45,483 nucleotides of DNA from positions 1 through 45,483 of the forward strand of contig JBIIKD010000001.1 in assembly GCA_044233345.1 (NCBI GenBank), in the 5' to 3' direction. The DNA is from Chlamydiia bacterium. Its GTDB lineage: Bacteria; Chlamydiota; Chlamydiia; Chlamydiales; 2-12-FULL-49-11. Within the stretch, counting starts at the first letter, position 1. Each line of letters starts with the position of its first letter. The notes beneath the pieces were generated by a model, which had not been told where the DNA came from, ran no database searches, and worked only from the letters and a program-made list of their open reading frames with translations. This document shows positions 1 through 45,483 of this stretch, in pieces. The position numbers and the translations under genes are program-made.

Positions 1-20863: not shown

Positions 20864-20915
20864 AAACCCAATTGGCTGCCTAATTCATCTCCAGGCCTCA
20901 TCGAGGGAGATCTAT
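20864..20915 (+). repeat. partial copy (one end) of the MITE found at 28095-28401
   Basis: AAACCCAATTGGCTGCCTAATTCATCTCCAGGCCTCATCGAGG.AGAT matches the reverse complement of the right end of the 28-kb element over ~45 bp. Confidence 0.55.
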
Positions 20916-21560
20916 CTGGCAATAAGCGTAGTGACCGATACAGGGTATCAAGGCCTCCAAAAGATTCACTCTTCGATTTAACTTGATCGCTGGGATTTAC
21001 AATTTGGAGTCGGCAAGATGAGTTTCAAAAAAAGTTTATTAAGGGAGACTTCTCTTTTGAAATAGCAATTTCCACAACCTGATTTTTTTTTGCATTTAAA
21101 AAAAACATTATATTTTACTTTAATTATATAAACATCGATAATATAAAAAAATATTGTGATTGCAAATTATTGAAAAAGAGGTTTCTGGTGACCCTAAAAA
21201 ATGGATATGCCATGAATCTGTATAACAATACATTTATGAATTTCCTTGAGGAAAAGTTTTTTGTAGTATTTCTTAGATTAAAAAGGAAACTCAGGAAAGA
21301 CCGATCATATGTTCATTCTCGAATGTGGGAAATTCCTGATGGTGTAGCTATTTCAGAAAGACCTAAAGATGAGGGAATCAAAATACGAACGGTCTTATAA
21401 CGCAGTATTTTTCTAAGAAAACAGATTTTAGTAAGGTTACTCTATAAGAAATAAAATTTCCACAAAACCAATTAAATGAAAGGCCTAGAAAATTTTTAGA
21501 CTGGGGTTTTCCTAAAAACACCTTTAAAAAACCAGTTTATATAATAAAAATTTAATTCAG

Positions 21561-22847
21561 GTGATATCAATGACTATAAACTTATATAGATGCCAAAACC
21601 TAGGGATGCAAATCTCGAATCAAGGTCCTTGGTTTCCCCGTTTGAGTAAAGATTATATGGAAAATCAAACAGGCCTCAAAAGAGCAGCAGTTTGTGCCTA
21701 TGACAAAATTTATCGAGCAGCGGCTGCAGTAGATCATTATCTCAAGGAACCAACTCTCTTTGCTGTAAGGTTTGTTGGAAATAATATACAGAATATATGC
21801 AGTCCTTTATTTGACAAAATCGCGCCAGTTAATCCGATTAATGGCAAGCGGCATTTAGTCGTAAATCGCTCGGCAGAAAAATTTTTCGGCGATTATCTCT
21901 TTTATCCTCTAGCCACACTCAGAATGAGAAGTGCTCATATTCCCCTAGCAGCTAAGGTTCAGGAAGTTCTTGAAAAACTAAAAAAAGAGAATGATTCCCT
22001 GCTAAATCCTTCTGATACTAACGCACAATTTAATTACCGTGTCATGACCGTTTATTCCTCTCAGCTCAATGCTTTTGCTGTTCCTGGCGGGGGGATGGTA
22101 GTGTATAGTCAACTTGTCGAGGAACTCGACAATGCAATTAAGAGTGGTGAGTTTAACGAAACGACCATACGTTTTGCAGATGGTTCAACAGCAACAGTAG
22201 ATCTTTCTGAGGTCAAACTGGAAGATGCTCTTGCCGCTTTGCTCGGTCATGAAATGACCCATGCAGCATCTCGCCATGGTGTTACTGTTTTGTTACAAAA
22301 GTTATTCCACATGATTGCCTCAAGCATTTGCCGAATTGGTGCTTTAGCTTATCTCAAAACTGGGGACGAAGAGTACCAAAAACTCTTAAAAATCGAGAAC
22401 CCAACGCCTGAACAGATAAAGCTCTTACAAAAGAAAGAGAGGGAATATCTTTTCTTGACGGATATATTAGATTGGCTGCTCAAAAAAACGGAAACCTTAT
22501 TTTATTTATTTACATCCAGAACAAATGAATACGAAGCAGATATTACAGGACTCTACTTTGCTAAACAAGCAGGATATAATAGTTTAGGAGGGCTACTACT
22601 TCAGTCCGTTCTTAAAGATTCGAATATCTACCAAGAATTTTTTCATCGCAATTTTGAATTTCTCTATACGCACCCTTGTTCGGAAAAACGATTACGTGGT
22701 TTGTTTGCAGCTATTGGTGAAATGGATATGGCACATCTCAGGAAACATACCAAAAAATTCAATGTTGCTGAGAGTTGGTATGATATGAAAGGCTCTTCTG
22801 ATGAAATCAAATATCCTTCCCAAATTAAGCAAAATTTTTCTTCCTAA
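21561..22847 (+). CDS. M48-family zinc metallopeptidase (BepA/YcaL-like)
   Basis: Motifs NAFAVPGGGMVVYSQL, HEMTHAASRH (HExxH) and downstream NEYEADITG (third Glu ligand, ExxAD) are seen in the translation. N-terminal start is uncertain. Confidence 0.6.
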   Translation: MISMTINLYRCQNLGMQISNQGPWFPRLSKDYMENQTGLKRAAVCAYDKIYRAAAAVDHYLKEPTLFAVRFVGNNIQNICSPLFDKIAPVNPINGKRHLVVNRSAEKFFGDYLFYPLATLRMRSAHIPLAAKVQEVLEKLKKENDSLLNPSDTNAQFNYRVMTVYSSQLNAFAVPGGGMVVYSQLVEELDNAIKSGEFNETTIRFADGSTATVDLSEVKLEDALAALLGHEMTHAASRHGVTVLLQKLFHMIASSICRIGALAYLKTGDEEYQKLLKIENPTPEQIKLLQKKEREYLFLTDILDWLLKKTETLFYLFTSRTNEYEADITGLYFAKQAGYNSLGGLLLQSVLKDSNIYQEFFHRNFEFLYTHPCSEKRLRGLFAAIGEMDMAHLRKHTKKFNVAESWYDMKGSSDEIKYPSQIKQNFSS

Positions 22848-22870
22848 AAATCTTTAAGAAAAATACAAAG

Positions 22871-22909
22871 ACAAGATCACCTTGCTTCCATAAATCAAGT
22901 TGATCTTGT
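22871..22909 (+). terminator. hairpin 24 nt downstream of the M48 gene
   Basis: Perfect 9-bp arms ACAAGATCA/TGATCTTGT with an inner 4-bp CTTG/CAAG extension. Weak U tract. Confidence 0.3.
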
Positions 22910-23091
22910 TATGATTTAATCGACGGTTAGAATAGAACCAAAATTAAAAAATTTGTAAATTATTAATTGGGAAAAAGAATCGATCCTGTGATAAGGAGTT
23001 TAAGCTAAATACAGTCTATATATATAATCATTTTTTACAAAGAGCATCTTATAAAAAGTGTTTGTAAAAAAACATCCAAATGTTTGAAATT

Positions 23092-23211
23092 ATGTTACGT
23101 ATAAAAAGGGCTGGTGTGGTGGATTCGTCTGCCGCACCTTTTTATTTTATGAAGAGAATGACAAAATCAGGTAGAATAATAGCTCATTTAGATTTAGGAG
23201 AACGAAGTTGA
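23092..23211 (+). promoter_or_regulatory. candidate leader-peptide attenuator upstream of the ABC-F gene
   Basis: 39-codon uORF (MLRIKRAGVVDSSAAPFYF...) whose stop TGA overlaps the TTG start of the ABC-F gene. Inside it sits GGTGTGG-N12-CCGCACC followed by TTTTTATTTT (23113-23148), an intrinsic-terminator-like structure. Confidence 0.3.
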
Positions 23212-24803
23212 TTGTTATTAATGATTTGAGCTACCAGCACGGAGATAGAGTCCTTTTTATGGGGGCAACCCTAAATTTGTCTAGCCGCCATCGCTACGCG
23301 ATTGTAGGCGCTAATGGGTGTGGAAAGTCAACCTTGCTTAAATTAGTTGCAGGGGATGTAACTCCCGATTTGGGCGAAATTATCCTTTCTAAGGGATCGC
23401 AAATCGGGTGGCTTAGACAAGATCAGTTCAAATATGAGGATGATCCTATTGTCGATGTGGTATTGATGGGGCGACAAGAGCTTTGGAAGTGGATGCAAAA
23501 GAAGAATGAGCTTTTGGAGTCAGAAGAATGGAGTGATGAAATTGGCCATGAAGTGGCAAAAGTTGAAGAGAAAATTGAGCACTTAGGGGGATATGCAGCC
23601 GAGGCAGAAGCAGAAAAACTTCTCATGGGACTTGGTATTGGCGTAAAATACCACAGTAAATCGCTTAAGACCCTTTCAGGGGGATTTAAATTGCGGGTGC
23701 TTTTAGCTCGTACTCTTTTTTCAAACCCGAATATTTTGCTTCTTGATGAACCAACAAACTACCTAGACATCGTTTCAATTGCATGGCTTGAAAGATACCT
23801 TAAATTTGATTTTTCTGGACTTCTCCTTTTTGTTAGCCATGATCGGGAATTTTTAAATCGTCTTTCTACTTGCGTTTTAGATATCGACTATGGAGAGATA
23901 CGGGAATATCCAGGCACATATGAGTCCTTTTTGGAGAAAAAGAAAGAGACGGTAGAAAAAATATTGCAAGAAAAAGCCCATATAGAAAGACGAGTTGCAG
24001 ATATTCAAACTTTTATTAACAAGTTTAAGTATAAAGCAACAAAGGCAAAGCAGTGCGCATCTCGTGAAAAAATGATCGACAAAATTGAGTGGCCCGATGT
24101 GAAGAAGAGCTCTAGAGTAGCACCTAAATTTCGTTTTCGAAAGAAGCGTCCCTCTGGGCAAACTGTTCTTCAAACAAAAGGGATCACAAAGGGATATGAA
24201 GATAAAATTGTTCTCTTTGATGTATCTTTCCGAATAGAGCGGGGAGAAAAAATCGCTATTATTGGTCCTAATGGAATTGGTAAATCTACACTTTTAAAGA
24301 TCCTTACCGAAAATTTGCAGGCAGATGAAGGCGCTTTTCAGTGGGGGTTTGAAACTCATGTTTCTTATTTTGCTCAAGAAGCTTCAGAGCTGCAAAAAAT
24401 GCCTTTACGAATCACTGATTGGTTAAAAGAGGCCACATCTGCCTCTGATCAAGAAGTGCGGGACGTTCTTGGCAGAATGCTTTTTTCTAATGATGATGCA
24501 AAAAAAACACTCAATATTTTAAGTGGTGGAGAGATAGCTCGCGTTGTGTTTGCTCGGATACTCATTGAACAGGGAAACGTCCTTCTTCTTGATGAGCCAA
24601 CAAACCACTTGGACATTGAATCGATCGAGGCTCTTTCAAATGCACTTAAGGAATATGAAGGGACCCTTCTTTTTGTAAGTCATGACCGCGCCTTTATTGC
24701 AGACCTCGCCGATCGAATTATTTTGATCACGCAAGAGGGAGTGCAAAACTTCCAAGGGACATTCGATGAATGTAAGGAAAAGTTAAACCTTCCTACGAGT
24801 TAA
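23208..24803 (+). CDS. ABC-F family ATPase (two ABC domains, no TM domain; EttA/YbiT-like)
   Basis: Two Walker A motifs (GANGCGKST, GPNGIGKST) and two LSGG signature motifs. 531 aa. TTG start with an AGGAG RBS. Confidence 0.88.
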   Translation: MIVINDLSYQHGDRVLFMGATLNLSSRHRYAIVGANGCGKSTLLKLVAGDVTPDLGEIILSKGSQIGWLRQDQFKYEDDPIVDVVLMGRQELWKWMQKKNELLESEEWSDEIGHEVAKVEEKIEHLGGYAAEAEAEKLLMGLGIGVKYHSKSLKTLSGGFKLRVLLARTLFSNPNILLLDEPTNYLDIVSIAWLERYLKFDFSGLLLFVSHDREFLNRLSTCVLDIDYGEIREYPGTYESFLEKKKETVEKILQEKAHIERRVADIQTFINKFKYKATKAKQCASREKMIDKIEWPDVKKSSRVAPKFRFRKKRPSGQTVLQTKGITKGYEDKIVLFDVSFRIERGEKIAIIGPNGIGKSTLLKILTENLQADEGAFQWGFETHVSYFAQEASELQKMPLRITDWLKEATSASDQEVRDVLGRMLFSNDDAKKTLNILSGGEIARVVFARILIEQGNVLLLDEPTNHLDIESIEALSNALKEYEGTLLFVSHDRAFIADLADRIILITQEGVQNFQGTFDECKEKLNLPTS

Positions 24804-26388
24804 TCCTTGCAATTTTTTGAATTTCTTCTGGATCTAAATTAAAAAGAATTACATCAACCCCTTTACTATTGAGTTCTCTTAATAGTTCAGGGGAAATGGT
24901 TATAAATGCATTATCCGCTATATTCAAGCTTTTTAAATGAGATAATGAGCTGAAATTTGTAGATATTTCATCAATTTCATTTTCTGAGCAGTTAAAATTT
25001 ATTAATCGATTGCAGTTTGTGAGTGATTTTGGAAGTTCCTCTAGAGCATTTTGGGAAATGTCTAACCACTCTAGTTGAGAGAGATTTCCTAAATTTGAAG
25101 GAAGTATGTAGAGATTGTTTTGCCTAAGCCAAAGTTCCTTTAAAGAGGTCATTTCACAAATCCTTTCATGAATTTGGGTAAGTTGATTGTGCTCCAAATT
25201 AAGAGAGCGCAGATCTTTTAAAGAAAGAAAGGCTGTCGGGTGTATTTCAGTAAGTTGATTGTAGGAAAGATCAAGAGAGTGTAATTCTGTAATAAAAGCT
25301 TCGTGGGAAAAAATGTGCGGTAAACAAGATAGGTTTAGTCCGCTCAGATCTAAACTATTTCCGTCGCTATCATTAATAAATTCCATAATGCGTAGCCATG
25401 CCATAAATCGGTTTTCTCCAGGGGCATCTTCTAAAGCCCAGCTATCGAGATTTGATATTGGATCTTCGAGCTGAATAAGATGGAGATTTTGTAGATCGTT
25501 AACTGACTTAGGGATCCCTTCCTTTTGTAGTTCGTTGCCGAATAGGGATAGTGTTTTTAAGCGTTCAACAAATACAACTCCGTTAAAAATATCGGGTAGA
25601 GAACGTAAGTGTAAATTGTTTAGATCTAATGTTAAGAGGGTTTTGTTTTCTATAAAATTAAGAATTCGATTTTTTGCCTCTTCTCGATTTTCTGTAGAGG
25701 AGCCTTCCATTGCCCAGGCATCTAATAAAGAGTATTCTAACTTAGGTTTTACACATATTATCGGAAGATCATCAGAAACTTCAATTTTAATAATTTGAAG
25801 AGCACTTAAGGATTTACTAGATATTTTAGAAAGGGCAGAAAGGGAAACCCCATTGATTTCTTGTAAGCATTGTAAATTTTCTAGTGAAGAAGGGAAGGAA
25901 GCGATTAGATTTCCATCTAAATTTAGAGTTTGTAATCTTGTTGTAAAAGCGCTATGTAAAAAAACATCAGGTAATGTAGTTAAATCAAAATCACGTAAAT
26001 CAAGAGTCGTTTCAGAAGGACTTTTGATAAATTCCTCAATCGCTAAAGCGGCAAGTCTTCTTTGTCCTTTGTTGGAGTATCCATCTTCAGTTTCAATCCA
26101 CGATGTTAATAAATGATCGATAGATTCCTCTCCGGAGGAAGAAAGTACAGTCCACTCTGATAAATGAATAGAGTCTGTAGATGCAAAATCTAATTGAATT
26201 GAGGGTGTTGAGGGGCTAACAGGTGAAGAAGGGGGAGTTTGAGTTGTTAATGCTCTTTTGAATGGAGCGGTTACTGCGTTTGCTATATCAGAAAATCGGT
26301 CCCAAAAAGAGGGCGTGGATGTTTGGGGGGCTTCTCTATTTTGGTTAAAATCGTTTATTGGTCTTCGTGAATAAAAAGCGGAATCCAT
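24793..26388 (-). CDS. leucine-rich repeat protein, T3SS-effector-like (IpaH/SspH-type LRR caps, no NEL domain)
   Basis: Pro/Ser-rich N terminus. Three ~70-aa modules each begin W..E...ENR..A..RI..FI....LDL..L.L..LP, followed by LxxLxLxxNxL repeats (LDLSYNQLTEI, LNLEHNQLTQI, LDISQNALEEL). Confidence 0.8.
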   Translation of the reverse strand: MDSAFYSRRPINDFNQNREAPQTSTPSFWDRFSDIANAVTAPFKRALTTQTPPSSPVSPSTPSIQLDFASTDSIHLSEWTVLSSSGEESIDHLLTSWIETEDGYSNKGQRRLAALAIEEFIKSPSETTLDLRDFDLTTLPDVFLHSAFTTRLQTLNLDGNLIASFPSSLENLQCLQEINGVSLSALSKISSKSLSALQIIKIEVSDDLPIICVKPKLEYSLLDAWAMEGSSTENREEAKNRILNFIENKTLLTLDLNNLHLRSLPDIFNGVVFVERLKTLSLFGNELQKEGIPKSVNDLQNLHLIQLEDPISNLDSWALEDAPGENRFMAWLRIMEFINDSDGNSLDLSGLNLSCLPHIFSHEAFITELHSLDLSYNQLTEIHPTAFLSLKDLRSLNLEHNQLTQIHERICEMTSLKELWLRQNNLYILPSNLGNLSQLEWLDISQNALEELPKSLTNCNRLINFNCSENEIDEISTNFSSLSHLKSLNIADNAFITISPELLRELNSKGVDVILFNLDPEEIQKIARINS

Positions 26389-26693
26389 AATAACTCACAA
26401 TTTAAAATAAATGTTTAATAAATAATAACATAATTAAAATTATAATTAAAGCGCATTTTTTGATTAATTAGCATGCAATAAATAATTAAGTTAAACTTAA
26501 GTCTTTAGTTTTAATGCATTTATGGAATAAAAAAATGTGCGCACCTTTAGTTTTTTTTATAAAATTTTTTTTATTTGATCGGGCTTTTTATTATAAACAA
26601 ACATTTGTTTATTACATGTAGATATTAAATTATTGATATTAACTTTGAATGCATGTACTATTTTCTTTTAATTATGTTCTTAGGAGAGTAATA

Positions 26694-28094
26694 GTGAAGA
26701 AGGCGCTCGCGAAATGTTTAATTCTATTAGTTGGTTTTTTTCAGCTCTTTTATATTCAAGGAGCTTTTGGTGGTTATCAAGAAAATAGTTCTGAGAAATT
26801 AGACCTCCCAAGTCAATTTCTTTGGGGAACAGCGGTTTCTGAGTTTCAAGTATCAGGTGCAGAAAATTGCCCAAACGCTCAGTGGGCTAATTGGGAATCT
26901 AAAGGAAGCCCTTATATTAAAACAGGAGATAGGACTGGTAAATCTGCAGACCATTGGAATCGATATAGAGAAGATATTCAAATAATGAAGGATATGGGGG
27001 TTAATTCATTCCGGTTTTCTATAGAATGGAGCGCTATTGAGCCTGAAGAGGGGGTGATTAATGAAGCTGCGTTGGATCATTATATGGACGTTTTTGATGC
27101 CTTAGATGAAGCGCAAATCACACCAATGGTTACTTTATATCATTTTACGCATCCAAAATGGTTTGAAGATTTAGGTGCCTTCGAAAAAGAGAAAAACATC
27201 GAATATTTCACTCGATTTTGTAAGCTTATTTTTCAAAGATTTGGAGATAGAGCTCCTCTTTGGTGCACAATGAACGAACCTAGCGTTATTGTTTTAGAAG
27301 GATATATGCTCGGAGAATTTCCTCCCGGAAAGAAAGATTATGCCCTGGCTGGAGAAGTTTATCGTAATTTGCTTTTTGCTCATTGTATGGTATACGAGGC
27401 CTTAAAGGCGATGCCTGGTGGAAAAGAGGCGCAAATAGGAATTGTTCATGCTTATTTAAAACTAAAGCCTTATCATACATGGAATCTAATTGAGTCTTAT
27501 CCTTGTTATTACATGAATGAAAATCTCAATAATGCAATGATGCGATTTCTAAAAACGGGCGTTTTTAACTTTTATTTTCCTTTTATGGTCGATATTTCGA
27601 CCCAATTTGTTGGTGCTCAAGAGATGTATGACTTTATTGGTCTTAACTACTACTCAAGCCCTTTAATTACGCTTCAGTTTTCTTTTTCCGATCCCCTTGT
27701 AAGCACTTGTTTTGAAGGTGAGATGATGACTGATATGCCTTATAGAAGTTATCCAAAAGGATTTTATGATGCTTTGGTGGATTGTAATTCTCTTCGTAAG
27801 CCAATCTATGTCACAGAAAATGGAATTGCGGATGCTAGAGATGATCGACGTAGTGATTTTATTGGAAGCTATCTTTCTGCTATGAATCAGGCAGTTAGAG
27901 ATGGGTGTGATGTAAGGGGATATTTTTATTGGTCCTTTATTGATAATTTTGAATGGGCAGAAGGATGGAAGATGAGATTTGGCCTTTATGAATTTGATCC
28001 TGTGACAAAGGAAAGAAAGTTAAAGGAAGGGGCAAAAACCTATCAAAATAAGATAAGAGAGGCTAAGCAACTTTCTTATGCACCTCGAGATTAA
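26694..28094 (+). CDS. glycoside hydrolase family 1 beta-glucosidase, secreted (signal peptide)
   Basis: GH1 catalytic motifs TMNEPS (acid/base) and YVTENGIAD (nucleophile), plus the FLWG.A.S.FQ N-terminal motif. GTG start at 26694, preceded by AGGAGA, gives the signal peptide VKKALAKCLILLVGFFQLFYIQGAFG. Confidence 0.8.
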   Translation: MKKALAKCLILLVGFFQLFYIQGAFGGYQENSSEKLDLPSQFLWGTAVSEFQVSGAENCPNAQWANWESKGSPYIKTGDRTGKSADHWNRYREDIQIMKDMGVNSFRFSIEWSAIEPEEGVINEAALDHYMDVFDALDEAQITPMVTLYHFTHPKWFEDLGAFEKEKNIEYFTRFCKLIFQRFGDRAPLWCTMNEPSVIVLEGYMLGEFPPGKKDYALAGEVYRNLLFAHCMVYEALKAMPGGKEAQIGIVHAYLKLKPYHTWNLIESYPCYYMNENLNNAMMRFLKTGVFNFYFPFMVDISTQFVGAQEMYDFIGLNYYSSPLITLQFSFSDPLVSTCFEGEMMTDMPYRSYPKGFYDALVDCNSLRKPIYVTENGIADARDDRRSDFIGSYLSAMNQAVRDGCDVRGYFYWSFIDNFEWAEGWKMRFGLYEFDPVTKERKLKEGAKTYQNKIREAKQLSYAPRD

Positions 28095-28401
28095 AACCCA
28101 ATTGGCTACCTATTCGCTCTAATCGCGTGAGCGAAACAAGAAAGATACGAGCTGAGCTTTGAAGCGAAGGGTATTTTCCTTTGGCGAAAAGCAAAGCGAG
28201 GTAGGTTGCTTGTTGCAGCCAGCGATTAGAGAGCAAGATCTGGAATAAACCGATGAACTGTATAATCTAAAAGTATCAGAATAAGCGGTCTTTGAATAAT
28301 TGGCTCTCATCAAGGGGGAATACCCTTGGCTTCGCTTCAATTATTCAAATCCCATCTGCCTCGATGACGTCTGGAGATGAAATAGGTAGCCAATTGGGTT
28401 T
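28095..28401 (+). mobile_element. MITE-like non-autonomous element (~307 bp) with 21/22-bp terminal inverted repeats
   Basis: Left end AAACCCAATTGGCTACCTATTC; right end is its reverse complement AAATAGGTAGCCAATTGGGTTT. Additional internal inverted repeats. No ORF. Partial copies at 20864 and 42996. Flanked by TTAA/TAAA. Confidence 0.7.
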
Positions 28402-28507
28402 AAAGGTTTGATTTTTCGCACAAAGACTGGGAAAAACTCTAAATTTTGAATCGCTTTCTATATATATTTGTTGTTTTTTAATTATCCCATTAATTACTAA
28501 ATAATTA

Positions 28508-29872
28508 ATGGGATTGTCAAAATTAAAAAATCTTTTTCGCCTTTTTTATATAAAAAAAACACCGACTAAATCCCAAGAACAGGGTGTAAAAAAAGAAGAT
28601 TTTTTTTGTAATTTTCTTTGGGGATCGGCAGTTTCTGAATTTCAGGTATCGGGAGCAGAAAATTGCCCCCATTCTCAGTGGAGTGATTGGGAGTCAAGGG
28701 GAGTGCCCTATATTAAAAATGGTGATCGGAGTGAAAAATCGGTTGATCACTGGAATCTTTATAGAGAAGATATTCAAGAAATGAAGAAATTAGGGCTTAA
28801 TTCCTTTCGATTTTCGATAGAATGGAGCTCTATTGAGCCTAAAGAGGGTTGCTTTGATGAAACTGCTATAGACCATTATAAAGATGTTTTTGATGCTTTA
28901 GATGAATTTGAAATGACACCAATGGTTACCTTATATCATTTTACTCATCCGAAATGGTTTGAAGATTTAGGTGCTTTTGAAAAAAAAGAAAATATTGAAT
29001 ATTTTATTCGATTTTCTAAGTTTGTGTTTGAGCGATTCGGAAATAGAGCGCCTCTTTGGTGTACTATTAATGAGCCCTCTTCGATTGTTTTAATGGGATA
29101 TATAAGAGGGGAATTTCCTCCTGGCAAAAAAAAATTAGCCCTTGCAGGAGAGGTGTATAAACATCTTCTGGAGGGCCACTGTAGGCTATATGCGGCTTTA
29201 AAAGAGCTTCCTTTTGGAAAAGAAGCTAAAATAGGACTCGTTCATGGATATTTAAAGTTAGAGCCTTACCACTCATGGAATCCTATAGAAAGTATCCCTT
29301 GTTATTATATGACCAGAAATCTTCATGGAACAATGATGGAATTTCTTAGGAATGGAGTTTTTAACTATTACTTTCCCTTTAAGGCGAATGTTTTTGCCCG
29401 ATTTATTGGAGCTAAAGATATGTATGATTTCGTTGGGCTCAATTATTACACAAGAGCTGTGATTTCTATGCAGTGGTCTCTTTCAGAGCCTCTTATAGGT
29501 ACATGTTTTAAAAATGAAGTGATGACTGATATGCCTTATGGTATTTATCCAAAAGGGCTTTACGATGCACTATTGGATTGTAATACGTTAGGGAAACCAA
29601 TCTATATTACAGAAAATGGGATTGCAGATGCTGCAGATGATCGGCGTGATCGTTTTATCATTGAGCATATTTCTGCTATGAATCAGGCGATGCTAGATGG
29701 ATGTGATGTAAGAGGATATTTTTATTGGTCCTTTATCGATAGTTTTGAATGGAATAATGGAAAAGAAATGAAATTTGGTCTCTATGAATTTGATCCTACA
29801 ACAAAAGAAAGAAGACTAAAGAAGGGGGCTAAAATTTATCAAAACATTATAGAAGAAACAAAACAATATTGA
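28508..29872 (+). CDS. glycoside hydrolase family 1 beta-glucosidase paralog (no signal peptide)
   Basis: TINEPS and YITENGIAD motifs. About two-thirds to three-quarters aa identity to the upstream paralog by eye. Confidence 0.8.
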   Translation: MGLSKLKNLFRLFYIKKTPTKSQEQGVKKEDFFCNFLWGSAVSEFQVSGAENCPHSQWSDWESRGVPYIKNGDRSEKSVDHWNLYREDIQEMKKLGLNSFRFSIEWSSIEPKEGCFDETAIDHYKDVFDALDEFEMTPMVTLYHFTHPKWFEDLGAFEKKENIEYFIRFSKFVFERFGNRAPLWCTINEPSSIVLMGYIRGEFPPGKKKLALAGEVYKHLLEGHCRLYAALKELPFGKEAKIGLVHGYLKLEPYHSWNPIESIPCYYMTRNLHGTMMEFLRNGVFNYYFPFKANVFARFIGAKDMYDFVGLNYYTRAVISMQWSLSEPLIGTCFKNEVMTDMPYGIYPKGLYDALLDCNTLGKPIYITENGIADAADDRRDRFIIEHISAMNQAMLDGCDVRGYFYWSFIDSFEWNNGKEMKFGLYEFDPTTKERRLKKGAKIYQNIIEETKQY

Positions 29873-30051
29873 TCTATTTTTTTTATTGGGTATAACAAAG
29901 ACATGATAGCTATTTTGTTTGGAACGCAAGTTTTTTCTACGATTTTCATCCTTTGTGGTTTAAAGAAAACGGCCCTCTTTTTTTCTTCGCTTTCTTTTTT
30001 GATTATTTTGGCGATTTTTATAAAGTTTGTTTCTATTAATGGATTTTAAAA

Positions 30052-30555
30052 ATGAATCATTTTGCTCAAAAAGCAGCTTCCCTTTTTGCTTTGATGATTA
30101 CGATCATTTTAGTGATTACCTTATATATGTATCATATTGATAGGCAGGAGCCTTGCCCCCTTTGTTATCTACAGCAGGCTAGTATGATTGGAATTGCTTT
30201 AATGGAGCTTTTAAATGTACGATTTATGATTTGTATTCGGCATTATATAGGAGGGGTTTTATTTTCAGCTATTGGAGCAACGATTTCTTCTTATCAACTC
30301 TATTTAAATGATTTTTCTTTTTATTCCGTAGATGGAGTTAATTTTTTAGGTCTCCATCTTTTTGTTTGGTCATTGATCATTTTTTCCTGCAGTATAATAG
30401 GAATCATCCTTCTTCTTTTTCTTCCGAATGAACGGAAAAAGAAAGAAAAAATAGGAACGTTTGCTTGGATAGTAATTAGCTCATTCTTGATCGTAATGAT
30501 AGGAGTTGCAATTTCTTCAGCTCTTACAACATCTCATTTTAGCTGGTATGATTAA
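30052..30555 (+). CDS. dsbB: DsbB/BdbC-like disulfide bond formation protein
   Basis: 167 aa, 4 predicted TM helices. CPLCYLQQ motif in the first periplasmic loop resembles the DsbB/BdbC CxxC-Y-Q-R motif. Confidence 0.5.
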   Translation: MNHFAQKAASLFALMITIILVITLYMYHIDRQEPCPLCYLQQASMIGIALMELLNVRFMICIRHYIGGVLFSAIGATISSYQLYLNDFSFYSVDGVNFLGLHLFVWSLIIFSCSIIGIILLLFLPNERKKKEKIGTFAWIVISSFLIVMIGVAISSALTTSHFSWYD

Positions 30556-31115
30556 TAGTCCCATTTTGGAAAAGTAAGGAGCTTAGACTCTTGAACCTTT
30601 CTTGGTTTTGCAAGGGGAATCCCAAGTAGAAAGGAAATCCCTACATCAGTTGTTTGCATGCCAAGGGAACTTATCTTAGTGAAAATAGGGGTTTGAATTC
30701 CAAAACGAACTTGTGTGGGAGTAATAATTCCATACTCTGGAGCAAAACGAAACTCAAACCTTGATTGGCTAGAGTAAAGAGAGCCGACCGCTCTTGCAGA
30801 GGGGCCCAAAGCAATTGAAAAATACTGATTTCTTGGAAGTTGATGTGTGTAACTAGCGCCCCCATATAAAGTAAGTGTTGGGAGAGTAGTCATTCCACCA
30901 CCTAAAATTGGCTGGAAGATCCCGTTGTTTGTTTGATAACTGAAATTCATTGGTCGGTATTCCATTTGGAAGGAGGCTAAATCCCTCCCCCCAAACAGAT
31001 TCATTTCTTGGTCCCCTCCCATAAAATAAAGATAGGAGGAATTAGGAAGATCTGTGCTCGCCCATAGCGAACTAATCATAAAAAATGATGCAAATGCATT
31101 CCTAAATAGACTCAT
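30552..31115 (-). CDS. putative secreted / outer-membrane beta-barrel protein
   Basis: N-terminal signal-like segment, Gly/Tyr/Ser-rich amphipathic stretches, C-terminal aromatic residue (…KWDY). Confidence 0.3.
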   Translation of the reverse strand: MSLFRNAFASFFMISSLWASTDLPNSSYLYFMGGDQEMNLFGGRDLASFQMEYRPMNFSYQTNNGIFQPILGGGMTTLPTLTLYGGASYTHQLPRNQYFSIALGPSARAVGSLYSSQSRFEFRFAPEYGIITPTQVRFGIQTPIFTKISSLGMQTTDVGISFLLGIPLAKPRKVQESKLLTFPKWDY

Positions 31116-31125
31116 TTTAAACCTC

Positions 31126-31317
31126 TTAATCTTGGAAATCTCGATCCATTACAGTTTTGCGCTTGTCTGATTTTGCATTTTCGATTGCTTTATCGCAAGC
31201 TTTACGAATAATTTCTGACAAAGCTGAAGATGCAGAGGCTGCTGTATTCATTCCGCCTGTATCTTTGATGTATTTTTTCATTTTGCTGATTACAACTAAT
31301 GTCTCTTGTTCGCTCAT
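31126..31317 (-). CDS. histone-fold protein (archaeal-histone / Bd0055-like bacterial histone family)
   Basis: 63 aa. Helix-loop-helix-loop-helix pattern VISKMKKYIKDTG / GMNTAASA / SALSEIIRKACDKAIENAKSD / KRKTVMDRDF. Carries the (K/R)RKTV..D motif of H4 and archaeal HMf histones (GRKTIK.ED). Confidence 0.55.
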   Translation of the reverse strand: MSEQETLVVISKMKKYIKDTGGMNTAASASSALSEIIRKACDKAIENAKSDKRKTVMDRDFQD

Positions 31318-31398
31318 ATATTCCTACCTTTTTGTTAAAAAGGAGAAATTTTAACTGAAAACAGAATAGTTTTGCACTGAAAAAATAGATAAGTTCAC

Positions 31399-32691
31399 TT
31401 AGTAGATGTAGGGTAGAATCTTGTAGGGTACTTTTGAGCAATGTTCAGCCCAAGCATCGCCATATTTTTCTCTACACCGTTTATCATCTCGATTGGCACG
31501 ATCAAAGAGAAGAGCGGTTAGAAAAACTACATAAAAATAAGGAAAAAAATGACTGAAAAGAGCTGGAAGGGACCAGGAAAAAGCGGCTAGAATTTCAGGA
31601 ATATAGTGAAAGTGTCTTGCAAGACCCCAAAAACCAGAGGCGAGAAGAAGATTTTCTTTTTCTTGGCCACTATTTGTAATGTAAGTAGCAACAGTAAAAT
31701 CTGGGGAATTTTTCCAAATTTTTACATTTTCTCCATGTTCACGAAAAAGCATTCTTTGTCTATCGGCAAGATAGTTAGTTGCAATAAAAAGGGAACCTAG
31801 AAGAAATAGACCTAAAAGAAGAGTCGTTGACAGTTGTATTGGATGATGAACTAAATAAAAAGAGGTAGATGTGTACACTGAAGGGACCCACACAAGAGTT
31901 CCCCAGCAGATATAAAATCCTGCTTTATCATGCATGATGTCAATGGATCGAAGGTAGCCAGCTTCCCAATAAAAAAACTTTATCACGTAGATGATTTGTA
32001 AAGTAGTAGATAAAATTAGGCTATTTGAAAGACCATATAGTTCTGATTGAGCAGAGCAGTAGGATATAAGAAGAATAGGCCAACTCATCATTCCAAATCT
32101 ACAACTAGTGAATTGTTTTACGTCCCATCCACAAATTTTAGGGTAAAGTTCGGTGCCCCAGAAAAAATCGAAAGCAATATTTCCTGTAAACAGAGTGTCT
32201 GGACCAGAAGGAAAGAATTTTCCTTTTGCATAGAGAAGAATACAAAATAAGAAACTCCCTAAACAAAGAGCGCCAATAATTTCTCCAAAATGGAAATAAA
32301 TCAAGGTAGGAGAGAATAAATGTAGGCCAAATGAAAGAGTGACGTAGGTAAATATTGTAATCAATAAGGAAAGAAGACCGTTATCTTTATATTTGGGGAT
32401 ATAATGATTGGGAGTTTCTGGTCCTTTGATGATTTTTCCAGGAACCATTTTCAAAAGAGCAAGTTCAAAAAGAGCAAATACAATAATCGACGTCCAAGCT
32501 ACTTTAGATCCCAAAAAAACAGGAGCCCAAATCTGATACGTAGTAGAGAAAAAACCATGTTTTTGAAACAACATTAAAAGAAGTTTAAACGAGCCATCTA
32601 AAAAAGCCCCTGTATACCAAAGCAGTACAGCAAAGACCGGGCATGCAATGGTTAAAAAAATGGTCCCTAATGTATGACGAAAAAATCTCAT
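31399..32691 (-). CDS. sterol reductase family protein (ERG4/ERG24/7-dehydrocholesterol reductase-like)
   Basis: 430 aa, ~9 TM helices. C-terminal signature LLASGFWGLARHFHYIPEILAAFSWSLP ... GDAWAEHCSKVPYKILPYIY matches the eukaryotic sterol reductase family signature (LLxSGWWGxxRHxxY). Confidence 0.85.
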   Translation of the reverse strand: MRFFRHTLGTIFLTIACPVFAVLLWYTGAFLDGSFKLLLMLFQKHGFFSTTYQIWAPVFLGSKVAWTSIIVFALFELALLKMVPGKIIKGPETPNHYIPKYKDNGLLSLLITIFTYVTLSFGLHLFSPTLIYFHFGEIIGALCLGSFLFCILLYAKGKFFPSGPDTLFTGNIAFDFFWGTELYPKICGWDVKQFTSCRFGMMSWPILLISYCSAQSELYGLSNSLILSTTLQIIYVIKFFYWEAGYLRSIDIMHDKAGFYICWGTLVWVPSVYTSTSFYLVHHPIQLSTTLLLGLFLLGSLFIATNYLADRQRMLFREHGENVKIWKNSPDFTVATYITNSGQEKENLLLASGFWGLARHFHYIPEILAAFSWSLPALFSHFFPYFYVVFLTALLFDRANRDDKRCREKYGDAWAEHCSKVPYKILPYIY

Positions 32692-33608
32692 TCAATACCT
32701 ATATGTACCTTTAGATGGTTTTTTATTTGTTTTGCATCACGCGGATTTTTAGCAGTAACTGGCTCGATACAAACAAAAGAGGCTCCTTTAGGATGATATA
32801 ATTGAAAAGCATTTTCATCTGACGTGGTTTCATAGTTGATAATTAAAGAATATAATGCAGTTTCAAAAATCGCGTGACCTGTATAATTTGGTCGATTTGA
32901 TAAAAATCCAAAATCACTTTCTTCTTCTAAATTAAATGTGATTCCATGTCCATCTTTCCCCTCCCATTTTTTAGGAATAGGGCGCCATGTCCCCATATCA
33001 TTATAGGTGTTTTGAGAGTCTATTGATACTTTTGCGTCTCCTTGAGGAATCGCGTAGTAATAGTGTAGCCCTGCAATCGAGGGAGAACCGATGCTTTCTA
33101 CATCCATTTTAATATGTAGTCCATCTCTTAATAGAGAAGCCTTAAAAAGCATTTTAAAATCAAACCCTTCAAGAGCTTTTAGTGTAATTCCGTGAAAGGT
33201 ATCTTTCCCCGATAAATTTCCTTCAATTGCGGTTTCATTTGCATGCCAATTCCAAGGCACATACCGTGCGATTCCATGAGAAAAAGGTTCCTTGCATCCT
33301 TTCGCGCGCACTCGTTTAATGTGAGGGAAAATTGTTTCATCAGGAACGTGCGGAATAGAATTTTCTTTTCTATGATAAAAATGGGGCCCAATAATAGGTC
33401 CATATCCACCCATTTTTTCTTCGAATAGCCCTTTTGTTGATGGATCGATTAATTCTATATCGTCGATGGTCAGACTTTTCAAATTCATCCCATTTTCAGG
33501 AAGAAAAATAGCCTTCATCATTCGTCCATCAGTTTGAATTTGTTGCAAAATCACTTCTTTCATAAGATTTCTTTTCGTATCAAAAAAAAACTTACTACGC
33601 AAGAACAT
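32688..33608 (-). CDS. aldose 1-epimerase (galactose mutarotase-like) family protein
   Basis: HGIARYVPW (HGFAR..W substrate-His motif) and C-terminal FVCIEPVT (catalytic Glu motif). Its stop overlaps the sterol reductase start by 4 nt. N-terminal start is uncertain. Confidence 0.55.
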   Translation of the reverse strand: MFLRSKFFFDTKRNLMKEVILQQIQTDGRMMKAIFLPENGMNLKSLTIDDIELIDPSTKGLFEEKMGGYGPIIGPHFYHRKENSIPHVPDETIFPHIKRVRAKGCKEPFSHGIARYVPWNWHANETAIEGNLSGKDTFHGITLKALEGFDFKMLFKASLLRDGLHIKMDVESIGSPSIAGLHYYYAIPQGDAKVSIDSQNTYNDMGTWRPIPKKWEGKDGHGITFNLEEESDFGFLSNRPNYTGHAIFETALYSLIINYETTSDENAFQLYHPKGASFVCIEPVTAKNPRDAKQIKNHLKVHIGIE

Positions 33609-33644
33609 ATACGTAATTTAGAGAAGTTTGATAGAGTAGTTGCT

Positions 33645-34940
33645 ATGAATTTACATAAAGATGATATTTTTGAAGTTTCCGTGCATGACTTGGGTGTTCA
33701 TGGAGAGGGGATCGGCCATTTAGACGGGGTAGTTATTTTTGTGCAGGGGCTTTTGCCTGGAGAGGTCGGGCGTGTCCAGATCACAGAAGTGAAGAAAAAC
33801 TATTTGAAAGGCGCGCTTTTAGAAATTGTTAAATCATCTCCAAAGCGAGTAAAGCCCATTTGTCCTGTATTTGGTAAATGTGGTGGATGTCAAATCATGC
33901 ATCTTGATTATGAAGAGCAACTTGTTTGGAAAAGAAGACGAATTGTTGAAGCAATCCGCCGAATTGGGAAAGTAGAAAATCCAGAGGTTGCGTTAACTGC
34001 ACCATCTCCTAAAAAACTCCATTATCGAAACAAGATGCAGCTTCCTGTAAAGGGAGTTGAAATTGGTCTTTATGAGCATGGAACCCATAATATTGTTCCG
34101 ATTGAAGAGTGCTTTATTCAAGATGAAAAAGGGGAGCTGGTTTTTCAAGAAATTAAGAAGATCATTGAAAAAGAAAAACCAAAGCTCCGTCATATCTTGA
34201 TTCGTACAGCAAACGGAACAAATGATGTTTTAGTTATGTTAATTACTGAGGAAAAAATCACCCCACACATTAAACAAATCGCCTCCGAGATTAATGGGGT
34301 CGTAGGTGTTATCCATGGAGAAAATAGGGGCAGAGCAAATATTGTTCTTCCTGAAAAAGTGCAAAAAATTATTGGTAAAGAACGAATGAAAGAGCACATT
34401 CTGGGTCTTTCATTTCAGGTCTCATTACAAAGTTTTCTACAAGTAAATATTCCCCAAGCAGAAGCTATTTATCAAAAAGCCTACGAATTATCAGAGCTAA
34501 AAAGTGGTGATGCGGCAACAGACCTTTATGCAGGTATTGGAATCTTTGCTTGTTTTCTTGCCTCGAAAGGAATTAAGATGCATGCCATCGAATGCATTCC
34601 TGATGCTGTTGAAGACATTAAAAGAAACGCCAAGCAAAATGAAGTCAAAGTGGATGCATTATGTGGCATGGTTGAGGATCTTTTACACCATGTAAAGAAA
34701 AGCGATGTCTTCTTTCTTAACCCTCCAAGAAAGGGGTGTGAAGAAAGTGTTCTTAAGGTAGTTGCAGAGATGAATCCTAAGAAAATTATTTATACCTCTT
34801 GCAATCCTGAAACCCTTGCAAGAGATGTGGCTTACTTACGAGAAAAAGGATATCGCAGTGTGAGTTTTTATCCTTTTGACCTTTTTCCTCAAACTACACA
34901 TGTTGAAACATTAGCTCTTCTTTTAAAAACTGAAGTATAG
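33645..34940 (+). CDS. rlmD: 23S rRNA (uracil-5-)-methyltransferase RlmD/RumA
   Basis: TRAM domain, Fe-S cysteines CPVFGKCGGCQ, SAM-MTase motifs DLYAGIGIF and FLNPPRKG, and the nucleophile motif TSCNPETLARD. Internal ATG chosen to avoid overlap with the divergent gene. Confidence 0.85.
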   Translation: MNLHKDDIFEVSVHDLGVHGEGIGHLDGVVIFVQGLLPGEVGRVQITEVKKNYLKGALLEIVKSSPKRVKPICPVFGKCGGCQIMHLDYEEQLVWKRRRIVEAIRRIGKVENPEVALTAPSPKKLHYRNKMQLPVKGVEIGLYEHGTHNIVPIEECFIQDEKGELVFQEIKKIIEKEKPKLRHILIRTANGTNDVLVMLITEEKITPHIKQIASEINGVVGVIHGENRGRANIVLPEKVQKIIGKERMKEHILGLSFQVSLQSFLQVNIPQAEAIYQKAYELSELKSGDAATDLYAGIGIFACFLASKGIKMHAIECIPDAVEDIKRNAKQNEVKVDALCGMVEDLLHHVKKSDVFFLNPPRKGCEESVLKVVAEMNPKKIIYTSCNPETLARDVAYLREKGYRSVSFYPFDLFPQTTHVETLALLLKTEV

Positions 34941-34990
34941 AAAAAACGATTCTTCAAGTTTCTTGTGTAATATTTAAAAATTAAATTAAA

Positions 34991-35012
34991 CTCCCCCGTT
35001 TATGTGGGGGAG
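34991..35012 (+). terminator. hairpin CTCCCCC-GTTTATGT-GGGGGAG after rlmD
   Basis: 7-bp GC stem 50 nt after the rlmD stop. An A6T7 tract follows ~10 nt later. Overlaps the first ATG of the next ORF. Confidence 0.35.
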
Positions 35013-35014
35013 TT

Positions 35015-35833
35015 ATGCTCAAAAAATTTTTTTCGATATGTGCAATGGCGATTATTCTTCAAGGAAAGGAAGGTGTAATGGAGGAGTATTTGAAGTTTAT
35101 GAAAGAGAATCCGCAAGTATTTGGTGAAATAGGGGAGTATAAGCTTGGAAAAATAGAGATCGTGACAGATCTTAAGAAGATTGGGCAAATTGAAGAACTT
35201 CAAAAAATGCGATTTATTAAAAAAGGAATGAGTGCTCTTGAGGCAGAAACAGCAAGTCGCGTAGGGGTTATTTATAAGGATACTTATTGGATATGGGTAC
35301 GCGATGCTGTGATATTTCCAACAGGAGCTGGAGGAACTTATGATCGCTTGATACAACAATCTGCATTTCCAGATGGTATTCCAGGTATTGCTGTAATGCC
35401 TGTATTTCCAGATGGAAAAATTGGACTTGTTGTGAATTACCGTCATGCAACGCGTTGTTGGCAGTTGGAAATTCCAAGGGGGCATAAACTTGAAGGAGAG
35501 CCTATAGAAGTTGTTGTAGCCCGAGAATTAAAAGAAGAAACAGGTTTTGTAGTAAAAAGTATTCAGTATTTAGGGGATATCACTCCAGATTCAGGATGTC
35601 TTGCATCTATCATTCCTGTTTATATAGGATATGTTGGAAGCCAAGGAATCGCAAGTCCTGATTATTCTGAAGCTATTTTACGGATTGAACTGTTTACTTT
35701 AGGACAAATTAAAGAAGCATTTTTGAATGGATCGGTAGAAATAGAAATAAAAGGCAAAAAAGAGAAAGTAAAAGTGTGTGATCCTTTTCTTTCTTACGCA
35801 ATTTTTCAAGCAGAATGCAAAAAAATATTATAA
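35015..35833 (+). CDS. Nudix hydrolase (ADP-ribose pyrophosphatase-like)
   Basis: Nudix box RGHKLEGEPIEVVVARELKEETGF (Gx5Ex7REUxEExGU). Start is ambiguous (ATG at 35015, 35045 or 35078). Confidence 0.7.
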   Translation: MLKKFFSICAMAIILQGKEGVMEEYLKFMKENPQVFGEIGEYKLGKIEIVTDLKKIGQIEELQKMRFIKKGMSALEAETASRVGVIYKDTYWIWVRDAVIFPTGAGGTYDRLIQQSAFPDGIPGIAVMPVFPDGKIGLVVNYRHATRCWQLEIPRGHKLEGEPIEVVVARELKEETGFVVKSIQYLGDITPDSGCLASIIPVYIGYVGSQGIASPDYSEAILRIELFTLGQIKEAFLNGSVEIEIKGKKEKVKVCDPFLSYAIFQAECKKIL

Positions 35834-35919
35834 AATTCAGTGCATCGCCTATATTTTTAATATGGGAAGGAGATAGATTTCCTATTTTCCTATAGTAAGG
35901 GGGGTGGTATACTTAAGAT

Positions 35920-37161
35920 ATGGCGCCTCATCATTCCCAAATAAAGAGAACAAAATGGGCTCTTTTCTCGTCCAGCATCTTTTTGGAGCCATTTGCTTTT
36001 CTTTTTCCTCTTCTTCCTTTCATCATGATTAAGGATTTGGGGGCGACTTCCTTTCAAATTGTTCTTTTGACAATGGTTAAACCAGTAGCGTCAATTTTTT
36101 CTTTTTATTGGAGTGAAAGAATCTCTCGAAAAAAGGAAAGTTTAAAAATGAATTTATTGGGAGCCGGACTTTTTGGAAGAATCCCATTTATTGCAGCTCT
36201 TTTTTTTGATAATACATGGCTTTTAATCATAGCATCAGCACTTTACATGCTTTTTCTTCGAGCAAGCATCCCAGCATGGATGGAAATGATCAAAGTAAAC
36301 CTTCCAGGAAAAGGAGTTCGAGAGCAGCTTTTTTCCGTTAGTGCGGCTTTGGGTTATGGAGAGGGTATTCTTGTAGCTATCGGAGTGGGGTCACTTTTAG
36401 ATAATCATGTGGGACTATGGAAAATTTTTTATTTGGGCGCGCTTGTTCTTGGAATTATCGGAATTATTGTCCAGGTAGCTTTGCCTGTACGAGAGATGAA
36501 AGTAAAAGAAAATATTGAGGGGGTTGCGAAAAAACCGTTATTTAGAGAACGGTTCATTCGACCATGGATTGATTGTATTGAGCTGATGAAAGAGCGAAGT
36601 GATTTTAGAAGGTTCCAGTGGGCCTTTATGGTTGGGGGTCTTGGTTTAATGATTATCCAGCCGATAATCCCCATTTTTTTTGCTGAGACTTTAAAACTTT
36701 CTTATAGAGATTTATTGATAGCCTATTCTATTTGTAAGGGGCTTGGGTTTGTTTTAACTTCTCGTTTATGGGGAAAGGCCCTAAGCAAAATTCCCGTTAG
36801 TTGGTTTACTTCTTTTGTTTTGGTCGGTTTTGGAATTTTTCCCCTATTGATTATTCTTGCAGAGTATTCCTCTATTTGGCTTTATCTTGCTTATTTTGTG
36901 TATGGTATAGCTCAGGCGGGAAGTCACCTTATTTGGCACCTTTCAGGACCTATTTTTGCAGGGGAACAACATAGTTCCCGTTATAGTGGAATAAATATTG
37001 TTTTGGTTGGAATTAGAGGTACTTTAGGGCCCCCTCTTGGAGGGTTACTTGCAATTTGTTTCGGTCCTACTAAGGTACTTTTTATCAGCGCTCTTTTATG
37101 TATTGGAGGAACAAGCGCAATGCTTTTTAAAGCACCCTCTAAGCTAAAAGAGATTTATTAA
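35920..37161 (+). CDS. MFS-type transporter
   Basis: 413 aa, ~12 TM helices, MFS-like spacing of charged loops. Confidence 0.65.
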   Translation: MAPHHSQIKRTKWALFSSSIFLEPFAFLFPLLPFIMIKDLGATSFQIVLLTMVKPVASIFSFYWSERISRKKESLKMNLLGAGLFGRIPFIAALFFDNTWLLIIASALYMLFLRASIPAWMEMIKVNLPGKGVREQLFSVSAALGYGEGILVAIGVGSLLDNHVGLWKIFYLGALVLGIIGIIVQVALPVREMKVKENIEGVAKKPLFRERFIRPWIDCIELMKERSDFRRFQWAFMVGGLGLMIIQPIIPIFFAETLKLSYRDLLIAYSICKGLGFVLTSRLWGKALSKIPVSWFTSFVLVGFGIFPLLIILAEYSSIWLYLAYFVYGIAQAGSHLIWHLSGPIFAGEQHSSRYSGINIVLVGIRGTLGPPLGGLLAICFGPTKVLFISALLCIGGTSAMLFKAPSKLKEIY

Positions 37162-37352
37162 TCTTTATTTTTGTATTTTTATAAACACATAAAATCTAAT
37201 ATTTATTTTTTTAAACAACAGATTAAAACAAGAGTTTAATTATTTTTTGTGATTATAGTGATAATTACATCGATTGACATTGTTTTTTTTAATGGATTTT
37301 TTTATTCAAATATTAATATTTGAATCACAAGTGGGTTAAAAGGCCGATTTTT

Positions 37353-38273
37353 ATGAAAAAACTTAACATTGGCGCTGTAGTCAGTTACTGCACAAATGAT
37401 TACAGGTTTATCCATCATTGTTTAGAAGGTTTAAAAAAATATTGCAGAGAAATTGTTGTGGTTGTGTCTGATCAATTTAGTAACGGCGAAAAAGAATCTC
37501 GAGAATTGCTTCATCGCACGTATTCTGAGCATTTAAATATACAATTTATTGAATTTTCTCATAAAGATGTGGGTTTTTTTGGGATTCGATCACAAGATTT
37601 TTTGAAAGGACAAGATAAAGCTCGGTTGCATATTTCTACCTCCCGATATATAGGAGCTTTTTATTTCTCTGATGAAGTTGATTATATTATATTTATTGAT
37701 GCAGACGAGATTCCGGATGGGGAAAAATTTGAGTCTTTTTTTTCAAAAAGTGCAAATCTTCCTGATCTTTTGCATTTTTCTAGCTATATATACGTCGGAG
37801 ATGAGGGAAAGAGGTCTTTAGAGCATCAATACTCCCATTTGGCTGTGAAAAAAGAAGCATTGCAGCCAGAACTTCTTTTAAATAATCACGAACGTCCTGG
37901 GTATTTTTTTGGGTTTCAGGGGTCTAAGATAAATTCAGTAAGGGGTTTAGATGGAAATCCGATGGTTCATCATTATAGTTGGGTAAGGTCTTCTTCAGAA
38001 TTGATCAAAAAAGTAACTACTTGGGGGCACTCTGAAGATCACAATTGGATTTCTATTATAGAAGAAGGAAAGTTAGAACAAGCTCTTGGATGTAAATTGC
38101 AAAGTGTAAAAGAAAAACATAATTTGCTTGGATTAAATGTAGAATATCTTCGATCTTTAGATCAATTTCAACATATTCCCACCAGATGTTTTCATAATGT
38201 AAAAAAGGTTTCTCCTTCTGACGTTAGAAAAATAGAATTAGAGCAAATCATTTGTAAAAGAGGAGCTGCATAA
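37353..38273 (+). CDS. putative GT-A fold glycosyltransferase
   Basis: N-terminal beta-strand IGAVVSYCTND and DAD(E) motif (IIFIDADEIPDGE) consistent with a DxD glycosyltransferase. Weak call. Confidence 0.35.
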   Translation: MKKLNIGAVVSYCTNDYRFIHHCLEGLKKYCREIVVVVSDQFSNGEKESRELLHRTYSEHLNIQFIEFSHKDVGFFGIRSQDFLKGQDKARLHISTSRYIGAFYFSDEVDYIIFIDADEIPDGEKFESFFSKSANLPDLLHFSSYIYVGDEGKRSLEHQYSHLAVKKEALQPELLLNNHERPGYFFGFQGSKINSVRGLDGNPMVHHYSWVRSSSELIKKVTTWGHSEDHNWISIIEEGKLEQALGCKLQSVKEKHNLLGLNVEYLRSLDQFQHIPTRCFHNVKKVSPSDVRKIELEQIICKRGAA

Positions 38274-38278
38274 GATTT

Positions 38279-39160
38279 ATGGGTTTTGGCTCTATATTTT
38301 TCTTTTTCTTTCTAATCTATGCATCTATTCAATCATTTCCTAAAAGGGGACAGGCAGTTTTTATGGGAATTGCCAATTCTATTGGAATGCTCGCGTGGAT
38401 AGTAGCTAATCTATCTATTCAGTATCTAAAAGAGTTATTTGGGATCGAGGTTGTAAGTTGCATGGCATTAGTCATAATGATCTATATGGGAATGACTATC
38501 CATTCTTTATTTAAAAAACAGACAAAAAATAAGGTCCAGCTTTCTAACGCATTTATTTTAGTATTGAAGGACAAAATTTCTTGGTGTTTTGCTTTTGTTT
38601 CTCTTGGATTTTATTCTGCAACGTTTATTTTTGGAACAACTTGGGGCAATTCTTTTTTAATGGAAGTATACGGATTATCGGCCGAAATAATTGGTTCTAT
38701 TTCCCAATTAGTTTTTTGGGGGCTTGGAATAGGAGCGCCTTTAATTGGATATCTTTCAGATAGATTTTTGCAAAGAAAGGTGTTTATTTTAGCGTTAAAT
38801 TTTACTGCTTTAATTTCGATAGGGGCTATACTTTATTTTTCTCCAATGCCTATATATCTCTTAGGAGCTCTTTCTTTTATTACTGGAGTGTGTTCTTCTG
38901 GATATTTATTGTTGTATACCCTTTTTATTGACTATAACCACCCAAAAGTTCAAGCAGCTACAGCTATATTTATAAGTTCGATAGTCTTTGTAGGAAGTAT
39001 AATCATAGAATCACAATTTGAATTTCCCTTTCTTTTTGTATTGCTTGCGATCACTGGTATTTTTGCTTTGCGCCTAAAAGATTCTCCTCCAGAAATGGAG
39101 GAGTCAAAAGAAAAATTAGAGAAACTTCTTGCTGCAGGGGAAAGAATCTCGAACTCCTGA
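38279..39160 (+). CDS. polytopic membrane protein (transporter-like)
   Basis: 293 aa, ~8 TM helices. Begins 5 nt after the preceding gene. Confidence 0.45.
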   Translation: MGFGSIFFFFFLIYASIQSFPKRGQAVFMGIANSIGMLAWIVANLSIQYLKELFGIEVVSCMALVIMIYMGMTIHSLFKKQTKNKVQLSNAFILVLKDKISWCFAFVSLGFYSATFIFGTTWGNSFLMEVYGLSAEIIGSISQLVFWGLGIGAPLIGYLSDRFLQRKVFILALNFTALISIGAILYFSPMPIYLLGALSFITGVCSSGYLLLYTLFIDYNHPKVQAATAIFISSIVFVGSIIIESQFEFPFLFVLLAITGIFALRLKDSPPEMEESKEKLEKLLAAGERISNS

Positions 39161-39541
39161 TCTATAAAGCCAAAGACCGTTTTTTCTAAGAAATCGACTT
39201 TTTTCTATAAAGCTAGCATCTTTTCCATGAAAATCGATAAGAAGAGCATGAAATGTAACAAATCCTTCATTACCTGATTCTTCACTGCAAATAATAGTGA
39301 GTCCTTGAAACGCTGTTATTTGAGAAAATTGCTGAATGGATGAAGTCCAAGCAAGTGTATTTGGATTGTACATCGGGTTGTCAGGGTGTGTTGTGCAAAT
39401 GATATAATCTGGTTTATTTAGAGCGTAGGCAGAGTAACGAGAGCGCATAAGGGGCTCTGGAGTTTGAGGAGATTTTATCCCTAAAAGATATGGCTCACAA
39501 CAATCGTTAAATTGTTTATTACTATGACAGAGGCATTTCAT
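39116..39541 (-). CDS. YchJ-like (UPF0225) SEC-C motif protein
   Basis: N-terminal CLCHSNKQFNDCC SEC-C-type motif followed by an NTF2-like middle region. Start at MKCLCHS preferred, to avoid overlap with mscS. Confidence 0.45.
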   Translation of the reverse strand: MKCLCHSNKQFNDCCEPYLLGIKSPQTPEPLMRSRYSAYALNKPDYIICTTHPDNPMYNPNTLAWTSSIQQFSQITAFQGLTIICSEESGNEGFVTFHALLIDFHGKDASFIEKSRFLRKNGLWLYRSGVRDSFPCSKKFL

Positions 39542-39593
39542 CCCTAAAAAATTAGCAGTATGTGTTATATTGTGTCGATGTGTTTTTGCAATC

Positions 39594-40664
39594 ATGGGGG
39601 AGGGTGTTTTGGATTTTGTCCAGTTTTTAGGACAGTGGCCCTGGTGGGTTCCTATTATCGTTGTTTTTACAGGAGCAGTTGGACTTCATGTATTTCTAAA
39701 CCTCTTTTATAGATATGGATTTCCTGATGAAAGGAAAAGAGGAAGAGAATGGCCAGCAATTATTTTACGAGCGGTAAAGTTTCCTCTTAAATTATTTGTT
39801 TGGCTTTCCTTTATATTTTTCATTGTCTCGCTATATGCGAATGAATTGTTTGAAATTAGTTTAGTGAATGTCATTTCTAATTTGTTTCAAGTAGGATTTA
39901 TTGCTTCTCTATCGCTTACTTTTTATACGTTTGCTAGGGAATTAGAAAAACATTTTCTTATAAAACGGCATTACGATCGCACTTCTGTTGAGCTTTTTTC
40001 TAAACTAAGTTTAATGGTCATTATTTTTTGTACTCTTATTATTATTCTACCCCTTTTTGGAATACAGATAGGTGGACTTTTAGCGTTTGGAGGATTTAGT
40101 GGTATTATCGTCGGTCTTGCTGCAAGAGATGCAATTGCGAATATTTTAGGGGGTATTATTATCGCTTTAGATAGACCTTTTCGAATTGGAGAATGGATCT
40201 ATTCAGATAATGGAAAGATAGAGGGGCATGTAGAACATATTGGATGGAGATTAACGAAAGTTAGGCAATTTGATAAGCGGCCTATTTTTATTCCAAACTC
40301 TATGTTTTCAAGTATGGTCTTTGTAAATGCTACTAGAGCAACAAATCGAAGGGTTTTAAAGACATTTATGATCCGTTATCAGGACGTATCAAAAGTGTCT
40401 CAAGTTCTTCAAGGAATCAGAACCTATATTAAAGAAAGTCGAGAGATCGATCAAGACCAGTCGAATTTTGCGCACTTAGAAGATTTTGCCGATAGTAGCG
40501 TTGATATTCTTGTTAGAGTTTATTCAAAGACCGTAGATGATAAAGAATTCAGAGTTTTTCAAGAAAAAGTACTTTTTGATGTATACAAAATTATAAGAGA
40601 AAATGGGGCAGAAATGGCGTTTCCTACGAGTATTGTATACCTTAAAAAAGAAGGGGAAAAATGA
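39594..40664 (+). CDS. small-conductance mechanosensitive channel MscS family
   Basis: 3 N-terminal TM helices, then GGLLAFGGFSGIIVGLAARDAIANILGGIIIALDRPFRIGEWI (MscS signature region). Confidence 0.8.
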   Translation: MGEGVLDFVQFLGQWPWWVPIIVVFTGAVGLHVFLNLFYRYGFPDERKRGREWPAIILRAVKFPLKLFVWLSFIFFIVSLYANELFEISLVNVISNLFQVGFIASLSLTFYTFARELEKHFLIKRHYDRTSVELFSKLSLMVIIFCTLIIILPLFGIQIGGLLAFGGFSGIIVGLAARDAIANILGGIIIALDRPFRIGEWIYSDNGKIEGHVEHIGWRLTKVRQFDKRPIFIPNSMFSSMVFVNATRATNRRVLKTFMIRYQDVSKVSQVLQGIRTYIKESREIDQDQSNFAHLEDFADSSVDILVRVYSKTVDDKEFRVFQEKVLFDVYKIIRENGAEMAFPTSIVYLKKEGEK

Positions 40665-42064
40665 AACTTTGGATCATCGCCCAAAAAAAATGGGTAAAAA
40701 CTATATTCGGTATTATTGTTTTTGCGTTTTTTCTAACAGTATACACTATTTCTATGGCGGTCGATCGTCATTACCAGGGTATTGAAGTGAATTTTCGTGC
40801 TCAAGGATCTCGGATAAATAAGGCACAGTTAGATCAAATCCTTCAAAAATATCAGGAAATAGGTTGGTATACTAAAGAAGAGCTACGCTTAAGCCATCAG
40901 TATCATGCTCCCTCTTTTCAAGTATTTGGAAAATCTATTCCTGATTTTGATCGAACGATTCTTTCTCTTCGAAGTTTAGATATTTTCTTACATGGTAGAT
41001 ATGTAGATTACCTAGAATTTATAAACGGGCAGGAAAAAAAATCTAAGCTTTCTTGGGATGAATTTAAAGACATTCAATCCCATGCAAGAGTTATCACAAA
41101 GCAATATAGAATGCTTAGCCATGAACAAATTATTGAAGTTCTAAAGTTTGCACTTGTTTTAGATAGATTAGCCAGCTCTTCGATTGTGCAAAACAAAGCA
41201 TGGATTTACGAAATTGTTGGAAGAGAAGATAGAAGATTAGTAAAGGTTGTCCTTGAAAAACATCCAGATATATTTCCCTACTATAGCAAATTAAATCTAA
41301 TGCAACAAAGATTTCTCCATGAAATATTTGCTCTTATTGATTTAAACGAGGTTTTGGAATTGGGTGATATGATGCGAGTTTTTGTAGAAATACGACTTTC
41401 CAATCTATTAAACTTAAATCCAGAGCTTTTTGAATTGGCCTTTTTTCTTGAGCAATGTCGTTTAGCAGGTGCCAGTGGCGATATAAATAGTTTTAGTTCT
41501 CAAACTATTACCACAAGTGTTTATCAAAATTTTCAAGCGATACGAATGGCTTTTTCTCTTTTAAAAAACGCAACAGAGAAAGATGCATTTAAATTTTACC
41601 TAGCTAAGCGGGCACTATGGCTTGGGGTTGATCCGGGATCTCCATTAAATCGTGTATTGACTCGATTTGGTGCTATGATGGAATTGTATCAAGAACAAGA
41701 GGGGAAAATTCTTAAAGAGGCATTTTTACGCCTTCCCGCAGAAGAACTTGCCCTGATAGTTAAAGAATTTGATGAATTTCAAACACCAACATATCAACGA
41801 TCATATGAAAATCTCTCTTTGTTTTTAAGAAATTTAAGTGAAAATCGAAATGTTGGACAAAATGATAAAGAGCGCTTAGCAGAAACTGTAAAAACAGGTA
41901 TTTCTTTTTTAGCAAAAGTAGCAAAAATTTGCAGTAAAGAAGAGAAGTCTTTCGAGCGAGTAGATTTATCTGCTGTTTCAGTTATTGCTATAACAAATCC
42001 AGAACTATTGCAAGAGGGGAATATCACTTTCGATAAAAAAGGAAAGATTCACCTTATTCCTTAG
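40661..42064 (+). CDS. hypothetical protein with single N-terminal TM helix (467 aa)
   Basis: Long ORF whose start overlaps the mscS stop by 4 nt. No recognisable motifs. Confidence 0.45.
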   Translation: MKLWIIAQKKWVKTIFGIIVFAFFLTVYTISMAVDRHYQGIEVNFRAQGSRINKAQLDQILQKYQEIGWYTKEELRLSHQYHAPSFQVFGKSIPDFDRTILSLRSLDIFLHGRYVDYLEFINGQEKKSKLSWDEFKDIQSHARVITKQYRMLSHEQIIEVLKFALVLDRLASSSIVQNKAWIYEIVGREDRRLVKVVLEKHPDIFPYYSKLNLMQQRFLHEIFALIDLNEVLELGDMMRVFVEIRLSNLLNLNPELFELAFFLEQCRLAGASGDINSFSSQTITTSVYQNFQAIRMAFSLLKNATEKDAFKFYLAKRALWLGVDPGSPLNRVLTRFGAMMELYQEQEGKILKEAFLRLPAEELALIVKEFDEFQTPTYQRSYENLSLFLRNLSENRNVGQNDKERLAETVKTGISFLAKVAKICSKEEKSFERVDLSAVSVIAITNPELLQEGNITFDKKGKIHLIP

Positions 42065-42953
42065 TAGATTTGTTTCGAAGATCAATGAAAGGAATGGTTT
42101 CTCCAACAATTTGAGGAAGCTTCCCATCCCATTTTTGTAGAGCTTCCCATTGGATAAGTTCTTGGGTAACAGACGCTGCTACTAATTTATTCGATTCGGC
42201 TTCTGCTTGAGCTTCTAAAATAGCGCATCTTGCAGCACCCTCAGCAGTAGCTATGTTCTTTTTAGCTTCCGCCTCCGCTTCCCGCAGTTCGTTTTCTCTT
42301 TGCTGAGCTCTTTGTACAGCTTCAATTTTTGCATTGAGAGCTTTAATCACATTGTCAGGAAAGTGAAAACGACCGATGAGATAAATACGACGAAGCTCAA
42401 TACCTAGATCTTTTAAATCCTCTGAGACATGACTTTCTACCAAATCAAAGAACCCTTCTTTTTCCTTTCCGTAGAGATCTTCAATCGTCATTTTAGATGC
42501 AGATTTATTAATAGCATCTCGAATAAAGTTTCGAATAAACGTATTTGTAATTTCATCCATACCTCTTCGGTATCTTTGAAAAATCATAGGGACAGAAGAT
42601 GGATTTAATCTAAATGTAATTCCAATCGAAGCTGAAATCGCCATCCCTTCAGATGTTTGAAAGTGAAAACACTCTTTATCTGTTTCCCACATCTCATTTT
42701 GCTCAAATATAGGAAATTGATAGACGGTTTTCCAAGGGGGAATCCAATACATTCCTGCATGGAGTTCATTGCTCTCAACACCTCTACTAGAACCAAATTG
42801 GTTTACTATAACACCAACATATCCAGGAGATATTCGGGTTAAAAAGCAAATCCAGATAATAAGCGTTCCCAAGGCTGCTAAGCCGCCTAAAATGGCATAT
42901 TTATTCTTCATTCTTAGAGCCTTTGGTTTTTCAGTAATCTCTATAGTTTGCAT
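42054..42953 (-). CDS. SPFH/band-7 (HflK/C-prohibitin-like) membrane protein
   Basis: N-terminal TM helix, SPFH core, and C-terminal coiled-coil Ala/Glu-rich segment QRAQQRENELREAEAEAKKNIATAEGAA. Confidence 0.8.
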   Translation of the reverse strand: MQTIEITEKPKALRMKNKYAILGGLAALGTLIIWICFLTRISPGYVGVIVNQFGSSRGVESNELHAGMYWIPPWKTVYQFPIFEQNEMWETDKECFHFQTSEGMAISASIGITFRLNPSSVPMIFQRYRRGMDEITNTFIRNFIRDAINKSASKMTIEDLYGKEKEGFFDLVESHVSEDLKDLGIELRRIYLIGRFHFPDNVIKALNAKIEAVQRAQQRENELREAEAEAKKNIATAEGAARCAILEAQAEAESNKLVAASVTQELIQWEALQKWDGKLPQIVGETIPFIDLRNKSTKE

Positions 42954-42995
42954 AAGAGAATAACTCTAGCGTAAGAAAGAAAAAATCACAACTTT

Positions 42996-43050
42996 AAACC
43001 CAATTCGATACCTATTCACTCTAAGCGCGTTAGTGAAACAAGCAAGAAAA
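42996..43050 (+). repeat. partial copy (left-end fragment) of the 28-kb MITE
   Basis: AAACCCAATTCGATACCTATTCACTCTAAGCGCGTTAGTGAAACAAG matches the left end of 28095-28401 over ~50 bp (~85% identity). Confidence 0.5.
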
Positions 43051-43080
43051 GTAAAAAAAATATAAAAAATAAAATTTTCA

Positions 43081-43425
43081 TTGATTTTTTTTGTTTATTA
43101 TTTATTTTTATTAATTATGGAGAGAATAAATAAAGACTACATAAGCAATGTTCGGTATTTAGATTCAGGTAAATTAAAACCTGTTCCTGGTGCAAAATTT
43201 ATGCAAGCCTTGGATGACACTTATGGAACACAACAAGTACAAAAAGCCGTTTCATGGTTCTTTTCTTCTGAAACAAGTGCTAAATATAAAAAAGGAATGA
43301 AAGAGTTCCAAGGACGTCTCATCAATGGTATGACGAATCTTGGAAACTTGTCTGTTGATGATCAAAAGTATTTGGCAAATGTAGTACATGGCGTTGCTCT
43401 AGGAATATTTTCTGTAACAAAATAA
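43081..43425 (+). CDS. hypothetical protein
   Basis: 114-aa ORF (possibly starting at MERINKDY). No motifs recognised. Confidence 0.3.
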   Translation: MIFFVYYLFLLIMERINKDYISNVRYLDSGKLKPVPGAKFMQALDDTYGTQQVQKAVSWFFSSETSAKYKKGMKEFQGRLINGMTNLGNLSVDDQKYLANVVHGVALGIFSVTK

Positions 43426-43511
43426 TTTGACGGTGGTCCTATACCTAAGTCATTAAAAATTCCCTCTCTTTTATGAAAGAACTCTAATAGAGAAAATTGC
43501 TATAAGATACG

Positions 43512-45224
43512 TTATTCGTTTCCTGCTTTCTTCTCTGGCGGCAAGGTATAATCATTAGCAATGTCTGTGAGGCCGGCTGAGTTTAGAAGATCTCGATATT
43601 TTGAAAGTCTATCTGATTCAGTACGCATAAAATCTTCTCTGAGTTGGGTGAAATTTGTGATCAAAAGGTGAAAGTCTTGTTTTCTAATTGCTAAAAGTTC
43701 GCAATCTTCTATACATCTTACTGTAGCTGAGCGACGTTTTTCTTTTAAAAGAGCCATTTCCCCAAAATATTGTCCTTGTTCGAGGGTTGCGATTGGAATT
43801 TCTTTGCCATCTTTTGTTTCTAAAACAGAGACTTTCCCTTTTGCAATGATGTATAGATAATCACCTACATCTCCTTTATGAAAAATTGTTTCGCCTGAGG
43901 CATAGTGAAGGTGGTTAATTCCACTTCGATACTCTATTTTCAATTGGACTGGCTCTTGAGGAACAATAAAATCAAGTAACCAGGTGATGAATACTTTAAT
44001 TTTTCTATTTACTCCAGGCAGTTTAATCCAATAGATAAAACGCCAAGCAATCCAAGCGATAAAGCCAGAAAGTTTGATGAATCCAAACATTTCGGCTACA
44101 GCTCTTTTATGACCAAGTGCAGCCATCATTCCAAGAGCTGTAAACGAGAATTTTTTTAAGGGGCCTTTTTCTTTTATCGAAGAAAATATATTTTCCGCCA
44201 CACACTTTCCTTGTCTTACTGCAAATTGAGCTGTAGGCGGGCAATAATGTAACTCTATTTTTGCAGGGACTGCTGCGCAATCTCCAAGAGCCCAAATATT
44301 TTTTGTTCCTTTTACAAGTAAGGTTTCATCAGTAAGAATAAGATCTTTTATTTTTTCAAACGGAAGTGTCTCTATTAATGGATTGCAACTCGAAGGTACT
44401 GTGGAGACAATGGTGCTTGAAGGAATACGCTTTCCATTGTCAAGAATCGCTTCATAGGGCGTTGCTGATCTTAAGTGTGTATTAAAAAGGATCTGCACAC
44501 CCCGTTTCTCTAAGATTTTTGCGCAATATTTTCCAAGAGAGGGGGGCAGTTCTTTATAAACAAGCCGATCTTTACTATGTATTAGATAGACACTAATCTC
44601 TTTAGGATCAACTAACGGATACATTTTTATAATTTTTCTTGCAAAGTCGTTGATTTCAGCAACCACTTCAACGCCAGAAAATCCTCCTCCTCCCACGATA
44701 AAGGTTAGAAGTTGTTTTCTTACTTTAGGGTTATCTTCTTGCGCTGCAGTTTCAATTACATCTATAATTCTATTACGGATCTTTAGGGCATCAGCTAAGT
44801 TTTTAAAACTTAAGGAGTGTTCATGAAGACCTCCGGGACTATTTCTAAAGTCTGTTACATTACCAAGAGCTAATACAAGGTGATCATAATGTACTCGTAA
44901 ATCGGTATGATCAAAGTTTGGGGAAAGTGTAACCATCTGATTTTCAATGTCAATCTCTGATATTTCTCGTACGTAAATATGGGTATGAGGAAGTAATTCT
45001 CTTAGCGCACTTACAGAATCAAGAATTCCTATCGAACCGCCTACGATTTCAGCAAGCATAGGATGAAAAACAAAATAGTTATCTCTATTCACGAGAACAA
45101 TTTCTATTTCATCTCTACAATGTTTAGTGAGTTTTTCTAAACGGCGAGCAGCATAGACTCCTCCAAAACCTCCTCCAAGAATAAGAATAGTTTTTTTCTC
45201 TAGAGGTTTTTGCCGTTTTTTCAT
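43512..45224 (-). CDS. ndh: type II NADH:quinone oxidoreductase (NDH-2) fused to a C-terminal cyclic-nucleotide-binding domain
   Basis: Two dinucleotide-binding motifs (ILGGGFGGVYAA, VGGGGFSGVEV), NDH-2 C-terminal amphipathic anchor region, then a CAP-family cNMP-binding domain (FHKGDVGDYLYIIAKGKV...YFGEMALL...RSATVRC). Confidence 0.8.
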   Translation of the reverse strand: MKKRQKPLEKKTILILGGGFGGVYAARRLEKLTKHCRDEIEIVLVNRDNYFVFHPMLAEIVGGSIGILDSVSALRELLPHTHIYVREISEIDIENQMVTLSPNFDHTDLRVHYDHLVLALGNVTDFRNSPGGLHEHSLSFKNLADALKIRNRIIDVIETAAQEDNPKVRKQLLTFIVGGGGFSGVEVVAEINDFARKIIKMYPLVDPKEISVYLIHSKDRLVYKELPPSLGKYCAKILEKRGVQILFNTHLRSATPYEAILDNGKRIPSSTIVSTVPSSCNPLIETLPFEKIKDLILTDETLLVKGTKNIWALGDCAAVPAKIELHYCPPTAQFAVRQGKCVAENIFSSIKEKGPLKKFSFTALGMMAALGHKRAVAEMFGFIKLSGFIAWIAWRFIYWIKLPGVNRKIKVFITWLLDFIVPQEPVQLKIEYRSGINHLHYASGETIFHKGDVGDYLYIIAKGKVSVLETKDGKEIPIATLEQGQYFGEMALLKEKRRSATVRCIEDCELLAIRKQDFHLLITNFTQLREDFMRTESDRLSKYRDLLNSAGLTDIANDYTLPPEKKAGNE

Positions 45225-45483
45225 AATTAAATAGCTCCCTTTTCTGCAAGTATAGAAACTGAAGAGTTATTCTCAAGACATTTGTAAGTCTTTCTTTGTT
45301 AGGTTGATGAATCTTTATGAAAGAGAATTGTTATACTATGAGAAAGGTGTATATCTTGTATAATGCTTTAATTCTTCCATTTTCTCCGATGTGGTGGGGA
45401 TGCCTTATATCTATAATAACGCTGATGGTGTTATCTCTTGTTATTTTTAAGAAGCTCTCTTTTGTCTATAAGGAAAAAATTTG

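Follow-up and report, generated by a model that had tools for sequence, protein, structure and literature searches.

The locus described here raises the question of whether a reading frame of 63 amino acids in a chlamydial contig is a genuine bacterial histone gene and, if so, to which kind of histone its product belongs and what that product may do. Chlamydiae condense and decondense their nucleoid in development through the H1-like proteins Hc1 and Hc2. The discovery of histones in bacteria is recent and, to our knowledge, only two such proteins, HBb and HLp, have been characterised. The DNA that we analysed (the window) is a stretch of 45,483 nucleotides from a Chlamydiia bacterium (contig JBIIKD010000001.1, positions 1 to 45,483). 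The initial annotation, made from the sequence without database searches, had placed a small histone-fold protein in it, and the coordinates, length, motif and neighbourhood that it gave for the reading frame were correct. The features of the locus to which we refer below are the following.

31126..31317, minus strand: histone coding sequence, 63 aa, ATG start; a histone of the HBb type (the α3-truncated 'bacterial dimer' type)
31322..31329, minus strand: Shine-Dalgarno sequence AGGTAGGA, ending 4 nt 5′ of the histone ATG
31377..31372 (weak −35 element GTGCAA) and 31353..31348 (−10 element TAAAAT), minus strand, with an 18-nt spacer: inferred candidate promoter of the histone gene
31399..32691, minus strand: sterol reductase of the ERG4/ERG24 family, 430 aa (Pfam ERG4_ERG24, 1.2e-71, 242 bits)
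30552..31115, minus strand: p187, an orphan gene of 187 aa with its own Shine-Dalgarno sequence, beginning 10 bp beyond the stop codon of the histone gene

The histone gene is a genuine bacterial gene under purifying selection

The product of the gene, as translated, is MSEQETLVVISKMKKYIKDTGGMNTAASASSALSEIIRKACDKAIENAKSDKRKTVMDRDFQD, with a computed mass of 7.0 kDa and a computed pI of 8.8. Relatives of this protein are numerous. Among 5.8 billion proteins, a word-indexed search detected 73 clusters of homologues, with E values from 3e-31 to 8e-11 and lengths of 58–79 residues, and phmmer, run exhaustively against 1.84 billion cluster representatives (clustered at 50% identity), gave 532 matches at E ≤ 1e-3, 134 of which reach E ≤ 1e-10. 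When one genome per GTDB species was scanned for the peptide RKTVMDRD, at least 581 histone loci were confirmed by tblastn; the best match in the GTDB representative genomes, among the matches listed, is about 70% identical, which places the species of the window outside that set. The closest orthologue is that of locus L002, whose protein is 87% identical and whose gene differs from that of the window at 12 synonymous and 10 non-synonymous positions. The resulting dN/dS is 0.17, and purifying selection acts on the histone gene. The conservation of the reading frame, which had been named as a check on the initial annotation, is borne out by these counts and by the dN/dS. The Shine-Dalgarno sequence is also kept, as GGGTAGGA, in the orthologous loci L002 and L003. 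A profile built from the family identified no second histone-fold reading frame among the open reading frames of the window.

We considered whether the reading frame could be something other than a genuine bacterial gene, namely a chance open reading frame, contamination by eukaryotic or archaeal DNA, or a gene acquired recently, along with the sterol reductase, from a eukaryotic host. A short reading frame in an AT-rich genome, next to a gene of a typically eukaryotic family and with a product that JGI annotates as 'histone H3/H4', might be taken to favour such an origin. Against it stand the hundreds of bacterial orthologues, the fact that the closest solved relatives are bacterial (eukaryotic H2B and H4 reach only about 20% identity), the dN/dS, and a GC content of 36.5% for the gene that equals the 36.7% of the window; moreover, the single 45-kb contig that bears the gene also bears chlamydial NusA, IF-2 and S1. 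An origin by chance, contamination or recent transfer is almost certainly wrong, and we regard it as refuted for practical purposes.

The window comes from an uncultured chlamydial lineage

In addition to the genes listed above, the contig encodes IF-2, NusA, S1, EF-P and AccC. The nearest relatives of its NusA are 77–80% identical and include 'Chlamydiae bacterium' metagenome-assembled genomes (MAGs) together with a MAG labelled Verrucomicrobia, and the identity of NusA to that of Simkaniaceae and Parachlamydiales is about 63–64%. From these NusA identities the contig is assigned to an uncultured chlamydial lineage (phylum Chlamydiota) that stands apart from the named families. The initial description of the genome as Chlamydiae-like was therefore right, while the Parachlamydiaceae, across which conservation was to be checked, are not indicated by NusA. 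We note that a neighbour-joining tree of 88 histones, built from 60 residues and without bootstrap, places the window protein among chlamydial sequences and the histones of L011, L019, L050, L018 and L075, which are syntenic orthologues of the window histone, elsewhere; a tree of this kind is compatible with vertical descent and with transfer alike.

The protein has a truncated histone fold

Profile searches detected the histone fold at scores that lie just below curated cut-offs. The match to Pfam CBFD_NFYB_HMF (PF00808) has 20.7 bits, below the cut-off of 21.4, and the match to the NCBIfam profile archaea_histone has an E value of 9.7e-7 and 29.1 bits, below the cut-off of 50. Because the scores fall just below these cut-offs, NCBI names the relatives of the protein 'hypothetical protein'; histones of the HBb type are hence under-called in genome annotation. 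A search of the PDB with phmmer gave HBb (Bd0055; 8cmp and 8fvx) as the best match, at E values of about 5e-13 in a gap-free alignment over residues 5–61, and HLp of Leptospira perolatii (9qt0) as the next best, at 5e-7.

An AlphaFold2 (AF2) model of the monomer, made from the 73-sequence alignment of database matches, has a mean pLDDT of 90.2 and is a confident histone fold, as had been expected. Its layout is α1 at residues 3–21, loop 1 at 22–26, α2 at 27–50, loop 2 at 51–57 and α3 at 58–61. The three helices of the initial annotation are thus present in a truncated form, in which α2 has 24 residues and α3 has only four. When the model was compared with the PDB by Foldseek, HBb, both free and DNA-bound (9ezz, 8fvx, 9f0e and 8cmp), was returned with TM scores of 0.78–0.80, rmsd values of 1.7–2.3 Å and 53–55% identity; HLp was returned with a TM score of 0.78 and 41% identity, archaeal HTkC with 29% identity and eukaryotic H2B with about 20% identity. 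Sequence, profile and predicted fold agree that this is a histone-fold protein akin to the bacterial histones of Bdellovibrio and Leptospira, as had been proposed.

Alignment with hhalign to archaeal HMfB (E 8e-4; HMfB sequence P19267, whose numbering fits the published R19 and T54) places a four-residue gap in α2, and the window protein stops at HMfB L62, that is, where the α3 of HMfB has barely started. In the corresponding alignment with human H4, the conserved Asp of the RxTxxxxD motif is D60 of RKTVMDRD and not D58. The '(K/R)RKTV-x-D' motif on which the initial annotation had relied therefore holds for its KRKTV part and not for its Asp, the homologous residue being the later of the two.

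Other identities were considered for the protein and rejected. A pseudodimer of the DUF1931 (PF09123) family, of the Aq_328 type, does not fit, since the protein is a singlet with one fold of 63 aa in which the DNA-binding signature residues that this family lacks are present, and the Pfam scan gave no match to PF09123 even at E ≤ 10, contrary to the profile hit that had been suggested; that scan gave PF00808 and two noise hits only. On PDB entry 9qt0, the name 'DUF1931' is a label that the depositors gave to HLp. An H1-like protein of the Hc1/Hc2 (HctA/HctB) type was rejected as well. Those proteins are likewise small, basic and DNA-compacting and come from the same phylum, but they are unrelated in fold and sequence and are rich in Lys and Ala, whereas the window protein is not Lys/Ala-rich and has no match to the Hc1 profile at E ≤ 10. 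A nucleosomal histone was rejected on the grounds of the α3 stub, the replaced interface residues (see below) and the sub-threshold PF00808 and archaea_histone scores.

The protein belongs to the HBb 'bacterial dimer' family

The product of the gene belongs to the bacterial singlet histones, and among them to the 'bacterial dimer' family of HBb (Bd0055). This category is defined by sequence clustering, and the assignment here is made through phmmer E values (5e-13 for HBb versus 5e-7 for HLp) and Foldseek identity (53–55% versus 41%). In α3-truncated histones, α2 falls 4–5 residues short of its length in nucleosomal histones and α3 has 3–4 residues (Schwab 2024, PMC11390915), and both features are found in the window protein, in the helix boundaries of the AF2 model and in the α2 gap relative to HMfB. 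Across the 73 homologues, S11, K12 and K14 are invariant, as is the entire stretch R53-K54-T55-V56-M57-D58-R59-D60, which contains both the RKTxxxxD motif of loop 2 (R53, K54, T55 and D60) and the Arg–Asp clamp. The clamp pair R53–D60 aligns with R51–D58 of HBb, and T55 aligns with HBb T53. The Ser-Lys motif of α1 and its accompanying lysines are present as S11, K12, K14 and K18.

The residues with which HBb contacts DNA are T8, S9, K10, K12, K16, N22, S24, K52, T53 and R57 (Hu 2024, PMC11317129). With the offset of +2 given by the phmmer alignment, these correspond to I10, S11, K12, K14, K18, N24, A26, K54, T55 and R59 of the window protein, eight of the ten being identical and the exceptions being T8 to I10 and S24 to A26. 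These two changes are a point against explaining the protein by HBb-like binding of DNA. The hydrophobic residues of the dimer core, M13, I17, L33, I37, I45 and F61, align with HLp V16, I20, L35, L39, L47 and F63, which build the handshake dimer of HLp (HLp study).

HBb of Bdellovibrio bacteriovorus is the type member of the α3-truncated 'bacterial dimer' histones, and its likeness to the window protein extends over the entire fold, with lengths of 64–66 aa and 63 aa, respectively, and includes the short α2, the four-residue α3, the Ser-Lys motif, the RKTVM-RD loop with its clamp and the absence of tetramerisation residues. The two proteins differ in that the host of the window protein belongs to another phylum, Chlamydiota, in the two contact residues named above, in the occurrence of D58 (as in most family members) in place of HBb A56, and in the short C-terminal extension of HBb, which the window protein does not have.

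Both known routes to a histone tetramer, the face-to-face (FtF) route and the four-helix bundle of HMfB, are without their residues here, as judged from the alignments. Tetrameric bacterial FtF histones conserve R49, N53 and R55 in HLp numbering (HLp study), and the corresponding residues of the window protein are N47, D51 and R53, so that the clamp arginine alone is kept. HLp (PDB 9qt0–2) shares with the window protein the truncated fold, the Arg–Asp clamp and the hydrophobic dimer core, but differs in forming stable tetramers, around each of which about 60 bp of DNA are wrapped. The four-helix-bundle residues L46, H49 and L62 of HMfB are replaced by N47, S50 and D63, and its sprocket arginine R19 by N24 (hhalign). 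HMfB and the eukaryotic histones H4 and H2B have the histone fold and the RxTxxxxD motif of loop 2 in common with the window protein, whose α2 is four residues shorter, whose α3 is a stub and whose identity to them is only about 20–29%. We note that Bd0055 needed the substitutions A48H, S45F and I61L to join DNA ends like a wrapping histone (Hocher 2023, PMC10627809), and that these are residues of the HMfB-interface kind without counterpart in the window protein.

The sterol reductase is conserved context and probably not part of an operon with the histone gene

The initial annotation had the histone gene directly downstream of a sterol reductase, on the same strand and across a gap of 81 bp, and all three statements are confirmed, the spacer being exactly 81 bp. 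The closest solved relative of the reductase is a delta(14)-sterol reductase (PDB 4quv, 1.2e-53), and reductases of the ERG4/ERG24 family have, according to the literature, long been known in chlamydia-related bacteria. The gene order NUDIX (minus strand), TrmA-like methyltransferase (minus strand), 306-aa protein, ERG4/ERG24 reductase and histone is kept in L002, L011, L019 and L050, and in L018 and L075 an ERG4-like reading frame of 219–251 aa occupies the position of the reductase. The neighbourhood of the histone loci of Simkaniaceae differs from that of the window.

In L002 the reductase gene and the histone gene are separated by an inserted transposase-like gene (HTH_Tnp_4). From about 75 bp 5′ of the ATG, L002 is again similar to the window, over a stretch that takes in the GTGCAA-N18-TAAAAT block and the ribosome-binding site; the block TTTTTTCAGTGCA(A/C)AACTATTCT...TAAAAT is common to the window and to L002 and L003, despite the other upstream gene in L002. 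Because this upstream block is kept in L002 in spite of the insertion, we read the histone gene as probably having its own promoter. The candidate GTGCAA–TAAAAT pair scores below the threshold of our consensus scan, which returned no promoter of the sigma-70 type for the minus strand of the window, and no sigma-28-like GCCGATA element was seen by eye in the 81-bp spacer. The scan of the window for minus-strand terminator-like sites found none at the histone gene and a sole one inside p187, and an Rfam search of the whole window found four tRNAs only, with nothing near the histone gene.

Given a probable promoter of its own for the histone gene, we read its adjacency to the reductase as inherited gene order and not as an operon or a transferred island. 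The link between the two genes is a conserved synteny in one chlamydial clade, and the reductase is context only, outside the histone unit. A 'eukaryote-derived island' made up of histone and sterol reductase was also considered and was rejected, since the relatives are bacterial, the GC content is uniform and the pair is split by an insertion.

On the other side of the histone gene, the start region of p187 reads TAA-GAGGTTTAAA-ATG, with GAGG as its Shine-Dalgarno sequence. The 10-bp gap between the histone gene and p187 is also found in L001–L004, and this identical spacing makes it likely that the two genes are co-transcribed. Homologues of p187 form two clusters among 5.8 billion proteins, these being p187 itself and one relative; p187 has no Pfam match, and its AF2 model, with a pLDDT of 31, is unusable.

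The histone is likely to act as a dimeric DNA-bending nucleoid protein

HBb is a dimer that bends DNA, covers the whole Bdellovibrio genome without specificity and is essential (Hu 2024, PMC11317129; Hu 2025). By homology with HBb, we propose that two 63-residue chains of the window protein would pair head-to-tail through antiparallel α2 helices, and that the dimer would bind DNA without sequence preference, at the backbone of the minor groove. The contacts would be made by the paired L1–L2 loops (N24, K54 and T55, held by the R53–D60 clamp), by the N-terminus of α1 (S11, K12, K14 and K18) and by R59 of the α3 stub. Binding of the dimer would bend and thereby compact the DNA, with neither tetramers nor nucleosome-like wraps, and the protein would, again by homology, be an abundant nucleoid-associated protein. 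We consider it likely that the function at the level of the family is that of a dimeric, non-specific, DNA-bending nucleoid protein, and we hold the exact binding mode with lower confidence. We note that, with 12 Lys and Arg residues and 10 Asp and Glu residues, the protein has a low net charge of about +2, which, together with its pI, is a point against explaining it as a DNA-binding protein of the nucleoid.

How HBb itself binds DNA is disputed, an end-on sheath (Hocher 2023, PMC10627809) standing against bending (Hu 2024, PMC11317129). The window histone might accordingly belong to the same family and use the other mode, in which dimers bind end-on through one L1–L2 site and polymerise around straight DNA into a sheath, described for Bd0055 as a 'nucleohistone filament', that coats and protects DNA instead of bending it; in a chlamydia such a filament could serve the compact infectious stage. 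The crystal of Bd0055 with 35-bp DNA shows this sheath, with one dimer per 2.5 bp, and Bd0055 filaments exchange N-terminal tails between dimers (Hocher 2023, PMC10627809); the window protein keeps the L1–L2 residues and a hydrophobic N-terminal 'LVV' segment. However, later HBb–DNA structures, molecular dynamics and solution assays favour bending (Hu 2024, PMC11317129; Hu 2025), the first model is called superseded in later papers, and formation of the filament in vivo is unproven according to the very study that described it (Hocher 2023, PMC10627809). Since the sequence of the histone fits bending and filament formation alike, we keep the filament as the main rival to the bending dimer, with a small but real chance of being correct. 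A change of assembly rather than of binding mode would make the protein an FtF histone like HLp or archaeal HTkC, that is, a stable tetramer wrapping about 60 bp. HLp is indeed the second-best match in both sequence and structure (E 5e-7; TM 0.78; 41% identity), truncation of α2 and α3 is common to the two proteins, and R53, S50 and F61 match HLp R55, S52 and F63. Yet N47 and D51 stand in place of R49 and N53, two of the three conserved tetramer residues, the window protein is clearly nearer to HBb at 53–55% identity, and published alignments put the orthologues of Waddlia and Simkania beside HBb, all of which makes an FtF tetramer extremely improbable.

The remaining alternatives concern what a DNA-bending dimer would be for, or whether the protein acts on the chromosome at all. 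Prokaryotic 'histones' need not all organise genomes (Schwab 2024, PMC11390915), and the protein might instead be a protein-protein adaptor or specific regulator (a role proposed for NF-Y/TAF-like folds and for DUF1931 proteins), a secreted mimic of host histones, or a partner of the sterol reductase or of p187. The host is of an intracellular-type lineage with eukaryote-like genes, the order of ERG4/ERG24 and histone is kept in at least five MAG loci, and p187 begins just 10 bp after the histone gene. However, the DNA-contact residues and the Arg–Asp clamp are conserved, DUF1931 gives no match, the neighbourhood in Simkaniaceae is a different one, the insertion in L002 parts ERG4 from the histone gene and leaves the latter unharmed, and p187 is restricted to the two closest lineages. 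Moreover, free-living Bdellovibrionota, anammox Planctomycetota and Nitrospirota have members of the same family that are about 60–70% identical, so that a role directed at a host cannot be its core function. We therefore consider a role outside chromatin very improbable. In another reading, the histone of this clade would be a stage-specific organiser of the biphasic developmental cycle rather than a constitutive housekeeping protein of the nucleoid, acting with or replacing Hc1/Hc2 or HU as the nucleoid condenses and decondenses and encoded bicistronically with p187, which is there termed envelope-like and lineage-specific. This reading draws on gene context and on the parallel with the compact nucleoid of attack-phase Bdellovibrio, and we regard it as speculative, with a slim chance of being right. 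In a bolder variant, also drawn from gene context, the protein could be secreted and, by mimicking histones, act on the chromatin of the host.

The gene is a further member of a family already described in Chlamydiae

The initial annotation had named H1-like Hc1/Hc2, and not proteins with a core-histone fold, as what Chlamydiae are known for, a statement that is outdated. Histones of Waddlia chondrophila (ADI38622.1) and Simkania negevensis (CCB88880.1) are given in Supplementary Table 1 of an earlier study, and a tailed paralogue of S. negevensis (CCB88888.1), the histone of a Waddliaceae MAG and those of two 'Chlamydiae bacterium' MAGs are catalogued there too (Hocher 2023, PMC10627809). In the available part of that table, Protochlamydia amoebophila and Parachlamydia acanthamoebae apparently figure in the list of genome assemblies only, with no histone sequence adjacent to them. 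A cladogram of chlamydial histones is presented in Fig. S12 of that paper, and the Waddlia gene is highly expressed (Hocher 2023, PMC10627809). Chlamydiota are also one of the phyla to which 'bacterial dimer' histones have been attributed (Schwab 2024, PMC11390915; Hu 2024, PMC11317129), and the Waddlia and Simkania proteins appear in the alignment of Fig. 1b of a later study (Hu 2025).

The Waddlia (ADI38622.1/D6YWW1) and Simkania (CCB88880.1/F8L7X8) histones are each 62% identical to the window protein, without gaps and with the same motifs. In view of this identity, the window histone is a new member of a family that had been described in this phylum before; it extends the published list by one uncultured chlamydial lineage and leaves current knowledge unchanged. 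Its lineage belongs to another chlamydial clade than either of the two, by the NusA identities given above; Simkaniaceae differ in gene neighbourhood, and Waddlia has Ile in place of Cys41 of the window protein. Within its own clade the gene is stably held at one locus under purifying selection. Waddlia and Simkania, as cultivable carriers, are useful experimental systems, and Waddlia carries hctA alongside its histone-fold gene.

Conserved gene order upstream of the histone gene

Comparison of the window with histone loci in other genomes showed that the order of genes encoding a NUDIX protein (minus strand), a TrmA-like protein (minus strand), an unknown protein of 306 aa, the ERG4/ERG24 sterol reductase, and the histone (window 31399..35833 for the genes upstream of the histone gene) is kept across a chlamydial clade represented by loci L002, L011, L019, L050, L018, and L075. 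NusA proteins are only 77–80% identical within the clade sharing this order. Two of the loci, L018 and L075, carry, where the reductase gene would stand, an ERG4-like ORF of 219–251 aa, which could be a truncated or a different member of the family. Two features of this region concern the reductase and its neighbors:

Window 32688..33608, minus strand: gene for the 306-aa protein, overlapping the start of the ERG4/ERG24 gene by 4 bp
L002 5228..5692, minus strand: transposase-like HTH_Tnp_4 ORF, between the sterol reductase and histone genes of this close relative

Because of its overlap with the reductase start, the 306-aa gene is likely an operon partner of ERG4/ERG24. The 306-aa protein is kept in L002, L011, and L019; we found no Pfam family for it, and comparison with the PDB gave only a weak match, to Slr1438 (3k25, E 0.08). 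Insertion of the HTH_Tnp_4 ORF in L002 left the proximal 75 bp upstream of the histone gene undisturbed.

The histone gene and its relatives

Window 31195..31197, minus strand: codon for C41, in the middle of alpha2
Window 31157..31354, plus strand: 65-aa ORF antisense to the histone gene

In a histone dimer the alpha2 helices of the two chains cross each other close to C41. The residue is invariant in the retrieved homologues (73 of 73) and is also present in the Bdellovibrio histone HBb (as C39). The Waddlia histone has Ile at this position. Between the window (31126..31317) and L002 (6001..6192), dS for the histone gene is 0.41, well below the values for its two neighbors in the same genome pair (1.07 and 1.68), a difference that could mean that high expression constrains codon choice in this gene, or could be sampling noise, as only 63 codons are compared. 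The antisense ORF is found again in other histone loci; rather than a gene, it appears to be a mere reflection of the strong conservation of the histone codons on the other strand.

Among relatives of the histone in the 1.84-billion representative library, those with the best scores consist of two HBb-type folds in tandem, as doublets of 126–149 aa. Others are extended at the N-terminus, and one such form (216 aa) has a Cys-rich domain ahead of a doublet. These doublet and extended relatives (proteins P0206, P0207, and P0213) come from outside the window.

Genes downstream of the histone gene and elsewhere in the window

Window 30552..31115, minus strand: p187, an orphan ORF of 187 aa starting 10 bp past the histone stop codon
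Window 26649..28094 and 28508..29872, plus strand: pair of glycoside hydrolase family 1 paralogs in tandem, closely similar in sequence (481 and 454 aa)
Window 24793..26388, minus strand: leucine-rich repeat protein of 531 aa, the repeats being C-terminal (LRR_8, 7e-18; LRR_TTSS match weak)
Window 18720..19202, minus strand: GTG-started ORF of 160 aa, overlapping tRNA-Thr and tRNA-Tyr on the opposite strand

p187 has its own Shine-Dalgarno sequence (TAA-GAGGTTTAAA-ATG), and its product has a hydrophobic N-terminal segment and a predicted beta-rich secondary structure. A Pfam search with p187 gave no match, only two clusters of this protein were present among 5.8 billion proteins, and the AF2 model has a pLDDT of 31. 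The DsbB gene is convergent with p187 and overlaps it by 4 bp.

The 160-aa ORF is almost certainly spurious. The 531-aa protein, with its Pro/Ser-rich N-terminus, is possibly a secreted effector of a kind common in intracellular bacteria. Relatives, too, have a glycoside hydrolase family 1 gene close to the histone gene, at L018 and on the P0002 contig.

What the first reader, a model, noticed from the sequence alone, without database searches (positions are those of the whole stretch)
31399..33608. Eukaryote-type sterol reductase translationally coupled to an aldose-1-epimerase-like gene
The C-terminal LLxSG(F/W)WGxxRHxxY ... VPYKxLPxI(Y/F) signature is diagnostic of the ERG4/ERG24/DHCR7 family. 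That family is essentially eukaryotic and has been reported in only a few bacteria (Coxiella, Protochlamydia-like organisms), where HGT from a host is presumed. The 4-nt overlap with an upstream mutarotase-like gene suggests an operon. The physiological substrate in a sterol-non-synthesising symbiont is unknown (host sterol modification?).
Basis: partly seen in the sequence, partly recalled or inferred. Interest (0 to 1): 0.6.

Follow-up and report, generated by a model that had tools for sequence, protein, structure and literature searches.

The report
Chlamydial sterol reductase–mutarotase operon
A bacterium that probably lives inside eukaryotic cells carries a plant-type sterol delta-7 reductase gene fused by a 4-base overlap to a sugar-mutarotase-like gene; the reductase is a long-known oddity of such bacteria, and only its recurring pairing with the mutarotase gene seems unreported in the papers I searched.

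Summary
ORF 31399-32691(-) is a full-length ERG4/ERG24 sterol reductase: Pfam E=1e-71, the predicted fold matches the solved bacterial reductase 4QUV (TM 0.83-0.91), and all three C-terminal motifs are present. It is 56% identical to a plant delta-7 reductase, 37% to human DHCR7 and 37% to a C14 reductase. That places it in the bacterial/plant DHCR7-DWF5 clade described in Protochlamydia, Coxiella and Legionella since 2008-2009.

The family is no longer rare in bacteria. I found over 1,500 homologues; the source names attached to the best hits point to Chlamydiota, Legionella and Gammaproteobacteria.

The upstream ORF (likely 32688-33563) has a mutarotase fold (pLDDT 95; top 15 PDB matches are all aldose-1-epimerase-like) and keeps the catalytic His/His/Asp/Glu. 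Its stop overlaps the reductase start (ATGA).

This arrangement is conserved across a clade. A second, distant clade has the reverse order, also tightly coupled. Most loci carrying the mutarotase-like gene lack the reductase nearby, and a nested subclade has lost it cleanly.

Verdict: a new member of a known kind, with a lineage-specific operon whose functional meaning is unproven. No enzyme activity or transcription was tested. Interest is low to moderate.

The parts
31399..32691 (-). Sterol reductase gene (430 aa), ERG4/ERG24 family, bacterial/plant delta-7 (DHCR7/DWF5) clade. It is a polytopic membrane protein with its NADPH-pocket motifs in the C-terminal third.
   Evidence: Pfam PF01222 E=1.2e-71, full length. 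PDB 4quv E=1.2e-53. AF2 pLDDT 94.4. Foldseek 4quv E=1.4e-22, TM 0.83/0.91. 56% identity to Hevea delta-7 reductase and 37% to human DHCR7. Motif positions.
32688..33563 (-). Aldose-1-epimerase (mutarotase)-fold gene, 291 aa from the ATG at 33563. The longest ORF reaches 33608. No signal peptide is evident by eye, so it is probably cytoplasmic.
   Evidence: The protein itself has no Pfam hit, but 28 of 50 family members hit PF01263. The family profile hits Slr1438 (3k25) at 3.7e-6 and YeaD at 7e-3. AF2 pLDDT 95.2. The top 15 Foldseek PDB hits are all mutarotase-like. H61, H96, H167, D217 and E267 are invariant.
32688..32691 (-). ATGA stop/start overlap between the epimerase-like gene and the reductase gene; a likely site of translational coupling.
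   Evidence: Sequence. The same ATGA overlap occurs in L002, L003, L006 (L007 shares its gene coordinates) and L008; L005 has a 13-nt overlap.
33564..33644 (.). 81-nt divergent intergenic region between the epimerase-like gene and rlmD (likely start 33645). This is the presumed promoter region for the operon.
   Evidence: Gene starts inferred from homologue lengths and from the JGI gene calls on the same contig. The sigma-70 consensus scan finds nothing here, which is uninformative.
31126..31317 (-). 63-aa HBb-type bacterial histone gene, 81 nt downstream of the reductase on the same strand. It may be co-transcribed.
   Evidence: PDB 8cmp/8fvx E about 5e-13. No terminator-like site lies between 31115 and 33563 on the minus strand. 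A homologue follows the reductase in L002, L003, L004, L006 and L007, and follows the epimerase-like gene directly in L010.
30552..31115 (-). 187-aa orphan ORF with a hydrophobic N-terminus, starting 10 nt after the histone gene. It is possibly the last gene of the same transcription unit.
   Evidence: ORF. No Pfam or NCBIfam family. No homologue in any of the 89 fetched loci.

Best explanation
The window is a stretch of ordinary bacterial chromosome. Its origin in an environmental member of the Chlamydiota is inferred from the nearest named homologues.

Two genes form the head of a minus-strand operon, presumably transcribed from the 81-nt region shared with the divergent rlmD gene. Ribosomes finishing the first gene at TGA can restart on the overlapping ATG of the second.

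Gene 1 is a cytoplasmic mutarotase-family enzyme. It keeps the catalytic His/His/Asp/Glu set, so it probably interconverts the alpha and beta anomers of a hexose or hexose phosphate. The substrate is not resolved.

Gene 2 is an integral-membrane enzyme that presumably uses NADPH, as the family does. It belongs to the bacterial/plant delta-7 (DHCR7/DWF5) clade. No other sterol-synthesis gene is in the window, and published chlamydial genomes have only this one step. The reductase therefore most likely saturates the C7=C8 bond of delta-5,7 sterols taken from the eukaryotic host. An example would be ergosterol, the major sterol of Acanthamoeba.

The pairing of the two genes is a lineage-specific operon. 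I judge the link between them to be indirect at most: shared expression, or sugar catabolism feeding NADPH supply.

Shown here: gene identities, folds, conserved residues, the overlap, and the distribution of the gene order. Inferred: co-transcription, delta-7 regiochemistry, host sterols as substrate, and any metabolic link.
For: Reductase identity:
- establish family, motifs and fold.
- Clade placement: 56% identity to a plant delta-7 reductase, against 37% to human DHCR7 and 36.9% to the C14 reductase MaSR1.
- Named homologues in Legionella and Parachlamydiaceae are 54-57% identical. These are the proteins Moliner 2009 placed with delta-7 reductases and plants at 100% support (PMC2667531).
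- The NADPH-pocket residue R395 of MaSR1 (PMC4951196) aligns with invariant R398. MaSR1 N359 aligns with H362, and the plant enzyme also has His there.

Epimerase identity.

Operon:
- ATGA overlap and no terminator-like site between the genes.
- The epimerase-then-reductase order with overlap is conserved in L002, L003, L005, L006, L007 and L008, at 52-62% epimerase identity.
- A distant clade (L053, L055, L056, L062, L071) has reductase-then-epimerase, with a GAGG-type ribosome-binding site and a start codon 9-13 nt after the stop.

Lineage specificity:
- Of 80 loci seeded on the epimerase-like gene, the reductase lies downstream in 1 of 49 assessable and upstream in 5 of 51.
- The commonest context is rpsT / pseudouridine synthase / DUF3592 / epimerase / UPF0242.
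- L009-L014 form a subclade nested inside the window's clade that lacks the reductase. There the epimerase-like gene abuts a GH1 glucosidase and an MFS transporter in L009 and L011.
- The reductase sits in unrelated contexts in L001, L088 and L089.

Context:
- The rest of the window is housekeeping genes, with no cyclase, CYP51 or sterol methyltransferase.
- GC content at the reductase (0.35-0.36) matches the window.
- Ergosterol is the major Acanthamoeba sterol (PMC5557935).
Against: - No activity has been shown for any bacterial member of this delta-7 clade. Coxiella CBU1158 was still uncharacterised in 2022 (PMC8787468).
- Identity to human DHCR7 (37%) is no higher than to a C14 reductase (37%). 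My tree was rooted on that one C14 sequence, had no C24 reference and no support values. The delta-7 assignment therefore rests on the plant similarity and on published trees of homologues.
- The host and the remainder of the genome are unknown.
- Tight coupling in two opposite gene orders, in two separate clades, is more than random placement should give. This argues for a closer functional tie than 'indirect'.
- Transcription was not tested, and the promoter scan is uninformative.
Confidence: 0.6

Rival explanations
1. The two genes form a true functional module. The mutarotase-fold enzyme and the reductase would act in one pathway on host-derived sterol conjugates. One version: steryl beta-glucosides are cleaved by the neighbouring GH1 glucosidases, the released glucose is anomerised, and the sterol is reduced. 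Another version: the epimerase acts on glucose-6-phosphate to speed NADPH production specifically for the reductase.
For: Two monophyletic, distant clades keep the genes tightly coupled but in opposite orders. Chance placement in genomes of roughly one to a few thousand genes would rarely do this. Two GH1 genes and MFS transporters lie close by in the window. A GH1 gene directly follows the epimerase-like gene in L009 and L011, and lies one or two genes further on in L005, L012 and L014. By sequence profile, the only PDB matches at E<=0.01 are Slr1438 and YeaD; YeaD resembles the yeast hexose-6-phosphate mutarotase Ymr099c, which appears among the fold matches.
Against: About 88% of assessable epimerase loci lack an adjacent reductase. 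The reductase occurs without the epimerase-like gene nearby in L001, L088 and L089. A nested subclade lost the reductase and kept the epimerase-like gene. The reverse-order clade has no GH1 gene in the fetched flanks. No mutarotase-fold protein is known to me to act on sterols. Both sub-hypotheses are speculation, with no direct test here.
Confidence: 0.2
2. The protein is a sterol-reductase-family enzyme, but its bond or substrate differs from what the delta-7 label implies. It could have C14, C24 or 8(14) chemistry, or act on a non-sterol isoprenoid. This rival overlaps with the operon parts of the best explanation.
For: Coxiella CBU1206 complements yeast ergosterol synthesis, yet no evidence was found that it makes cholesterol during infection (PMC8787468). 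A bacterial family member was recently shown to carry out an unexpected 8,14 reduction with isomerisation (PMC13277303). Identity to human DHCR7 equals identity to the C14 reductase MaSR1, both 37%.
Against: 56% identity to a plant protein that UniRef names 7-dehydrocholesterol reductase, extending across the motif-bearing C-terminal part. Published trees place the 54-57%-identical Legionella, Protochlamydia and Coxiella proteins inside the delta-7 cluster (PMC2667531). From my own recollection, not checked here, the Arabidopsis enzyme of this clade has proven delta-7 activity.
Confidence: 0.15
3. The protein is not a sterol reductase but an isoprenylcysteine carboxyl methyltransferase-like or DUF1295-type membrane protein.
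For: One Legionella homologue carries the source name 'putative protein-S-isoprenylcysteine methyltransferase'. There is a weak DUF1295 match, E=0.0086 at 16 bits, below its cut-off of 20.4.
Against: Full-length ERG4_ERG24 match at 242 bits. The model superposes on 4QUV at TM 0.83/0.91, while ICMT structures score E=0.68-1.1 at TM 0.25-0.32.
Confidence: 0.01
4. The gene is eukaryotic contamination, or a very recent capture from the current host.
For: The family is best known from eukaryotes.
Against: The gene overlaps a bacterial gene by 4 nt. It sits among IF-2, NusA, S1, EF-P, AccBC, tRNAs and RlmD. Its GC content matches the window. The same arrangement recurs in several independent assemblies at only 55-62% protein identity.
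Confidence: 0.01

Closest known systems
Bacterial delta-7 sterol reductase homologues of amoeba-associated bacteria: Protochlamydia amoebophila putative DHCR7 (gi 46446854), Legionella drancourtii FJ197317, Coxiella burnetii CBU1158
   Same: Same ERG4/ERG24 family and same plant-affiliated delta-7 clade. The window protein is 54-57% identical to named Legionella and Parachlamydiaceae members. That matches the 57-59% those proteins share with each other (PMC2667531). All are 'orphan' enzymes in organisms lacking the rest of the pathway, and none has a proven function.
   Different: This is a different lineage; the best hit outside its own species-level cluster is 84% identical, then 62%. Here the gene is translationally coupled to a mutarotase-like gene and followed by a histone gene. 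None of the papers I searched or read describes this context.
Plant delta-7 sterol reductase (DWARF5/DWF5; Hevea brasiliensis A0A6A6MB56 as the sequence actually compared)
   Same: 56% identity over 261 residues, including LLxSGxWGxxRHFHY and the RDDxRC motif. Both have His at the position where MaSR1 and human DHCR7 have Asn.
   Different: The plant enzyme works in the ER as one step of a complete phytosterol and brassinosteroid pathway. The bacterial gene stands alone in a bacterial operon.
MaSR1, delta-14 sterol reductase of Methylomicrobium alcaliphilum (PDB 4QUV)
   Same: The only solved close relative. Same fold (TM 0.83/0.91, rmsd 3.0 A). HMMER E=1.2e-53. The NADPH-pocket arginine is conserved (R395 in MaSR1, R398 here).
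   Different: 37% identity. It belongs to the C14-reductase branch and comes from a methanotroph, a group that makes its own sterols (PMC13277303).
Slr1438 / YeaD / Ymr099c branch of the aldose-1-epimerase superfamily (PDB 3K25, 2HTA, 2CIQ)
   Same: Same mutarotase fold. The motifs sHGiaRY, GlHYY and CiEP align with HGFAR, GFHPYF and CLEP, that is the catalytic His, His and Glu.
   Different: Only 13-17% identity to any solved structure. The window protein itself falls below Pfam detection. The substrate is unknown; Ymr099c acts on hexose-6-phosphates (PMC5902678) and GalM on free aldoses.
Coxiella burnetii Stmp1 (CBU1206)
   Same: A bacterial ERG4/ERG24-family enzyme used by an intracellular bacterium to alter host sterol homeostasis. 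It is the only functionally studied example (PMC8787468).
   Different: Stmp1 is the delta-24-type paralogue, not the delta-7 type. No epimerase partner is mentioned in that paper.

Membership tests
ERG4/ERG24 sterol reductase family (Pfam PF01222) | Full-length match to the family profile above the curated cut-off | tested here: met
   E=1.2e-71, 242.2 bits against a cut-off of 27; residues 5-430 align to profile positions 8-432 of 432.
ERG4/ERG24 sterol reductase family (Pfam PF01222) | C-terminal signature motifs LLxSGxWGxxRHxxY and RDxxxCxxKYG | tested here: met
   LLASGFWGLARHFHY at 349-363 and RDDKRCREKYG at 401-411. L350, R359, H360, Y363, R398 and Y410 are invariant across 40 homologues including human DHCR7.
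ERG4/ERG24 sterol reductase family (Pfam PF01222) | Polytopic helical membrane fold of the solved reductase MaSR1 | tested here: met
   AF2 pLDDT 94.4, pTM 0.92. Foldseek against 4quv gives E=1.4e-22, TM 0.83/0.91, rmsd 3.0 A; the next hit (ICMT) has E=0.68.
ERG4/ERG24 sterol reductase family (Pfam PF01222) | NADPH-pocket residues equivalent to MaSR1 N359 and R395 (PMC4951196) | tested here: inconclusive
   R395 aligns with R398, which is invariant. N359 aligns with H362, not Asn, but the plant delta-7 enzyme has the same His. Whether His substitutes functionally was not tested.
ERG4/ERG24 sterol reductase family (Pfam PF01222) | NADPH-dependent reduction of a sterol C=C bond | not testable with these tools
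   Needs heterologous expression and sterol analysis.
Delta-7 sterol reductase subfamily (DHCR7/DWF5) | Closer to delta-7 reductases than to C14 or C24 reductases | tested here: inconclusive
   56% identity and 316 bits to plant delta-7 reductase. 37% and 234 bits to human DHCR7, whose sequence was verified by exact look-up. 36.9% to the C14 reductase MaSR1. No C24 (ERG4) or eukaryotic C14 reference was available, and the NJ tree has no support values. Published trees put the 54-57%-identical bacterial homologues in the delta-7 cluster with plants at 100% support (PMC2667531).
Delta-7 sterol reductase subfamily (DHCR7/DWF5) | Reduces the C7=C8 bond of delta-5,7 sterols | not testable with these tools
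   No bacterial member of this clade has demonstrated activity; CBU1158 is uncharacterised (PMC8787468).
Aldose 1-epimerase / galactose mutarotase-like superfamily (Pfam PF01263) | Homology detectable by sequence profile | tested here: met
   The window protein alone gives no PF01263 hit and only E=0.076 to 3k25. However, 28 of 50 close family members hit PF01263, best 7.1e-12. The family profile hits Slr1438 at 3.7e-6 and YeaD at 7e-3.
Aldose 1-epimerase / galactose mutarotase-like superfamily (Pfam PF01263) | Beta-sandwich mutarotase fold | tested here: met
   AF2 pLDDT 95.2. The top 15 Foldseek PDB hits are all mutarotase-like proteins, E from 1.7e-15 to 1e-8, query-normalised TM 0.54-0.67.
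Aldose 1-epimerase / galactose mutarotase-like superfamily (Pfam PF01263) | Catalytic His / His / Glu (plus Asp) of mutarotases | tested here: met
   H96, H167, D217 and E267 are invariant in 50 homologues. They align with the HGFAR, GFHPYF and CLEP motifs of Slr1438 and YeaD. That these are the catalytic positions is from my knowledge of GalM.
Aldose 1-epimerase / galactose mutarotase-like superfamily (Pfam PF01263) | Mutarotase activity and substrate identity | not testable with these tools
   Needs a polarimetry or NMR exchange assay, as used in PMC5902678.
Bacterial operon (co-transcribed, translationally coupled pair) | Same strand, overlapping stop/start, no intervening terminator | tested here: met
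   ATGA overlap at 32688-32691. No terminator-like site on the minus strand between 31115 and 33563.
Bacterial operon (co-transcribed, translationally coupled pair) | Adjacency conserved beyond close relatives | tested here: inconclusive
   Conserved in one clade at 52-62% identity, and in reverse order in a second clade. Absent from about 88% of assessable epimerase loci and from the reductase loci L001, L088 and L089.
Bacterial operon (co-transcribed, translationally coupled pair) | A single transcript spans both genes | not testable with these tools
   No transcript data are available.

The most novel reading that the evidence does not exclude
The mutarotase-fold protein and the delta-7-type reductase could be a dedicated two-enzyme module that intracellular chlamydiae use to remodel host sterols or steryl glycosides. 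In the window's lineage the neighbouring GH1 glucosidases and MFS transporters would belong to it. The module would have been assembled or kept together in two clades with opposite gene orders. If so, it would give the first functional handle on the 'orphan' bacterial delta-7 reductases, whose role has been unknown since their discovery.
Probability: 0.12. Interest if true: 0.6.

Novelty: new member of a known kind. Interest (0 to 1): 0.3.

Why it matters
The reductase adds one more member to a clade already documented in Protochlamydia, Coxiella and Legionella, and now seen in many metagenome assemblies. Its presence is therefore not news.

Two things remain open. No bacterial member of this clade has a known activity or physiological role. 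The only functional work on a bacterial relative, Coxiella Stmp1 (the delta-24 type), shows that such enzymes can be essential for intracellular growth.

The recurrent tight coupling to a catalytically intact mutarotase-like gene, in two gene orders, is a small, testable lead on that question. It also gives a natural presence/absence contrast: sister lineages with and without the reductase at the same locus.

Tried and rejected
- Pfam and NCBIfam on the epimerase-like protein alone gave no usable hit. A family alignment and a structure prediction were needed.
- The genome-contig scan with the reductase returned only one locus, a Parachlamydia MAG without the pairing.
- Naming representatives from the 50%-cluster search by exact look-up produced few names. 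It yielded only Hevea, Fabomonas and a Salinispira MAG.
It was not an exact database match, so I discarded it and did not use it. The recalled human DHCR7 was an exact match to DHCR7_HUMAN, so I used it.
- The afdb50 fold library was unavailable.
- The sigma-70 promoter scan found fewer sites than shuffled controls and none in the divergent intergenic region, so it is uninformative.
- Rfam found only the four tRNAs and no regulatory RNA near the locus.
- The organism name could not be recovered from cluster look-ups. The Chlamydiota assignment is inferred from named homologues and from the chlamydia-typical UPF0242 neighbour in related loci.
- The ICMT-like and eukaryotic-contamination readings were rejected (and the context calls).
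- The substrate of the epimerase-like protein (free aldose or hexose phosphate) could not be resolved from sequence or fold ranking.
Full report
**1. Observation**

The ORF list shows two minus-strand ORFs exactly where the finding places them: 31399..32691 (430 aa) and 32688..33608 (306 aa). They share the four bases ATGA, so the TGA stop of the upstream gene overlaps the ATG of the downstream gene.

Homologues of the upstream protein are 286-293 aa long and cover 100% of a 291-aa form. The ATG at 33563 (MKEVIL...) is therefore the likelier start. The longer form would run into rlmD on the other strand. JGI's gene call on the same contig starts rlmD at the equivalent of 33645. This leaves an 81-nt divergent intergenic region.

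The quoted motifs are present: LLASGFWGLARHFHY (349-363), RDDKRCREKYG (401-411) and VPYKILPYIY (421-430).

**2. The reductase**

Family membership is secure:
- Pfam ERG4_ERG24 matches end to end, E=1.2e-71 and 242 bits against a cut-off of 27.
- The best solved relative is MaSR1, the Methylomicrobium delta-14 sterol reductase 4QUV, at E=1.2e-53.
- An AlphaFold model built on 40 homologues has pLDDT 94.4.
- The MaSR1 NADPH-pocket residue R395 (PMC4951196) aligns with invariant R398. MaSR1 N359 aligns with H362, and a plant delta-7 reductase has the same His.

Subfamily placement is less direct:
- The protein is 56% identical over 261 residues to a Hevea protein that UniRef names 7-dehydrocholesterol reductase.
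- It is 37% identical to human DHCR7, whose sequence I confirmed by exact look-up.
- It is 36.9% identical to MaSR1.
- Its best database hits are 54-62% identical. Where named, they come from Chlamydiota, Parachlamydiaceae, Simkaniaceae, Legionella and Gammaproteobacteria, mostly labelled '7-dehydrocholesterol reductase'.

This reproduces the pattern published for Legionella drancourtii, Protochlamydia amoebophila and Coxiella burnetii. Those proteins are 57-59% identical to one another and 52-54% to plant DWF5. They cluster with delta-7 reductases and plants at 100% support (PMC2667531; also PMC2490706). A rough NJ tree places the window protein inside this bacterial group, with the plant sequence just outside it. 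That tree has no support values and lacks ERG4 and eukaryotic C14 references. The delta-7 assignment is therefore well motivated but not independently proven here.

**3. Rarity**

The word-indexed search found 1,558 proteins at E<=1e-10. The exhaustive search of 50%-identity cluster representatives found 2,848 clusters at E<=0.001 and 428 at E<=1e-30.

**4. The upstream gene**

On its own, the protein escapes Pfam and NCBIfam and only grazes PDB 3K25 at E=0.076. Family-level evidence is much stronger:
- It has about 300 homologues. Of 50 aligned members, 28 hit PF01263 Aldose_epim, best 7e-12.
- The family profile hits Slr1438 (3.7e-6) and YeaD (7e-3).
- The AlphaFold model is excellent, pLDDT 95.2. 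Its top 15 PDB matches are all mutarotase-like proteins: Slr1438, YphB, GalM, YeaD, the yeast hexose-6-phosphate mutarotase Ymr099c and human GALM.
- H96, H167, D217 and E267 are invariant. They sit in the motifs that align with HGFAR, GFHPYF and CLEP of Slr1438 and YeaD. From my knowledge of GalM, these are the positions of the mutarotase acid/base residues.

So 'aldose-1-epimerase-like' is correct, and the enzyme is probably active. The substrate, free aldose or hexose phosphate, cannot be decided from these data.

**5. Is the pairing meaningful?**

Evidence for an operon in the window's lineage:
- Six loci fetched through reductase or epimerase homologues (L002, L003, L005, L006, L007, L008) share the order rlmD-NUDIX (divergent) / epimerase / reductase. 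Their proteins are 46-62% (reductase) and 52-62% (epimerase-like) identical to the window's.
- The ATGA overlap is present in L002, L003, L006 (L007 shares its gene coordinates) and L008. L005 has a 13-nt overlap.
- No terminator-like site separates the genes.

An unbiased sample seeded on the epimerase family gives a wider picture. It comprises 80 metagenome loci:
- The reductase lies downstream in 1 of 49 assessable loci and upstream in 5 of 51.
- The five upstream cases (L053, L055, L056, L062, L071) form a separate, distant clade. Their order is reductase then epimerase, with a GAGG-type ribosome-binding site and a start codon 9-13 nt after the reductase stop.
- Most other loci place the epimerase-like gene in a housekeeping context of rpsT, pseudouridine synthase, DUF3592, epimerase and UPF0242.
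- Within the window's own clade, L009-L014 form a nested monophyletic group that lacks the reductase cleanly. In L009 and L011 the epimerase-like gene is followed directly by a GH1 glucosidase and an MFS transporter. In L010 it is followed directly by the small histone gene. A single loss is the simplest reading.
- Conversely, the reductase sits in unrelated neighbourhoods in a Parachlamydia MAG (L001), in Chlamydiales STE3 (L089) and in L088, a 1.78-Mb contig whose reductase groups with the Legionella and gammaproteobacterial sequences in the NJ tree.

Taken together, the operon is real as gene architecture and stable within a lineage. Its recurrence in the opposite order elsewhere is more than random placement should give. 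It is not a general property of either gene.

**6. Context**

The remainder of the window is ordinary bacterial chromosome. It encodes IF-2, NusA, S1, EF-P, AccB/AccC, ribulose-phosphate 3-epimerase, four tRNAs, RlmD, a NUDIX hydrolase, MFS transporters, two GH1 glucosidases, an LRR protein and a DsbB-like protein.

No squalene or oxidosqualene cyclase, CYP51 or sterol methyltransferase is present. GC content at the reductase (0.35-0.36) equals the window average. This excludes contamination and very recent transfer.

**7. Mechanism proposed**

Shown here: gene identities, folds, conserved residues, the overlap, and the distribution of the gene order.

Inferred:
- Transcription starts in the rlmD-proximal intergenic region.
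- Translation re-initiates at ATGA.
- The reductase inserts into the bacterial inner membrane. It uses NADPH to saturate C7=C8 of delta-5,7 sterols acquired from the eukaryotic host. Ergosterol, the major Acanthamoeba sterol (PMC5557935), is such a diene.
- The mutarotase serves sugar or sugar-phosphate metabolism. It may be linked to the nearby GH1/MFS genes, and only indirectly to NADPH supply.

The main rival is a direct two-enzyme module acting on host sterols or steryl glycosides. I rate it at about 0.2, because of the two-order recurrence. A different regiochemistry for the reductase remains possible. No bacterial member of this clade has been assayed (PMC8787468), and bacterial relatives have surprised before (PMC13277303).

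**8. Novelty and verdict**

The reductase is a new member of a kind known since the Protochlamydia genome and the 2008-2009 analyses. The coupling to a mutarotase-like gene was not mentioned in any of the papers I searched or read. It is a modest, testable lead, not a discovery.

Interest is 0.3.

Noticed in passing
window 31126-31317 (-): A 63-aa ORF lies 81 nt downstream of the reductase. It is a clear homologue of the Bdellovibrio histone HBb (PDB 8cmp/8fvx, E about 5e-13) and carries the RKTxxxD motif (KRKTVMDRD). JGI names it histone H3/H4. It has 73 homologues. 'Bacterial dimer' histones are already reported in Chlamydiota (PMC11390915), and a histone-fold protein is highly expressed in Waddlia (PMC10627809), so this is a known kind. 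A homologue follows the reductase in L002, L003, L004, L006 and L007, and follows the epimerase-like gene directly in L010.
   Followed up: yes
window 30552-31115 (-): A 187-aa ORF starts 10 nt after the histone gene. It has a hydrophobic N-terminus, no Pfam or NCBIfam family, and no homologue in any of the 89 fetched loci. It is a lineage-specific orphan, possibly an envelope protein.
   Followed up: partly
window 26649-28094 (+) and 28508-29872 (+): Two paralogous GH1 beta-glucosidase genes lie next to the DsbB-like gene, with MFS transporters nearby. In relatives that lack the reductase, a GH1 gene and an MFS gene follow the epimerase-like gene, directly in L009 and L011 and one ORF further on in L012 and L014. 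The mutarotase may therefore belong functionally to a beta-glucoside module.
   Followed up: partly
L009-L014 compared with L002-L008 and the window: There is a clean presence/absence polymorphism of the reductase at the same locus. The reductase-lacking loci form a monophyletic group nested inside the reductase-bearing clade in the epimerase tree, which implies one loss. In L009 only about 50 nt separate the epimerase-like gene from the next gene, with no remnant of the reductase.
   Followed up: yes
window 43512-45224 (-); also L038, L073, L074, L078, L080, L083: An NDH-2-type pyridine-nucleotide oxidoreductase is fused to a C-terminal cyclic-nucleotide-binding domain. In six other loci a homologue sits immediately downstream of the epimerase-like gene. 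In the window it lies about 10 kb away.
   Followed up: no
L006 6676-9503: In one relative, the histone gene downstream of the reductase is followed by a 585-aa BBE/FAD_binding_4-type oxidase and a lactonase. This looks like a sugar-oxidation pair and may relate to the mutarotase.
   Followed up: no
window 24793-26388 (-): A 531-aa leucine-rich-repeat protein, a type I recall as common in amoeba symbionts. This is consistent with a host-associated lifestyle.
   Followed up: no
P0015: One reductase homologue, 58% identical, is labelled in NCBI as coming from a Nitrosarchaeum MAG. In the NJ tree it sits among chlamydial sequences, so the contig is probably mis-binned.
   Followed up: no
L088 3265-5296: In L088, whose reductase groups with the Legionella and gammaproteobacterial sequences in the NJ tree, the reductase is immediately preceded by an OmpA-like beta-barrel gene. 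A PI-PLC-like gene lies two genes further upstream. This is a different, membrane- and lipid-flavoured context.
   Followed up: no

Follow-up and report, generated by a model that had tools for sequence, protein, structure and literature searches.

A chlamydial type II NADH dehydrogenase fused to a cyclic nucleotide-binding domain: a candidate cyclic nucleotide-gated respiratory enzyme

Can a cyclic nucleotide directly switch the entry of electrons into a bacterial respiratory chain? Type II NADH dehydrogenase (NDH-2) is usually seen as a simple, unregulated single-subunit electron entry point and, in pathogens, as a drug target. Direct second-messenger control of NDH-2 is, to our knowledge, known only for the Ca2+/EF-hand forms of plant and fungal mitochondria. 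The question is raised by a gene on the minus strand of a 45,483-nt stretch of chlamydial DNA (the window), at 43512..45224 with its stop codon at 43512-43514. An initial annotation, made from the sequence, had read this gene as an NDH-2 fused to a C-terminal CAP-type cyclic nucleotide (cNMP)-binding domain. Coordinates of all parts of the gene given below refer to the minus strand.

The gene is a single open reading frame that begins with ATG, contains no internal stops and encodes 570 amino acids with four Pfam domains above cut-off. A Shine-Dalgarno-like AAGGGAG lies about 10 nt 5' of its start. The Pfam search proposed in the initial annotation found both PF07992 (E 7e-32) and PF00027 (E 6.7e-27), which together with NDH2_C occupy one uninterrupted frame, and the domain limits originally estimated (residues ~1-430 and ~440-560) were right to about 10 residues. 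A frameshift or assembly error that merged two neighbouring genes had been named as a possible cause of such a fusion. We found no point in support of this explanation, whose probability we put at virtually nil. Besides the unbroken frame, the best 120 database matches, from independent assemblies, all carry PF07992, PF22366 and PF00027 (120/120), and Simkania negevensis Z, whose genome is finished, has the same fused architecture (CCB88552.1; UniProt F8L737). Hundreds of sequences assembled independently of one another show identical architecture and junction, and the junction residues V426 and Q427 are invariant or nearly so. At greater distance, 75 of the best 150 50%-identity cluster representatives are NDH-2 core-CNB (cyclic nucleotide-binding) proteins with the same junction; in these divergent sequences the CNB domain starts about 5 residues past the end of the NDH-2 profile, and junction length is conserved. 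The fused matches, the Simkania genome and the fixed junction thus refute a two-gene artefact: NDH-2 and an intact CNB domain form one genuine gene. A database entry 100% identical to the window protein (P0001) is annotated 'NADH dehydrogenase'.

The NDH-2 part is complete, including the C-terminal membrane-anchor helices, as had been claimed from the sequence. The Pyr_redox_2 flavoprotein core spans residues 12-339 and both Rossmann folds (44208..45191; PF07992, TM 0.92 to 4nwz), and PF00070 matches residues 176-254 above cut-off. Conservation was assessed in 119 close chlamydial-type homologues with 54-89% overall identity to the window protein. In the translated FAD-binding GxGxxG motif, GGGFGG (G17-G22; 45159..45176), G17, G19 and G22 are invariant in these 119 sequences, as are G179, G180, G181, S183, G184 and E186 in the NAD(P)H-binding motif GGGFSGVE (residues 179-186; 44667..44690). 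NDH2_C, a beta-sheet with two amphipathic helices that forms the membrane anchor, covers residues 365-419 (43968..44132; PF22366, 34.3 bits, cut-off 27.7). The helices, at 388-401 and 405-420 in the AlphaFold2 model (pLDDT 88.6, pTM 0.85), are rich in Trp, Lys and Arg, and W391, W394, R395, Y398, K401 and W415 of the anchor are invariant. By sequence search the closest solved relative of residues 9-392 is NDH-2 of Caldalkalibacillus thermarum (4nwz, E 2.9e-39). Foldseek with the model retrieved the same structure (4nwz_A, E 2.2e-34, TM (target) 0.92, rmsd 2.2 A), and its top matches were all NDH-2/Ndi1; it found no solved structure spanning NDH-2 and CNB together. On its predicted folds, the GxGxxG pair and the NDH2_C anchor, the window protein is assigned to the NDH-2 family.

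Two motifs within this part depart from canonical NDH-2. An acidic residue ending beta2 of the second Rossmann fold makes NADH preferred over NADPH, and such a residue is found there in NADH-specific NDH-2. In the window protein, beta2 of the NAD(P)H fold instead ends in H216-S-K-D-R220 (44565..44579), with H216 aligned to the E of 'INVE' in the C. thermarum enzyme. H216 is invariant in the 119 homologues, and the acidic residue is absent from the fusion subfamily. Because of this replacement the fusion enzyme may use NADPH as its donor, a change that bears on donor specificity and not on NDH-2 family membership. The quinone-site motif PPTAQFAVRQ (residues 329-338; 44211..44240) reads AQxAxR against the canonical AQxAxQ: P329, A332, Q333, A335 and R337 are invariant, R337 takes the place of the second Q, and Q or E occupies 338. 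H216, R220 and the AQxAxR variant also occur in the closest unfused NDH-2 relatives, so H216, R220 and R337 are not signatures of the fusion.

The NDH-2 part is followed by a cNMP_binding beta-barrel at residues 440-522 (43659..43907; PF00027, 93.7 bits, cut-off 27.5), and a PDB sequence search matched it to the CNB domains of PKG, PKA-R, Bd1971 and CRP. Its phosphate-binding cassette (PBC), FGEMALLKEKRRSAT (residues 487-501; 43722..43766), has F487, G488, E489, R498 and A500 invariant in 119/119 homologues. The motifs originally recognized, FGE(M)AL and RSAxVxC, are present as FGEMAL (487-492) and RSATVRC (498-504). The cassette Gly, Glu and Arg are intact and conserved, so the domain does not show the loss of Arg/Glu by which the initial annotation would have recognized a non-binding relic. 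An acidobacterial orthologue also keeps G488, E489, R498 and A500, as well as both GxGxxG motifs. In other proteins the residue following the PBC arginine helps to separate cAMP from cGMP sensors. Here this position, 499 (S in the window protein), varies freely among S, N, T, I, L, F and M, which rules out assigning a ligand from it. In the AlphaFold2 model the barrel strands occupy 436-514 and are followed by helices at 515-524, 526-549 and 553-560, in agreement with the CNB layout of an eight-stranded barrel and then hinge/lid helices. These post-barrel helices (residues 515-560; 43545..43682), which contain the invariant R539, are the modelled equivalent of the CNB hinge/lid (alphaB/alphaC). 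Ahead of the barrel, where CNB domains have a helical alphaA/N3A element, the model has only a 15-residue non-helical linker (residues 420-435; 43920..43967; no secondary structure, pLDDT about 75-79), and the nearest helix before it, 405-420, belongs to the NDH2_C anchor. The description 'CAP-type' suits the sensor domain and fails for the CAP layout as a whole: Pfam gives no HTH_Crp or Crp match, and the matches to NCBIfam models of CRP and FNR type are far below cut-off and confined to the sensor part. The absence of a helix-turn-helix domain excludes a CAP/CRP/FNR-family regulator.

The architecture is neither rare nor restricted to Chlamydiae or PVC, where the initial annotation had suggested surveying it. 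Of the 7982 matches that a profile search gave at E<=1e-20, the best 120 all share it, with names that include Acidobacteria, Deltaproteobacteria and Binatia; further fusion orthologues occur in Elusimicrobia and Terriglobia. Judged from these searches, the family is large, abundant and spread over several bacterial phyla, and its members are auto-annotated in public databases. Some carry added FHA, CBS, TPR or DoxX domains. A strictly canonical PBC is kept by only 35 of the 75 divergent representatives of the wider family, and for this reason the CNB domains of some branches may work without a cNMP. Average-linkage clustering of 134 NDH-2 cores, a crude method in which some 'unfused' sequences may be truncated gene calls, interleaved fused and unfused proteins. 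Proteins with CNB and Pyr_redox domains were catalogued in 2007 by Kannan et al. (Genome Biol 8:R264, PMC2246266). Apart from that catalogue entry, full-text literature searches yielded no experimental study of a CNB-bearing NDH-2, in keeping with the initial annotation, which knew of no characterized NDH-2 of this layout; PMC9816063 and PMC8242063 report none either. The protein itself is already in databases, and what is added here is the invariance of the cassette, the breadth of the family, the possible NADPH specificity and the linkage to cyclases.

This linkage was seen in the genomic neighbourhoods of orthologues outside Chlamydiae. A class III nucleotidyl cyclase gene (PF00211) lies within ~4.5 kb of the fusion gene in 6/7 non-chlamydial loci (L037, L038, L039, L040, L041 and L042; confirmed by Pfam and a local profile), and immediately adjoins it in two. 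The linked cyclases carry the sensory domains GAF, PAS, HAMP and FHA. A phosphodiesterase (PDE)-like gene is present in two loci, as a PDEase_II/Apyc1-like gene in L038 and as an Apyc1-like hydrolase gene directly downstream of the fusion gene in L042, where other neighbours encode electron transport proteins (cytochromes and ferredoxin-type proteins). Further CNB proteins are encoded in L003, L038, L041 and L042. The chlamydial loci are different. A cyclase or a recognizable cNMP phosphodiesterase was found neither anywhere in the window (45 kb) nor, for seven other chlamydial loci, at a distance of up to 10 kb from the fusion gene, so that cyclase linkage is 6/7 in non-chlamydial versus 0/8 in chlamydial loci (Fisher p=0.0014). 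The search for cyclases suggested in the initial annotation thus came back empty for the window and for the surroundings of every chlamydial orthologue examined. A DUF6829 gene (40661..42064, plus strand; Pfam PF20717; genomic context only) is the convergent neighbour conserved in chlamydial loci; it has the same position in L036, while L035 has a 466-aa gene. No conserved signalling neighbours were found in the chlamydial loci, where synteny extends only to DUF6829, MscS, MFS and YchJ-like genes. The original proposal that the fusion couples the respiratory NADH entry point to a cyclic nucleotide signal gains independent support because genes for class III cyclases and PDE-like proteins are tightly linked to the non-chlamydial orthologues; its 'NADH entry point' is doubtful in view of H216 and the S-K-D-R that follows.

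The reading that we favour, and consider fairly probable, is a cNMP-gated NDH-2 whose electron input is switched by a cyclic nucleotide. More generally, enzymes of the fusion family are probably under the direct control of a cAMP/cGMP-type signal. A peripheral-membrane NDH-2-type flavoenzyme would pass electrons from NAD(P)H to membrane quinone, and its last anchor helix would lead through the 15-residue linker into a ligand-competent CNB domain. A 3',5'-cyclic nucleotide, cAMP or cGMP, would bind the predicted cassette G488/E489/R498/A500, and the hinge/lid helices (515-549) would shift on binding. With no N-terminal helix of its own in the model, the CNB barrel would be suspended straight from the C-terminal helices of the NDH-2 part; in solved NDH-2 these helices make up the membrane anchor and the quinone entrance. 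Since the barrel would be attached there, lid movement could affect docking to the membrane, access of quinone or the geometry of the dimer, and the outcome would be a post-translational switching of electron input, up or down. In this model we infer which ligand binds, by what allosteric path it acts, whether it raises or lowers activity and that chlamydial copies still respond to cNMPs, as well as the interdomain coupling through helix 405-420.

Several other functions of the CNB domain have to be weighed against a cNMP-gated NDH-2. The chlamydial domain might be a ligand-independent 'CNB-homology domain', a constitutive structural, dimerization or membrane-proximal element or a partner-docking module that uses no cyclic nucleotide. 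KCNH channels provide a precedent, no cyclase lies near any of the eight chlamydial loci, and many divergent branches have lost the PBC arginine yet retain the domain, which implies a use beyond cNMP binding. However, G488, E489, R498 and A500 are invariant in 119/119 sequences whose overall identity to the window protein is only 54-89%, which is not easily accounted for unless phosphate-ribose binding is under selection, and orthologues that have this PBC are encoded next to cyclases; we consider this reading unlikely. It is quite unlikely, in our view, that the domain binds a different ligand (a pyrimidine cNMP, a 2',3'-cNMP or a non-nucleotide), so that a metabolite other than cAMP or cGMP tunes the enzyme. 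CNB folds have been re-used for other ligands in the CRP/FNR superfamily, for haem in CooA and 2-oxoglutarate in NtcA; the lack of constraint at position 499 would fit, and there are domain-level matches to Pycsar models, both for the CNB domain (CNB effector) and for the linked cyclases (PycC). Sensors of non-nucleotides, on the other hand, are generally without the canonical G-E...R-x-A cassette that is intact in the window protein. The linked cyclases match Pfam Guanylate_cyc with 51-175 bits (PycC models 45-99 bits; Guanylate_cyc weaker in 4/5), and their GAF, PAS, HAMP and FHA domains also speak against this reading.

The pairing of a cyclase gene with a gene for a CNB-bearing effector, the Apyc1-family hydrolase gene adjoining the fusion gene in L042 and the domain-level PADLOC matches to PycTIR and PycC could also suggest Pycsar-like abortive infection, in which a phage-triggered cNMP would cause cell death through NAD(P)H drain or reactive oxygen species. 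We regard this as highly improbable. The PADLOC matches are modest (41 bits for PycTIR, to its CNB part) and extend over nothing but the CNB or cyclase domains that the proteins have in common, the sensory domains of the cyclases are of housekeeping type, and the L042 neighbours are cytochromes and ferredoxin-type proteins. Unlike genes of defence islands, the chlamydial gene is vertically conserved and sits in conserved housekeeping synteny without a cyclase. Membership of Pycsar proper is ruled out by matches at the domain level only, the lack of a TIR or TM effector domain and the housekeeping neighbours.

A large bacterial family of NDH-2 with a cNMP sensor of their own, encoded in free-living phyla beside sensory cyclases and PDE-like genes, would provide a fast post-translational path by which environmental cues act on the NAD(P)H/NAD(P)+ ratio and on the quinone-pool redox state. 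In Chlamydiae the origin of such a signal becomes a question in itself, and either an unlinked cyclase or the host could supply the cNMP. In a speculative and rather improbable version of the second case, the fusion of the obligate intracellular Chlamydiae has been uncoupled from the bacterial cyclase that goes with it in free-living phyla and reads host cAMP or cGMP that reaches the inclusion, so that the host and not the bacterium makes the signal that switches electron input. The signalling state of the host would then directly switch chlamydial respiratory electron input, from NADH or NADPH, for instance when an amoebal host encysts or at developmental transitions.

Compared with solved bacterial NDH-2 (C. 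thermarum 4nwz, Staphylococcus aureus 5na1 and mycobacterial 9mqy), the window protein shares the two GxGxxG Rossmann folds, the GD motif, the NDH2_C amphipathic anchor and the overall fold. The solved enzymes stop after the anchor helices, whereas the window protein runs on into a 150-residue CNB domain; it also differs in AQxAxR for AQxAxQ and in His (H-S-K-D-R) for the acidic residue, and identity is only ~28%. The external NDH-2 of plant and fungal mitochondria (potato and Arabidopsis NDB1, Neurospora NDE1) bind Ca2+ through EF-hands, and some accept NADPH. We know of no other well-known NDH-2 with its own second-messenger-binding module. The likeness to the fusion protein is that activity is tied directly to a signalling molecule; the difference is that these enzymes are eukaryotic and have a Ca2+ EF-hand insertion in place of a C-terminal CNB domain, so that the sensor parts are not homologous.

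Catalysis under the allosteric control of a fused CNB domain is also found in mycobacterial Pat, a cAMP-dependent acetyltransferase. In the Bdellovibrio cNMP-EAL phosphodiesterase Bd1971 (PDB 6hq2-6hq7; PMC6717892), cAMP binding controls catalysis allosterically. The window-protein CNB matches Bd1971 with E 4e-17 and the Pat model NCBIfam NF058543 with E 2e-10, the latter at the domain level. All three fuse one CNB domain with a canonical PBC to a catalytic domain; the window protein differs in its output, a predicted membrane-associated respiratory-type flavoenzyme, and in its C-terminal CNB domain attached to a membrane-anchor helix. The 'Bact_Pyrredox' family of Kannan et al. (Table 1, family 13; PMC2246266) has tandem CNB domains with the PBC consensus GEMGLISGRRRGATVRA, and it was suggested there that CNB domains may touch NADH-related processes. 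Compared by published description, the two families share an N-terminal Pyr_redox part and differ in the number of CNB domains, of which the window protein has one. Pycsar systems, finally, resemble the non-chlamydial loci in placing a cyclase gene beside a gene for a CNB-based cNMP sensor, with HMM matches at the domain level. However, where Pycsar joins PycC to a CNB-bearing TM or TIR effector, the fusion protein lacks a killing domain of TIR or pore-forming type, the cyclases linked to it have sensory input domains, and the chlamydial copies stand in a housekeeping context with no adjacent cyclase.

The NDH-2-CNB fusion gene (43512–45224, − strand) is a single open reading frame of 570 codons with an ATG start and no internal stops, and a ribosome-binding-site-like AAGGGAG lies about 10 nt upstream of its start. 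The initial annotation had proposed a type II NADH dehydrogenase (NDH-2, residues ~1–430) joined to a C-terminal barrel that binds cyclic nucleotides (cNMP, ~440–560), and a Pfam domain search bore out the presence of both in one reading frame. Matches above the curated cut-offs were Pyr_redox_2 at residues 12–339 (E 7e-32), Pyr_redox at 176–254, NDH2_C at 365–419 (34.3 bits, cut-off 27.7) and cNMP_binding at 440–522 (E 6.7e-27; 93.7 bits, cut-off 27.5). In a PDB sequence search, residues 9–392 matched Caldalkalibacillus thermarum NDH-2 (4nwz, E 2.9e-39) and residues ~433–556 matched the cyclic-nucleotide-binding (CNB) domains found in PKG, PKA regulatory subunits, Bd1971 and CRP. The proposed boundaries were accurate. 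The expected cassette motifs, FGE(M)AL and RSAxVxC, were also found: FGEMAL (487–492) lies within the phosphate-binding cassette (PBC) FGEMALLKEKRRSAT, and RSATVRC (498–504) begins within it. The motifs, Pfam domains and fold of the catalytic part all place it in the NDH-2 family. The sensor part is a canonical CNB domain and not a CAP-family regulator, because a helix-turn-helix is absent.

The AlphaFold2 model, built from a 119-sequence alignment, had a mean pLDDT of 88.6 and a pTM of 0.85. Its top Foldseek matches in the PDB were NDH-2/Ndi1 structures only, with a target-normalised TM of 0.92 and an rmsd of 2.2 Å to 4nwz_A. The query-normalised TM never exceeded 0.66 for any PDB structure matched, and therefore the two parts occur together in no solved structure. 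In the model, the NDH2_C helices (388–401 and 405–420) are followed by a non-helical linker (421–435), the CNB beta-barrel (436–514) and three C-terminal helices (515–524, 526–549 and 553–560). No N-terminal helix belongs to the barrel itself in the model; the NDH-2 anchor helix stands in its place along the chain.

Conservation was assessed among the best 120 database matches (54–89% identity, 528–586 aa; NCBI, JGI, ENA and Logan assemblies), most of them labelled at source as Chlamydiae, Chlamydiia, Chlamydiales, Simkaniaceae, Simkania and Neptunochlamydia. PF07992 and PF00027 occur in all 120, and PF22366 in almost all. By exact-sequence look-up, the fusion is encoded by Simkania negevensis Z, whose genome is finished (CCB88552.1, WP_013943019.1, UniProt F8L737, named 'Cyclic nucleotide-binding domain protein'), and by Neptunochlamydia sp. 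REUL1. In the 119-sequence alignment, invariant positions were the FAD GxGxxG glycines G17, G19 and G22, the NAD(P)H motif GGGFSGxE (179–186), G314 and D315, the quinone-site residues P329, A332, Q333, A335 and R337, the anchor-helix residues W391, W394, R395, Y398, K401 and W415, and, in the PBC, F487, G488, E489, R498 and A500; position 499 varies freely and so points to no particular ligand. A frameshift or assembly artefact is ruled out by the same fused architecture and invariant motifs in independent assemblies and a finished genome, and a non-binding relic in the sense of the initial annotation, a domain without the conserved Arg/Glu, is excluded by the invariant cassette. The PBC is fully preserved, under strong purifying selection.

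The family reaches far beyond Chlamydiae: searched exhaustively by phmmer with the fusion as query, 1.84 billion cluster representatives yielded 1460 proteins at E ≤ 1e-30. Half of the best 150 representatives (75/150) were NDH-2 core–CNB fusions with 31–51% identity to the query, in which the CNB starts ~5 residues past the end of the NDH-2 profile. A profile from 24 non-chlamydial members gave 7982 proteins at E ≤ 1e-20; the four-domain architecture was present throughout the top 120 (120/120), whose source names included Acidobacteria, Pyrinomonadaceae, Deltaproteobacteria and Candidatus Binatia. Further orthologues occur in a Terriglobia MAG (538 aa, L003:6854–8470) and in Elusimicrobia. 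Pfam scans of ten decorated variants (P0149, P0164, P0165, P0169, P0174, P0162, P0170, P0141, P0142 and P0144) found one to three FHA copies, a CBS pair or TPR repeats added C-terminally to the core, and DoxX or aquaporin-like MIP added N-terminally. When 134 NDH-2 cores were clustered by a crude method, fused and unfused proteins interleaved, and no single origin emerged.

The initial annotation saw the enzyme as the NADH entry point; the family assignment holds, but NADH as donor is weakened by residues 216–220 (44565–44579, − strand), where H-S-K-D-R replaces the acidic NADH-specificity residue. The invariant H216 aligns with the Glu of 'INVE' in C. thermarum NDH-2, where beta2 of the NADH fold ends. 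NDH-2 enzymes that have lost this acidic residue can use NADPH, and H-x-[KR]-D-R is similar to HRRxxxR, the site at which thioredoxin reductase binds the NADPH 2'-phosphate; for both reasons the enzyme or its subfamily may oxidise, accept or prefer NADPH. The quinone-site motif AQFAVRQ (residues 329–338; 44211–44240, − strand) reads AQxAxR for the canonical AQxAxQ, with R337 invariant in fused and closest unfused relatives. Since the latter share H216, R220 and AQxAxR, these traits belong to the subfamily and do not result from fusion. One source labels a homologue 'NdbB'.

A class III nucleotidyl cyclase (PF00211; domains confirmed by Pfam and a local profile on six-frame translations) adjoins or lies near the fusion gene in six of seven non-chlamydial loci. 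In L037 it shares the fusion gene's strand and overlaps that gene's 3' end, and in L039 a same-strand DUF5939-cyclase ends 38 bp upstream. An FHA-GAF-cyclase lies ~1 kb downstream in L041, with an FHA-CNB-HTH_Crp regulator upstream, and a HAMP-cyclase 2.7 kb downstream in L040. The deltaproteobacterial L038 has a GAF-GAF-PAS-cyclase 1.75 kb downstream, a PDEase_II/Apyc1-like gene and, beside the fusion gene, a stand-alone 97-aa CNB protein (10620–10913, +). In L042 a same-strand cyclase, 1.5 kb upstream, stands among genes for multihaem cytochromes and a CNB-ferredoxin protein, and the gene of an Apyc1-family hydrolase with a metallo-beta-lactamase fold (93.6 bits, cut-off 50) begins 56 bp downstream of the fusion gene; this one-strand cluster (2584–12578, +) looks like a cNMP-controlled electron-transport island. 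The 14 kb of the seventh locus, L003, contain no cyclase; directly upstream of its fusion gene is a membrane-anchored CNB protein (193 aa, N-terminal hydrophobic helices; 5755–6336, +). By contrast, no cyclase was found anywhere in the 45-kb window (33 ORFs searched with Pfam, plus a profile scan) or within 10 kb of the fusion gene in L001, L002, L034 (Simkania), L035, L036, L043 and the P0044 locus (6/7 against 0/8, Fisher p = 0.0014).

The chlamydial loci share a convergent DUF6829 gene, MscS, YchJ-like, MFS, NUDIX, tRNA methyltransferase and DsbB genes, and this synteny supports a chlamydial origin of the window. The DUF6829 gene (~467 aa) is a conserved convergent neighbour in several chlamydial contigs (window 40661–42064, +; L036 11706–13109, −; L035 11725–13125, −); in the window, an SPFH/Band 7 gene (42054–42953, −) and a 114-aa orphan ORF (43081–43425, +) separate it from the fusion gene. 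Elsewhere the window encodes a 430-aa ERG4/ERG24 sterol-reductase-family protein (31399–32691, −; Pfam E 1.2e-71), a eukaryote-type enzyme on a bacterial contig; a 531-aa leucine-rich-repeat protein with eukaryote-like repeats (24793–26388, −), which could be a host-interaction effector; two tandem glycoside hydrolase family 1 genes (26649–28094 and 28508–29872, +), such a gene also lying near the Simkania orthologue at the start of L034; and, between pyrH-like and rpe genes, a 601-aa ORF (6959–8764, +) with no Pfam match at E ≤ 0.001.

The fusion is most likely an NDH-2-type NAD(P)H:quinone oxidoreductase gated by cNMP on its C-terminal CNB. This reading is favoured because the PBC is intact under strong purifying selection, because orthologues sit in cyclase/phosphodiesterase loci, with sensory input domains of typical kinds on the cyclases, and because bacterial enzymes under allosteric cAMP control through a fused CNB are already established, mycobacterial Pat among them. 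Bd1971 is another, as outlined in PMC6717892. Ligand bound at the CNB would move the hinge/lid and so might alter membrane docking, quinone access or dimer geometry, a route suggested by the direct attachment of the CNB to the anchor helices. In solved NDH-2 structures these helices form the membrane-binding and quinone-entry region.

Among the 75 divergent representatives, only 35 keep a strictly canonical PBC; its arginine is gone in some branches, especially 670–700-aa forms and many CBS-type members, while it is retained throughout the chlamydial clade. Sensing of a non-canonical ligand is improbable for the fusion studied here, and a ligand-independent, CNB-homology role in Chlamydiae is unlikely. 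There is a slim chance that the chlamydial copies, having lost the linked cyclase, read host-derived cyclic nucleotide. A Pycsar-like defence effector is very improbable, PADLOC matches being at domain level only. Gating by cNMP stays the preferred reading, and the cyclase linkage makes direct control of NDH-2 readily testable.

Public databases already contain the fusion and its relatives, under automatic labels like 'NADH dehydrogenase', 'FAD-dependent oxidoreductase' and 'cyclic nucleotide-binding domain-containing protein'. The fusion has no solved structure in the PDB and no specific curated NCBIfam model, all NCBIfam matches falling far below cut-off. The initial annotation knew of no such architecture in characterised NDH-2 enzymes; in agreement, the literature searched yielded no experimental or dedicated computational study, and the suggested survey placed the fusion in chlamydial relatives and far beyond. 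NDH-2-CNB would thus represent an uncharacterised, widespread, second-messenger-gated NDH-2. Direct cNMP control of a respiratory dehydrogenase has no known characterised precedent, but the architecture itself would not surprise a specialist browsing InterPro. CNBs attached to Pyr_redox domains were catalogued as the 'Bact_Pyrredox' family by Kannan et al. 2007 (PMC2246266), which as described there has tandem CNBs.
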